Positions 1 through 64,000 of a stretch of 64,000 nt of DNA are shown in pieces. The stretch spans positions 3,199 to 67,198 of the forward strand of contig CAZQBX010000013.1 in NCBI GenBank assembly GCA_964592145.1, in the 5' to 3' direction. Position numbers and translations under genes: made by a program. The stretch comes from an uncultured Ignavibacteria bacterium (GTDB taxonomy: Bacteria; Zixibacteria; MSB-5A5; CAIYYT01). A model generated the notes under the pieces. That model was given only the letters and a program-made list of their open reading frames with translations, was not told where the DNA came from and did no database searches. How positions within the stretch are numbered: the first letter of the stretch is position 1; each line of letters opens with the position of its first letter.

Positions 1-1188
1 AACCCAGGAGCCCTGCCACATTTTGCGGGAGACTTCTGCGTGAAGCTTGCTCACTCCGTTGATATAGGACGAAAAATTCATGGCCAGGTAGGCCATATTG
101 AATTCAGTAGCTCCGTAGGCGCCGTTCTGGCTCCCGAGCGCGAAGAAGTCATTGGCGCCGATGCCCAGTGCCGAATAATAGGGCCGCAAGTAACGCTCAA
201 CCAGATCTCGCGGAAAACGGTCAATACCGGCAGGAACCGGTGTATGCGTCGTAAATATTGTCGTCTGTTTGACCAACATCGACGCTTCGTTGAATGTCAA
301 CCCTTCGTTCTGCATTCGGCGTCGCACGCGATCGATCGCCAAGAACGCGCTGTGCCCCTCGTTCATGTGATAAACCGACGGCGAGAATCCGAGATCATCC
401 AAAGCACGGACACCGCCAATACCAAGTACCAACTCCTGGCGAATGCGCATATCAATGTCGCCGCCATAGAGTTCACTTGTGATGTCGCGGTCCTCGACAG
501 CGTTATGCGGAAGATTTGTGTCAAGCAGATAAAGTGGCACGCGGCCAACTTGCAGCTTCCAGACCTTGATGAGCACTCGCCGGCCAGCAAGATCAATCGA
601 TACCATCAACGGCTCGCCTTTTTGATCCAATGCTTCAGTTAAAGGTAGCATCGAGAAATCAAGCTCGGGATAGTATTCGCCCTGCCAGCCGTCGGCATTG
701 AGATACTGCTGGAAATAGCCGCGCTGGTAAAGCAAACCAACGCCAACTAAAGGTACGCCCAAATCGCTGGCTGACTTGAGATGATCGCCGGCCAGAACGC
801 CCAGTCCACCCGAATAAATCGGCAATGACTCGGTAAATCCGTATTCCGCCGAAAAGTATGCGATCTCGCGCTGTTCCGTCTTGAAATGTTGCTCTCCGAA
901 CCAGGTTTCGCCTTCCATGTAAACATGCAGGTCGCGATACACTGTTTCCAAATGCGCACGGAACGAGGCATCCTTCTCGAGCTTGTCGAGTTTCGCCTGG
1001 GGAATCATTGAGAGCAGGCGCACGGGATTGTGGCCGGAATCTTCCCACAACTTGGTATCAATTCTGCGCAACAGCTGTATGGCAGGCTGATTCCAACACC
1101 AATAGAGATTGTAGGCAATTTCACGGAGCGGTTTAAGTCCGGCTGGCAGCACGGGCTCTACCTGAATGTATCTTAATGCTTTAACCAT
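1..1188 (-). CDS. glgP: alpha-glucan (glycogen/maltodextrin) phosphorylase, N-terminal part; runs off the left edge
   Basis: Open frame from ATG 1188 (AAGGA upstream) to the window edge, absent from the ORF track because no stop is present. Motifs IAYFSAEYG, SGGLGVLAGDHLKSASDLG, HMNEGH, FTTHTPVPAG, NGVSKLH. Confidence 0.95.
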   Translation of the reverse strand, partial: MVKALRYIQVEPVLPAGLKPLREIAYNLYWCWNQPAIQLLRRIDTKLWEDSGHNPVRLLSMIPQAKLDKLEKDASFRAHLETVYRDLHVYMEGETWFGEQHFKTEQREIAYFSAEYGFTESLPIYSGGLGVLAGDHLKSASDLGVPLVGVGLLYQRGYFQQYLNADGWQGEYYPELDFSMLPLTEALDQKGEPLMVSIDLAGRRVLIKVWKLQVGRVPLYLLDTNLPHNAVEDRDITSELYGGDIDMRIRQELVLGIGGVRALDDLGFSPSVYHMNEGHSAFLAIDRVRRRMQNEGLTFNEASMLVKQTTIFTTHTPVPAGIDRFPRDLVERYLRPYYSALGIGANDFFALGSQNGAYGATEFNMAYLAMNFSSYINGVSKLHAEVSRKMWQGSWV

Positions 1189-1437
1189 CTGCATTCCTTG
1201 TCTTTATCGACCGCAGAATCATAATCATTACCTTGGAGGTGCAAACAAACTTCGTTGTTTGTAAGATAATGCAAGATTGTGCCGACGCCAAGCCGTTCCT
1301 TACCGACATACACGCTAAATTCGACCGAATCAGTTGTGTTCCGGAAAATTAAATAGCCTAAGTCGGTCTATGCTTAACATGAAGGGCATCGTCATGCGTA
1401 TTATCTCTAACGAATGTTTACGAGTAGGAAAGGATAT

Positions 1438-2898
1438 ATGCATTTACCAAAATCCCTAGGAGCGCTCAAGGCTTCCGGTTACATATCGCGCAGCACCAAA
1501 GACGAACTGCGCGAAAACCTTCTCGAACAAATCCGCGCCGGTCGCAACCGCTGGCCCGGCATTATCGGATACGACCGCACAGTACTTCCACAACTTGAAA
1601 ACGCTATACTTTCCAAGCATGACATTCTCTTGCTGGGATTGCGCGGCCAAGCCAAGACACGCATTCTTCGTCAGCTTGTAAATTTTCTCGATGAGTTTGT
1701 TCCTGTCATCAAAGGCAGTGCCCTAAATGAAGATCCGCTTCAGCCCATTACCAAGGCATCGAAGGAACTTGCGGCACAAGCCGGTGATGACCTGGAAATC
1801 ACCTGGCTTGCAAGAGCCGAGCGGTACCACGAAAAGTTGGCAACTCCTGATGTCTCGGTTGCTGATCTAATCGGTGATTTGGATCCCATCAAGGCGGTGA
1901 AGGAACGACTTGACCTCTCGGATGAAAACGTGATCAACTGGGGCATTATACCCAGAACCAATCGCGGAATCTTCGCTATCAATGAGCTTCCTGACTTGCA
2001 GCCGCGCATTCAGGTAGCACTTCTAAATATCCTGGAAGAGAATGACTTTCAAATTCGCGGATTTCCCATCCGCCTGCCACTCGACATGATGCTGGCATTC
2101 ACAGCCAACCCAGAAGACTATACGAACCGCGGCAATATTATTACGCCACTAAAGGATCGCATTGCTTCGCAGATCAATACGCATTATCCGAATGATGCCG
2201 CGACTTCCAAGAAGATAACCCTGCAGGAAGCCTGGCATGAGCGCTCCAACAAGGTCGAAGTACCGGAACTGATTCACGATATCATCGAACAGATTTCGTT
2301 CGAAGCCCGCAAGAGCGAACACGTTGATCAGACATCCGGTGTCTCCGCACGGCTCACGATTTCGGCGTACGAAAACCTCATCTCCAACATTGAACGGCGC
2401 GCAGCACTCAACAACGAGAAGGACTTCTTTCCACGTGTATGCGACCTCTATTCCGTCATCGCGTCAATTGTCGGCAAGGTCGAACTGGTCTATGAAGGCG
2501 AGCTTGAAGGTCCGAACATCGTCGCGATCAACTTGATTGGCGAAGCCACCAAGAAGGTGTTTAACCAGCACTTCCCGCAACCGCGCAAAGTCAAAGCTGG
2601 GGCCGATCAGCGTCCGCAGGAGAATGTTTACGAAGCCGTAACCGATTTTTTCTCGACCGGTAAGCGACTGGAGCTGTCGGACGAACTTCCTTACAAGGAG
2701 TATAAACAATCGCTACTGCAGATTGCCGGGCTGAAGGAAATCGCCAGAAAGCACTATGCGACAGAAGATGAGCGTGGTGTAATCCTCGCAATGGAGTTAA
2801 TCCTTGAAGGCTTACATCGTCATAACTTGATTGCCAAGGAATCTCCGGACAACAAGTTCATTTATGTCGATATGCTCGAAAACATGTTGAAGGACTAA
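1438..2898 (+). CDS. MoxR/ChlI-like AAA+ ATPase (partner of the downstream VWA protein)
   Basis: Variant Walker A GLRGQAKT, Walker B FAINE, TANPEDY, DR arginine-finger region. Start placed at ATG 1438 after AAGGA (track start 1414). Confidence 0.85.
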   Translation: MHLPKSLGALKASGYISRSTKDELRENLLEQIRAGRNRWPGIIGYDRTVLPQLENAILSKHDILLLGLRGQAKTRILRQLVNFLDEFVPVIKGSALNEDPLQPITKASKELAAQAGDDLEITWLARAERYHEKLATPDVSVADLIGDLDPIKAVKERLDLSDENVINWGIIPRTNRGIFAINELPDLQPRIQVALLNILEENDFQIRGFPIRLPLDMMLAFTANPEDYTNRGNIITPLKDRIASQINTHYPNDAATSKKITLQEAWHERSNKVEVPELIHDIIEQISFEARKSEHVDQTSGVSARLTISAYENLISNIERRAALNNEKDFFPRVCDLYSVIASIVGKVELVYEGELEGPNIVAINLIGEATKKVFNQHFPQPRKVKAGADQRPQENVYEAVTDFFSTGKRLELSDELPYKEYKQSLLQIAGLKEIARKHYATEDERGVILAMELILEGLHRHNLIAKESPDNKFIYVDMLENMLKD

Positions 2899-2900
2899 GC

Positions 2901-3992
2901 GTGCGGTTCATTTATTCTCAATGGGATGAGTCGATGATCGATCAGTTGCGCCAAATGCGCGATCTGATGTCGATCTTCAACTATCTCCTTCTGCAAGTCA
3001 ACGGCAATGTGAAGAAGGCGCTCCAGATTATGGAGCAACTCAAACGAATGGGCTATCTGCCCAAGGATGCCGACTTGGAAGAGTTCAAACGGAATCTTGA
3101 AGAGAATCAGATCATCTCGGTCAGCCCGACCGGCACGAATCTGACCCGCAAAGGCGAACGCAGCCTACGCAAAGACTCATTCGACAAGATTTTTGAGCAG
3201 CTCAAATCGTCGACCGGCGGTCGCCACCCGATTCCGAAGGAGGGCGGCAATTCGGAGGAAATTCTTCCCGAACGGAAGAAGTATTCCTATGGCGATAATC
3301 TGCGTAACATTGATTTTCGTAATTCCCTGTTGAATAACATTTCGCGCACAGCCGACCTTGGCCTCAACATGGAAGAGGAGGACTTGGAGGTCTACGAGAC
3401 CGAACAGGCGACAAACTGCTCGACTGTGATGTTGATCGACATCTCGCACTCAATGATTCTCTATGGCGAGGATCGTATCACTCCTGCCAAGCAGGTAGCG
3501 ATGGCTTTTACCGAGATGATCTTGACGCGCTTCCCGAAGGATACCTTAAGCATAGTATTGTTCGGTGATTTCGCGCAGGAAATCAAGATCAAGGACTTGC
3601 CGTATGTCGGCGTTGGCCCCTATCACACCAATACCAAAGCCGGGCTGCAACTGGCGCGGCAAATCTTGCTTCGTCGAAAGAGCGCCAACAAACAGATCTT
3701 CATGATCACCGACGGCAAACCCTCGATGATCAATCGCAGTGATGGCAGTATCTATAAGAACCCCTTCGGCCTGGATCCAGTAGTGGTAAATCGTACGCTC
3801 GATGAGGCGATCATCTGCCGGAAAAAGAAGATCCCGATTACGACGTTCATGATTGCCGAAGACCCGTATCTCCAACAATTTGTGCAGAAGCTGACTGAAT
3901 TAAATCACGGCCGAGCCTACTTCGCTTCGGCGCAGAATCTGGGCGATTACGTTTTTTGGGATTTCCTCAAGCATCGCCGCAAGGCAGGCTAA
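2901..3992 (+). CDS. von Willebrand factor A domain protein
   Basis: MIDAS-type DISHS, later TNT and ITDG motifs; 2 nt after the ATPase stop. Confidence 0.88.
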   Translation: MRFIYSQWDESMIDQLRQMRDLMSIFNYLLLQVNGNVKKALQIMEQLKRMGYLPKDADLEEFKRNLEENQIISVSPTGTNLTRKGERSLRKDSFDKIFEQLKSSTGGRHPIPKEGGNSEEILPERKKYSYGDNLRNIDFRNSLLNNISRTADLGLNMEEEDLEVYETEQATNCSTVMLIDISHSMILYGEDRITPAKQVAMAFTEMILTRFPKDTLSIVLFGDFAQEIKIKDLPYVGVGPYHTNTKAGLQLARQILLRRKSANKQIFMITDGKPSMINRSDGSIYKNPFGLDPVVVNRTLDEAIICRKKKIPITTFMIAEDPYLQQFVQKLTELNHGRAYFASAQNLGDYVFWDFLKHRRKAG

Positions 3993-3998
3993 ATCAAC

Positions 3999-6203
3999 TT
4001 AACTGACGGAAATCTTTCCGTCGCCTCTGCCCGTAACCTCGCCAACGACCATTGCGTCGCCCACTCCCTTCTGAATTAGCTCGCCCATTATAGCCTCCGC
4101 CTGTTCCGGCTTGACCGCCATGAGCAGACCACCCGAGGTCTGTGCATCGGCAAGGACGATGCGCATAACCTTGGATACACTCTCACCCCAGATTATGAAT
4201 GGCGACACATAGTCGAGGTTATTCTCAGTCCCACCGGGCACGATGCCGGCAGATGCGAGAGCGATTGCCTCACTAATAATCGGAACTTGATTTGCATCAA
4301 TCCGCGCCGTAACCCCGCTCCCCACGGTCATCTCCTTTAGATGACCAAGGAGCCCGAAACCGGTGACATCGGTGCAGGCGGACACATCGAAGCGAGACAT
4401 AACCTCTGCTGCTGCCGCATTGAGCGTGCTCATGATCTTGATTACCAAGTCACGCAGCTTCTCGTCGGCCATTTGGCGTTTGATTGCTGTCGAGATGATT
4501 CCCGTGCCAATCGGTTTGGTCAAGATCAATTTGTCGCCAACGCGCGCGGTATTGTTGGCACGAATCTTGGCTGGATGCACGATGCCTGTGACGGCAAGAC
4601 CATACTTGGGTTCAGTGTCATCAATTGTGTGACCGCCAATAATGCTGATTCCAGCTTCACTGGCTTTGTCAGCCGCACCCTGAAGTATTCGCTGCAGTAC
4701 CGACATCGGCAGCCGATTAGAGGGAAATCCGACAATACTCAAACCAAACAGCGGTTTACCGCCCATCGCATAAATGTCGCTAAGCGAATTCGTTGCCGCA
4801 ATTGCGCCGAAGTGATAGGGATCATCAACAATCGGTGTGAAGAAGTCGACGGTTTGCACGACTGCAATTTCGTCGCTTAGACGGTAAACGGCGGCATCAT
4901 CCGAAGTTTCGGCTCCAACCAGCACATTCACATCGTTCGGGCGGGGTAACTGTGCGAGTATCTTTTCGAGGGCCTGTGGTCGCAGTTTACAGGCACAGCC
5001 GAGGCCGTGTGTGTACTTGGTGAGCCGAATCTCCCCCCGGTCATCCATGACTTCTACTGCTGCGGTGCCCGAGGGCGCGAGCCGATTTATCGTCTTCTCG
5101 ATAGCATCGACGGCGGATTCGATTTCTGATTCAGTCGTCATGTAACCGGTTGAAAACCGTATTGTCCCCATGGCATACTCGACCGGAACGTGCATCGCCT
5201 CAAGGACATGCGACATCATCACCTTGTCGGAATGACAAGCCGCGCCAGGCGAGCAGGCTACTTGTTCCAACTCGGAGATTATCGTGTTGGCTTCGATGCC
5301 GGGGAATGATACCGACAGTGTGTTTGGCAACCGCAGTTCGCGGTCTCCATTGACCCGGCACAGCGGCAGGCGTTCGATTAACTCAGTTTCGAGCCTATCG
5401 CGCAGTTTCCTCATCAGCGGCGCCTGTTTGGAGAGCTCGCGAGATACAACTTCGCAAGCTTTACCAAGTCCCACAATCTCGAGAACATTTTCGGTACCGG
5501 CGCGAAGATTCTGCTCGTGCGCCGCTCCGTGAATCATCTTTTGCAGTTCGATACCGCGTCTCACGTAAAGTGCGCCAATGCCTTTCGGTGCATAAAGCTT
5601 GTGCCCGGCAATGGTGATCATATCCGCGCCGGTAGCTTCGACCGTGACCGGTATCTTGCCAACCGCCTGCGCTGCATCCGTGTGGACAGCGATGCTACGT
5701 TCGTGACACATTGCTGCAATCGCCTTGATCGGCTGAATTGTGCCAACCTCATTATTTGCCTGCATGATTGAGAGAAGAACCGTCGTCGGCCGGATTGCAC
5801 GACCGACGTCGTCGAGGTTCACAATACCAGTGGAATCAACCGGGAGATAGGTAACTTCGAACCCCTGGTCCTGCAAGTAGCGACATATCTCCAGCACCGC
5901 AGGGTGTTCAATCTGCGAAGTTATGATATGGTTACCGCGCGCGCGGTTCTTCAGGGCATAACCCGCAATCGCAAAGTTGTCGGATTCGCTTCCGCCGGAG
6001 GTAAAAATAATCTCATCCGTCTCGCATCCCAGCAAAGCCGCCACTTGCGCACGTGCCGTTTCCACTGCCTTTCTTGTCTGCACCCCGAACCAATGCGCAC
6101 TGGAAGGATTTCCGAAGTGGCTGCGCAGGAACGGCAGCATCGCTTCCGCTACTTCTGGATGAATCGGGGTGGTGGCATTATAGTCGAGGTAAATATGATC
6201 CAC
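3999..6203 (-). CDS. selD: Fusion of a NifS/selenocysteine-lyase-like PLP enzyme (N-term ~380 aa) and selenophosphate synthetase SelD (C-term ~345 aa)
   Basis: N-term YLDYNATTP, FTSGGSES, HTDAAQ, GHKLYAPKG, GAACHS. C-term HGLGCACK, DDAAV, TVDFF, NSLSDIYAMGG, GGHT, TDVTGFGLLGH, DAQTSGGLL. GTG start with AGGAG. Confidence 0.95.
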   Translation of the reverse strand: MDHIYLDYNATTPIHPEVAEAMLPFLRSHFGNPSSAHWFGVQTRKAVETARAQVAALLGCETDEIIFTSGGSESDNFAIAGYALKNRARGNHIITSQIEHPAVLEICRYLQDQGFEVTYLPVDSTGIVNLDDVGRAIRPTTVLLSIMQANNEVGTIQPIKAIAAMCHERSIAVHTDAAQAVGKIPVTVEATGADMITIAGHKLYAPKGIGALYVRRGIELQKMIHGAAHEQNLRAGTENVLEIVGLGKACEVVSRELSKQAPLMRKLRDRLETELIERLPLCRVNGDRELRLPNTLSVSFPGIEANTIISELEQVACSPGAACHSDKVMMSHVLEAMHVPVEYAMGTIRFSTGYMTTESEIESAVDAIEKTINRLAPSGTAAVEVMDDRGEIRLTKYTHGLGCACKLRPQALEKILAQLPRPNDVNVLVGAETSDDAAVYRLSDEIAVVQTVDFFTPIVDDPYHFGAIAATNSLSDIYAMGGKPLFGLSIVGFPSNRLPMSVLQRILQGAADKASEAGISIIGGHTIDDTEPKYGLAVTGIVHPAKIRANNTARVGDKLILTKPIGTGIISTAIKRQMADEKLRDLVIKIMSTLNAAAAEVMSRFDVSACTDVTGFGLLGHLKEMTVGSGVTARIDANQVPIISEAIALASAGIVPGGTENNLDYVSPFIIWGESVSKVMRIVLADAQTSGGLLMAVKPEQAEAIMGELIQKGVGDAMVVGEVTGRGDGKISVS

Positions 6204-6252
6204 TGATTTCTCCTAAGCAAATTCTACCATGCCGCACTAAGTCGGTCTTCGC

Positions 6253-8175
6253 CTAAACTTCGGTAAGCGCCGGCTTGGTTATCCACTGGCGGTACCACAG
6301 CGCCAAATTGAGCAGATTCCAAATGCGCATACCCTGGTTTTCGCCACGGTGATGGCGGGCAAAAACTCTTTCGATGTAGTCGCGATTGACAATTTCGCCA
6401 AGGAAATCCGATTGCGACGTCAATAACTCATACGCAAAGTTATCAACTCGCGGCGAAACCATGTTCTTCGCCGAACCACAGAATCCCACCTTGGGACGAT
6501 TCAATATCTCATCAGGAATGACACCTGTCACGGCTTTTTTCAAGAGATACTTCAAAGTGTCGTTCTTGTAGTGCATTGCTGATGGAATACGCAGCACATA
6601 TTCGACCAGAAGGTGGTCCAAAAACGGCACGCGGGTCTCAATTGAGTGCGCCATGGCCATCTTATCGACCCTCATCAACAAAAGTTCCGGTAGGCGTTGT
6701 TTTAGTTCGAGGTAAGTCATGCGCGAAAAATAGTCGCCTTCTCCATCGTACGACTCGTATAGACTCTCAATCTGATCCGAAGTCCGGAAATCGCGACACC
6801 GTTCACGCATGGCCCGAGAGAGCAGCTTCTCTTTCTCATACTCAAGAAACGCTATAGCTCCTCCCCAGAACAATTCCTCTTGTCTGCCCAATCTTCGCAA
6901 ATGCTCTCTCTCGAGATAGCGGCCGCTCGACTCCAGAATTCTTCCCGCCATGCGATAGCTCGCACGCCAAATCGTCCCCGGCACAGACTGCAGCTTCTCC
7001 CATTTCCCGATTAACCGCAGTGCAAGCAGGAACTTTGGATAGCCGCAGAACAACTCGTCAGCGCCTTCCCCTACCTGGATGACCGGCACGCTGTGTTGGC
7101 GCGCCAATTGTGAAACATGATACAGCGGCACACAGACCGGATCTGCTAATGGTTCATCTTGCAGATAGGCAAGTTGTTCGAACAACGAGATGAAGTGATT
7201 GTCGTTGATCTCAACTTCATGATGGTCGCAACGAAAATGTTTTGCCATGCGCCGCGCATACGCGAATTCATTAAACTGGTCTTGCCCGTCAATGCTCACG
7301 GAGAATGATTGCACCGGTCGGTCCATTAGTTCCGACATCAGCGCGACATTCGTTGTGGAATCGATTCCACCAGAAAGGAACACGCCAAAGGGCACGTCAG
7401 CGATCATATGCGAGTTCACGGCATCGCGAAGGTGTGCAAGTATTCCTTGCGAAATGGTTGACTCGTCGTCCTCGAGTAATGGCGCCTTCCGAATCGCGTC
7501 CCACCAGCGAGTGTACGTAATCTTGCCGGTGCCGTCGATGCGCATCCAATATCCCGCCGGCAATTTCTTGATTCCCGCAAACATCGTCATGGGCGCCGGA
7601 GCGGCCGCCAAAGTCAGGTAGTGATAGAGCGCCTCGGGATCGAGTTCTGGCGAAACGAGTGGGTGTGCAAGAATGGCTTTGATTTCCGAAGCAAATATGA
7701 GCGTGCCATTCTGAATAGTATAGTAAAGTGGCTTAATCCCGATGCGATCGCGCGCCAAGGTCAACTCGCGGCGGTCTTCATCCCACACCGCCAGAGCGAA
7801 CATTCCCCGTAACTGTCTGAAAGCCTCAGTTCCATGCTCGCGAAAGAGATGAAGCACCGTCTCTGTGTCAGAGTGCGAACGATAGAGGCATCCGTTCTGC
7901 TCGAGCCTGCGGCGCAAGTCTAAGTGGTTGTAAATCTCACCGTTGAAAACTATCTGCAATCTCCCCGAGGGCTCGGCCATCGGCTGACGTCCCGAAGAAG
8001 AGAGGTCAATAATCGAAAGCCGGCGATGTGCCAGTCCCAGCTTGTGATCTGGAGATATGTAGTTCCCGGCGTCGTCCGGACCCCTGTGCGCCAATCGCGC
8101 ACTCATGCGGTCAAGCAGCTCCAGCTGAACCGCGCCGCTGCTCTGGAAATGATATACTCCGCAAATTCCGCACAT
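6253..8175 (-). CDS. asnB: AsnB-family glutamine-dependent amidotransferase
   Basis: N-terminal MCGICG nucleophile, HRGPDD, HRRLSIID, NGEIYN, RDRIGIKPLYY, LSGGIDS, GEGADELF, ETRVPFLD. Confidence 0.92.
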   Translation of the reverse strand: MCGICGVYHFQSSGAVQLELLDRMSARLAHRGPDDAGNYISPDHKLGLAHRRLSIIDLSSSGRQPMAEPSGRLQIVFNGEIYNHLDLRRRLEQNGCLYRSHSDTETVLHLFREHGTEAFRQLRGMFALAVWDEDRRELTLARDRIGIKPLYYTIQNGTLIFASEIKAILAHPLVSPELDPEALYHYLTLAAAPAPMTMFAGIKKLPAGYWMRIDGTGKITYTRWWDAIRKAPLLEDDESTISQGILAHLRDAVNSHMIADVPFGVFLSGGIDSTTNVALMSELMDRPVQSFSVSIDGQDQFNEFAYARRMAKHFRCDHHEVEINDNHFISLFEQLAYLQDEPLADPVCVPLYHVSQLARQHSVPVIQVGEGADELFCGYPKFLLALRLIGKWEKLQSVPGTIWRASYRMAGRILESSGRYLEREHLRRLGRQEELFWGGAIAFLEYEKEKLLSRAMRERCRDFRTSDQIESLYESYDGEGDYFSRMTYLELKQRLPELLLMRVDKMAMAHSIETRVPFLDHLLVEYVLRIPSAMHYKNDTLKYLLKKAVTGVIPDEILNRPKVGFCGSAKNMVSPRVDNFAYELLTSQSDFLGEIVNRDYIERVFARHHRGENQGMRIWNLLNLALWYRQWITKPALTEV

Positions 8176-8416
8176 TTTCTGAATTACCTTTGCCCCCTTC
8201 GTAGGTTAATCGGTTAACTTCGGAATTGCAAACACTACCTGCCTTAGGTCAAATCAGGAAATTCCACTCTTCCTCAAATCTGCGTCAAAGTGAAACAACT
8301 TCCACTTCCTTCTATCGCCGACTCGGCAACCCGGCAAGAACGCTCAAATCACTAACCTAGACCCATATAGTCAATTAATTCCCGCCTCGTCCGACAACAT
8401 TGATAGAGGAAAACCA

Positions 8417-9061
8417 ATGCACAAATGTTTCATCACGATTCTGTTGATCACCATCCTCGGCGATTACGCCGCCGCCGGAACGATCGTCGGCCAGGTTACT
8501 TTGACTCCCTCGCGGCAGACAGCCGCGCCGGTCAATCGCTACACTGGCCGGGATGTCGTGGATAGCGCAAAAGACAGAGAAGATGGCGCAGCAGCGGCGG
8601 TTGTATATCTGGTCGGTGGTCCCGGAGCCGGTATTGCACCTCCGCAGGAACATCCGCAAATGGTGCAGATAGGCCAGTCCTTCGATCCGGAGGTTCTCCC
8701 GGTTCTGGTCGGCACGACAGTCGACTTTCCTAATCTCGATCCGGTCTTTCACAATGTCTTCTCGTATTCCAAAACCAAGAAATTCGATCTGGGCCGCTAT
8801 CCGAAAGGTCACTCCAAGTCAGTAACTTTCGACACTCCGGGCGTGGTCAAGGTTTTTTGCGAAATCCACTCCTCAATGCGTGCACATATTCTCGTCCTCG
8901 ATCTACCCTATTTTTCATCAGTCTCCAGCGATGGTCAGTTCCGCATTCCCAACGTTCCGGCCGGAGAATACACACTCAAGGTCTGGCAGGAACAGGCGCC
9001 GGAATCGGAGATGCCGGTAACCGTGCCAGCTGCCGACTCGATCGTGGTGAATGTGAAGTAA
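8417..9061 (+). CDS. Secreted cupredoxin (type-1 copper) domain protein with carboxypeptidase-regulatory-like beta segments
   Basis: Signal peptide; FHNVFS ... FCEIHSSM gives a His/Cys/His/Met ligand set; C-terminal FRIPNVPAGEYTLKVW. Confidence 0.78.
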   Translation: MHKCFITILLITILGDYAAAGTIVGQVTLTPSRQTAAPVNRYTGRDVVDSAKDREDGAAAAVVYLVGGPGAGIAPPQEHPQMVQIGQSFDPEVLPVLVGTTVDFPNLDPVFHNVFSYSKTKKFDLGRYPKGHSKSVTFDTPGVVKVFCEIHSSMRAHILVLDLPYFSSVSSDGQFRIPNVPAGEYTLKVWQEQAPESEMPVTVPAADSIVVNVK

Positions 9062-9063
9062 CG

Positions 9064-10848
9064 ATGCAGATCTCAATCGGCAGAAAGTTCCAGCTCTACG
9101 TGACTGGAATCATAGTGGTCGGCGCAATTCTGGTCTTTCTGGTTGTCCGCAATGTCATCAGGCAGCAGTACACCTACCACTTCTCGCAAGAGATCGAAAC
9201 CGCGCAGTTGGTGCTTGACAACTACCTGCAAGGCCGGTTTGCGCTTCTAAAATCCGGAATTGATATCATGCTCTCTGACCCGCGTTTCATGGCGGCGATT
9301 GCCGAAGGTGACCCGACGACCGCTCAACATGAGGTCGCCAATTTTCGCAGTTTAGTGCAAGCTGACATTTTTGTGATTGCCGATACTGCCGGGCGGGTTT
9401 TTGCCGAGGATAATGCCGTCAAGATACTGCGACATGACGAACTCGGGCTGAATGTCAACAAGTATGAACATGCCCATAAAGAGCAGTATCGCTATTTAGG
9501 CAACAACGTGTACCAGACGCTGACCACGCCGCTTAGTTTCGGCCCGCAGTATCAGATGGGAAAACTGCTGGTTGGCTATCAGATCAATCTGGAATTGATG
9601 CGCCGGCTGATGATTCTGACCGGAAGCGACATATTGCTCCGGGCAAATGATGACATCATTTCTGCGACCGATCCGACCTTGCGCCAGAGATCTGAGATTT
9701 CGGATTTTCTACAGTCCAACACAAACAGCAGCGTTAGTGCGGTGCAGACGGTCAACATCGGCGGGGAGGATCACCTTCTGCGCGATTTCCGGCTCGGCGG
9801 ATCACCCGGGTTGTCCATGATTCTGGTGCGCTCGCTCGACGACCAGCTCGATCCCGCAATCGCCAATATCTCGCTCTACCTGATTCTCATGACAGTCGGC
9901 GCGTCCATTGTGTCGCTGGTACTCATCTATCGATTTACATCCACCAAGTTAACTGAAGCTGTCAATCGACTGGTCGAAGCCGCTGGGAAGATATCTTCCG
10001 GTAGACTGGAAGACCCGATTAGGCCGCTCAATAACGACGAACTGGGTTATCTGGCTTCGTGCTTTGACAATATGCGTCAGACGCTGATCACCAATCGTGC
10101 GACGATCGCGCGAGTGCAGGAAGAGCGCATCAATGCTGAACGGCTTGCCACAATCGGTCAATTGGCCGCCGGAATCATTCATGACTTCAAAAGCCCGATG
10201 ACGGCAATCGCACTGTCGGTCGAGGCCATTATTCACGGGCTTGGCGGCGAAGCCAAGCGCGAAAGCTATTGCCGTGGTATTAAGAGCCAGGTTCAACGCA
10301 TGGCCAATATGACTCAAGATTTGCTCGACTATGCGCACGGCAACAAGTCGCTCAATCTTGAAGCCGTCCCATTTGTCCAGACCTTGATTCAACAGGTGGA
10401 ATTCCATCGAGAACGTTTTGACAAGCAACGAATTGGCCTGGTTGTCGGCCAACATCCGGAATTTGTGGCTTCCATCGATCCGCACAAATTCCGTCGCGTA
10501 GTCGACAACTTGTTGAACAACGCTTTCGAAGCGCTTTCGCCGGGCAACAATGTTTCGGTAACAATCGAACAAAACTCGGCCGGTATCCATGTCGGTGTCC
10601 GGGATGATGGCCCCGGCATTCCTGAACAGATCGTTGCCGACATCTTCAAACCGTTCGTAACACATGGCAAATCTACCGGAACCGGACTCGGCTTAGCCAT
10701 AAGTCACAAGATCATTTCCGACCACGGCGGCGATCTCTCGGTAACGTCCACACCGGGACACGGCGCTCATTTCCTGATTAAACTGCCTGTATCGCTAATC
10801 AACGATCACGCCTCGACTGGAATCAATCTTCAAGGAGTGTCGACATGA
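9064..10848 (+). CDS. Membrane sensor histidine kinase (periplasmic sensor, HAMP, HisKA, HATPase_c)
   Basis: Two TM segments, HAMP (NDELGYLASCFDNM), H-box IIHDFKSP, N-box LLNNAFEA, DDGPGI, GTGLGL. True start is ATG 9064, 2 nt after the upstream stop, not 8857. Confidence 0.92.
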   Translation: MQISIGRKFQLYVTGIIVVGAILVFLVVRNVIRQQYTYHFSQEIETAQLVLDNYLQGRFALLKSGIDIMLSDPRFMAAIAEGDPTTAQHEVANFRSLVQADIFVIADTAGRVFAEDNAVKILRHDELGLNVNKYEHAHKEQYRYLGNNVYQTLTTPLSFGPQYQMGKLLVGYQINLELMRRLMILTGSDILLRANDDIISATDPTLRQRSEISDFLQSNTNSSVSAVQTVNIGGEDHLLRDFRLGGSPGLSMILVRSLDDQLDPAIANISLYLILMTVGASIVSLVLIYRFTSTKLTEAVNRLVEAAGKISSGRLEDPIRPLNNDELGYLASCFDNMRQTLITNRATIARVQEERINAERLATIGQLAAGIIHDFKSPMTAIALSVEAIIHGLGGEAKRESYCRGIKSQVQRMANMTQDLLDYAHGNKSLNLEAVPFVQTLIQQVEFHRERFDKQRIGLVVGQHPEFVASIDPHKFRRVVDNLLNNAFEALSPGNNVSVTIEQNSAGIHVGVRDDGPGIPEQIVADIFKPFVTHGKSTGTGLGLAISHKIISDHGGDLSVTSTPGHGAHFLIKLPVSLINDHASTGINLQGVST

Positions 10849-12014
10849 CGAGACGATGGACTCTCCAAGCCGCATTTCTCGCCGCACTTGCGATTTGCAA
10901 TGCTTCGTTTGCCCAATACCAGGTCGGTGGCCAACTCGACTTGGTTGTCCGAAACAACTCTGCCGTCGACGGCAGTAATAAGACCTTCAAAGGATTTTCG
11001 AATTTCGATTTTGTGCGCGCACGAATCTTTTTTGACGCCCAACCGACCGAAAAAGTAAGCGTCTTCACGCAGGTCCTTATCGACAACTCCGTGTTCCAGC
11101 TCTATGGCGCCTACGTCCGTCTTTCCAAACTTGGCGGCAAAGACATCAATATTCACGCAGGGATTATCCCCAATCCCGTCGGACTGTGGGGACCTAGGAC
11201 TTACTCGAACAAGAACCCGCTGATCGGGGTACCGCTGATGTACCTCTACCACACTGCCTTGGCACCGGGCAACTACCAAGTCAACGATGAACAGCTTTTG
11301 GAGTCGCGCGGAAGAGGTTTTTTGAAGTACGGTCTGCCGATGATGTATGACCCATGTTGGAATTCCGGGGTTGAGATCTTTGGTTCAGCCGGGATGATTG
11401 ACTGGTCGGTTGGTGCTTTGAGCGGTTCAGTCTCCGCACCGAAAATCCAGCGCGAAAAGGACCTGCCGCAGTTGACGGCAAAGTTGGGACTCTACTTCTC
11501 ACCTGCCTTCAACATCCAGTTCTCCGGCTTTGCAGGACCATACCTCGACGACATATCCAGCTTTGAGACTGTGTATGATTACTACCCGAAGCTTACCGCT
11601 TCGCATGGCGCCAAGGGTGCCGAGGACTATCTCAACCTTGGTGGCGGGATCGGCGCACACTATGATTATGGAATGTTAGAGATGTTCGGTGAAGCTTACT
11701 TCTCACGCTGGGAGCATCCTGTTTATGACAATCTCGATGCCTACAGCGCCTATGTTGATGCTCGCTACAAACTCGCGCCACAGTGGTATCTCGCTGGCCG
11801 GGTCGAGACGATTCGTTTTTCGCAGTATGATTTTGGCGCCGGCAACGGGAAACAGGACTGGGATTACCCCTTGAATCGCTTTGAGTTAGGTATAGGTTAC
11901 CATGTCGACGAAGCAGTTACCCTGAAGGTCGTTACGCAAATCGTCCGGTGTGAAGACTATGCTCCACTTGATGATGAGATGATCGCGATTCAGCTATCGA
12001 CTACTATCCACTAA
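10845..12014 (+). CDS. Outer-membrane beta-barrel / porin-like protein
   Basis: Signal peptide, alternating aromatic/Gly beta-strand pattern throughout; ATGA overlap with the kinase stop. Confidence 0.65.
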   Translation: MTRRWTLQAAFLAALAICNASFAQYQVGGQLDLVVRNNSAVDGSNKTFKGFSNFDFVRARIFFDAQPTEKVSVFTQVLIDNSVFQLYGAYVRLSKLGGKDINIHAGIIPNPVGLWGPRTYSNKNPLIGVPLMYLYHTALAPGNYQVNDEQLLESRGRGFLKYGLPMMYDPCWNSGVEIFGSAGMIDWSVGALSGSVSAPKIQREKDLPQLTAKLGLYFSPAFNIQFSGFAGPYLDDISSFETVYDYYPKLTASHGAKGAEDYLNLGGGIGAHYDYGMLEMFGEAYFSRWEHPVYDNLDAYSAYVDARYKLAPQWYLAGRVETIRFSQYDFGAGNGKQDWDYPLNRFELGIGYHVDEAVTLKVVTQIVRCEDYAPLDDEMIAIQLSTTIH

Positions 12015-12028
12015 TTGACTAAGTCGGC

Positions 12029-12057
12029 TTGCCTTTTCATTCTTATCCTCGTATATA
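12029..12057 (+). promoter_or_regulatory. sigma70-type promoter for pdxST
   Basis: TTGCCT-17 nt-TATATA. Confidence 0.55.
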
Positions 12058-12144
12058 GGGTGACTATGTTTGGTCGGTTACGGGCCGCTGAAAGCTCCGC
12101 GCCATTTGAGACGCGGATTGCATTTTTGACACGAGGTGTGAATC

Positions 12145-13020
12145 ATGGATAATAAAGAATATGTACTAAAGGTCGGTTTGGCGGAAATGCTCAAGGGTGG
12201 CGTTATCATGGATGTCACCAACGCCGAACAGGCAAAAATCGCCGAAGATGCCGGCGCCGTGGCCGTAATGGCATTAGAACGCGTCCCAGCCGACATTCGT
12301 AAAGCCGGCGGTGTAGCGCGCATGTCTCCGGTTGAGAAAATCGAAGAGATTCAAGCTACCGTCCAGATTCCGGTAATGGCCAAGTGCCGTATCGGCCACT
12401 TCGCCGAAGCCGAATTACTTCAAGAGCTCAAGGTTGATTATATCGACGAATCTGAAGTACTCACCCCGGCTGATGAAGAACACCACATTGACAAGCACCC
12501 GTTCAAGATTCCGTTCGTTTGCGGTTGCCGAAACCTTGGTGAAGCACTCCGCCGCATTCATGAAGGCGCTGCGATGATTCGCACCAAGGGGGAAGCCGGA
12601 TCCGGCAATATCGTTGAGGCGGTGCGCCACCTGCGCCAAATCTATGGCGAAATTCACGCGCTCAAGAAGATGGACAAAGAAAAGCTTAAGAAGATGGCCA
12701 AAGAATATCGTGTACCGGTTGATTTGGTCAAAAAGACAGCCGATCTGCAGAACCTTACGGTGCCCAACTTCGCTGCAGGCGGAATTGCTACACCGGCGGA
12801 TGCGGTGCTTTGTATGAAACTTGGCGCCCAAGCGGTATTCGTTGGTTCAGGCATATTCAAGTCTTCCGATCCATCGCGATTGGCGCGAGCGATCGTGACA
12901 GCGACCACACATTTTGACGACCCGGCAATTGTCCTCGAAGCCTCCCGCGCGTTGGGTGATGCGATGCCAGGTCTTGAGATCAGCAAACTTCCCAGGGAAG
13001 AACTGCTCCAGTACAGATGA
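12145..13020 (+). CDS. pdxS: PLP synthase subunit PdxS
   Basis: [60 protein letters not shown]. Confidence 0.98.
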
Positions 13021-13598
13021 TCGCCAAGCCGATAGTTGGAATACTCGCATTTCAGGGGGACTTCGCCAAGCATGAAGAGGCTTTCGCCAAGCTCAAATGC
13101 GAGACGCGTTTGGTCAAGTCACCTTCGCAGCTTGAAGTTTGCAATTACCTTGTTATCCCCGGTGGCGAGTCTTCCGTCATTGACCGTTTCGTCAAGTCGA
13201 CCCAGCTGGCCGAACCAATCAGGAGATTCGCATCACATCGGCCCGTTTGGGGAACTTGTGCCGGAATGATCCTATTGGCAGCGCAAGTCACCAACGACAG
13301 GACAATAACACCTCTCTCGCTTCTTGACGTCACTATCGAAAGAAACGGCTATGGCCGCCAGTTCGAATCGTTCATCGACACCGGTCAGGTCAAATTCGGC
13401 GCGAAACTCCAACCGCTGGAGATGGTTTTCATTCGAGCACCCAAGATCACTAACATCGGCGCTGAAGTTGAAAGACTCGGCACTTGTCGGAGTGAAACGG
13501 TGATCGTACGCCAGGGCAATGTAATTGCAACCTCATTTCATCCCGAATTGACTGCTTCAACCCGTTTTCAACAGTATTTTCTATCACTTAAGCTGTAA
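13017..13598 (+). CDS. pdxT: PLP synthase glutaminase subunit PdxT
   Basis: [43 protein letters not shown]. Confidence 0.97.
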
Positions 13599-13713
13599 TT
13601 CCCTATTGGGTAACAATGCATTAAGTTTGTTCACTTCATTGGTACCGCAAAATTTTCCTTGGATACAAATGTCAACATCGATTGTTTAATAGGGGAAATT
13701 GAAGGAGACACAA

Positions 13714-14085
13714 ATGCATCGTTTCATTATCACACTCGCGATTGTTCTGTTGCCACTTACCCAGCTTCTGGCTGGACGGATTTTCGGCGATATCAAAATG
13801 GGCGACAAGCCAGTAGCTGAAGGGGTCAAAGTCACAATTTCTGCCCCGCTCAAAGCGGCGGAGGCCGGCAAACCGGCTCCAGCTCCCGTTGTGGCTGACT
13901 CTTCTGCCACAGACAAATTCGGCGCTTATCGTCTGAATGTTAAAGAAGAAGGTAAGTGCATCCTGACTGTGCACATTGACAAGCAGACACCGACTTTGGA
14001 AGTTCTTTCCTATGCCAATGCGACACGCTATGACCTCGTTTTGGAGAAGGACAAGGACGGCAAATACGCCCTGAAGAGGAAGTAG
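13714..14085 (+). CDS. Small secreted protein, probable transthyretin/carboxypeptidase-regulatory-like beta fold
   Basis: AAGGAG SD, signal peptide MHRFIITLAIVLLPLTQLLA, TDKFGAY motif. Confidence 0.6.
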   Translation: MHRFIITLAIVLLPLTQLLAGRIFGDIKMGDKPVAEGVKVTISAPLKAAEAGKPAPAPVVADSSATDKFGAYRLNVKEEGKCILTVHIDKQTPTLEVLSYANATRYDLVLEKDKDGKYALKRK

Positions 14086-14088
14086 TCG

Positions 14089-14979
14089 GTGGAGAACAAA
14101 AGTCGTGATTTCTGGGATAAACTGACCATTATCTTACAACCCCTTGGCGGGTTGTTCACAGCCATTGCGATAACGCTTCTCGGCTTCTTTACCTCACAAT
14201 ACCTTGAGCGTCAACAGTCGCTTGATGCTAACACGCGGCTTTATTCGGAACTGATGAGCAATCGCGAGCAGTCCGAGAGCGCCCTGCGTAAGGATATGTT
14301 CGTGTCGATCATCGGAACGTTCCTGCGCCCGCAGGAATCTACAATCGGTGCTGCCGTGCTCAATCTGGAATTGCTCGCCTACAATTTTCACGAATCGCTC
14401 AACCTCAAGCCGCTCTTCACTGACCTGCGGCAGAGTATCTCCGAACGCCTGAAAAACGAAGCCCGTCCCGATTCGATCGAGCGATACCAGGCTTTCCAGC
14501 GCCGTCTTGAACGAGTCGCAAGAGAGATTACCAAAAAGCAAATGGTGGTACTCGAAGGCGTCGGCGTCAAAAAGGACTGGGCTGTGAATCTGGAAGGCGA
14601 ATTCGAGGGCGTTGCTCTAGAGCCGGCGGAATTTGACCTTGATAGTGTTTCGACAACACTGGTTGTCGATGTCACCGATGTCGATCGCCAGGCTAAGGAG
14701 TTGCGCCTTGATGTTACAATTCGTAGTCAAAACGGGCAAGGTGATCCGGTTTCGAAGAACGTTTCATTCAGCACGGGATTCTACGATTTCCCGATGATCG
14801 ACAACACTCGCCTCCCCAATGGGCAGCGTTTTTCTGTCATCATGAACAACTTCTCGGAGATGGGCGCAGAGATCACAATCGTACTTTTCCCCGGCGCCTA
14901 CGCCAGCCTCAAGGAAAAGCCTTATTACGGCGAGGTTATCGAAAATATCCGCAAGTCTTCTCAGGAAATGGGCGATTAG
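14089..14979 (+). CDS. Hypothetical single-pass membrane protein
   Basis: 296-aa ORF 3 nt after the upstream stop, with one N-terminal TM helix followed by a coiled segment. Confidence 0.75.
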   Translation: MENKSRDFWDKLTIILQPLGGLFTAIAITLLGFFTSQYLERQQSLDANTRLYSELMSNREQSESALRKDMFVSIIGTFLRPQESTIGAAVLNLELLAYNFHESLNLKPLFTDLRQSISERLKNEARPDSIERYQAFQRRLERVAREITKKQMVVLEGVGVKKDWAVNLEGEFEGVALEPAEFDLDSVSTTLVVDVTDVDRQAKELRLDVTIRSQNGQGDPVSKNVSFSTGFYDFPMIDNTRLPNGQRFSVIMNNFSEMGAEITIVLFPGAYASLKEKPYYGEVIENIRKSSQEMGD

Positions 14980-15113
14980 AGAGTTCTCATCGGACAGCTG
15001 ATACTACCACTATCGCAGCAATTGTCTATTACTCAGCTGCTCTCACCATCTTAACACAACTAGATTGTGTCGGGAGGCGGTTCGGACTAAAGCAGATGGC
15101 CTTTCGAACCAAA

Positions 15114-16370
15114 TCAGATCGACAGCACTACGCGCAAAACACCTTCATACGGCAATTTCTGCTGTTCAGTCGTCGTCATGTTCTTAATGGTGTAGTGCTT
15201 GCCTTTCAAGTCATCGGAGAACACGAAAATTGCAAATCGCGAATTCTGCCTCGAAGCTTCCTTCATTTGCGATTTCTGTGATCGGTCGAGGTAATCCAAA
15301 TCGACCGATAACCCGGCATCGCGCAGTCTGCCAGCCAGGGATGCGGCTTCAACGCGCTCATCTGCATTTACAGCAACGATAAAGATGTCGAGCGGCTTCT
15401 CGGTGAAACCCTTGTTTCCGGTAGCATCCATTGCAAGGAGTGTCCGCTCCATGCCCGCGGCAAATCCGACCGCCGGCGTCGGTTCGCCGCCAAGTTCCTG
15501 AATCAGAAGATCATAGCGCCCGCCGCCGGATAGCGCATCCTGGGCGCCCAGGAGACTGGAACGAATCTCAAATGCCGTGCGAGTATAGTAATCCAAGCCT
15601 CTTACCAGGCGCGGGTCGACACTGTATGGAATATTGAGTCTTTCCAGGGAAGTCATGACCAAGTCGAGATCGCGTTTGACATCATCGTCATAAAACTGCT
15701 CCAACAGCGGCGCATCGGCCATCAGCGATCGGGTGAGTTGCTCTTTGCTGTCAAACAATCGCAGTGGATTTCGTTCGATTTTTTCGCGGTCGACTGCCGG
15801 AAACTTTTCAGCGTCCGGTTGCACGAATCTCAATAGCGCAAGGCGATGCTTGGCGCGAATCTCCGGTGTGGCAACGGAATTGATCGCAACCTCAAATTGA
15901 CTGACGCCGCAATCACGTAAGATCTGAACGCTGATGGCAATAATCTCGGCGTCTATCTTGGGATCGCTCGAGCCAATCGCCTCGGCCCCGAACTGGTGAA
16001 ACTGACGCTGGCGTCCCTTTTGCGGTTTCTCCTGTCGGAACATCGGGCCGATGTAATACACTTTGTTGAGCGGTGACTTCTTGCCAAGTGATTCCTCGAT
16101 AAATGCCCGCACCACCGAAGCGGTAGCTTCCGGGCGCAATGTCAGATTCCGCCCGCCCATGTCCGTGAAACTGAACATCTCCTTGGAGACGATATCCGTG
16201 CCTTCTCCGATACCTCGTGCAAAAAGCTCCGTCATCTCGAACACCGGAGGGCGAATCTCCTTATAATTGAATCGTCGCATCGCGTCGCGAACGATCTCTT
16301 CGAGATAGATCCACTTCGCCGACTCTTCGGGAAGGATATCGAAAGTGCCTTTAATCCTCTGGTATTTCAT
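15114..16370 (-). CDS. hisS: Histidyl-tRNA synthetase
   Basis: KGTFD, LRPEATAS, FRQEKPQKGRQRQFHQ, VRGLDYYT, GGGRYD, GFAAGMER. Confidence 0.98.
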   Translation of the reverse strand: MKYQRIKGTFDILPEESAKWIYLEEIVRDAMRRFNYKEIRPPVFEMTELFARGIGEGTDIVSKEMFSFTDMGGRNLTLRPEATASVVRAFIEESLGKKSPLNKVYYIGPMFRQEKPQKGRQRQFHQFGAEAIGSSDPKIDAEIIAISVQILRDCGVSQFEVAINSVATPEIRAKHRLALLRFVQPDAEKFPAVDREKIERNPLRLFDSKEQLTRSLMADAPLLEQFYDDDVKRDLDLVMTSLERLNIPYSVDPRLVRGLDYYTRTAFEIRSSLLGAQDALSGGGRYDLLIQELGGEPTPAVGFAAGMERTLLAMDATGNKGFTEKPLDIFIVAVNADERVEAASLAGRLRDAGLSVDLDYLDRSQKSQMKEASRQNSRFAIFVFSDDLKGKHYTIKNMTTTEQQKLPYEGVLRVVLSI

Positions 16371-16379
16371 AGTGCATTC

Positions 16380-16407
16380 AAGATAGAAATCGGTCAGGTA
16401 ATGTCAA
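16380..16407 (-). promoter_or_regulatory. sigma70-type promoter for hisS (near-leaderless)
   Basis: TTGACA-16 nt-TATCTT, ending 9 nt before the ATG; no SD. Confidence 0.55.
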
Positions 16408-16441
16408 TGCAATCTGAAGTCATGATAATCTCCACACATGG

Positions 16442-16822
16442 CTACCTGCGAGTTCGGTAGATGATCGTCGACACTCCTGCCAGAGTGTAGCCGATCACGT
16501 CAGCCAGCCAGTCTCCGATCGACGAATCGCGATTCGGCACAAACGACTGGACGGTTTCGTCAATACCGGCATAAGCGAGTCCGAAGGCGAAAAGCAGAAG
16601 ATACAAGATAACTCGCCGGGAAGAAGCATGTAGGTCAGGGAAGGCTCTGAAGATCAGTAATCCGAACACAAAATACTCTAAACCATGATAAAACTTATCA
16701 ATATTGCGGATATCAAATGAGGGGGCCTGGGCATTCGGAAGCGATGATAGCAGCAGAATCAAGCCGGCGAAGAGGATTGGCGGCAACTTATAATACAGGA
16801 GTTTCTTATCGATCCGAGTCAT
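16442..16822 (-). CDS. VanZ-family membrane protein
   Basis: DKFYHGLEYFVFG, DETVQSFVPNRDSSIGDWLAD. Start placed at ATG 16822. Confidence 0.88.
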   Translation of the reverse strand: MTRIDKKLLYYKLPPILFAGLILLLSSLPNAQAPSFDIRNIDKFYHGLEYFVFGLLIFRAFPDLHASSRRVILYLLLFAFGLAYAGIDETVQSFVPNRDSSIGDWLADVIGYTLAGVSTIIYRTRR

Positions 16823-16831
16823 AGGGGGGTA

Positions 16832-16860
16832 TATATAATGAGAGAATGAGGCACAGACAA
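16832..16860 (-). promoter_or_regulatory. sigma70-type promoter for the VanZ gene (near-leaderless)
   Basis: TTGTCT-17 nt-TATATA, ending 9 nt before ATG 16822; no SD. Confidence 0.5.
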
Positions 16861-16899
16861 GCCGCAATCTCGCAGTTGGAACGAGTCCCGCCTCAAGGC

Positions 16900-16927
16900 T
16901 TGACTTCAGAACTGCCAGTCATATATT
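16900..16927 (+). promoter_or_regulatory. sigma70-type promoter for the gmd operon
   Basis: TTGACT-16 nt-TATATT. Confidence 0.5.
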
Positions 16928-16951
16928 CCAGCCAACCCTAATGCGGAGATA

Positions 16952-17923
16952 ATGATGCGCGCATTAATAACCGGTGTTACCGGTCAAGACGGATCGTACC
17001 TCGCCGAATTGCTCTTGGAAAAGGGCTACGAAGTTTACGGCATGGTACGTCGTTCATCAACGGAGAATTTCGAAAGAATCAACCATATCAAAGACAGAAT
17101 ACGGCTGATCCAAGCTGACCTCTATGATCAGGGTTCGCTTCTTGATATGATTGAAGATGTACGACCGAATGAAGTCTACAACCTGGCGGCGCAGTCATTT
17201 GTGCCAACCTCCTGGACCCAGCCCGTTTTGACGGGGGAGTTCGATGCCATTGGTGTCACCAAGCTGCTTGAAGCGATCCGCAAGGTTGACACAAAAATCA
17301 AATTCTACCAGGCTTCGTCGTCGGAAATGTTCGGCAAAGTTCAGCAGGTGCCGCAAACGGAGAATACGCCCTTTTACCCGCGTTCTCCTTACGGTGTTGC
17401 CAAGGTTTATGGCCATTTCATAACGGTGAACTATCGTGAGTCTTATGATATCCATGCCTCGTCCGGCATCCTGTTCAACCATGAATCACCTCGTCGGGGA
17501 CTGGAATTCGTAACACGCAAAATATCGGATGGTGCAGCGCGAATAAAGCTCGGCCTGGCAAACACGCTGTTTCTAGGCAATCTGGATGCTAAGCGCGATT
17601 GGGGTTATGCCGGCGACTACGTTGTCGCTATGTGGTTAATGCTTCAGCAGGATAGGCCCGAGAATTTTGTCATTTCTTCGAACGAAAATCATACGGTAAG
17701 AGAATTTGCCGATATTGCCTTCTCGCGTCTCGATCTCGATTACAAGCAGTACGTCAAGATCGACCAACGCTTCGTTCGCCCGGCTGAAGTTGATATTCTT
17801 CTGGGCGACTCGACACAAGCGCGCAAGAAACTTGGATGGGAGCCTAAGGTGTCGTTCAAACAGCTGGTTGTGATGATGGTTGAATCGGATATGGCGGCCC
17901 TGAAGAAAAAACACAACTTATGA
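16952..17923 (+). CDS. gmd: GDP-mannose 4,6-dehydratase
   Basis: [69 protein letters not shown]. Confidence 0.97.
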
Positions 17924-18867
17924 GAGCATTCATCACCGGCATCACCGGATTTGCCGGTTCGCATTTAGCCGAGAACCTTCTCAAACATAATTTTGAAGTT
18001 TTCGGCACAACCTTAAAGGGTGAGAAACGTGACAATATTGCTGCGTTCAAGAAGGATGTCTCGATCGTAACTACTGCGCTTCATGACACCCTGTCGCTGA
18101 AGCGGGCAATCGATCATGCAAAACCGCACTGGGTGTTTCATCTTGCAGCACTGGCAGCTGTCGGGAGGTCATTCACGGCTCCAGTCGAAACGATGAACGT
18201 CAATTTAGTCGGTACTCAGAACTTGTACGAGATCCTGCGTAACTCAAAGACAATTCAGAAGGTTGTTTTCGTATCATCAGCGGATGTTTTTGGACCCTTG
18301 CCGCCATCCAAAATGCCAATTTTGCCTGATTATCCGTTGCATCCAGTTTCGCCGTACGGCGCATCCAAGGCAGCCGCTGATATCCTCTCTTATCAGTATT
18401 TCCGCGCATACGGACTACCAGTTGTCCGGATTCGCGCGTTTAACCACACTGGTCCTCGGCAGGCAACCGGATATGTCATACCCGATTTTTGCTCGCAGAT
18501 TACTCAAATCGAGCGATCAGGGCGGCGCGGGACAATTAAGGTCGGTGACGTTACAGCGCGGCGCGACATCAGCGATGTTCGGGACATCGTCAACGGCTAT
18601 CGCCTCGCGGCGGCAAAGGGCAGAATCGGCGAAGCGTATATTCTCGCCAGCGGGAAAGCTGATAGTATTCGCCATTATTTGAAGCTATTGACTAAACTGT
18701 CAACTGCCGAAATAGATATCAAGATAGCAGAGGAACTGCTTCGCCCGGTTGAAGTGCCGCTGTTGATCGGCAGCATTGCGAAGTCAAAGAAGGAATTAGG
18801 ATATAATCCCAAGTACAAGATCGAGCAGACTCTGCTCGACACGTTGGATTTCTGGAGGATGAATTGA
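17920..18867 (+). CDS. rmd: GDP-4-keto-6-deoxy-mannose reductase-like extended SDR (probable Rmd, GDP-D-rhamnose)
   Basis: [45 protein letters not shown]; translationally coupled to gmd. Confidence 0.75.
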
Positions 18868-28006: not shown

Positions 28007-29724
28007 GATTTGCGCCCCGCATCTCCAGCCGTCGGAAACCGAAGTTCAATATTCGTCCCGGTTCCGGGCTTGCTCTCGAGGCGTATCGATCCGTGATGCG
28101 CCTCGACCATCAATTTCACGTAGCTCAATCCCAACCCAAATCCTTTAACATTGTGGACATTTCCGGAAGGAACGCGATAGTACTTCTCGAATATTGACTT
28201 CTGATCGGTTTCGGCGATTCCCAGTCCCTTGTCGGAAATCATGACGATAAGCTCGGCACCATCATTTTTTGTCGCAACATCTATTTCCGGCGCATCTGGA
28301 GAATACTTAATGGCATTATCGAGTAGATTATTAATGATATTCGTGAGGTGGAGACTATCGCCCAGAACGACATAATCAGTTGCCGCTAAATCGCTGACCA
28401 GCCTGCCCCGCCGATTCTCAATTTGCAGACTAATTCCCTCGACGGCCTTTCGAATGATTTGATGCAGGTCAATTTCCGATAGCTTGAGATCATAGTCGCC
28501 TTCTTCGATGACTGCCATTTGCAGTATCTTCTCGACTTGGTGGCGCATTCTCTGATTTTCATCGAGAATCATCCGGCCATACTTACCGATTCTGTCCGGC
28601 TGATGAATTACATCAGGGCGCATTATCGCTTCACACGCCAGTGCCACTGTTGAAATTGGTGTTTTGAATTCATGGGTCATGTTATTGATGAAGTCAACGA
28701 TCCGCACCGCAAAGCGCTTCTGTGACAACATTACTCTGACAGTATAGGTGAAAACGGCGACTATCACCGCAATAAACAGCAGGTTCGTCAACACCAAAGC
28801 GCTCATTTGCTTCCACAGGTAAACACTGTGTTCTGGGAAGAACACCGCCAGATCGCTGCGCGCCGACAATCGATCGCTGGGGAATAAGCGGGTACGAAAA
28901 TCGGTCTTCATCAGATTCTCGCGCGAATTGTTGGTTGACGCAACTCGAACGGAGTCGCTTTCGCCCGAAAACACGGCATACTCAAAGTCGAGATGGATCC
29001 CTGATTCATTCAACGCCGAACGGAGCAGCGTGTCGAGTTGTTCAGCGGTAATACGCTGCTCAATCGGCTCCAACTCGGCCACGGTCATGTCTGTGACGAT
29101 TCGTTTGAGATAATCCTCTTTGCGCGTCGTCCCGATCACCGGACCCACCGGCATCAGTTGTGAACCGTTGTGCATTTGAAAGATTGCCGACGCCGAATCC
29201 GTACGAAACATGTACATCATTTTACTTCCCGCCCTCGGCAGGTCGCTGACGTCGATCGCGTACTTTCCGGCCGTCCGGAAAGTGTCGACCACGATTCGAT
29301 CCGTGCCTTGCGACTGATCATAGATCTTGATCAAAACATGTTGGGGAGAGGCAACTTCGTAGTGCAGCACGCCGTCTGCAAATGTCAAGGGACAGTCAGC
29401 GATCGCAGCCCCAAACACATTTCTCTCTTCAAAGAACATGCCGTTCACTTCAATCGAGTCACCCCCCAGGGCTGCCGAGCGCGCTACATTTACCTGCCAC
29501 ATCGCTTGCGTCGGAGCTGCAGTCCCCAGGGCAATCGTAAATGTCTCGCTATTTTCCAAGCGCTGCGAGACCGTATTGAGTGCCATCAGCACATTCCGGC
29601 GGAACGCTTGTTCTTTCTGCTCCAAGGCAAGCTGCAACAAGTACACTTGAAGTGCAACCAAACCGCCAAGTGAGATCACCATCAGCGTGATCACGACACC
29701 GACAGAACGACGTGACAGATTCAT
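28003..29724 (-). CDS. Sensor histidine kinase cognate to the OmpR-family regulator
   Basis: Two TM helices with a large periplasmic loop; NMTHEFKTP, NLLDNAIKYS, DKGLGI, GFGLGL; ATGA overlap with the regulator. Confidence 0.95.
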   Translation of the reverse strand: MNLSRRSVGVVITLMVISLGGLVALQVYLLQLALEQKEQAFRRNVLMALNTVSQRLENSETFTIALGTAAPTQAMWQVNVARSAALGGDSIEVNGMFFEERNVFGAAIADCPLTFADGVLHYEVASPQHVLIKIYDQSQGTDRIVVDTFRTAGKYAIDVSDLPRAGSKMMYMFRTDSASAIFQMHNGSQLMPVGPVIGTTRKEDYLKRIVTDMTVAELEPIEQRITAEQLDTLLRSALNESGIHLDFEYAVFSGESDSVRVASTNNSRENLMKTDFRTRLFPSDRLSARSDLAVFFPEHSVYLWKQMSALVLTNLLFIAVIVAVFTYTVRVMLSQKRFAVRIVDFINNMTHEFKTPISTVALACEAIMRPDVIHQPDRIGKYGRMILDENQRMRHQVEKILQMAVIEEGDYDLKLSEIDLHQIIRKAVEGISLQIENRRGRLVSDLAATDYVVLGDSLHLTNIINNLLDNAIKYSPDAPEIDVATKNDGAELIVMISDKGLGIAETDQKSIFEKYYRVPSGNVHNVKGFGLGLSYVKLMVEAHHGSIRLESKPGTGTNIELRFPTAGDAGRKS

Positions 29725-29763
29725 GCTACAATATACGCATGCGAACGCGCGATACCATAGCTC

Positions 29764-29798
29764 TTAACATTTCTTAACAGCCGGTAACAAGCCTTAAC
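29764..29798 (+). promoter_or_regulatory. Four direct repeats of (T/G)TAAC at exact 10-bp spacing; probable OmpR-family binding array
   Basis: TTAAC 29764, TTAAC 29774, GTAAC 29784, TTAAC 29794, between the divergent TCS and the PDZ/ABC operon. Confidence 0.7.
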
Positions 29799-29876
29799 TA
29801 TGCCGTTGGCAACCTGCCGGTTATCCTTGCCGTACGTAGACTAACGATTGCAACCAATCTCAATACGAGGTTTATC

Positions 29877-30695
29877 ATGATGAAAATCCTATTCGAGATC
29901 GCGCTGACACTTCTCATCAGCAGCGTCAGTTCCCTTCTTGGCCAACAGGTGTTCGCCGCCGAAGGTAAGCCGCAGATGCGGATGTTCACCTCTGGCGACG
30001 TCGTCTTCCTCCCTGAGACCGGGGCTGTGATCCTGCTCAAGGACAAGTCAATAGTAATTGATATGGTCAACTCAGCAGATCAACGTGCCAAGGAGTACCG
30101 ATCAACCGACTTGAGGCAAAATGACGAAGTTCTCATGATAAATGGGAAGAAGATCGCGGTCCTATCTGACCTCAAAGCTGCTTATGATTCCCTCGCTGTA
30201 GGCGCTGACGTAAAACTCGGCATACGTCGCGGCAAAGACATGATGATTGTCTCATTTCCCAAGTCTGACCAGGCAAAATCGACACAACATCGGGTGATGA
30301 CATTCGAAACCGGCGGTGCCGGCGACGACGTCAAGGCAGTCGAAAATGGCAAGCAAATCACTTCGATCCACGCGAGCGATGGCGATATCGCGGTCGTGTT
30401 GGAGCTCGGATTGATCGTCGGCGAACTGGATTCCAAAGTCAAGGTCGCCGGGTTGCTGGAGAGCAAGGGAAGCGACGTCAAAAGTGCCGGCGTTCTGGAA
30501 GGTGACATCATCACCGCCATTAACTCTCAAAAAGTCACAAAAGTCAGTGACCTCACAGCTGCGTACGAGAAGGTTGCCGTCGGCTCAGAATTCACCGTCG
30601 CTCTCGACCGAAACGGCAAGACCGTGACAGTAAAAGCTGTCAAGGCTGCCAAAGAAGATGGCCCCAAAATGATCAAGTCCATAAAGAACAACTAA
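29877..30695 (+). CDS. Secreted tandem-PDZ-domain protein
   Basis: Signal peptide; LRQNDEVLMINGKKI and VLEGDIITAINSQKV PDZ-type segments; no protease domain. Confidence 0.8.
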   Translation: MMKILFEIALTLLISSVSSLLGQQVFAAEGKPQMRMFTSGDVVFLPETGAVILLKDKSIVIDMVNSADQRAKEYRSTDLRQNDEVLMINGKKIAVLSDLKAAYDSLAVGADVKLGIRRGKDMMIVSFPKSDQAKSTQHRVMTFETGGAGDDVKAVENGKQITSIHASDGDIAVVLELGLIVGELDSKVKVAGLLESKGSDVKSAGVLEGDIITAINSQKVTKVSDLTAAYEKVAVGSEFTVALDRNGKTVTVKAVKAAKEDGPKMIKSIKNN

Positions 30696-30698
30696 CCG

Positions 30699-32198
30699 AT
30701 GGCACGTTTAGCAGGTCTTCTTCTGACGCTGTGCTTGTGTCTCTGGTTAAGCGGATCGTCTGCTTACGGCCAGAGCAACAACTTCAATCAGCGTGACGAC
30801 AAGTATCGTTTGCTCGGCCTAAAACGAGCAAAGGAAGCCTACGAAGTCTCCCGGGCGGAATACCAACGTCAAGAAGAGATGTTCAACCGACAGCTGATCA
30901 CCAAGTCGGAACTAGAGAGGGCCCGGAACATCTTTTCCGATGCCGAGGTCAATTACCAGCAATCGCTGTTAGCGGTCTTGTTTGAAGAGCAGTATGTGAC
31001 GGTCGAAGGCGCCGTCAAATACCAGGATCAGAATGGACGCAAGCACGTTCGGTTGACTCTGGTCAATGCTTCCGGAGGCAGTGCGGAATTCTACAAGTTG
31101 ATTGAAATGGAAGATGAACTATTTCGGTCGCTCCAGCCGGACGTCATCAACAACATCTACGTTTCGTTGCTCAACGAGAACGGTGCGACGATCAGTCAGC
31201 CCTATGAAGCCAAGATCGAGCAGCTCAAATTCGGCGCTCCGGCTGTCATTGATTTCGCCCTTCTGCAGGATCTCGATGCCGTCACGGTTTACCTCATCTA
31301 CGGCAGCGGCACTCAGCGGAATATGAAAATTTTCCTCCAGAAAGATGCAACTGTCAACAAAGTCGCCGTTCAATCGGAGCAATTCTCACAGGAAGTTGAA
31401 CTCGGCAAATCAGCATCGTTCGACCTGACACTTGAGCTTTATAGCGGCACCGAAAATACTTTCAGCCTCGAAGTTGTGAACCTCCCCGAGCAAATCAGTC
31501 GCTTCTTCAAGGAACCGTCCGGTTCTGCCCGCCTGAGCCAGTTGAAATTCACTGAAAGCACTCACACTAAGAAGGCATCTTTGGAGGTCACGCTTCCTGA
31601 TCGGCCGACACCTGCAGTCGAGATGGACAAGCCGATTGCTTTCTACGTATTAGTCATTCCTCGCGACCGCTTAGATGACCTGCCTGACTTGCGCACCAGA
31701 GAGTGGACGCAAAACGAAGTTGAGGCGCTTGGTGTGGGCTTCGCGAAGATGGAGATTCTTCCCCGCGGCAAGGGTAAACTCCTGGTGCGCGCGACGCAGC
31801 TCTATCATGCGATCAAGTCAGACGGTTCTGTAACGATGAGTATCGACTTAGTTAATGAAGGCAGCCACCGGCTTGACAACATTGAAGTCAAAGCTGATAT
31901 GCCGCTTAACTGGACCAAGCTGATTGAACCGGCAATAGTCTCAAAGCTCGAAATCGGTGGTGAGACCCGTATCAACTTGACTTTCACCCCGTCGAACGAT
32001 GTCTCGGCCGGCAAGTATGAAGTTCGCCTGCGCACGAGTGCTATGTCCAATTCACAGCCGATCGTCAGTGAGGACAAGAGCGTTACCGTCGAGATACTTC
32101 CAGACTCCAACATTCTCGGTACACTCTTGATCCTGGTGCTGATCATTGGTCTGGTGGCAGGCATCGTGATCTTCGGGATCAAACTTTCACGCCGATAA
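30699..32198 (+). CDS. Exported protein with coiled coil, Ig-like/NEW3 domain and C-terminal TM anchor
   Basis: Signal peptide; VNEGSHRLDNIEV...P.NW...AGKYEV (NEW3-like); C-terminal hydrophobic helix plus KLSRR. Confidence 0.7.
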   Translation: MARLAGLLLTLCLCLWLSGSSAYGQSNNFNQRDDKYRLLGLKRAKEAYEVSRAEYQRQEEMFNRQLITKSELERARNIFSDAEVNYQQSLLAVLFEEQYVTVEGAVKYQDQNGRKHVRLTLVNASGGSAEFYKLIEMEDELFRSLQPDVINNIYVSLLNENGATISQPYEAKIEQLKFGAPAVIDFALLQDLDAVTVYLIYGSGTQRNMKIFLQKDATVNKVAVQSEQFSQEVELGKSASFDLTLELYSGTENTFSLEVVNLPEQISRFFKEPSGSARLSQLKFTESTHTKKASLEVTLPDRPTPAVEMDKPIAFYVLVIPRDRLDDLPDLRTREWTQNEVEALGVGFAKMEILPRGKGKLLVRATQLYHAIKSDGSVTMSIDLVNEGSHRLDNIEVKADMPLNWTKLIEPAIVSKLEIGGETRINLTFTPSNDVSAGKYEVRLRTSAMSNSQPIVSEDKSVTVEILPDSNILGTLLILVLIIGLVAGIVIFGIKLSRR

Positions 32199-32229
32199 AC
32201 TCGAAATTGAACAAATATGCGAGGTCCAA

Positions 32230-32991
32230 ATGAGTGAAAATCCGTTGCAGACAACCCAGCCGATGCTCGAAGCTGTCAACTTGACGAAACGTTATGAAGA
32301 CGGCGTGCTGGCTCTCGATCACGTGTCGTTTCAAGTGCACGCCGGCGAGATTTTCGCAATGCTCGGCGGCAATGGCGCCGGCAAAACGACGACAATCAAC
32401 TTGTTCTTGAATTTCATCGAGCCAACCGAAGGCGAGGCACGCATTAATGGCATTGTCACACATCTCGAGCCACTGAGAGCCAAAGAACAGATTGCCTTTG
32501 TTTCCGAAAACGTGATGCTCTATGCCAACTTCACTGCCATTCAGAACCTCGATTTCTTTGCCCGCTTAGGCGGCCAAACTCATTACTCGCGGGATGACTA
32601 TCACAATGTGTTACTGCGCGTTGGTCTTGCCAGGGAAGCGCACAACAAGCGCCTGCGCGGATATTCCAAAGGCATGAGACAAAAATGTGGTATTGCAATT
32701 GCCATTTTGAAAAATGCGCCGGCGATCCTGCTTGATGAGCCCACGTCCGGACTCGACCCCAAAGCCGGGCACGATTTCCTCGAACTGCTTGACTCACTGC
32801 GGTCGGAAGGCAAGGCAATCCTGATGTCGACTCATGATATCTTTCGCGCCAAGGAGATTGCCGATACAGTGGCAATTATGAACGACGGGAAGATCATCAT
32901 GCAGCGCCCGTCGGCAGACCTGGTCAATCTCGATCTCGAGCAACTCTACATGCAATATATGGCCGGACGGTCATCAGAACTGGTCGGTTAG
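32230..32991 (+). CDS. ABC transporter ATP-binding subunit (export type)
   Basis: GGNGAGKTT, YSKGMRQK, LLDEPTSGLDP, STH. Confidence 0.95.
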   Translation: MSENPLQTTQPMLEAVNLTKRYEDGVLALDHVSFQVHAGEIFAMLGGNGAGKTTTINLFLNFIEPTEGEARINGIVTHLEPLRAKEQIAFVSENVMLYANFTAIQNLDFFARLGGQTHYSRDDYHNVLLRVGLAREAHNKRLRGYSKGMRQKCGIAIAILKNAPAILLDEPTSGLDPKAGHDFLELLDSLRSEGKAILMSTHDIFRAKEIADTVAIMNDGKIIMQRPSADLVNLDLEQLYMQYMAGRSSELVG

Positions 32992-33003
32992 GCGGAGGAC
33001 CGT

Positions 33004-34425
33004 ATGCTGAAAATTCTGATCGAAAAGGAAATCCGCGAGATCATCGGCTCCGCCAAGTTCGCCGTGATTTTTGGCGCCTGCGCGATTCTGATTTTGACAT
33101 CATTCTATGTTGGAGCACGTACCTATCAGGCAAATAGAGCGCAGTATGAAGCCGCGAAGGCCGAGAATTTGCGTCAATTCGAAGGCATGACCGACTGGTT
33201 CAATGTCCAACAACATCGTATCTTTCTGCCGCCCCAGCCGCTGGCCTCATTGATCAATGGCGTATCAAACGATATCGGACGCACAACTGAAGTTTGGGGG
33301 CGCGGCGAGTTGTCCGCGCAGGACAGCAAGTTCGGTGATGAACCGATTTATGCCGTATTCCGATTTCTCGATCTGGAGTTCATGTTCCAGGTCGTGCTTT
33401 CACTCTTCGCTGTACTTCTCGGCTATGACGCCATCAGCGGTGAGAAGGAACGTGGAACTCTCAAACTCTCGTTTGCCAATGCCGTTCCGCGCGATAAGTA
33501 TATCCTCGGGAAGATAATCGGCAGCCTGGCTGCGCTTACAGTCCCGCTCATGGTTGCGCTCGGCATCGGAGCTCTTCTTCTGCCTCTCTTGGGAGTCCCC
33601 CTGTCCAGCGACGATTGGCTGCGGCTGTTTCTCGTGATCCTGACCGGTCTGCTTTACTTTGCGGCCTTCCTAACCCTGTCGATTTTCGTCTCCGCCCGCA
33701 CCGAGAGATCATCGAATTCGTTTCTCGTTCTGCTGGTGGTCTGGATTCTCTGTGTATTGATCGTCCCGCGCGCCTCGGTGCTGTTGGCTGGTCGCGCCGT
33801 CGATGTGCCCTCGGTCGACGAAATAGCTGCCCAGAAAGCTCGCTTCCAGCAGCAACAATGGCACGAAGACCGTGCCAGCTGGGCGAATTTCAAACCCACC
33901 AAGAGCGATGACCCGAGCGCCATGATGGACGAGTTGAACCGCTACATGGAAGAACAAGCTGACATTCGGGATAAGAAGATGCAGGAGTTAACTTCACGGC
34001 TAAACGAGCAGCGCTATAACAAACAGGTCGAACAGCAGATTCTTGCATTCAATATGGCCCGCATCTCGCCGGCAGCTACTCTGTCGCTGGGAGTGACAAG
34101 TCTGGCTGGAACTTCAATCACTCTCAAAGACCATTACAATGACGAAGCAAAAGCCTATCAATCACTCTATGCAAATTTCATGAAAGAGAAAACCGGCACC
34201 AATCCCGGCGGACGCATGTTCATGTTTCGCGCCAAAATCGAAGACGGCGAAGAGGTCAAACCGGAGCCGATCAATCCGCTGGAACTGCCGGAGTTTGAAT
34301 ATCACCAGCCCGATTTGGCACAGTCGATTTCGGCAGCCGCACTCGATATGGGGCTATTGGCTTTCTTCAACCTGTTATTCTTCGCGGGAGCATTTGTTTC
34401 GTTCCTGCGATATGATGTCCGTTGA
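33004..34425 (+). CDS. ABC-2 type permease with large extracytoplasmic loops
   Basis: YDAISGEKERGTLKL, multiple TM helices, C-terminal FLRYDVR. Confidence 0.88.
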   Translation: MLKILIEKEIREIIGSAKFAVIFGACAILILTSFYVGARTYQANRAQYEAAKAENLRQFEGMTDWFNVQQHRIFLPPQPLASLINGVSNDIGRTTEVWGRGELSAQDSKFGDEPIYAVFRFLDLEFMFQVVLSLFAVLLGYDAISGEKERGTLKLSFANAVPRDKYILGKIIGSLAALTVPLMVALGIGALLLPLLGVPLSSDDWLRLFLVILTGLLYFAAFLTLSIFVSARTERSSNSFLVLLVVWILCVLIVPRASVLLAGRAVDVPSVDEIAAQKARFQQQQWHEDRASWANFKPTKSDDPSAMMDELNRYMEEQADIRDKKMQELTSRLNEQRYNKQVEQQILAFNMARISPAATLSLGVTSLAGTSITLKDHYNDEAKAYQSLYANFMKEKTGTNPGGRMFMFRAKIEDGEEVKPEPINPLELPEFEYHQPDLAQSISAAALDMGLLAFFNLLFFAGAFVSFLRYDVR

Positions 34426-34449
34426 CAGCCCGCTAAGGAGATTGAGACG

Positions 34450-35916
34450 ATGCTATCAGTGTTGATACAGAAGGAACTCAAGGCCATCATCTTGAGTCCC
34501 AAATTCACCGCCACTTTTATTATCTGCTCGCTGTTGATGCTGTTAAGCGTTTACATCGGAATCCAGGAATACCAAAATTCGGTCAAACAATACGAAGCCG
34601 GCAAGCAGCTGATCGACGAAGGACTCCGCGAGGCAACCTCGTGGAACTCGGTGCGCTACCGCGCATACCGGGCGCCGGACCCGATGCAGATATTTGTATC
34701 TGGGCTCAATTATGACATTGGCCGCTGGTCGGCGATCAACTCCCAGAGTATGGTTAAACTGCGGAACAGTTCCTACACCGACGACCCGATATTCGCCGTC
34801 TTTCGGTTTATTGATTTTGCCTTCATTGTTCTCGTCGTTCTTTCGCTGTTTGCCATCATGTTCACATACGATGCAGTCAACGGCGAACGCGAAGATGGCA
34901 CTCTGAAATTGGTCTTCGCCAATTCAGTGCCTCGGGCCAGGTACATTCTGGCAAAGTGCATTGGTGGTTGGCTGGGATTGGTCATCCCGATTTGCTTACC
35001 GATTCTCTTGAGCATCCTCTTAGTACAATTATTCGACATTCCGCTTTCCGCCGATAACTGGCTGCGGCTGGCGACGTTGATTGCCGCAGCAATTACGTTC
35101 TTCACATTCTTCATAATTCTGGGTGTATTGATATCCGCGCTGACCAGGCGCTCAAGTGTCTCGTTCTTGCTGGCTTTGGTCGCCTGGATTGTATTCGTAC
35201 TGATCATTCCGCGAGCCGGTGTTATCGTCGCCGGACAGATTCTTCCTGTGCCCAGCACCGCAGAAGTTGAAGGACAGGTACAAGGTTTTTCAAAGGATCG
35301 CTGGGCAACGTTCTATACGGCACAGGAAGAGCGCTGGCGCGAGAGAAGCCTGCACAATAGTCAGACTGATGAGGACCTTTCTGCTGTCGAAGAGGAAAAA
35401 CTCTGGAAATACCTCGAAGAGGATGACGCCGCCCGCAAGGCTGTCCAACAGGAGATCGATGAATTCGATCGCAAACTCAATGATGATCTCCGCCATCGTC
35501 GCACTGCGCAAGAACGCCTGGCTTTCTCGCTGTCGCGCATCTCACCGGCATCCGCCTTCCAACTCGCCGCGATGAATCTCGCCGGCTCTGATATCGCTCT
35601 CAAGACCCGCAATGAACAGGCAATGGACCTCTATCGAACAGAATACACACAGTTCGTCCAGGCGAAGCAGGCGGAGTCAGGTCCAGGAGGTGGCGCGTTT
35701 ACCATTCAAATCGATTCCGAAAAAGGCGTCTCGATCGGTACACCGCGCGAACAAGCCGCTATTGACGCGACACAGTTGCCGGTTTTCGTACCCCCGGCGT
35801 TCAGTTTCTCCGATGCCGCTGCGACGTTTCTTCTCGATCTTGGGCTGCTAATGATCTTCTCGGTTATCGCATTCGGCGGAGCATTTGCGGCGTTCCTGCG
35901 CTACGACGTGAGATAG
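34450..35916 (+). CDS. ABC-2 type permease, paralog of the upstream gene
   Basis: YDAVNGEREDGTLKL, same architecture, C-terminal FLRYDVR. Confidence 0.88.
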   Translation: MLSVLIQKELKAIILSPKFTATFIICSLLMLLSVYIGIQEYQNSVKQYEAGKQLIDEGLREATSWNSVRYRAYRAPDPMQIFVSGLNYDIGRWSAINSQSMVKLRNSSYTDDPIFAVFRFIDFAFIVLVVLSLFAIMFTYDAVNGEREDGTLKLVFANSVPRARYILAKCIGGWLGLVIPICLPILLSILLVQLFDIPLSADNWLRLATLIAAAITFFTFFIILGVLISALTRRSSVSFLLALVAWIVFVLIIPRAGVIVAGQILPVPSTAEVEGQVQGFSKDRWATFYTAQEERWRERSLHNSQTDEDLSAVEEEKLWKYLEEDDAARKAVQQEIDEFDRKLNDDLRHRRTAQERLAFSLSRISPASAFQLAAMNLAGSDIALKTRNEQAMDLYRTEYTQFVQAKQAESGPGGGAFTIQIDSEKGVSIGTPREQAAIDATQLPVFVPPAFSFSDAAATFLLDLGLLMIFSVIAFGGAFAAFLRYDVR

Positions 35917-35919
35917 CAC

Positions 35920-35951
35920 AAAAAGGGGCAGACTGACTGTCTGCCCTCTTT
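35920..35951. terminator. Bidirectional intrinsic terminator
   Basis: GGGCAGAC/GTCTGCCC stem with a 5' A-run and 3' T-rich flank between convergent genes. Confidence 0.8.
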
Positions 35952-35980
35952 GCTTCTTCCTTCCGACTGATTCCGGTTGA

Positions 35981-38647
35981 TCAGGAAATGGGAATCCAGT
36001 AGGCAATTTTAAACGCTATGAAGTCCTCACCTTGTGCACCAAACGAATCAAACAGCGATCCGGGACTTACCGTTTTTCCGACATCCTTGCTTTCTCCCAG
36101 ATTTCTCTGCCAGACGAGATATAATGTGCTTCCCGGGCGAAATTCCCAGCGCATGACGACATTGCTTCTAAATGAACGCGCGCCAAAATCAAGGAAGGGC
36201 AAAGTAAAGGACTCGGCGCCGTCAGTGACCGCGTAGTACTGGTCGCCGCTGTCTTCATCACTGACCAACTCGATTGCTGCGCCTTCAGAATGTTCGTAGT
36301 AACGCAGATCGTGCCCTCGCGCCTTGATAAGCTCGCCGTGTTGATGAAACTTCCCGTTTGCGGCATACGGTTCGGCATAAACCTCCAGGCTGAAATTCGA
36401 TGTGAAGTAGTAGTTCATTCGTACCGTCGCCGAAATCGTCGTACGCGCAATCCGCGAGAACACGTACCGGATGCCATAGGTACCTTCTCCGCCGCCGTGA
36501 CCGTCCACCGAGGTCACGTATTGCCTCGGCTGGTCCTCGCGGGTGTACCTGGGATTTAGAGAAAACTCCATGCGATTGCCGACTCTGGTCCATAGGGAGG
36601 TACTGACCGTCCAAAGCCAACCATCAAGTTCATCGATCCCATAATTGAAAGATGCACTGAACCGCGTAGTTCCGGTGTGATTCGTGTTAACTCCGAGATT
36701 CGTAGAATAACCGGCTTCGTTTTGCATCGATGGACCGCCACGGGTTCGTGCATCATCCTGCCCGGGAAACTGCCGTCTCAAGCCCCAATAGAAGTTCAAG
36801 TAGTTGGGCAAAGTGAACTCGGAGTAGACTCCGCTCTCACTGAACTGGCGGTTCCCGCCATAATTCCAGTTGGCGAAACCATAAGCTTCCAGATAATAAT
36901 TGCGAAAGATCTTGCCGGGCTTATTCTCGCGATATCCAATATACATGTTGGCATCGAGATCGTCTGCCTGTCCAAGTACACCGGCATCATTAAGCTCAAA
37001 GTTCGGCGACTCGGCATTGAATGACATGTCCCAAATCCAGTGTTTGCCGCCCGATTTGCGCAGTCCAAACTGGGACGCATAACCGGTCATGGTCGTCCGC
37101 GTCGAATCATATTCTAGATAATCCGCATCCGGGCGCTGGTAATATCGCGCGCTCGATCGCTGTGCTCGGATAATTGCCGTACGCGAACCCCGGATGTGCG
37201 AGAAACCGCTGTGACCGTAAAGTTCGTATATGCCCTGCTTGAATTTCAGCCGCCAGTCGGCTCCGCCAGTGAAGGCGCTCTTTCGCAGCCTGTCCTCCAG
37301 GCGGGTGACATTGTTGAGATCTCTTCCTAATCCGGTAAATGAAACCCCTACAGTTGATCGCTCCTTGCCAAATTGTTGCTCGATGCGCGCAACCGAATAG
37401 AAAGTCATTGGTTCAATCTGTGTTTCAAATGTCGAATCGTTCTCGCGATCAAAGTTCTTTGCGAACTCGCGCTGTGTTAAGGCAGTCAGTAGTCCAACGG
37501 ATGTACCGGACTTCAATCTTCCGGTAATCTTGGAAGCGCCTAAGATCGTTGAATTCGAGGGCTGGTGGACGATATCGCCGATACCGTTGTCGCGCGGCGG
37601 ACCGCCAACACGGCGGGAATAGAAGTAGCTCGGACCGTTGCCTTCGAGAAGAAGGCCGCCCTCGGTAAAGAACGGACGCTTCTCGCTGTAGATGGTCTCA
37701 AAAGCGCTAAGATTGATGACCGCCGGATCGGCCTCGACCTGCCCGAAGTCAGGATTGAAAGTCGCATCGAGAGTCAGGTTCGGTCCGAGTCCCATCTTCA
37801 GGTCGCCGCCAATGCGTGGATCCAGCTCCTGGCCGTCTTCGAATGGGTTATCAGAGAAATCACCATCGACAAAGCTGGCGTCGGACGCAAAATAAGGAAG
37901 CGCTTCGATACGACGCGAGGGTTTGATACCGGCAATTCCGGTCAAGTCGCCAAAGCGAGACACAAACCCCGCCTCGTCGCGGGGCGTGTACACCCAATAG
38001 GTGTCTTCATTGCGCTCGGGAATCCAGCGATTGAAATTTATGCCCCAAACCTGCTCCGGCTTGGCAGTAAATCGCAATTGCGAAAACGGGATGGCGATTT
38101 CAGCAATCCAGCCCTTGTCATCAACGCTGGTGTGCGCATGCCAGACTGGATTAAACGAATAGTCTGCGCCGCCCTCGGAATCTTGAGGATAATATCGGTC
38201 AAATCGAACCCCTGACGTATTCACGCCAAAGCCAAAACCGGTGCGGCGATCATAATAGGAATCAATTGAGATGATAAATTGCTCGGCCGGTCCTTGGTTG
38301 TCGCGGCGCTCAAGGTGCATTCGCAGCTTTTCCGGTGAATCGCAGTATAACCGTGCCCCGACATATAACGTGTTCTCGTCATAGACAACTGCAACCTCGG
38401 TTTTTTCGAGCGGTGCGGCGCCTTCATCAGGGACTTTTTGCAGGAAGTCCGAGTGAAATTCAGCCTTCTGCCAGATCGGATCGTCCAGTCGTCCATCAAT
38501 TCTTGGTGCGAGCTGAGCAGCCTGGACCGCTCTGATCGTCTTTCTTACCGAGTTTGGATTTGGCTGCGCGCTGCCTTGATTTACGGTGCCGAAGATAAAT
38601 ACTCCCGGCAAGACGAGAGGCAGAAGGCAATTCCCTATTGAGCGCAT
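35981..38647 (-). CDS. CBM9-like/DUF5916 outer-membrane protein (second paralog)
   Basis: PRIDGRLDDPIW, YDENTLYV, WIAEIAIPFSQLRF, NPDFGQVEAD, EKRPFFTEG; C-terminal FKIAYW. Confidence 0.82.
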   Translation of the reverse strand: MRSIGNCLLPLVLPGVFIFGTVNQGSAQPNPNSVRKTIRAVQAAQLAPRIDGRLDDPIWQKAEFHSDFLQKVPDEGAAPLEKTEVAVVYDENTLYVGARLYCDSPEKLRMHLERRDNQGPAEQFIISIDSYYDRRTGFGFGVNTSGVRFDRYYPQDSEGGADYSFNPVWHAHTSVDDKGWIAEIAIPFSQLRFTAKPEQVWGINFNRWIPERNEDTYWVYTPRDEAGFVSRFGDLTGIAGIKPSRRIEALPYFASDASFVDGDFSDNPFEDGQELDPRIGGDLKMGLGPNLTLDATFNPDFGQVEADPAVINLSAFETIYSEKRPFFTEGGLLLEGNGPSYFYSRRVGGPPRDNGIGDIVHQPSNSTILGASKITGRLKSGTSVGLLTALTQREFAKNFDRENDSTFETQIEPMTFYSVARIEQQFGKERSTVGVSFTGLGRDLNNVTRLEDRLRKSAFTGGADWRLKFKQGIYELYGHSGFSHIRGSRTAIIRAQRSSARYYQRPDADYLEYDSTRTTMTGYASQFGLRKSGGKHWIWDMSFNAESPNFELNDAGVLGQADDLDANMYIGYRENKPGKIFRNYYLEAYGFANWNYGGNRQFSESGVYSEFTLPNYLNFYWGLRRQFPGQDDARTRGGPSMQNEAGYSTNLGVNTNHTGTTRFSASFNYGIDELDGWLWTVSTSLWTRVGNRMEFSLNPRYTREDQPRQYVTSVDGHGGGEGTYGIRYVFSRIARTTISATVRMNYYFTSNFSLEVYAEPYAANGKFHQHGELIKARGHDLRYYEHSEGAAIELVSDEDSGDQYYAVTDGAESFTLPFLDFGARSFRSNVVMRWEFRPGSTLYLVWQRNLGESKDVGKTVSPGSLFDSFGAQGEDFIAFKIAYWIPIS

Positions 38648-38842
38648 AAAAACAATTCCTCAATTCTGATCAAAGTGCACATCCGGCATCTTACGCGACT
38701 GACAGCCGGTAGCGGTCCTTTCCATTCTGGATGATGATTAATGAAAGACTACGAGACGCTACTGCAATTGTTTCGCGATTTTTCTTGTTGCTCCGCAAGA
38801 ACTTCAGTTGATTTCCGGAACTGAACAAAACACCTGGCGAGT

Positions 38843-39931
38843 ATGAATACCAAGAAACCATCAAATCGCATCTCGAACAAACTCGGAAAGATGCCGGGAT
38901 CTTTAATCTATGTCGGCGTTGAACGGCAGAACCCCGTCACAATCGATGTTCTTCGCTATTCGAACGACCTGCACAATGAGTTCCGCGTGTCCAATGTTGA
39001 TGATATCATCGTTCCGGAAGATCAAACGCAAGTTGCTTGGATCAATGTCGAGGGCGTGCACGATGTCAACATCATAGAGAAAGTCGGACAGAAGTTTGGC
39101 ATCCATCCTCTGATGCTCGAAGACATTGTCAATACCAACAAACGCCCTAAATTCGAGGACATGGGCGAGTATATCGTGACCATGCTCAAGATGCTTTATA
39201 TCAAGCCAGGAAGTGACGAAATTCTCGCTGAACAGGTGAGTCTGGTCATTGGCCGGAACTTTGTTGTTTCCTTCCAGGAGGTGGAAGGTGATGTCTTTGA
39301 ACCAATACGCGAACGTATCCGCAAAACAATTCCGCGCCAGAAATTCCTCGGCGCCGATTATCTCGCCCACGCCTTGATTGACGCCGTGGTTGATCATTAT
39401 TTCATTGTAATGGAAAGCATCGGAGACAAAATCGAAATTGCCCAAAACCACCTTATTCGGAACCCGCGTCCCGATAATCTTAACGCCATCTACGCACTCA
39501 AACGCAAGCTGATTGAACTGCGGCGCTCGATTTGGCCCCTGAGGGAAGTCCTTGGCGCATTTGAGCGCACGGACTCACCGTTGATACATGATTACACCCG
39601 AATTTACATGCGCGATTTGTACGAACACGTCGTGCAGGTCGCGGACACCGTCGAGACCAATCGCGAAATGGTCTCCGGCCTGCTGGAGATCTACTTAACC
39701 AGTAACAGCAACCGCACAAATGAGATCATGCGATTGTTGACTGTGATTTCAACAATCTTCATTCCTCTGACCTTTCTTGCCGGTGTCTATGGCATGAATT
39801 TCGACACACAGGCCGGTCCGCTTAGCATGCCGGAACTTAAACTCCCTCTTGGTTATATCGGTTTCTGGCTTGTCTCGGTCTTGATTGTCATTAGTCTCCT
39901 CTGGTTCTTCCGGAGGCGCAAGTGGCTATGA
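38843..39931 (+). CDS. corA: Magnesium/cobalt transporter CorA
   Basis: HPLMLEDI, RPKFED, SFQE, IFIPLTFLAGVYGMNF signature. Confidence 0.96.
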   Translation: MNTKKPSNRISNKLGKMPGSLIYVGVERQNPVTIDVLRYSNDLHNEFRVSNVDDIIVPEDQTQVAWINVEGVHDVNIIEKVGQKFGIHPLMLEDIVNTNKRPKFEDMGEYIVTMLKMLYIKPGSDEILAEQVSLVIGRNFVVSFQEVEGDVFEPIRERIRKTIPRQKFLGADYLAHALIDAVVDHYFIVMESIGDKIEIAQNHLIRNPRPDNLNAIYALKRKLIELRRSIWPLREVLGAFERTDSPLIHDYTRIYMRDLYEHVVQVADTVETNREMVSGLLEIYLTSNSNRTNEIMRLLTVISTIFIPLTFLAGVYGMNFDTQAGPLSMPELKLPLGYIGFWLVSVLIVISLLWFFRRRKWL

Positions 39932-39970
39932 AGTCGAAATTGACCTTCGGCACAGCCTTCACTTTGTGAT

Positions 39971-40843
39971 ATGTCCTCTTTCTTTTTGCTCTTTGCTGTC
40001 GTCATCTGGGGCTGGTCGTTCGTCGCGACCAAAATCTGCCTCGAATCTCTGTCTCCGGTCGAATTGCTGGGCTTGCGCGTCTTTGTCGCTTTGCCAATTC
40101 TATTTGTCTTAGCCCGCTTAAAGGGTACAAAGTTGGTTCGTAACCCCCAAGTCTTCAGACAACTTGCAATTGGATCCGCCATTATCACAGCGCACTTTCT
40201 AATACAAATCACTGGATTGCAGTACACCTCGGCAACCAATACCGGCTGGATAATATCGATTACACCGCTCGTGACCGTGGCGTTATCATATCTCTTCCTT
40301 AAAGAGCAAATCAGCCGATTTACCATCATCGGTATACTCGTCGCCACCGCTGGAATCCTGTTATTAGTGTCACACGGCAGATTAATGGACCTCGAATGGC
40401 TCAAGAGCATCGGCGATTGGCTGATCCTGATTTCAGCCCATACGTGGGCAATCTATACCGTCGCGACCCGCAACCTGACCCGATCGCAGTCTCCACTGAT
40501 TGTGACTATTGGGGTGCTGATACCAACAGCGGTGTTGATGTTTGCCTACATGATTTTCACGTCGGACTGGAACAGCTTTCTGCATCTTCCCGCAAAGGTC
40601 TACGTTGCTCTGGGAGTACTGGCAATCTTGGCAACCGCGCTGGCACACTGGTTTTGGCAGGAAGGAGTCCGCGGGCTGGGAGCCGCGCGCGCCGGAATCT
40701 TCTTGTATCTGGAACCGATTGCCACAACCACGCTCGCAGTACCACTTCTCAATGAGGAGTTCGGTGTCTTCACCGCGGTCGGCGGGATGTTAGTGCTGGC
40801 AGGTGTCTTCATTGCCCAGAGAAAGAGCGAAAAGACCTCATGA
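39971..40843 (+). CDS. DMT/EamA family transporter
   Basis: IWGWSFVATK, about 10 TM helices in two repeats, YLEP. Confidence 0.92.
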   Translation: MSSFFLLFAVVIWGWSFVATKICLESLSPVELLGLRVFVALPILFVLARLKGTKLVRNPQVFRQLAIGSAIITAHFLIQITGLQYTSATNTGWIISITPLVTVALSYLFLKEQISRFTIIGILVATAGILLLVSHGRLMDLEWLKSIGDWLILISAHTWAIYTVATRNLTRSQSPLIVTIGVLIPTAVLMFAYMIFTSDWNSFLHLPAKVYVALGVLAILATALAHWFWQEGVRGLGAARAGIFLYLEPIATTTLAVPLLNEEFGVFTAVGGMLVLAGVFIAQRKSEKTS

Positions 40844-41126
40844 ATCAGTATGTCGTTAGAGCAACTACCCCGGAAGATGCGCATTAGCCACCACTTTTCC
40901 TGGTCGAACCCGGGAGCGGCAGAGTAACGCCGGTCGCAGCCAACTGATCAATGCACTCGACAAATCGCGCAGATTGAAGCCATCAATTTCGCAGAGCGGA
41001 AACTCTGACCTTCCCCTTCAAAATGATCTGAAGTTCTCATTGAGTCTTAGACAGTAAACCCAGGTCCCCTAACAAAGGGAACCTGCATGAACACTGTGAA
41101 TCGCCAATAGGCTCGCAACGGTCAAA

Positions 41127-42806
41127 CTACAGTTCCGAATTGACAAACAGTTCCGGCGCGGCTCGTTGTGTACAGTGAATAATCTCCCGATCCTGCTCGG
41201 TAAGGGCGCCGCGTTCGATCAACCCCTGGACGGATTTTTGCAGAAGTACCATCTTGTCGTGGATCGGAATCAGCGCCGGGTAATACTCATTATTGAAAAA
41301 TATCAAATACCGCTCGCGCGTTCTTTGGTCATTTAGCATCCCGCCAATCTTCTTCTCCAACTCAAGGCCAGACAGATTCTCGAGCTCTGATTTGGGGGAT
41401 CTCATGAGAGCGCTTGTCTGTTCAAGGTTGTTCGAGCAACGATACACCATCTGCCAGACATCAACCATCCCAATTGAATTGACCACCAGAATATTGACGC
41501 TGATCCGCCCGTTCTCGTGGTTGGCACGTACACCCTGAAGATACGGTATGAAGAAATTGTCGGTAATGGCGCCAAAAGCGCTGATACCCCCCGCCATTGG
41601 GTTATCGAGGATGTCATTGATTGTGAAGTATGGCTTGCGCTGGAAGCGGGCATCTTGGATCAGCATGAATTCTTCTTCCGTGAAATGGAACCTCTCTCTC
41701 CAAAGTTCCTCTGCGGCCAGATCCTTGCGTGTAAGGGATGATTGGCTGGTGAGCATGCCGATCGCCTGACCACCGCGCCAGACCAACGGAAGAACCCCGA
41801 CCGCCCACTCGGCGGAGCCGCCGATCTCACCGATCATGGTTGACAAGGAACGACCGTCGGGAAAGTTCAATCCATCCAGCCCGAGTACGATCCCAGGCAT
41901 CAAATCGCCGTCCTTATCATATGGCGTCGCAACTCCAGCTTTGTTAAGCGTCTCCATCGCAAATGAATGCCGCGGGCGATCAAGAAAGAAAGTGCTCAAC
42001 TTGTCAACAGACGAATAACCGTGGGCCGCCGACATGATCTCCGCAATTTCCACCAACTTGGTTTCGCGCGGATTGAATTCCTCAAAATGCACACCCGCCA
42101 TCCAACGCTGTACATAAGTATCGGGAAGATGGCGTTTCACGCCGGATTCGGTAACCACCATTGCGGTAAAACTCGAATGAGACCCCTCAATCGACTTGGT
42201 CGTGCCGTCGATGACATCATTACCCAGCGACAGAAGCGACACATTTTGAGGTAGCTTCAGTCCGTACTTGGCACGATGCTCCGGTTTCCCGAAGACGGCT
42301 CCCACCGCAATCGTCGGGTTGCCGCCGACTTCAATGCCCGGCTTAATGCGAACGCCTTCGGTGATGGCCGACTCGATTATGATCTCTTCGCCGACCGGCA
42401 ATGTTTCGGTTGTCGTCTGCAGGACTTCGGCCATGACTTGAGCCGCTGTTCGGTCATTCGCGCGCTTGAGGTTGTTCTTGAGTTCATTTGTGACCAGGTG
42501 TTTGGGAACGGCATTAAGGCTGCCCCGGCCATGCAGGCCGACTGAAATCGCTGACAACGCTGCCGAAACGATCACCGACTGACGGACTTGCCTGTTGCGC
42601 AAGGCGCCTAAATTTGATTTTGGATTGACACGATTGGACAGATTGAGAATCGCGCATGCCTCTAATTCGAGGTCATAGTTGGCCAATACCGCGCGATGGC
42701 GGTGATTGAACTCGATAACCCGGTCCTCTTCAAACCCAAATTCGGTCATCGGGCCGGTATACTTAAGTCGCTGGTCCGCTACATCATAACGCAGGTTGTT
42801 ACCCAT
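41127..42806 (-). CDS. glpX: Divergent, extended class II fructose-1,6-bisphosphatase (GlpX-like)
   Basis: GRG...ANDRTAA..M, ITEG, DVIDGTT (cf. DPIDGT), LPDTYV, DRPRH, DGDL, GEIGGSAE, GAITD; 559 aa versus about 330 aa for typical GlpX. Confidence 0.7.
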   Translation of the reverse strand: MGNNLRYDVADQRLKYTGPMTEFGFEEDRVIEFNHRHRAVLANYDLELEACAILNLSNRVNPKSNLGALRNRQVRQSVIVSAALSAISVGLHGRGSLNAVPKHLVTNELKNNLKRANDRTAAQVMAEVLQTTTETLPVGEEIIIESAITEGVRIKPGIEVGGNPTIAVGAVFGKPEHRAKYGLKLPQNVSLLSLGNDVIDGTTKSIEGSHSSFTAMVVTESGVKRHLPDTYVQRWMAGVHFEEFNPRETKLVEIAEIMSAAHGYSSVDKLSTFFLDRPRHSFAMETLNKAGVATPYDKDGDLMPGIVLGLDGLNFPDGRSLSTMIGEIGGSAEWAVGVLPLVWRGGQAIGMLTSQSSLTRKDLAAEELWRERFHFTEEEFMLIQDARFQRKPYFTINDILDNPMAGGISAFGAITDNFFIPYLQGVRANHENGRISVNILVVNSIGMVDVWQMVYRCSNNLEQTSALMRSPKSELENLSGLELEKKIGGMLNDQRTRERYLIFFNNEYYPALIPIHDKMVLLQKSVQGLIERGALTEQDREIIHCTQRAAPELFVNSEL

Positions 42807-42891
42807 ATTAACCTGTCCTTCTTATTTTCCTGTCAGTACTGGGAGAAGAAACTTCATCATCGAGCTTATGATACAGCTTAATTTCGGGCAA

Positions 42892-44766
42892 TCAAGTATT
42901 ATCTCTTTCGGGCGGTCGTATCATGTTCTCGGGACTTAACAGCCGCTCCAATTGCTCGGTCGATAGCAACCCCTTTTCCACTACCAAATCATAAACACTG
43001 CGATTTGTCCGAAGTGCCTCCTTCGCAAGATCCGTCGATACTTCATAACCGAGCACCGGATTGAGCGCCGTAACTAGTCCGATGGAATTGTGCACCATCT
43101 GGCGGCAGTTCTCGACATTAGCTGTAATACCGTCAATGCAGCGATGCTTGAGCGTGAACATGCCATTCTTGAGAACTTCAATCGACTCAAAGATGCTGTG
43201 GGCGATAATGGGCTCCATGACATTGAGCTGGAGTTGCCCGGCCTCGGCGGCAAGCGTTACTGTCAGATCGTTACCGATAACTAAAAACGCAATCTGATTG
43301 ACGACTTCGGGAATGACTGGATTCACTTTTCCCGGCATGATTGTCGAGCCCGGCTGCATTGGCGGCAGATTGATCTCGTTAAGACCCGCACGCGGTCCGG
43401 ATGACAGCAAACGCAGATCATTCGCAATCTTCGAGAGTTTGATGGCAAGTCGCTTAATCGCCGAGGAGTACATGACGAACGCGCCGGTATCCTGCGTAGC
43501 TTCGACCAGATTCTTCGCCAATTTGATATCGAGACCGGTGATATCGCGTAAGTGGGCGATCACCAGTTTCGAATAGCGCGGATCAGCGTTGATTCCTGTG
43601 CCGATCGCCGTGCCGCCCATGTTGACCTCGAGAAACAATGACACGTTCTGTTCAAGCCGATCGATTTCTTCCTCGAGCATGACGGCATACGCTTCAAACT
43701 CCTGGCCCAACGTCATTGGGACCGCATCCTGTAGCTGCGTCCGTCCCATCTTGAGGACACTCCTGAATTCTTCCGCCTTGAGATAGAACGACGCAATCAA
43801 CTGCTTCAGTACCGTAATGAGCTTACCATTGGCATTGATCAGAGCAATTTTCAACGCGGTTGGATAGGCATCATTGGTCGATTGCGACAGATTAACATGA
43901 TTATTGGGATGGCAGTACTTGTACTCGCCGCGTTCGTATCCGAGTATCTCCAGCGCCCGGTTCGCAATGACCTCATTGGCATTCATGTTTGTCGATGTTC
44001 CGGCGCCGCCCTGGATCATGTCGACAACGAACTGTGTGTGCCACCGGCCGTTCGTGATTTCCAAACATGCCTGGACAATGGCGTCGCCAATCGGCCGGGG
44101 TAGCAACTCCAATTCCATGTTTGCCCGCGCCGCACCCATCTTGACTACGGCCAGCGCATTGATGAAATCCGGATAATATGCCAGCGAGATACCGCTGATG
44201 TTGAAGTTCTCAAGGGCACGCATCGTCTGGATGCCATAGAGATATTCCGAAGGAACTTCGCGATCTCCCAGCAGGTCGTGTTCCGTTCGCGTTCTTCCGG
44301 ACACGTATTGAGCCGCTACATTGACCACTCTGGTACTCGCCTGTCGCATCCGGCGCGAAATGACTCTGGCGATTCGTGAAATCAGCTTAAATCCGATCGT
44401 CGGCCGTTCATTTGACAACCGGTAGAATTGCTCGCGGCTAATCGTCAATAACGTGGAATTTGCAAGGGCTCGCGCGGAAGTATTATGCGGATAATCCTCC
44501 ATTAGCGCGCCTTCGCCGAGAAAATCGTACTTTGAGAAGACAGTGAGCCGCGTTTCCTCATCATAAGGGGTTCGCTTGAACAATTCGATTTCGCCTTCGA
44601 ATATGATGAACAGGCGTTCACGGGTGGTGTTTTCTTCGAAAAGCAACTCGCCGCTATCAATCTTCAACTCGGTGACCTCGGCGAGCAGCAACTCGTGCTC
44701 GAGGTCATCGAGGTCCTTGAACAGTTCGATATGTGATAAGAATTCTTTGATTATTGACCGGTTCAT
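42892..44766 (-). CDS. aspA: Aspartate ammonia-lyase with N-terminal cyclic-nucleotide-binding domain
   Basis: N-term LFEEN...FIIFEGEIEL...FLGEGAL; C-term YGIQTMRALENF, QGGAGTSTNMNANEV, KMGRTQLQDA, STIMPGKVNP, QLNVMEP. Confidence 0.93.
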   Translation of the reverse strand: MNRSIIKEFLSHIELFKDLDDLEHELLLAEVTELKIDSGELLFEENTTRERLFIIFEGEIELFKRTPYDEETRLTVFSKYDFLGEGALMEDYPHNTSARALANSTLLTISREQFYRLSNERPTIGFKLISRIARVISRRMRQASTRVVNVAAQYVSGRTRTEHDLLGDREVPSEYLYGIQTMRALENFNISGISLAYYPDFINALAVVKMGAARANMELELLPRPIGDAIVQACLEITNGRWHTQFVVDMIQGGAGTSTNMNANEVIANRALEILGYERGEYKYCHPNNHVNLSQSTNDAYPTALKIALINANGKLITVLKQLIASFYLKAEEFRSVLKMGRTQLQDAVPMTLGQEFEAYAVMLEEEIDRLEQNVSLFLEVNMGGTAIGTGINADPRYSKLVIAHLRDITGLDIKLAKNLVEATQDTGAFVMYSSAIKRLAIKLSKIANDLRLLSSGPRAGLNEINLPPMQPGSTIMPGKVNPVIPEVVNQIAFLVIGNDLTVTLAAEAGQLQLNVMEPIIAHSIFESIEVLKNGMFTLKHRCIDGITANVENCRQMVHNSIGLVTALNPVLGYEVSTDLAKEALRTNRSVYDLVVEKGLLSTEQLERLLSPENMIRPPERDNT

Positions 44767-44905
44767 GACTAAACTCCTTGTGGCCGAGTTCGCAACCGCG
44801 ATGCGGCTATATATCGACGGGAAAGGTACATCTTACCCCTTCCGGAGGCTAACGAAATTGTGTTGGTCGCCGGGACAAAAGCAGACATATTGATTGTGAG
44901 AAACT

Positions 44906-45538
44906 ATGCTTGAGTGGCACCAGTACCTTGAGATTCTGACGGCAATCCTCGTCATTGTCGACCCCTTCGGGGCGATCCCGATTTTTATCAGCATTACTTC
45001 GGATGAGACCCCCAGACAGCGTGCCAACACGGCGCGCATTGCTTCCTTCACTTTGGCTGTCGTACTAATTGCCGCGGCATTGGCCGGCGAGCCGCTGCTA
45101 AAATTGCTGGGCATCCGTCTGGCGTCGTTTCAGGTTGGCGGTGGAATTCTGATTCTACTCCTGGCTCTTTCGATGATCAATGCAAAGGTCAGCCCGGCCA
45201 AACAGACACCCGAAGAAGAAGTCGAAGCCGTGGCAAAAGAAAATGTCGCGGTCGTGCCGCTGGCGGTTCCTCTTTTGGCGGGCCCCGCTGCAATTAGCAC
45301 GGTTATTGTCTTTGCTCACCGCAGCGATGATTGGTCAGCCAAAGGTTTTGTGATCTTCTCGGTCGTCTTAGTTGCAGTACTGACCTGGATATTATTGCGC
45401 CTCTCGATTCCTCTGAGTCATAAATTGGGGCGCACCGGCATCAATACTTTCACCCGTGCTATGGGTATGGTGCTTTCCGCAATCGCGATCGAGTTTATTG
45501 CTACCGGGCTCCTGCAACTTTTCCCGGGGCTGGGCTGA
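44906..45538 (+). CDS. MarC family membrane protein
   Basis: IVDPFGAIPIF, FQVGGGILI, VPLAVPLLAGPAAIS, RAMGMVLSAIA. Confidence 0.93.
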   Translation: MLEWHQYLEILTAILVIVDPFGAIPIFISITSDETPRQRANTARIASFTLAVVLIAAALAGEPLLKLLGIRLASFQVGGGILILLLALSMINAKVSPAKQTPEEEVEAVAKENVAVVPLAVPLLAGPAAISTVIVFAHRSDDWSAKGFVIFSVVLVAVLTWILLRLSIPLSHKLGRTGINTFTRAMGMVLSAIAIEFIATGLLQLFPGLG

Positions 45539-45551
45539 TTTAATTCTGCCG

Positions 45552-45582
45552 AAAAAAAGACCCCGACGAATCGGGGCCTTTC
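45552..45582. terminator. Bidirectional intrinsic terminator
   Basis: A7 run then CCCCGA-CGAA-TCGGGG stem-loop, then CCTTT, between convergent genes. Confidence 0.8.
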
Positions 45583-45615
45583 CAAGCGACTCAATAACAG
45601 CAATTCGTATGATGG

Positions 45616-46161
45616 CTACGGTTTACCATTGATCGACATGAATAGCACTATATCGGTGACATCAATGTCAAATGGTGTTTCCGCCGCGATGAAGTAGTAG
45701 TGAAATTGCTCCCCAAAGACGACTTCTTTTACCTGCTCAAAGTTCTTTAAGTAGTCGTATGACTCCTGCCACTTGATCTCGCGCGTCTGACCGGCCGGCA
45801 CCACGATTCCATCGAGCACCAGAATTCCATTCGCACGAATCGCAGCTTCGGTCGTGTAATCTTTGTCGTTGGGAGAAACATAGAGCTGACCGGATGCCGA
45901 TGCATTTGAATTATTCGTTATCCGGCAGGCGAATCCAAGGTCGTCGATTCCGTTGATATCTTCTTTGTGATCTTGCCAATCTTCGTTCTCTTCGAGGTTA
46001 ACGTCACCGGAAGTGATCGCCTGACCGGTTGCCGCACTCAAGTCGTCAAGGTATTCAACAACCATAACATTGCCGGTCGTGATGCAACTTGCCCCCATGG
46101 CAAAGAACGCTACGAGTGCGACAGCTAGTGCCCTTAGTCCAATTAACAGTATTTTCTTCAT
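45616..46161 (-). CDS. Hypothetical lipoprotein
   Basis: Signal peptide ending MGAS-C; 6 nt downstream of the OMP gene. Confidence 0.7.
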   Translation of the reverse strand: MKKILLIGLRALAVALVAFFAMGASCITTGNVMVVEYLDDLSAATGQAITSGDVNLEENEDWQDHKEDINGIDDLGFACRITNNSNASASGQLYVSPNDKDYTTEAAIRANGILVLDGIVVPAGQTREIKWQESYDYLKNFEQVKEVVFGEQFHYYFIAAETPFDIDVTDIVLFMSINGKP

Positions 46162-46167
46162 TGTCGC

Positions 46168-46758
46168 TTACTCCGTGAATCCAAAGTAATAGTTGAGTCC
46201 GACGGTTATCAGACCATTCTTGCGGGAACCCTTGTCGTCGCTGTTGGGGTTGGATTCATCTTTGTAAGGAAAAATGAATGCCTTACCGCGAATATCCAGC
46301 GAAATCTGATCTGTGAACCCGTATTCGAATCCCAATCCGAACCAGTATGTACCGTTGGTCAAGTCGGGAATTCCTTTTTTCTCGAATTTTGAGGATGATA
46401 GTCCCAGAATTCCATAGGCGCCGAAACCTTTATAACCCATGATTCCACCGAAAACCAAGTCCACTCCGAAACTCGTATACTTGCCGCCTTCATGTGTCAT
46501 GGTTTCGTTCCAGCCACCCTCGACATCAAAAGAGGCATCACCGTTCTTCACGACCAGAATGTTCGGCTCAATCGCAATAGAGCCCATAAGTGGAATGCGT
46601 GCCTTCGCTCCAAACGCCGTGCCAGATTCGGTGTCTTCCTGGGCGATTGGGATGTTCAGGCCACCAAAACCGCCGACCGAGAAGCGGAAGGCGTAGCCAG
46701 ACGTGCTTAACAACATTACACACATCAATGCTACCAACACTTTAGCCTTTAGGTTCAT
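46168..46758 (-). CDS. Small outer-membrane beta-barrel (OmpA/OmpW-like fold)
   Basis: GGAGG SD, start ATG 46758, signal peptide, amphipathic strands, C-terminal VGLNYYF. Confidence 0.85.
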   Translation of the reverse strand: MNLKAKVLVALMCVMLLSTSGYAFRFSVGGFGGLNIPIAQEDTESGTAFGAKARIPLMGSIAIEPNILVVKNGDASFDVEGGWNETMTHEGGKYTSFGVDLVFGGIMGYKGFGAYGILGLSSSKFEKKGIPDLTNGTYWFGLGFEYGFTDQISLDIRGKAFIFPYKDESNPNSDDKGSRKNGLITVGLNYYFGFTE

Positions 46759-46950
46759 TGTACCTCCAATTGGTTTGAAACCTTCGACTCTTATTCTTGT
46801 AAACAGTTGATAGAAAATAGAGACGGAAATCGTCCTTGGCAACAAAAATCGCGGACAACACCGCCTGAAACTTGTTGCGCACGAGTTTTCGTTTCTTTAG
46901 TATCACCGATGATGGCCAGTAGTTATTGACGTACCCAAGGAGTAATTTTA

Positions 46951-47718
46951 ATGAAGAAGATTTTTGCCTTAACCCTCGCCATAATGATTGCCTCTGCAAT
47001 TCCGGCTATGGCCGAGATGACCGGTGATGAAATCATTGCCAAGCACATCGAAGCCTATGGCGGCGCAAAAGCCATGAACGATGTGAAAACCATGACCATG
47101 AAAGGCAGTATGTTTGCCCAGGGAATGCCGCTTGACCTGGCGGCGTTTATGATCCTCCCCGACAAGAGCTATATGCAGGTCTCGACCAATAACATGGTGT
47201 TATATGCAGGCGGCACCAACGGCAAGGAAGCCTGGGCCACCCAGATGGGCGAATCGTATATACTCGAGGGTAAGGAGAAAGCCGACCTTGAGTCCCAGGC
47301 GGAGCAGTTTACGCTCTTGGATTACAAGAAGAAAGGCGGTACTGCCAAATACCTCGGGGAAGATTTGGTCAAGGGAGCCAAAGCCTATAAAGTAGAATTT
47401 GTGTCTGCAAAAAACGACACGACGACCTACTTCTTCGATGCTGCGAACTACTATATTGTTCGCGAAAAGAGCGCACGGTCGAACACCAGCTATTCGAATC
47501 ATAAGGCTGTCAATGGAGTCGTTTTCCCGTTCAAGATTAATTCACAGGTCGAAATGGGCGGCCAATCCGCACAGCAAATGCTCACCATCGATTCAATTGC
47601 GATCAATGTTCCAATCGCCGATTCTCTGTTTGTCATGCCTAAGAACGCCAAACCGATGCCAAAAGCCCCAGCTCCAACGGATACCGGTGCTGCTCCGGCC
47701 GAAGGTTCCGGCAAGTAG
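46951..47718 (+). CDS. Periplasmic LolA-like / lipoprotein-sorting-fold protein
   Basis: Signal peptide; EIIAKHIEAYGG, GTNGKEAW, YFFDAANY, VNGVVFPFKI; Pro/Ala tail. Confidence 0.6.
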   Translation: MKKIFALTLAIMIASAIPAMAEMTGDEIIAKHIEAYGGAKAMNDVKTMTMKGSMFAQGMPLDLAAFMILPDKSYMQVSTNNMVLYAGGTNGKEAWATQMGESYILEGKEKADLESQAEQFTLLDYKKKGGTAKYLGEDLVKGAKAYKVEFVSAKNDTTTYFFDAANYYIVREKSARSNTSYSNHKAVNGVVFPFKINSQVEMGGQSAQQMLTIDSIAINVPIADSLFVMPKNAKPMPKAPAPTDTGAAPAEGSGK

Positions 47719-47752
47719 CCAATCAAGTACCTATCTGATATAGTTTTATATC

Positions 47753-47783
47753 GGGCCGCCTGAACGCCAGGCGGCCTTTTTTT
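47753..47783 (+). terminator. Intrinsic terminator
   Basis: GGCCGCCTG/CAGGCGGCC stem followed by a 7-T run. Confidence 0.88.
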
Positions 47784-47954
47784 GATGTGTCGGACAACAA
47801 AATCGGCATCCAATGATCATCAAAATTGCTCCACGTTACGTACATTTTTTGTTATCTCTAATATCAACGACCTGGTAACTCGTCGATTTCGACCGACGGT
47901 TCTTTAAGAGGGTCGACTCAACATTACTTCATAGTTGTCTCTTGGAGGATCCTG

Positions 47955-49466
47955 ATGCCGTCTCGAAATTCCTGCGCGATCGTCTACACTGCTTTCCTTG
48001 TGCTCCTGCTCTCTGGCGCAACTCTGCTTCAAGCGCAGACTCCGATTCGTTCGGAGATAATCGTAAGTGGATTATCGCGCCCGGTCTTTGCCACCTCGCC
48101 GACAGGAGACTTTGAACGGCTCTTTATTGCCGAACAACGCGGATCGGCAGGTACTGCAAATCGCGCCGACATTCGGATCATGGATTTGAATACTCAATTG
48201 ATGCGCCCCAAGCCGTTCTTGACGATCAGCCCAGTTAGAACTTCCAGTGAAGAAGGACTGCTGGGTCTCGCGTTCCACCCCAACTACTCGAATAATGGCT
48301 ACTTCTTCACTTACCATACCAATACCAGCGGCGATAATGTTGTCACTCGCTGGCAGGTTTCCAGCACCAATCCAGACAGCGCCAATCCTGCAAGCGCCTC
48401 GATTGTCCTGACTCTAAGTCACCCGGTTGAGACGAATCATAATGGCGGTTGGATCGGATTTGGCCCGGACGGCTTCCTATATATTGCCGTCGGCGATGGC
48501 GGCAGCGGCGGCGACCCGAATAATAACGGACAAACTCTCACGACCCTGCTCGGAAAAATGCTGCGAATTGACGTCGATTCCGGCAGCCCTTATGGCATTC
48601 CCCCTTCAAATCCCTTTGTCGGAGGTCCGCAAAGAGAAGAAATCTACTACTGGGGATTGCGCAACCCCTGGCGTAACAGCTTTGACCGCCTGACCGGAAA
48701 CCTCTTCATTGCCGATGTCGGCCAATCCCAGTACGAGGAAATCAATTGGCGGCCGGCAAACGATACCGGAAACGTCAATTTCGGCTGGCGACTGCGCGAG
48801 GGTGCCCACTGTTACAATCCGGCCGTGAACTGCGATCCACTCGGAATTACGACCGATCCGATTCACGAATACACGCATAGCTTCGGCTGTTCGGTAACCG
48901 GCGGATATAGCTATAGCGGCTGTGCTATCCCTGATCTTCAAGGTACTTACTTCTTCGGCGACTACTGCGATGGCACGGTGTGGTCGTTCAGATACGACGG
49001 CGTTTCGAAGACTGATTTTCAGGATCGCACCGCCGAACTCGAGCTGGGCGGTATCTCATCACTATTCTCGTTTGGCGAAGACAACTATGGCGAAATCTAC
49101 CTTCTCTACCAGAGTGGGCAGATTCGCAAGATTGTCCCGGACCTCACGATCACCGACTGCAATGGCAATGAGATTCCCGATAGCTGCGAGATCTTCTTTG
49201 GAGTGGTGCCGGACAATAATTTCAACGGCGTCCCTGACAGTTGCGACCCTCCCGGCTTTATCTGCGGCGACGCCGACGGCAGCGGCACTGTGACGATCTC
49301 CGATGCCGTCTACTTGATCAACTACATTTTTGCGGGCGGACCTGCACCCAGTCCCCTGGAATCGGGCGATGCGGATTGTAGTGGGTCACTGACAATCTCG
49401 GATGCAGTACTACTAATAAATTATATCTTTGCCGGAGGAGTTGCCCCCTGTTCGGCTTGCCCATAG
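47955..49466 (+). CDS. PQQ-dependent glucose/sorbosone dehydrogenase-family beta-propeller with C-terminal dockerin-like module
   Basis: EEGLLGLAFHP, NHNGG, GPDGFLYIAVGDGG, GKMLRIDV, GLRNPWR, DVGQ, VTGG; duplicated GDADxSGxxTISDAVxLINYIFAGG. Confidence 0.9.
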   Translation: MPSRNSCAIVYTAFLVLLLSGATLLQAQTPIRSEIIVSGLSRPVFATSPTGDFERLFIAEQRGSAGTANRADIRIMDLNTQLMRPKPFLTISPVRTSSEEGLLGLAFHPNYSNNGYFFTYHTNTSGDNVVTRWQVSSTNPDSANPASASIVLTLSHPVETNHNGGWIGFGPDGFLYIAVGDGGSGGDPNNNGQTLTTLLGKMLRIDVDSGSPYGIPPSNPFVGGPQREEIYYWGLRNPWRNSFDRLTGNLFIADVGQSQYEEINWRPANDTGNVNFGWRLREGAHCYNPAVNCDPLGITTDPIHEYTHSFGCSVTGGYSYSGCAIPDLQGTYFFGDYCDGTVWSFRYDGVSKTDFQDRTAELELGGISSLFSFGEDNYGEIYLLYQSGQIRKIVPDLTITDCNGNEIPDSCEIFFGVVPDNNFNGVPDSCDPPGFICGDADGSGTVTISDAVYLINYIFAGGPAPSPLESGDADCSGSLTISDAVLLINYIFAGGVAPCSACP

Positions 49467-49497
49467 TGAATTCTTCAGAAGTTACGATTTAAACAGG

Positions 49498-49521
49498 CAG
49501 AGGCCCAGATACCGGCCTCTG
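49498..49521. terminator. Hairpin between convergent genes, probable terminator
   Basis: CAGAGGCC/GGCCTCTG stem. Confidence 0.55.
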
Positions 49522-49539
49522 ACTCTCATCCCCAGCGCA

Positions 49540-50838
49540 TCAGCGAACGGCTGATTCGGACTCCACCTCTCGGAAGTGGTTCCTAAGTACGACCCTGGTC
49601 ATCAGGACGATGACTATCAAGATAATCAGGTACGACACGACCTGGGCATAGGCGGCACCTTTGAGTCCGTACTGATTTATTAGAGTGTAGCTTAGCCCCG
49701 TTGAAACTACCAAGGATACCAACACACTGTAGAAGCTGAATCTCATCTTGCCAATGCCTAGAATGGCAACGCCCAGAAGTGCATAGCAACTCCAAATGAA
49801 GTACTTGATAGCAAGAATCTGAAAATACTCGCCGGCGGCTGCATAACTTGCACCGTAAAGCATAACGATCAACCGGGGCACTATCAATACTGCGACCACC
49901 GTCAATATCAAAGCTAAGATAATAAGCAACTTCTGGTACTTCCCAAGCACCTGCATAAACTTCGACCTGTCTCTGCTGTATTCGGAGAAGTAAGGCGTGG
50001 CGATCGCCTGCACTGTCGTTGTGACTTGATTTAACCCAAGCACGAAGATCGTAGCGATGCTGTAGTACCCAAATCCGACGCGGTCGTCAATAAAGTAGTT
50101 GAGCATCAGAATATCCAGAAAGCTGATAATTGTCGCCACCAGATTTCCCGCCAGACTCCAGCGGGCATAATACCAAGTCTCCGCGTACTTCTTTTCCAGC
50201 CTTGACACCATTCCAGTCAGATCGACGCGAATGATCTTGATAAGAGGCAATAGCGTCGCGAAAGCGACGATTGTGCTTGAGACTACGAACCCGCCAAACC
50301 CGAACAAGTATGCCGACAAAACCACGACTGCCAGTCCGCCGATTCGAATCGTTGTCTGCATGACCGCCATGAGTCTGATTCGCTTCCGTGCCTGCAGATA
50401 GGCCATCAAGATCGAACCCAGGGCAGTTGACGGAACCGAGAACATAAACACAAACATCCAGCGATTCACTGACGGTGCCGGTGAGAAGAGACCCAGCATT
50501 GCAGCGGCAGCCATTGCTATGAGTATTATCGCAATCGGCGTGAGAGTGTATCGCAAGCTTTGCCGGAGAATCTCCGAGCGCTCGTCATCAGGTCGTTGCT
50601 CCGAACACATCTTGAGCACCGATGTGTTCAAGCCGAAACCGGCAATCACAGCCGCGATGCCAACAAATGATTGCAGGGTCTTGATGTCCGCCATTTCCGA
50701 CGGCGACAAGAATTTGATTACGAGAAGTTGCGAGCCGAACGCTAATAGCCCAATCGCCAGGTTTGCCGTCAACAAGTGAAAGAAACCTTTGGCGGAGGCA
50801 TTACGAATCGCTGATTTTACCGTCTCTGTTATCGGCAT
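49540..50838 (-). CDS. Wzx-type oligosaccharide flippase
   Basis: About 12 TM helices, GFGLN, GYYSIA, LYGASY, YGLKGAAYA; 2 nt after a glycosyltransferase. Confidence 0.85.
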   Translation of the reverse strand: MPITETVKSAIRNASAKGFFHLLTANLAIGLLAFGSQLLVIKFLSPSEMADIKTLQSFVGIAAVIAGFGLNTSVLKMCSEQRPDDERSEILRQSLRYTLTPIAIILIAMAAAAMLGLFSPAPSVNRWMFVFMFSVPSTALGSILMAYLQARKRIRLMAVMQTTIRIGGLAVVVLSAYLFGFGGFVVSSTIVAFATLLPLIKIIRVDLTGMVSRLEKKYAETWYYARWSLAGNLVATIISFLDILMLNYFIDDRVGFGYYSIATIFVLGLNQVTTTVQAIATPYFSEYSRDRSKFMQVLGKYQKLLIILALILTVVAVLIVPRLIVMLYGASYAAAGEYFQILAIKYFIWSCYALLGVAILGIGKMRFSFYSVLVSLVVSTGLSYTLINQYGLKGAAYAQVVSYLIILIVIVLMTRVVLRNHFREVESESAVR

Positions 50839-50840
50839 CT

Positions 50841-51956
50841 TTACCGGGTTCCACCCTCTGCCTTGGCGAGCCGATTGGGGCCGGCAAGTTTGTAGTATAG
50901 CTCGATCAACTTCCCTGCATTGTCCGGAAGCTCCAGATCGATTAGCTTCTGCCGATTTACCTCTACCTCATCCAGCACCGACTTGCAGACCATCGCAAGA
51001 CTATTCGAATCTCGGCTGATAAAGAGGTGTGCGGCGGGATTGCGTACTACGCAGTCGCTGGCAATTGCCGGTGTCCCGCCAGCAAGTGCTTCCAATACCG
51101 TCAACGAATCGCCGGCATCCGTGTTAGTGGCGCGAAGGACAACGTCCGCCCTTTGCCAGAGCACCGCAGTCTCTGCCAACGGCTCACAATAAAAGATGCA
51201 TCGCTCGGTTAACTTGAGTTCCGCTACTCGGGATCGCAGACGGGCAAGGTATTCCAGATCTCCAGCGTCCGGCAGTATAATTACCGTTGCCACATCCAGT
51301 TTGAACTCATTGACCAACCTGCCGGTCCCCTCGACAATGAGGTCGATACCGTAAAGATCCTCCCCACGGTGAAACGTTAGCCGATAGGCATTGGTGGCAA
51401 GCAGGTACCGATGCCTCGTGCGCAGTGCCTCAAGCACCTCCGGGAGTCTCTGTCCGACAAGGTCCGCCTTCGTAGGCGGGATAAATGGTGGAATTATGTG
51501 CAACTTCTCCACCGCGATTCCGGCTTTCAGCGCCCGCTCGCGTGAAGTCTCACTGTGAACTACTACAGCCGCAAGCGAATCAAACAATCGCACCAGTATT
51601 GGCTGTTCAAGTGGCGAATATCGCCCAAGGTCATCGTCAAAACGTTCATTGTGCAGAGAGAGCACGGTCACGTGCCTGGTGCTCAATAGTGAGTACATGT
51701 ATAGGTTTCGGGGGTTGAAATTGTGGAAGTGTACGAGACTTGGCTCGCAGCGCAGCAGGTGCATAAACGCCCTGCGCCAGCTTAACGAGCGGACATTGGG
51801 ATCGGTTTTGGCGACTCCGCTGATATCAATGGTCTCGCAGCAGAACCCGTCTGAAAGCAGCCGTGCCATCAGTCTCTGGGTATGAACCGACACGCCACCA
51901 AATGGCGGCGGAACAGCGCCGACTTGAATAACCTTTTGTGGGCTACCTGACTTCAT
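50841..51956 (-). CDS. Glycosyltransferase family 4 (GT-B)
   Basis: PPPFGGVSVH, RATNTDAGDSLTVLEALAGGTPAIASD. Confidence 0.88.
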   Translation of the reverse strand: MKSGSPQKVIQVGAVPPPFGGVSVHTQRLMARLLSDGFCCETIDISGVAKTDPNVRSLSWRRAFMHLLRCEPSLVHFHNFNPRNLYMYSLLSTRHVTVLSLHNERFDDDLGRYSPLEQPILVRLFDSLAAVVVHSETSRERALKAGIAVEKLHIIPPFIPPTKADLVGQRLPEVLEALRTRHRYLLATNAYRLTFHRGEDLYGIDLIVEGTGRLVNEFKLDVATVIILPDAGDLEYLARLRSRVAELKLTERCIFYCEPLAETAVLWQRADVVLRATNTDAGDSLTVLEALAGGTPAIASDCVVRNPAAHLFISRDSNSLAMVCKSVLDEVEVNRQKLIDLELPDNAGKLIELYYKLAGPNRLAKAEGGTR

Positions 51957-52008
51957 CTCATCGCAATGATGCGATGTTGAGGTAAGTTTCGCGACAGAAA
52001 ATCAGGTG

Positions 52009-52404
52009 CTACAACTTAGCAGCGACCTGCTGAAGCAGATCGCGAACCTGTTGTGCTTGCTGCGCTAGCTCCTTATTGCCGGTCAAACCCAGCGCCGCCA
52101 GCGGATCCATAAACGAAACATTGGTTCCGCCTTTGTCGTTTTCGTAGACGATTACGTTGCATGGCAGTAATGAGCCGATCTCCAGCTCCCGTTGAAACGC
52201 TTCAAACGCAATCTTCGGGTTGCAGGCGCCGAGGATTACATACGGTCGAAAGTCAGCATCAAGTTTCTTCTTCATCGTCGCTTTGACATCAATTTCAGTC
52301 AATATACCGAATCCGACTTCTTTAAGAAGTTCCTCGACACGATGGCGTGCATCAAGGAATTGCATCGATGTCTCTGCACCAAATGTGTAACTGGTCGTAT
52401 ACAT
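52009..52404 (-). CDS. DUF302 domain protein
   Basis: GFGILTEIDVKATMKKKLD, YVILGACNP, LLPCNVIVYE. Confidence 0.93.
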   Translation of the reverse strand: MYTTSYTFGAETSMQFLDARHRVEELLKEVGFGILTEIDVKATMKKKLDADFRPYVILGACNPKIAFEAFQRELEIGSLLPCNVIVYENDKGGTNVSFMDPLAALGLTGNKELAQQAQQVRDLLQQVAAKL

Positions 52405-52432
52405 GGGAAATTCCTCTAATAGATCAGAATGA

Positions 52433-52460
52433 AGGGCAGATTCGAAATCAGATCTGCCCT
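52433..52460 (-). terminator. Hairpin after the cystathionine lyase gene
   Basis: AGGGCAGAT/ATCTGCCCT stem, T-rich flank on the minus strand. Confidence 0.6.
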
Positions 52461-52466
52461 ACAAAT

Positions 52467-53639
52467 TTAGACGTGGCTGAAGCCGGTGTCAAGTGCACGC
52501 TTGAGATCTTCATATGCCTCAATACCGACCGAAATGCGGATTAGGCCATCGGATATGCCGTTGGCATCCCGAACTTCTTTGGGCACTGAAGCATGCGTCA
52601 TGAGCGCGGGATGTTGTATCAACGACTCGACACCGCCAAGGGACTCGGCCAAGCCGAATACCGGAGTATTGGCAAGCATCTTTTTGGCAGATTCGAGACC
52701 GCCCCTGATAACGAACGATATCATACCGCCATATAGTCGCATCTGGCGTTCGGCGATCTTATGCTGGGGAAACGACTCCAATCCAGGGTAGATGACCTTT
52801 TCGACCTTAGGATGAGTTTCGAGATAGACGGCCAGGTTCATCGCGTTGTCGCACTGACGCTCCATACGCAACGCTAAAGTCTTCACTCCCCGCATTGTCA
52901 GGAATGCATCGAAGGGCCCCATGATGGCACCTGCAGCATTCTGGCAATACTTCATTCTCTCGTGATACTTATCATTGGAGGTTAGAATCGCACCGCCAAC
53001 CGAATCGGCATGACCGTTGATGTACTTAGTCGTAGAATGAACTACAATATCGGCGCCGAGATCGAGCGGCCGCTGCAAGAACGGTGAAGCAAAGGTATTG
53101 TCCACTACCAAAATCAAATTCTTGCGCTTGGTTAATGTGGCAACTGCGCGAATCTCCGTGATCTTCAGCATCGGATTGGTCGGTGTCTCTATAAATACCA
53201 TCTTCGTGTTCGGTTTCAATGCCGCTTCAATACGATCGGTAAACGAAGTATCGACATAAGTGAACTCGATGCCATAATCGGCATACACGCGATTGAATAC
53301 TCGCGGCGTCCCGCCATAGAGATCATCGGAACAAACAACATGATCGCCGGACTTCAATAAGGTCAAGACATTTGACGTAGCGGCCATGCCCGAGGCAAAA
53401 CAAAGACCGTATTTGGCGCCTTCCAGTGCCGCCAGGCATTCTTCAAGTGCACAACGGGTCGGGTTGGCCGTCCGCGAGTACTCGAATCCCTTGTGGCCGC
53501 CAATACCATCCTGCACGTAGGTCGAAGTCTGATAGATTGGAAAGGCAATCGCTCCCGTCGAGGGATCGGGTGGTTGGCCGGCATGGATCGCATTGGTTTC
53601 GAATTGATGTTTGGTCGGATCGTAATCTTTCAAAATCAA
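52467..53639 (-). CDS. Cystathionine gamma-lyase/synthase family PLP enzyme (probable CGL)
   Basis: PIYQTSTY, YSRTANPTR, FASGMAA, ETPTNP, VVDNTF, HSTTKYINGH, AESLGGVESL. Confidence 0.93.
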   Translation of the reverse strand: MILKDYDPTKHQFETNAIHAGQPPDPSTGAIAFPIYQTSTYVQDGIGGHKGFEYSRTANPTRCALEECLAALEGAKYGLCFASGMAATSNVLTLLKSGDHVVCSDDLYGGTPRVFNRVYADYGIEFTYVDTSFTDRIEAALKPNTKMVFIETPTNPMLKITEIRAVATLTKRKNLILVVDNTFASPFLQRPLDLGADIVVHSTTKYINGHADSVGGAILTSNDKYHERMKYCQNAAGAIMGPFDAFLTMRGVKTLALRMERQCDNAMNLAVYLETHPKVEKVIYPGLESFPQHKIAERQMRLYGGMISFVIRGGLESAKKMLANTPVFGLAESLGGVESLIQHPALMTHASVPKEVRDANGISDGLIRISVGIEAYEDLKRALDTGFSHV

Positions 53640-55003
53640 GCTCCTGCGAGAAAATCAATTAAGTCAATTTTGGTCAAGATACCGACCAGCTTGCGATTAT
53701 CAACCGCAAAGACGACATCGGCATTGGATTTAGAGAACAGCTCTGCCAGTCGCGAAATCGGCATCTCGCGCGCAGCCGTATGATATTCATGGACGACGGC
53801 ACCCCTAATCGTTTGCGATGGCGAATAACGGCCTGATACCATTAAGCTCAAGAGATCCGACTCGCGAATCAGACCAACCAGTTCGCCGTTTTCAATCACC
53901 GGCAACTGGGAAATATCATATTTCTTCATCTTCTCGATCACGGTATGCAACGTTTCGTCGCCACTTGCCGAGATGATTTCCTTGCCGTTCTTGCGATCCA
54001 GTATTCGTTGAACGGACCCAAGCTCGGGGCGTTCTTCAAGAAATCCGTAGTCGCGCATCCAGGTCTCATTGAACATCTTCGATAGGTAGCGAGTGCCGCT
54101 GTCCGGCAGGACAACAACAATACGCTTCCCCGGCCCGACCTTCCTGGCTACCTGTATTGCACCCCAGACCGCCGCACCGGAGGATCCGCCGGCAAAAATG
54201 CCTTCCTTCGTTGTCAAATCTCGTCCAGTTAGGAAACAGTCGCGGTCGTTCACCTGGAGCATATCGTCGACAACCGAAAAATCCATCGCCTGCGTGATCA
54301 TATCTTCGCCAATTCCTTCGACCTTGTATACCTCCGGCTTGCCCGGTTTACCGGTCTTGAAGTAGTCATAGAAAACCGAACCGTAGGGATCAACCGCAAT
54401 GATCTTGATATTCTTGTCCTGCTCTTTGAGAAACTTTCCGGCTCCGGAGAGTGTCCCGCCTGTTCCAATGCCGGCGACGAAGTAGTCAATCTTACCGTCC
54501 ATGTCTTTCCAGATTTCCGGACCGGTTAGATTATAGTGTGCTTCAATATTCTTGGGATTGTGGTACTGATTCAAGTAGAATGAACCGGGATTCTCGCGAT
54601 GAATCCGTTTTGCCGTTTCGTAATACGATTCAGGACTGTCGGCCGGGACATTCGTCTTGGTTACCACTACTTTTGCACCAAATGCCTTGAGCAAATTGAT
54701 CTTTTCGTCAGACATCTTGTCGGGAATCGTAAAAATCGCCTTGTAACCCTTGACCGCCGCGACAATCGCCACTCCAACGCCGGTGTTTCCCGAGGTGTTC
54801 TCGACAATCATTCCGGACTTGAGATCACCCCGCCGCTCGGCATCCTCGATGATGTATCGTGCCATTCGGTCCTTAATCGAACCGCCGGGATTCATAAATT
54901 CAAGCTTGGCGTATACTTCGCCGGCACCTTCCGGCACCATCCGCTTTAATTGGACAAGCGGCGTATTGCCGATGGCATCGAGTATGTTATTTAGCTTAGG
55001 CAT
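53636..55003 (-). CDS. cbs: Cystathionine beta-synthase with C-terminal CBS domains
   Basis: IGNTPLV, KLEFMNPGGSIKDR, ENTSGNTG, GIGTGGT, YKVEGIGED, GGSSGA, PDSGTRYLSK, then a CBS pair (ISQLPV, LVGILTKID). Confidence 0.93.
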   Translation of the reverse strand: MPKLNNILDAIGNTPLVQLKRMVPEGAGEVYAKLEFMNPGGSIKDRMARYIIEDAERRGDLKSGMIVENTSGNTGVGVAIVAAVKGYKAIFTIPDKMSDEKINLLKAFGAKVVVTKTNVPADSPESYYETAKRIHRENPGSFYLNQYHNPKNIEAHYNLTGPEIWKDMDGKIDYFVAGIGTGGTLSGAGKFLKEQDKNIKIIAVDPYGSVFYDYFKTGKPGKPEVYKVEGIGEDMITQAMDFSVVDDMLQVNDRDCFLTGRDLTTKEGIFAGGSSGAAVWGAIQVARKVGPGKRIVVVLPDSGTRYLSKMFNETWMRDYGFLEERPELGSVQRILDRKNGKEIISASGDETLHTVIEKMKKYDISQLPVIENGELVGLIRESDLLSLMVSGRYSPSQTIRGAVVHEYHTAAREMPISRLAELFSKSNADVVFAVDNRKLVGILTKIDLIDFLAGA

Positions 55004-55200
55004 CGGTATCCTCTATATTGTGCATTATTTTCGATTCCAGAGAAGTGATCGAGCAAGATTGTCTTCAACTGAAGTCTCTGAACGCTCCCTGAACATAAAC
55101 AAAACCGTTCCACATTGCAACCGTGACGCGATAATTCTGTTCCGGCGAAAGTGGATAAGAGCCATTGCCAATTGAGGACGATTTTCGTTACTTGTGGCAG

Positions 55201-55938
55201 ATGGAAACCACAAAATCGCTGGCTGGCAAAACTGCTCTGATAACCGGCGCCGGCCGCGGCGTTGGCCGTGCTATTGCCGAAGCGTTTGCAGCGACGGGCG
55301 CAGACCTCGTACTTGTCGCCCGCTCGAAAGACGAGTTAAGTGCGACGGCACTGGAATGTGCATCCGCTGGCGCCAGGGTTCTCGCCGAGACAACTGACTT
55401 AGCCGACATCAGACAGATCGACAGTCTGTTCACATTGCTTACCAATCGGGGAATCAAGGTTAATATCTTGGTTAACAATGCGGCAATTCTCATCAAGAAC
55501 CTGTTGGAAGTTTACGATCTTGCCGACTTCCAGAAGATGCTGGCCACCAATATCACAGCGCCATTGGCTCTTAGTCAACGCGCGATCCCAATGATGAAGG
55601 AAGGCGGCGGTGGCACCATCGTCAACATTTCCTCACTCTCCGGCTGCTTTGGAGTACAGAAACTCCCCGGCTTCGGGGCCTATGACATTACCAAGTATGC
55701 CCTGTGGGGATTGACCGAAATGTTGGCAATCGAAAACATGAAGCACAACATACGTGTAAATCAGCTCTCCCTGTCGGCGGTCGATACGGCAATGTTCCGG
55801 TCGGCGTCGCCGCCGGGGCTCAAAGCCGCTCTTAAAGCCGAGGAGGTCGGCAGGCATGTCGTCTATCTCGCCTCGGATGACTCCGCGCCGCTGACAGGCG
55901 AAAACGTGATTCTAACCGGAATGGCTCCAGCGAGATAA
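55201..55938 (+). CDS. Classical SDR oxidoreductase
   Basis: TGAGRGVG, NNAA, NISS, YDITK. Start ATG 55201 (alternative TTG 55165). Confidence 0.9.
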   Translation: METTKSLAGKTALITGAGRGVGRAIAEAFAATGADLVLVARSKDELSATALECASAGARVLAETTDLADIRQIDSLFTLLTNRGIKVNILVNNAAILIKNLLEVYDLADFQKMLATNITAPLALSQRAIPMMKEGGGGTIVNISSLSGCFGVQKLPGFGAYDITKYALWGLTEMLAIENMKHNIRVNQLSLSAVDTAMFRSASPPGLKAALKAEEVGRHVVYLASDDSAPLTGENVILTGMAPAR

Positions 55939-55941
55939 ACT

Positions 55942-56349
55942 ATGAAGACAACCATCACCAAGAGAATGACATTCTGCGCCGGGCATCGCTTATTCAAACC
56001 CGGTCTTTCCGATGAAGAGAATTTGAAGATCTTTGGCGAGTGCTCCAATCCCAATGGTCACGGCCACAATTACGTGCTTGAGGTCAGCGTTTCCGGCGAA
56101 ATCGATCCGGCGACCGGGATGATTATCAATCTCAAGACGCTTAAGCAGATCATTGAGCGCGAGGTCGTCGCCAAAGTCGACCATAAGAATCTCAACATTG
56201 ATGTCGAATTCATGAAAAATCTGGTCCCAACCACCGAAGTCTTTGCTGGCAAGATTTTTGACATTCTTGACAAAGCCTTGGGAAAAGGACTATTGGCGCG
56301 GGTGGTTCTGTGGGAATCAGAAAACAACCGGTTCGAAGTTTCTCGTTGA
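55942..56349 (+). CDS. 6-pyruvoyltetrahydropterin synthase, PTPS-II (mammalian-like) type
   Basis: FCAGHRL, SDEENLKIFGECSNPNGHGHNY (C-x5-HGH), GEIDPATGM, DHKNLN, PTTE. Confidence 0.88.
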   Translation: MKTTITKRMTFCAGHRLFKPGLSDEENLKIFGECSNPNGHGHNYVLEVSVSGEIDPATGMIINLKTLKQIIEREVVAKVDHKNLNIDVEFMKNLVPTTEVFAGKIFDILDKALGKGLLARVVLWESENNRFEVSR

Positions 56350-56396
56350 TAATGTTAGCAAGAGTGTCCATAAAATGGTAAGCCGGAGGTAATGTC

Positions 56397-57125
56397 TTGG
56401 AAAGAGTAGCTCTGATTACAGGCGGTTCAAGGGGTCTTGGATTAGCAACCGCAAAAGAATTGCAGGCGCGCGGATTCAGGCTCCTACTGGTTGGTCTGGA
56501 ATCACAATTGTCCCAAAACGCTCTCCGAATTCTTACCGATCGCCCTGTAGTCAAGTACATCTCTGGTGATATCACGAAATCCGGTACTTGTATTGAAGCG
56601 GCTCGCATTTGTCGGGAGGTATTCGGCCGCCTCGATGTGCTCGTAAACAATGCGGGCATGTACCTCGGCGGCAATATCGAGGAGTTTCCCGAAAGCTCGT
56701 GGGATCAGATTATTGCCGTCAATCTGACTTCGCACTTCCTGATGACAAAAGCCGCTACGCCACTTCTCAAGGAATCTCAAGGTCAGATCATTTTCATAAA
56801 CTCAGTTGGCGGCAAACAGGGTCAAGCGAATAATTCGGCCTACTGCGCCTCGAAATTCGGGCTTCAGGGATTGGCTGACTCGATCCGGATCGAATTGAAA
56901 CCTCACAAGATCAGGGTAACCAGCATCTTTCCGAATAATATGAATTCCGTAGGCGAGATCATATCGTCGGGCGATCCGAAAAGGCTGCAGCTGTTGGAAA
57001 CAGCCGATGTGGCACGGTTAATCGGCGATGTGGCTGATGCCCCGGCGTATGCGCAGATCCCGGAGATTCAGATCTACCCGCTTTCCACAGAAATATCGAA
57101 GAGCGAACGCAGCAAATTCCAGTAA
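56397..57125 (+). CDS. Classical SDR oxidoreductase
   Basis: TGGSRGLG, NNAG, INS, YCASK; TTG start with GGAGG. Confidence 0.9.
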   Translation: MERVALITGGSRGLGLATAKELQARGFRLLLVGLESQLSQNALRILTDRPVVKYISGDITKSGTCIEAARICREVFGRLDVLVNNAGMYLGGNIEEFPESSWDQIIAVNLTSHFLMTKAATPLLKESQGQIIFINSVGGKQGQANNSAYCASKFGLQGLADSIRIELKPHKIRVTSIFPNNMNSVGEIISSGDPKRLQLLETADVARLIGDVADAPAYAQIPEIQIYPLSTEISKSERSKFQ

Positions 57126-57158
57126 CGAAAAACGAACTACGACTCTCGCCGACAATTT

Positions 57159-58358
57159 CTAGGGCCCGACCTGGGTGCTGTCTCCTACCCAACCGCACGA
57201 GATCGTATCAGTCATTCGCGTAACGAAAAGCGGCTCGGCAATTGGCAGCGGAACGCGAATCGCCACTGTCGGCTGCAGTAAGGCTCCATTGCCGACCTCC
57301 GGGCACGTATCCCCCGGCGTCATCACAGTATACTGAACAACCGTCCCGGCGCCACCCTGCTCGAACTTGTCGAGCCAGATTCCTCCGCCCCAGGCAGTCT
57401 GAACATCAGCACGCAGTATCAATACGGCGTGAGTGGTGAAGTCGACCATATTATCAAATGTCGGAATCGGGCGGTCGCCGACTACCGTCGAATCAGCACC
57501 CCAGAGCGTGTCGACCGGCGTACCCCAACGACTGATATCACATTCCCAGGCAGCCTCAACCCAGGCAGTAAACTCGTCAGACGTCCGGATCAACTGCTCT
57601 GTCTCCCCCAGAGCCGGACAAATGGCATCAGTATAGTAGATTGTCAGCGGCAACGACGGATCGGGAGCCCAGGTACATCTGTAGGTAACGTCACTGCGAT
57701 TCCAGGCAAATGTCATCTGCTCGGGACGCGGTACAATGAACGCAGCTACCGGGTTGGTGAAGATGTTTGGATCGATCAGCGGACCGAAGCAATCATCGGC
57801 CGGAGAAGACACTTCATAATTCACCTCAAGACCATCCTCCCCCTCCTGAATACTCCTTATCCAAATATACCTGCCGGAAAGTCCTTGCTCGAGCTTGAAG
57901 ATCAGGACGATGTGCGTTCCAAAATCGACGATTGGCGCTTCGCCCGGCCACAAGCTGTCCGGGCCTACCGTCCCCGAGTCGGAAACAGTCGAGTCCGGTA
58001 TCGGAATGAAATTTCGCTTGAAACTGCCGTCGGCGCAATCAACAGCCTCCGCCCACCATTCTTCCCAATTGGTCTGGTCGACTATAACTTCGAACTGCTG
58101 CTGCTGCGGACAACCGTTATCAGTGAAGAATACTGGAAAGTACTGAATACCGGTGTCGAATCCCGGAAGACCCGGCAACGTGTCGTTAGGTCCGGAAATT
58201 CCCGGGCCGCCGATGAATGGGTCGTTATCACTCTCGCGACCGCCGCCGGCAAGACGCGTCGATTCAGAGTTATCCGGCTCGATCGGCTTATCACTTCCAC
58301 AGCCGGCAAGCAGACCAAATGCGACAACCAGACAAAGCAAAGTGACGATTCTGGCCAT
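57159..58358 (-). CDS. Lipoprotein with two tandem PrcB-like domains
   Basis: Lipobox LAG-C; two repeats of P.VDF.TH.VL.......G...I....E.G....V.Y.V..P.D.C. Start ATG 58358. Confidence 0.7.
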   Translation of the reverse strand: MARIVTLLCLVVAFGLLAGCGSDKPIEPDNSESTRLAGGGRESDNDPFIGGPGISGPNDTLPGLPGFDTGIQYFPVFFTDNGCPQQQQFEVIVDQTNWEEWWAEAVDCADGSFKRNFIPIPDSTVSDSGTVGPDSLWPGEAPIVDFGTHIVLIFKLEQGLSGRYIWIRSIQEGEDGLEVNYEVSSPADDCFGPLIDPNIFTNPVAAFIVPRPEQMTFAWNRSDVTYRCTWAPDPSLPLTIYYTDAICPALGETEQLIRTSDEFTAWVEAAWECDISRWGTPVDTLWGADSTVVGDRPIPTFDNMVDFTTHAVLILRADVQTAWGGGIWLDKFEQGGAGTVVQYTVMTPGDTCPEVGNGALLQPTVAIRVPLPIAEPLFVTRMTDTISCGWVGDSTQVGP

Positions 58359-58458
58359 ATATTGTGACCTCCGAGAATATTCTTGCTCGTTCTGAAGACG
58401 ATTTATGAACAATTTCTGTGCAGAATTATCGGGAAGTTGCGCATACTCCGAAGAAAAA

Positions 58459-58532
<74 letters not shown>

Positions 58533-59351
58533 ATTAGCAACCCCAAGAAATTCCTCCAGCACGTGATTGTCAAGGGATTTCTTGACGGTGTTATCGCACT
58601 GACGCGTTTCTCTCTGGCACCTGTTACTATTCGATCAGGTTGAAAGCAATTCTTCGTTCTACTCCGTACCGCTGTACTTCAACTATCCTCGTGCTGCGAA
58701 CGAAGTGGTCTCAGTGCACTTCCAGCTGAGTCATCGGGACGCTTCGCGATGGGCGGGCGAGTCGATGCGCGCCGTCGCAGAACTGTTTTTTCTGCCGATT
58801 CAAATTGTTGTCAAGCGTTCACATTCAAAAAACATAATTTTTTTTTGGGCGACGAAGATGCGGATGCCCGGTGAGATTTTCGCTCCGCGCGATTGCCGCA
58901 TTCATCGCACACACTCTCCACGTTTCGACGCCGTCCGCAAATTTACAGCACAAAATCACTGAAGTTGATTAAGATGATTTCAAAAATTCCGATTAAGAAA
59001 TGGAGAGGACGATTTCTGGAATGAACAATTCGATGTCGAGACAGATGATTTTCGCGGAAGAACAAAAAGTTTTTGTTGATTTAGTTTGCTCCGACATTCA
59101 CTCTTACATGCAATTGATTTAAAAACCGGCAGAGATGCTGAAGACACGAGTTCAAAAATGAGCAACAGAGAAAATTCACAGGTCAACATGACAGCAGATG
59201 CTCGCACCGAGATCGTCTCTTCAGCATTGGCACGGAACTCCGCGGCTAATGTTGACTCCTTGCAATCAGAAATGGGTAGATCATTTGATCGTCCCGGTTT
59301 GCAGATATTTCCGAATGATCAGCCATTCAATAACTGTGAGAGGAGATCGTA

Positions 59352-59681
59352 GTGGCAGCTAAGAAAGCTACGGCGAAGAAGAAGGCTACTAAGAAAGCAA
59401 CTAAGAAAGCAACGAATAAAAAGTCAACAAAGAAGGGTGCGAACGAGTGGTCGGCTGTCAGTGTCGCTTATCTGAAGGCGAACTACAAATCGAAAACCGC
59501 ACGCGAGATCGCCAAGCGATTGGGCAGATCGATCGACGCCGTTCGTGCTAAAGCCGCAACCTTAAACCTAAAGAAGGGTCCCGTGAAGAAAAAAGCAGCA
59601 GCTAAGAAGAGCACGGCCAAGAAGTCGCCAGCTAAGAAGACGACTGCCAAGAAGGGTACCAAGAAAGCCGGCAAGAAGTAA
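59352..59681 (+). CDS. Histone-H1-like Lys/Ala-rich protein with a central HTH/Myb-like domain
   Basis: AGGAG SD plus GTG; AKK/TKK repeats at both ends flank EWSAVSVAYLKANY...AREIAKRLGRSIDAVRAKA. Confidence 0.85.
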   Translation: MAAKKATAKKKATKKATKKATNKKSTKKGANEWSAVSVAYLKANYKSKTAREIAKRLGRSIDAVRAKAATLNLKKGPVKKKAAAKKSTAKKSPAKKTTAKKGTKKAGKK

Positions 59682-59739
59682 TCTTGCCACCCTTGTACTT
59701 CGCGCGGGCGAACAGCCTGGTAGCGGAGTAGAATTCTTG

Positions 59740-59774
59740 CAACCCGTGTCTGCAAAGACACGGGTTGATTTTTT
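59740..59774 (+). terminator. Intrinsic terminator after the histone-like gene
   Basis: CAACCCGTGTC/GACACGGGTTG stem followed by ATTTTTT. Confidence 0.85.
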
Positions 59775-59835
59775 GTGTCCAATTTGCCAACTTGATGAAG
59801 CCAGCTAGGTCGTTTCTTTAAGAGGGCAATCGAAA

Positions 59836-60978
59836 ATGGGCGTCGTAATCAATCTCAAACAGTTCCAAACCACAGTCTCAAGCGAAAGTACCTGTCTCGT
59901 TATTAATTCTCGTCAATCTAAACGTCCTTGCGGTGCGGATGAATGGGTCAAGGCGACTAAGGATGCCATCAGCCAATACTACGCCAACGAATCCATCTTT
60001 CTCACCTCAATTGGGATGAACAGCTGGGAACTGGCTGTACATCTCGTGAATATCATCGGCGGCCGGCAGATCATTGTCCTGCCCCCGGACCTTGCCGAAT
60101 ACGGATTCTCGTCAACAACTGATCTTCTGCAATGCTTCAAACTCGATAAAAATCGGACTCTTCTCATGGTTCTGGATAACTCCGGGCAGCTTCCAGTCGG
60201 AGAATGGCAGCAATCTCGCGATGAGTTCCTTCTTGGGAATGCCGGGAAAATAGTTCCCGTTTCAATTCGCCCTGCTGGTCGCCTCCAATCACTCCTTGAG
60301 AAGTCAAATGGCACAATTGATGGTTCGTTCCGTATCCCCTACCGCAAACCGATCGACCGCGTGAACTATGACTGGAATCGCGCAAAACTCAGCTCCAAGA
60401 TCGGTAGCGGTTGGGGTGGTCTGACTCACTGGACCAGATCCTCCTTTAACCCGCCTGAACCGCAAGGTCATTATGACTTCTACCGGGCAATACTGAACTC
60501 GGACAGCTATCCGTTCTCTGCTTTACATACCCTCGAACGAATCCTGCAGCAGGGCCGAATTCTCGCTTCCAGCCGATTTATTCGCGGCGGACACTTTGTC
60601 GTTTCCCTGACCGCGCAGGACCCGACTGAAGCCATCAAGCTAATGCGCTGGCGGAAACGATACGCTTACTACAGTTTCGAGCCGTACGGAATTGGCATCA
60701 GCGCCGCATTTGCCAGGCGGCTGGGGATTCGCCCCGTGTCGTACGGTTCCGTTGACGAATTCAACTCGCTCGCCGAATGCGACCGTCCATATTTTCAAAA
60801 CTCCGGTTCAGTTGTGGCTGACTGGCAACCCGAGGCCGAATGGCGACATGTCGGGGATCTGAATTTGCGGACGATTCCTCCGGAAATGATGCGGGTCTAT
60901 ACCTACCGGGAAAGTGAGATTGAAAGATTACGGGGGTTAACACCCTGCGATGTGGTTTCTCTGACTGTCGGAGACTAA
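59836..60978 (+). CDS. Hypothetical protein: DprA/SLOG-like N-domain plus AbiGi/DarT-like ADP-ribosyltransferase-fold C-domain
   Basis: N-term CLVINSRQ...FLTSIGMNSWE...GGRQIIVLP...SRDEFL resembles the DprA Rossmann fold. C-term LTHWTR, LERILQQGRILAS, VSLT, PYGIGI, RPVSY, W.PEAEWR. Confidence 0.5.
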   Translation: MGVVINLKQFQTTVSSESTCLVINSRQSKRPCGADEWVKATKDAISQYYANESIFLTSIGMNSWELAVHLVNIIGGRQIIVLPPDLAEYGFSSTTDLLQCFKLDKNRTLLMVLDNSGQLPVGEWQQSRDEFLLGNAGKIVPVSIRPAGRLQSLLEKSNGTIDGSFRIPYRKPIDRVNYDWNRAKLSSKIGSGWGGLTHWTRSSFNPPEPQGHYDFYRAILNSDSYPFSALHTLERILQQGRILASSRFIRGGHFVVSLTAQDPTEAIKLMRWRKRYAYYSFEPYGIGISAAFARRLGIRPVSYGSVDEFNSLAECDRPYFQNSGSVVADWQPEAEWRHVGDLNLRTIPPEMMRVYTYRESEIERLRGLTPCDVVSLTVGD

Positions 60979-61454
60979 CGCTTGCCGTGAATGTCAGGAC
61001 GCGCGAATTTGTCGCCGTCCTTCGGCATTAAGGGAGAACTCTGCTGGTATTCTGACTTGCCCACCTGCGAATTGTAAATGCGCATTCGAACGGTAAAATC
61101 CTGACAAGACTGGCATCGGCTGATGTTGTTGGCTTTGTCCTTGGGAACCCGCCGCGTCTTGGTGTGATTAGGAGCGAAAATCTGCTTACCAATGACCTCG
61201 TAACCCTTGGCATGATCGCGGTCGTCGTTCCACTTGACTCCCTGAACCACGCGTTGGTTGCTTTCGTCGTAGATCGTTACCCCCGGGCATTCGATGATGA
61301 CATACTCCTTTTCTTCATGGTAGTCGCGCGATGCCGAATTGAAGAAGCCATAGAAGTCGCCATACCGCTCGTTACACGGCAGACACAGGTAGACCCCTTT
61401 GTATTCGCGCATCACCTTGCCACAGATATGGCAGCGCTGGGACTTGTCGTCCAT
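60975..61454 (-). CDS. Hypothetical Cys-rich (zinc-binding) protein
   Basis: CHIC...CLPC at the N-terminus and CQSC near the C-terminus; 5 nt downstream of the small zinc-ribbon ORF. Confidence 0.65.
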   Translation of the reverse strand: MDDKSQRCHICGKVMREYKGVYLCLPCNERYGDFYGFFNSASRDYHEEKEYVIIECPGVTIYDESNQRVVQGVKWNDDRDHAKGYEVIGKQIFAPNHTKTRRVPKDKANNISRCQSCQDFTVRMRIYNSQVGKSEYQQSSPLMPKDGDKFARPDIHGKR

Positions 61455-61459
61455 ATCGG

Positions 61460-61636
61460 CTATCCTTTGCCGCCGTCGGCGACGCCATGGACTGATGAGG
61501 GCAAATTGAGGAATCGGCAGGAATCTCCGACAACCTCAATGCGACAAGCCGGACAGCGCATCGACCCGCGTGTCTTGATCAACTTCCCGCTACAGAGCGG
61601 ACAGTTCGTTCTTTTACGGCGCTTGAATGGCCTCAT
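61460..61636 (-). CDS. Small zinc-ribbon protein (58 aa, below the ORF-track cutoff)
   Basis: MRPFKRRKRTNCPLCSGKLIKTRGSMRCPACRIEVVGDSC...; GGGGAGAG SD; two CxxC pairs. Confidence 0.7.
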   Translation of the reverse strand: MRPFKRRKRTNCPLCSGKLIKTRGSMRCPACRIEVVGDSCRFLNLPSSVHGVADGGKG

Positions 61637-61704
61637 ACTCTCTCCCCGTCGGGCGGTGCGCCCGCCTCATAGTTCTCTGACTCAAGCCATCTGCCAGAAC
61701 GTGC

Positions 61705-62028
61705 TTATCCTCGGAACAACATCACACCGGCAAACAGCGCTGCTGCCACCGGCAGGATGTGCATAAAGCTTAGTGGCGACAACCAGGCCCCAACCAGGGC
61801 AACTGCCATCGATGGTATGGCCACACAGCGAACAATGTCGAACGAAAGCTTAACCAGCCGCCACAGCACGAGCACCGTTAAGGCGGCCACGGCCAGATAC
61901 ACTGCCCACGCCGTCACCGGACCGTATTGGGCAGTTAGGTAACCGTGGAATGCCACTGCCGTCTCCGACAGCCGTCCCGGTACATCTGCCGCCATTTGCG
62001 AAAATTGCGCTTTCAACCCAGCGAGCAT
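61705..62028 (-). CDS. Small hypothetical membrane protein
   Basis: 107 aa with about 3 hydrophobic segments; GGGGAG SD; 12 nt after the upstream gene. Confidence 0.7.
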   Translation of the reverse strand: MLAGLKAQFSQMAADVPGRLSETAVAFHGYLTAQYGPVTAWAVYLAVAALTVLVLWRLVKLSFDIVRCVAIPSMAVALVGAWLSPLSFMHILPVAAALFAGVMLFRG

Positions 62029-62040
62029 TCCATCTCTCCC

Positions 62041-62277
62041 CTATTCGTAGTCTGAAGAAATCGTCTCGTCCATCGGTTCGATCGTCAGCGAAGATTCCCC
62101 AACCCGCTGCAACCCGATCATGCGCCTGGTAAGAAAGTTCTGCGATGTTATCCACTTCTGCGACAAATCGAGAACCTCTTGCTGTTCGACCTCGGTAATC
62201 CAGTCAATCACGACAGAATCGTAATGCTGGTCGTCAACCGTCAGGTCGTCCATCGTCAGTGTGAACTTCACGCGCAT
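62041..62277 (-). CDS. Small acidic hypothetical protein
   Basis: AAGGAGG SD, 78-aa ORF heading the minus-strand cluster. Confidence 0.75.
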   Translation of the reverse strand: MRVKFTLTMDDLTVDDQHYDSVVIDWITEVEQQEVLDLSQKWITSQNFLTRRMIGLQRVGESSLTIEPMDETISSDYE

Positions 62278-62473
62278 CGAGCTTCCTCCTTCGGCACTTT
62301 ATCTGGCATCTCTCTGTGCAGATACATTGCCGAGCTGTTCTGAAGTTTTTGACGGAGGTTATGCCGTTGGCAGAATTGAGCTTGAGTGGCTGTTCAAAAG
62401 GAAACAGCAGCTGCGCGACTATTTTGCATGCGTGTTTTTGTGGGGAGTTCCCCATATCGTGGGGAGAAAGTCC

Positions 62474-62502
62474 TTATGTCACTTTCGGATATCGCGTATA
62501 AT
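62474..62502 (+). promoter_or_regulatory. sigma70-type promoter, near-leaderless
   Basis: TTATGT-17 nt-TATAAT, ending 8 nt before ATG 62511. Confidence 0.55.
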
Positions 62503-62510
62503 CTCTTGTT

Positions 62511-63350
62511 ATGCAGACCGAATGGCGCAATCTCTACAAGCGGTCCGATATCTTCTTCTGTCCGCATCGACTACACAAACACCGCGAGAGCGGCACGTCA
62601 GCTTGGCATATTCTCAAGAACAAAGGCTGCTTTCCGCAAGGCTGTATGTCATTTCGTTGGCGTTGCCAGAAATTCGAGAATGGCCAGAAATGCCATCGCG
62701 ACAAAAAGCACGTCGGTAAGGACTGCTTCTCTTGTCCCTTTTTCTTCGATCTGAAGGAAGCACACCAGCCGGAGTTACAGATCGATCGGAACGAGTATGA
62801 CAACTTCGTACGCGAGTTCGAGGAGTTCGAGGAGTGGGTGAATGACATCAAGGGAAAACGTATTGAAGTGCGCGGTACCGTGAAATCGATCAATCCGCTA
62901 TTAGTCAATCACGGCGAGAACGGGAATCTCCGCATCGCCGGTCGCGGCGTCCTGCTCTACTTTCGCGATGGGATCTTTGGCTACGACAAATTCCTCGACC
63001 CGTTCTACGCTCGGCTTTCCTTCGACGTTTACGAGCGTTCCGAGGTCGCGGTCGGCGATGAAATCGATATGAAGGGACAACTGGAGATTGATCGCGGCAG
63101 GTTCGTCTTCGAACGCGTCGGCTCCATTGAGAAGCTTCACGACGCCGGCCATGATCCGGTAGAAATCGGTCAATTTCGTCAAGCGAAATTCACCGGCACA
63201 TTAATCGACGGCCAGCCGGCAAAGTGCCTCCGCTGCCGGCATGGCCTATTGATTGATTCTGTTAATGGAGATGGTCGTTCACAGCCGCGCAGACTGATGT
63301 ACTGCACAAAAGGCGTAGCCGACTACCGCTACTGCCCCTACAATGTCTAG
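62511..63350 (+). CDS. Hypothetical Cys-rich protein with a central OB-fold-like region
   Basis: N-term CPH...CFPQGC...C...C...CFSC; centre KRIEVRGTVKSI...GDEIDMKGQLE; C-term CLRC...YC...YC. Confidence 0.7.
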   Translation: MQTEWRNLYKRSDIFFCPHRLHKHRESGTSAWHILKNKGCFPQGCMSFRWRCQKFENGQKCHRDKKHVGKDCFSCPFFFDLKEAHQPELQIDRNEYDNFVREFEEFEEWVNDIKGKRIEVRGTVKSINPLLVNHGENGNLRIAGRGVLLYFRDGIFGYDKFLDPFYARLSFDVYERSEVAVGDEIDMKGQLEIDRGRFVFERVGSIEKLHDAGHDPVEIGQFRQAKFTGTLIDGQPAKCLRCRHGLLIDSVNGDGRSQPRRLMYCTKGVADYRYCPYNV

Positions 63351-63359
63351 CTTCGGATT

Positions 63360-64000
63360 CTACACCAGCGGCAAATACGGCAGGGCAACCAGGGAGTGAT
63401 CCGATTGCTCACCCCTTGCTAACCGGAAATAGCCTGCCGACGCTATCATCGCCGCATTGTCGGTGCAATACTTGAATGCCGGGAACAAAACTCGGATACT
63501 TTTCTGCGCGGCTCGCTCGACAAATGCCTCTCGCAATCGCGAATTGGCGGCTACACCTCCACCGACAGCCACCAAATCGATCCCGCAGTCAAGAGCGGCA
63601 TTGAGCGACGGTGTGACCAGCATATCGATGACCCGCTCCTGAAACGATGCACAAATATCATTCAGGTACTGACTGCGAAAGTCATCGGATTTATCGCGCA
63701 AGTAGACGGCAACTGCTGTTTTCAATCCCGAGAACGAAAATTGATACTCGCCTTTCTTAAAGTGAGATCTGGGGAAACGATGAAATTCGCGGTCACCGCC
63801 TTTGGCCAGTTGGTCAATCATATATCCCCCCGGATATCCCAGCCCGAGCAACTTGGCAACCTTGTCGAATGCCTCCCCCGCGGCATCGTCGCGCGTCGAA
63901 CCAAGAATCGTGTACTGGCACCAATCTTCGACCTTCACAAGCAAGGTGTGCCCGCCTGACACGATCAGTGTAATGAACGGCGGCTTCAGCGAATTGTCCG
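63360..64000 (-). CDS. tsaD: tRNA N6-threonylcarbamoyltransferase TsaD, C-terminal part; starts beyond the right edge
   Basis: LIVSGGHT, TRDDAAGEAFDKVAKLLGLGYPGG, FSFSGLKTA, GGVAANSRLR, CTDNAAMIA. Confidence 0.97.
   Translation of the reverse strand, partial: DNSLKPPFITLIVSGGHTLLVKVEDWCQYTILGSTRDDAAGEAFDKVAKLLGLGYPGGYMIDQLAKGGDREFHRFPRSHFKKGEYQFSFSGLKTAVAVYLRDKSDDFRSQYLNDICASFQERVIDMLVTPSLNAALDCGIDLVAVGGGVAANSRLREAFVERAAQKSIRVLFPAFKYCTDNAAMIASAGYFRLARGEQSDHSLVALPYLPLV

What the first reader, a model, noticed from the sequence alone, without database searches (positions are those of the whole stretch)
55201..57125. SDR - PTPS-II - SDR operon: candidate tetrahydrobiopterin-type pathway
Seen: the middle gene has C-x5-HGH (56041-56067) and long stretches that closely match my recollection of mammalian PTPS (SDEEN, GEIDPATGM, DHKNL). 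It is flanked by two classical SDRs. Known: QueD (PTPS-I) has C-x3-HGH, PTPS-II serves BH4 synthesis, and sepiapterin reductase is an SDR. Inference: the two SDRs reduce the two side-chain ketones, possibly stepwise or with different stereochemistry, to give a biopterin-like cofactor in an uncultured lineage.
Basis: partly seen in the sequence, partly recalled or inferred. Interest (0 to 1): 0.6.

Follow-up and report, generated by a model that had tools for sequence, protein, structure and literature searches.

The report
Zixibacterial biopterin-type pterin operon
Three adjacent genes in an uncultured Zixibacteria-type bacterium (an animal-like pterin synthase between two reductases) most likely make a biopterin-type cofactor for the genome's phenylalanine-breakdown pathway; the pathway type is known, but both reductases are undescribed subfamilies.

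Summary
The region 55201-57125 holds SDR1, a PTPS with C-x5-HGH (56041-56067), and SDR2. They lie on one strand with gaps of 3 and 47 nt.

The PTPS is about 52% identical to human PTPS and keeps every catalytic and zinc residue. A BH4-type role fits the genome context:
- a separate QueD-QueE-QueC cluster
- FolE and a single FolB
- a pterin-4a-carbinolamine dehydratase
- a 603-aa aromatic-amino-acid hydroxylase that closes a homogentisate-pathway gene run

Neither SDR is an orthologue of a known sepiapterin reductase. SDR1 is a subfamily found only in Zixibacteria-type genomes, and PTPS-II lies in 25 of its 29 loci. SDR2 falls in the same broad SDR group as the Chlorobium tepidum reductase but lacks the equivalents of its Phe99 and Trp196.

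The trio is a trimmed form of a five-gene cluster in sister lineages: SDR1, a CDP-alcohol-phosphotransferase-like membrane protein, PTPS-II, FolE2, SDR2.

Which SDR reduces which carbonyl, or whether one recycles the cofactor, remains untested.

Bacterial BH4-type operons are known. This scan has met many on other DNA, including first-reader notes of this same trio in two other genomes. Verdict: real and well supported, a new variant of a known kind, of moderate interest.

The parts
55004..55200 (.). Divergent intergenic region between the cystathionine beta-synthase gene (minus strand) and SDR1. The presumed operon promoter lies here. It contains a block (about 55100-55170, AAAACCGTTCCACATTGCAACCG...TTCTGTTCCGG...) that is conserved in congeneric genomes.
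   Evidence: sequence; the block is kept in L115-L120, where SDR1 protein identity falls to about 70%. No Rfam family matches. No sigma-70-like site was found on the + strand here.
55201..55938 (+). SDR1: a classical short-chain dehydrogenase/reductase of 245 aa. It carries TGAGRGVG, NNAA, S145, Y161-x3-K165 and Arg41 after beta-2, which reads as NADPH type. It belongs to a subfamily found only in Zixibacteria-type genomes, with the motifs IVNISSLSGCFGV and YDITKYALWGLTE.
   Evidence: invariant N117, S144/S145, Y161, K165; FabG-like against the PDB; clade support 100; 29 loci, 25 of them with PTPS-II.
55942..56349 (+). PTPS-II: 6-pyruvoyl-tetrahydropterin synthase type, 135 aa.
   Evidence: human 3i2b at 1.4e-40, 65 of 126 aligned residues identical; invariant H15, C34, H40, H42, D80, H81, E125.
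56041..56067 (+). Codons for C34-S-N-P-N-G-H40-G-H42, the C-x5-HGH signature of PTPS-II.
   Evidence: The signature definition is in PMC5041015 and PMC5445326.
56385..56389 (+). GGAGG ribosome-binding site, seven nt before the TTG start of SDR2.
   Evidence: sequence. The N-termini of the SDR2 orthologues align at this start.
56397..57125 (+). SDR2: a classical SDR of 242 aa. It carries TGGSRGLG, NNAG, S136 and Y149-x3-K153. It lies in the same broad SDR group as the Chlorobium tepidum sepiapterin reductase but forms a distinct subfamily with a P-[HN]-x-M-N-[ST] motif.
   Evidence: clade support 98, within a 98-supported set that also holds the 2BD0-like reductases; 2bd0 ranks 10th, 149.9 bits; Phe99 and Trp196 equivalents absent; two of the three closest relatives outside this lineage lie after PTPS-PTPS-FolE in Terriglobia.

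Best explanation
The three genes form one operon that branches pterin metabolism at 7,8-dihydroneopterin triphosphate, which the FolE encoded on another contig supplies. PTPS-II converts that substrate to 6-pyruvoyl-tetrahydropterin. The two NADPH-type SDRs then reduce the diketo side chain to give a tetrahydrobiopterin-type pterin of unknown stereochemistry.

In this genus the pterin most likely serves as cofactor of the 603-aa aromatic-amino-acid hydroxylase that closes a homogentisate-pathway (Phe/Tyr catabolism) gene run. A pterin-4a-carbinolamine dehydratase would recycle it.

Shown here: gene identities, catalytic residues, synteny and genome inventory. Inferred: the enzyme activities, which SDR does which step, the product, and its user.
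For: PTPS identity:
- C-x5-HGH is present, and the zinc histidines, Cys, Asp-His and Glu are all kept.
- It is far closer to human and rat PTPS (1e-40) than to QueD (1e-8).

Other pterin routes are covered elsewhere in the genome:
- A C-x3-HGH QueD sits next to QueE and QueC on contig 5.
- FolB is present once, so there is no FolX-type monapterin route.
- FolE is present.

Linkage of the SDRs to PTPS-II:
- The trio is kept in all 13 genomes of the genus and in a sister genus.
- PTPS-II lies in 25 of the 29 SDR1-family loci.
- In sister lineages FolE2 sits between PTPS-II and SDR2.
- Both SDRs keep the N-S-Y-K tetrad and a basic residue in the glycine motif.
- SDR2 groups with the 2BD0-like reductases of Ignavibacterial PTPS-FolE-SDR operons.
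- Two of the three closest SDR2 relatives returned from outside this lineage follow PTPS-PTPS-FolE in Terriglobia.
- The genome has no other sepiapterin-reductase-like SDR.

Demand for the cofactor:
- The hydroxylase scores 802.8 bits against NF010657, whose cut-off is 346.
- It lies after genes for an HPPD-like protein, a weak HGD-like protein, an aminotransferase, an FAH-family hydrolase and an acetoacetyl-CoA-synthetase-like protein.
- A pterin-4a-carbinolamine dehydratase is present.
Against: - There is no biochemical evidence.
- Neither SDR has sepiapterin reductase as its best solved relative.
- SDR2 lacks the equivalents of C. tepidum reductase Phe99 and Trp196.
- The pterin cluster occurs in 16 relatives where no hydroxylase was found, and the hydroxylase occurs in 5 relatives where no PTPS-II was found. 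The cofactor link is therefore not obligatory.
- Some relatives have SDR1 without SDR2, so two reductases are not always needed.
- No dihydropteridine reductase was identified.
Confidence: 0.6

Rival explanations
1. Only one SDR is the side-chain reductase. The other is a ring reductase that keeps the cofactor reduced, either a dihydropteridine-reductase-like or a pteridine-reductase-like enzyme (quinonoid or 7,8-dihydro form to tetrahydro form).
For: - Known dihydropteridine and pteridine reductases (QDPR, PTR1, FolM, PruA) are SDRs (my own knowledge).
- The genome has a hydroxylase and a pterin-4a-carbinolamine dehydratase but no identified dihydropteridine reductase.
- The C. tepidum reductase, and probably the Ignavibacterial ones, do both side-chain reductions alone (PMC7520308).
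- Relatives manage with SDR1 but no SDR2.
Against: - Both SDRs also accompany PTPS-II in lineages where no hydroxylase was found, where recycling would matter less.
- Neither SDR shows a specific likeness to a solved pteridine or dihydropteridine reductase in the top 60 PDB hits.
Confidence: 0.2
2. The product is not primarily a hydroxylase cofactor. It is a specialised pterin, such as a conjugated, envelope-associated, photoprotective or signalling pterin, and the window's trio is the core that remains of that pathway.
For: - In sister lineages the cluster includes a CDP-alcohol-phosphotransferase-like membrane protein that abuts or overlaps its neighbours by ORF coordinates.
- Half of the relatives with PTPS-II show no hydroxylase.
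- Bacterial pterin glycosides and the pepteridines show that such specialised pterins exist (PMC5384830; my own knowledge).
Against: - The window genome and its genus lack the membrane protein (best hit 25 bits; 0 of 15 genomes in genera g1 and g5).
- They do have the hydroxylase, the homogentisate genes and the dehydratase.
Confidence: 0.12
3. The PTPS acts as QueD (6-carboxy-tetrahydropterin synthase) or as a FolB bypass, and the SDRs are unrelated neighbours.
For: The COG0720 family is functionally promiscuous and often misannotated (PMC5041015).
Against: - The motif is C-x5-HGH, not C-x3-HGH or E-x2-HGH.
- The genome has its own QueD next to QueE and QueC, and its own FolB.
- The SDR1 family is almost never found away from PTPS-II.
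Confidence: 0.03

Closest known systems
Animal de novo tetrahydrobiopterin pathway (GTP cyclohydrolase I, PTPS, sepiapterin reductase)
   Same: The PTPS is about 52% identical to the human enzyme, with the same C-x5-HGH motif and the same Zn, Cys, Asp-His and Glu residues. Reduction is by SDR-family, NADPH-type enzymes. The pterin would serve an aromatic-amino-acid hydroxylase, with pterin-4a-carbinolamine dehydratase for recycling.
   Different: There are two separate SDR genes instead of one sepiapterin reductase, and neither is an orthologue of it. The genes form a bacterial operon. The hydroxylase is the long 600-aa bacterial type, NF010657.
Chlorobium (Chlorobaculum) tepidum L-threo-tetrahydrobiopterin pathway with sepiapterin reductase 2BD0, and the PTPS-II - FolE - 2BD0-like SDR operon of Ignavibacteria
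   Same: Both are in the FCB group. PTPS-II is linked to a short classical SDR. SDR2 falls in the same well-supported SDR set, and 2bd0 ranks 10th of 659 with the SDR2 profile.
   Different: SDR2 lacks the equivalents of Phe99 and Trp196, which the Ignavibacterial enzymes keep. A second, FabG-like SDR1 is present. FolE is not in the operon.
Alternative mammalian route from 6-pyruvoyl-tetrahydropterin using two enzymes (carbonyl reductase plus aldose reductase/AKR1 members)
   Same: Two different carbonyl reductases share the two side-chain reductions (PMC7520308). This is the closest precedent for a two-reductase reading.
   Different: One of the mammalian enzymes is an aldo-keto reductase, whereas both enzymes here are SDRs. 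The mammalian enzymes are generalists, whereas SDR1 here is dedicated by synteny.
Five-gene Zixibacterial cluster SDR1 - CDP-alcohol-phosphotransferase-like protein - PTPS-II - FolE2 - SDR2 (sister genera and families; not described in the literature I searched)
   Same: SDR1, PTPS-II and SDR2 are orthologous and in the same order.
   Different: The window's genus and one sister genus lack the membrane protein and FolE2 altogether, and instead carry the hydroxylase.

Membership tests
PTPS-II (6-pyruvoyl-tetrahydropterin synthase, COG0720 subfamily II) | C-x5-HGH signature motif | tested here: met
   C34-SNPNG-H40-G-H42. The motif definition is in PMC5041015 and PMC5445326. The genome's QueD paralogue shows the two-residue-shorter C-x3-HGH in the same alignment.
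PTPS-II (6-pyruvoyl-tetrahydropterin synthase, COG0720 subfamily II) | Zinc-binding histidine triad, plus catalytic Cys, Asp-His pair and C-terminal Glu | tested here: met
   H15, H40, H42, C34, D80, H81 and E125 are invariant in 14 sequences and align with the same residues of human and rat PTPS. The assignment of roles to these residues rests on my recollection of the rat enzyme structures.
PTPS-II (6-pyruvoyl-tetrahydropterin synthase, COG0720 subfamily II) | Closer to characterised PTPS than to QueD or PTPS-III, and not the genome's queuosine or folate enzyme | tested here: met
   Human 3i2b scores 1.4e-40 against QueD 4ntm at 1e-8. The protein is below the NCBIfam QueD cut-off. A separate QueD-QueE-QueC cluster and a FolB are present.
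PTPS-II (6-pyruvoyl-tetrahydropterin synthase, COG0720 subfamily II) | Converts dihydroneopterin triphosphate to 6-pyruvoyl-tetrahydropterin | not testable with these tools
   This needs an enzyme assay.
Sepiapterin reductase, C. tepidum type (2BD0) | SDR fold with the Ser-Tyr-Lys catalytic residues and an NADPH-type glycine motif | tested here: met
   SDR1 has S145, Y161, K165 and TGAGRGVG with R41. SDR2 has S136, Y149, K153 and TGGSRGLG. The models have mean pLDDT of 90 and 87. This feature is generic to SDRs and is not diagnostic.
Sepiapterin reductase, C. tepidum type (2BD0) | Orthology: a sepiapterin reductase is the best solved relative | tested here: not met
   2bd0 is absent from the top 60 hits for either single protein. 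It ranks 10th with the SDR2 profile and is not in the top 60 with the SDR1 profile. The Ignavibacterial operon SDR, by contrast, has 2bd0 as its first hit at 2.3e-34.
Sepiapterin reductase, C. tepidum type (2BD0) | Equivalents of Phe99 and Trp196, residues tied to L-threo-BH4 production (titles cited in PMC7520308) | tested here: not met
   SDR2 has G/M/A at the Phe99 position and G/N/Y at the Trp196 position. The Ignavibacterial enzymes keep F and W. SDR1 has Lys (variable across the family) at the Phe99 position and Phe or Tyr at the Trp196 position.
Sepiapterin reductase, C. tepidum type (2BD0) | Reduces sepiapterin or 6-pyruvoyl-tetrahydropterin with NADPH | not testable with these tools
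   This needs an enzyme assay. The only support is synteny with PTPS-II and FolE2.
Bacterial long aromatic-amino-acid hydroxylase (NF010657), the proposed user | Scores above the curated equivalog cut-off and keeps the PDxxHExxGH iron-site motif | tested here: met
   The score is 802.8 bits against a cut-off of 346. PDIIHEAAGHAP is in the translation. The pterin this enzyme actually uses is not known.

The most novel reading that the evidence does not exclude
Zixibacteria use a two-enzyme alternative to sepiapterin reductase. SDR1 and SDR2 would be dedicated mono-ketoreductases that set the two side-chain stereocentres separately, perhaps giving a non-L-erythro biopterin isomer.

In the ancestral five-gene cluster the CDP-alcohol-phosphotransferase-like membrane enzyme would then join this pterin through a phosphodiester to a lipid or other alcohol. 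That would be a membrane-anchored or phospho-conjugated pterin of a kind not yet described. On this reading, the window's genus lost that tailoring step when the pterin was taken over as a free cofactor for phenylalanine hydroxylation.
Probability: 0.2. Interest if true: 0.65.

Novelty: new variant of a known kind. Interest (0 to 1): 0.4.

Why it matters
Tetrahydrobiopterin-type cofactors are textbook animal biochemistry. In bacteria they are documented for only a few lineages, and their final reductases are poorly defined.

This locus contributes four things:
- two new PTPS-linked SDR subfamilies that are not sepiapterin-reductase orthologues
- a clear candidate user, a hydroxylase heading phenylalanine and tyrosine catabolism
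- an evolutionary series from a five-gene cluster with a membrane phosphotransferase to a three-gene core
- an annotation rule for Zixibacteria and a tractable system for asking how pterin side-chain stereochemistry is set

It does not overturn anything known.

Tried and rejected
- A Foldseek search of the SDR2 model against the PDB returned generic SDRs with near-equal scores and no sepiapterin reductase in the top 50, so it did not discriminate. I did not repeat it for SDR1.
It missed the Zixibacterial orthologues and mostly returned unrelated SDRs. Its only use was that two of the three best hits lie in Terriglobia PTPS-PTPS-FolE operons.
- An Rfam scan of 54500-57700 found nothing at E up to 1.
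- The promoter and terminator consensus scan gave no more sites than shuffled sequence.
- NCBIfam gave no family above cut-off for either SDR.
- A search for a 2BD0-like reductase elsewhere in the genome found a best hit of only 30% identity.
- No nitric-oxide synthase was found.
- Strict co-occurrence of PTPS-II with the hydroxylase was tested and rejected. Of 61 genomes, 16 have both, 16 have only PTPS-II and 5 have only the hydroxylase.
- In the loci where the CDP-alcohol-phosphotransferase-like gene lacks PTPS, its neighbours are a TldD/PmbA pair, HAD phosphatases and ComB, which were uninformative.
- Literature searches for Zixibacteria with 6-pyruvoyl, and for PTPS with short-chain dehydrogenase clusters, found no description of this cluster.
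- I considered an SDR1-SDR2 complex prediction and did not run it. Relatives carry SDR1 without SDR2, so an obligate heteromer is not claimed.
Full report
**Observation**

The region holds three co-directional ORFs:
- SDR1, 55201-55938, 245 aa
- a PTPS-family gene, 55942-56349, 135 aa
- SDR2, 56397-57125, 242 aa, with a TTG start and GGAGG seven nt upstream

The gaps are 3 and 47 nt. The genes on both sides are on the opposite strand: a cystathionine beta-synthase at 53636-55003 and an unknown 467-aa protein at 57159-58562. The trio is therefore an isolated transcription unit.

Codons 34-42 of the middle gene are exactly 56041-56067 and read CSNPNGHGH.

**The middle gene**

Pfam PTPS matches at 1.9e-31. 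The best solved relatives are human PTPS 3i2b (1.4e-40) and rat PTPS 1b66 (8.6e-38), then the C. elegans enzyme. E. coli QueD scores only about 1e-8. By my count of the printed alignment, 65 of 126 aligned residues are identical to the human enzyme.

In an alignment with 12 bacterial PTPS genes from PTPS-linked loci and the genome's own QueD, the columns H15, C34, H40, H42, D80, H81 and E125 are invariant. The QueD shows the two-residue-shorter C-x3-HGH. C-x5-HGH is the published signature of PTPS-II, C-x3-HGH that of QueD, and E-x2-HGH that of PTPS-III (PMC5041015 and PMC5445326). The protein falls below NCBI's QueD cut-off.

**Genome inventory**

The assembly is 3.96 Mb in 161 contigs and is scored 100% complete. 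It contains the following:
- A second PTPS-family gene, a C-x3-HGH QueD, sits directly beside QueE and QueC on contig 5. Queuosine synthesis therefore has its own enzyme.
- It has one FolE of type IA and no FolE2.
- It has a single FolB-family gene, so folate has its own aldolase and there is no FolX for a monapterin route.
- No nitric-oxide synthase was found.
- It has a pterin-4a-carbinolamine dehydratase.
- It has a 603-aa aromatic-amino-acid hydroxylase that scores 802.8 bits on the equivalog NF010657, whose cut-off is 346.

That hydroxylase is the last gene of a same-strand run on contig 17. By Pfam the run encodes:
- a two-domain glyoxalase-fold dioxygenase, HPPD-like
- a weak homogentisate-dioxygenase-like protein
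- a class I/II aminotransferase
- a fumarylacetoacetate-hydrolase-family protein
- a flavin-reductase-domain protein
- an acetoacetyl-CoA-synthetase-like enzyme

This reads as a phenylalanine/tyrosine-to-acetoacetate pathway, whose first step needs a tetrahydropterin.

**The two SDRs**

Both are classical SDRs with the N-S-Y-K tetrad and a basic residue in the glycine motif. SDR1 also has the Arg after beta-2. By the established SDR coenzyme rules this points to NADPH (the rule is from my own knowledge). They are only 29% identical to each other.

Neither has a sepiapterin reductase among its 60 best solved relatives. The genome has no other candidate either: the best match to a 2BD0-like reductase is 30% identical.

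A tree was built from the PTPS-linked SDRs and four paralogues from this genome. SDR1 (support 100), SDR2 (98) and the Ignavibacterial 2BD0-like reductases (99) are separate clades. SDR2 and the 2BD0-like clade lie together in a 98-supported set that excludes SDR1 and three of the four paralogues.

With a family profile, the C. tepidum reductase 2bd0 ranks 10th of 659 for SDR2, at 149.9 bits over its full length. It is not in the top 60 for SDR1, which is FabG-like.

Phe99 and Trp196 are the C. tepidum residues tied to L-threo-BH4 formation in titles cited by PMC7520308. The Ignavibacterial enzymes keep both. SDR2 has G/M/A and G/N/Y at those positions. SDR1 has an aromatic residue only at the Trp196 position.

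Two of the three best SDR2 relatives returned from outside the lineage (38% and 35% identity) lie just after PTPS-PTPS-FolE in Terriglobia. Structure models are confident (mean pLDDT 87 and 90), but a Foldseek search does not discriminate among SDRs.

**Synteny**

The closest relatives are MAGs labelled Zixibacteria, or loosely 'Ignavibacteria'.

The trio is present in all 13 genomes of the genus, though not contiguous in every assembly, and in a sister genus. The motifs that define SDR1 recover only 29 loci in about 186,000 species genomes, all of the Zixibacteria type:

| Arrangement | Loci |
|---|---|
| SDR1 - PTPS-II - SDR2 | 11 |
| SDR1 - CDP-alcohol-phosphotransferase-like protein - PTPS-II - FolE2 - SDR2 | 8 |
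| The same five-gene order without SDR2 | 4 |
| SDR1 - PTPS-II - FolE2 | 1 |
| SDR1 - membrane protein - PTPS-II, cut by a contig end | 1 |
| SDR1 - membrane protein, cut by a contig end (no PTPS-II seen) | 1 |
| SDR1 alone | 3 |

PTPS-II is therefore present in 25 of the 29 loci. The inserted genes are a PF01066 membrane protein (1e-10 to 1e-12) and a full-length FolE2 (1.4e-97).

FolE2 inside the cluster ties both SDRs to a GTP-derived pterin. In Ignavibacteria proper the operon is PTPS-II - FolE - SDR, and that SDR's best solved relative is the C. tepidum sepiapterin reductase.

**Evolutionary context**

Counts across the window's genome and 60 relatives (61 genomes):

| Gene | Genomes with it (of 61) |
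|---|---|
| PTPS-II | 32 |
| Hydroxylase | 21 |
| Both | 16 |
| PTPS-II only | 16 |
| Hydroxylase only | 5 |
| Membrane phosphotransferase-like gene | 17 |
| FolE2 | 21 |

Neither the membrane gene nor FolE2 was found in the window's genus (0 of 13) or the sister genus (0 of 2). Those are exactly the two genera that have both the three-gene form and the hydroxylase. In the SDR trees these two genera form one clade, so this is one evolutionary event and not a statistical association. The window's operon is thus a trimmed derivative of a larger cluster.

**Reading**

The best-supported explanation is this. FolE makes dihydroneopterin triphosphate. PTPS-II makes 6-pyruvoyl-tetrahydropterin. The two NADPH-type SDRs reduce the side chain to a biopterin-type tetrahydropterin. 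In this genus that pterin feeds the hydroxylase of the homogentisate pathway, with the dehydratase for recycling.

Gene identity, residues, synteny and inventory are shown. Activities, division of labour, stereochemistry and the user are inferred.

The main rival is that one SDR is a ring or quinonoid reductase. A second rival is that the pterin has another, non-cofactor role, as the membrane enzyme in sister lineages hints. A QueD or FolB-bypass role is very unlikely.

**Comparison and novelty**

Bacterial BH4-type pathways are known from C. tepidum and cyanobacteria. About 50 genomes were predicted to have one in 2016 (PMC5041015). PTPS-II neighbourhoods were reported as variable, with FolE and Nudix the only recurrent neighbours (PMC5445326).

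This scan has many similar findings on other DNA. They include first-reader notes of the same SDR-PTPS-SDR trio in two other genomes and of the five-gene form with the phosphotransferase. I found no paper describing the Zixibacterial cluster.

The finding is therefore a new variant of a known kind. It has two undescribed PTPS-linked SDR subfamilies and an unusual ancestry, and it is of moderate interest.

Noticed in passing
L096:3960-4856 (minus strand); also L091:3062-3940, L094:2399-3262, L100-L114: A CDP-alcohol-phosphatidyltransferase-like membrane protein of about 290-305 aa (PF01066) sits directly upstream of PTPS-II in 9 of the 15 loci found with it, and a tenth locus is cut by a contig end just after it. 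One of the nine is in a Latescibacterota MAG, with the order SDR - this gene - two PTPS paralogues - FolE. This suggests a phospho-conjugated or lipid-linked pterin. The gene was not found in the window's genome (best hit 25 bits).
   Followed up: partly
L143:179-10098 (own genome, contig 17): A same-strand run of genes: an HPPD-like dioxygenase, a weak HGD-like protein, an aminotransferase, an FAH-family hydrolase, a flavin-reductase-domain protein, an acetoacetyl-CoA-synthetase-like enzyme, and the 603-aa aromatic-amino-acid hydroxylase. It is a likely Phe/Tyr catabolic operon. The flavin-reductase-domain gene (5208-6185) is an untested candidate for pterin recycling.
   Followed up: partly
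window 55100-55170: This block in the divergent intergenic region before SDR1 (AAAACCGTTCCACATTGCAACCG ... TTCTGTTCCGG) stays conserved in congeners whose SDR1 protein is only about 70% identical. It may be a promoter or a regulator site shared with the divergent cystathionine beta-synthase gene. It has no Rfam match.
   Followed up: partly
G053:C2:395152-395916 and G053:C2:398641-399447: In one relative a 408-aa open frame holds at least two PTPS modules, and it lies about 3 kb from the long hydroxylase gene. This agrees with an earlier scan report of a multi-module PTPS in a Zixibacteria genome.
   Followed up: no
L114:4409-4906, L112:4256-4786, L113:4349-4756: In the clusters that carry FolE type IA, two PTPS paralogues sit in tandem. 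In L114 the first one reads C-x3-HGH, although it is 42-46% identical to the window's PTPS-II. Motif and overall similarity disagree there.
   Followed up: no
L096:4849-5635 and L013:2560-3341: SDR1 in one sister genome, and the membrane phosphotransferase-like gene in another, are split into two overlapping frames. These are either frameshifts or assembly errors.
   Followed up: no
window 52467-55003: Genes for cystathionine beta-synthase (PALP plus CBS domains) and a Cys/Met-metabolism PLP enzyme lie divergent from the pterin operon. In a sister-genus locus (L013:199-1587) the gene in the same divergent position begins with a similar PLP-enzyme-like sequence, but I did not run it through Pfam.
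   Followed up: no
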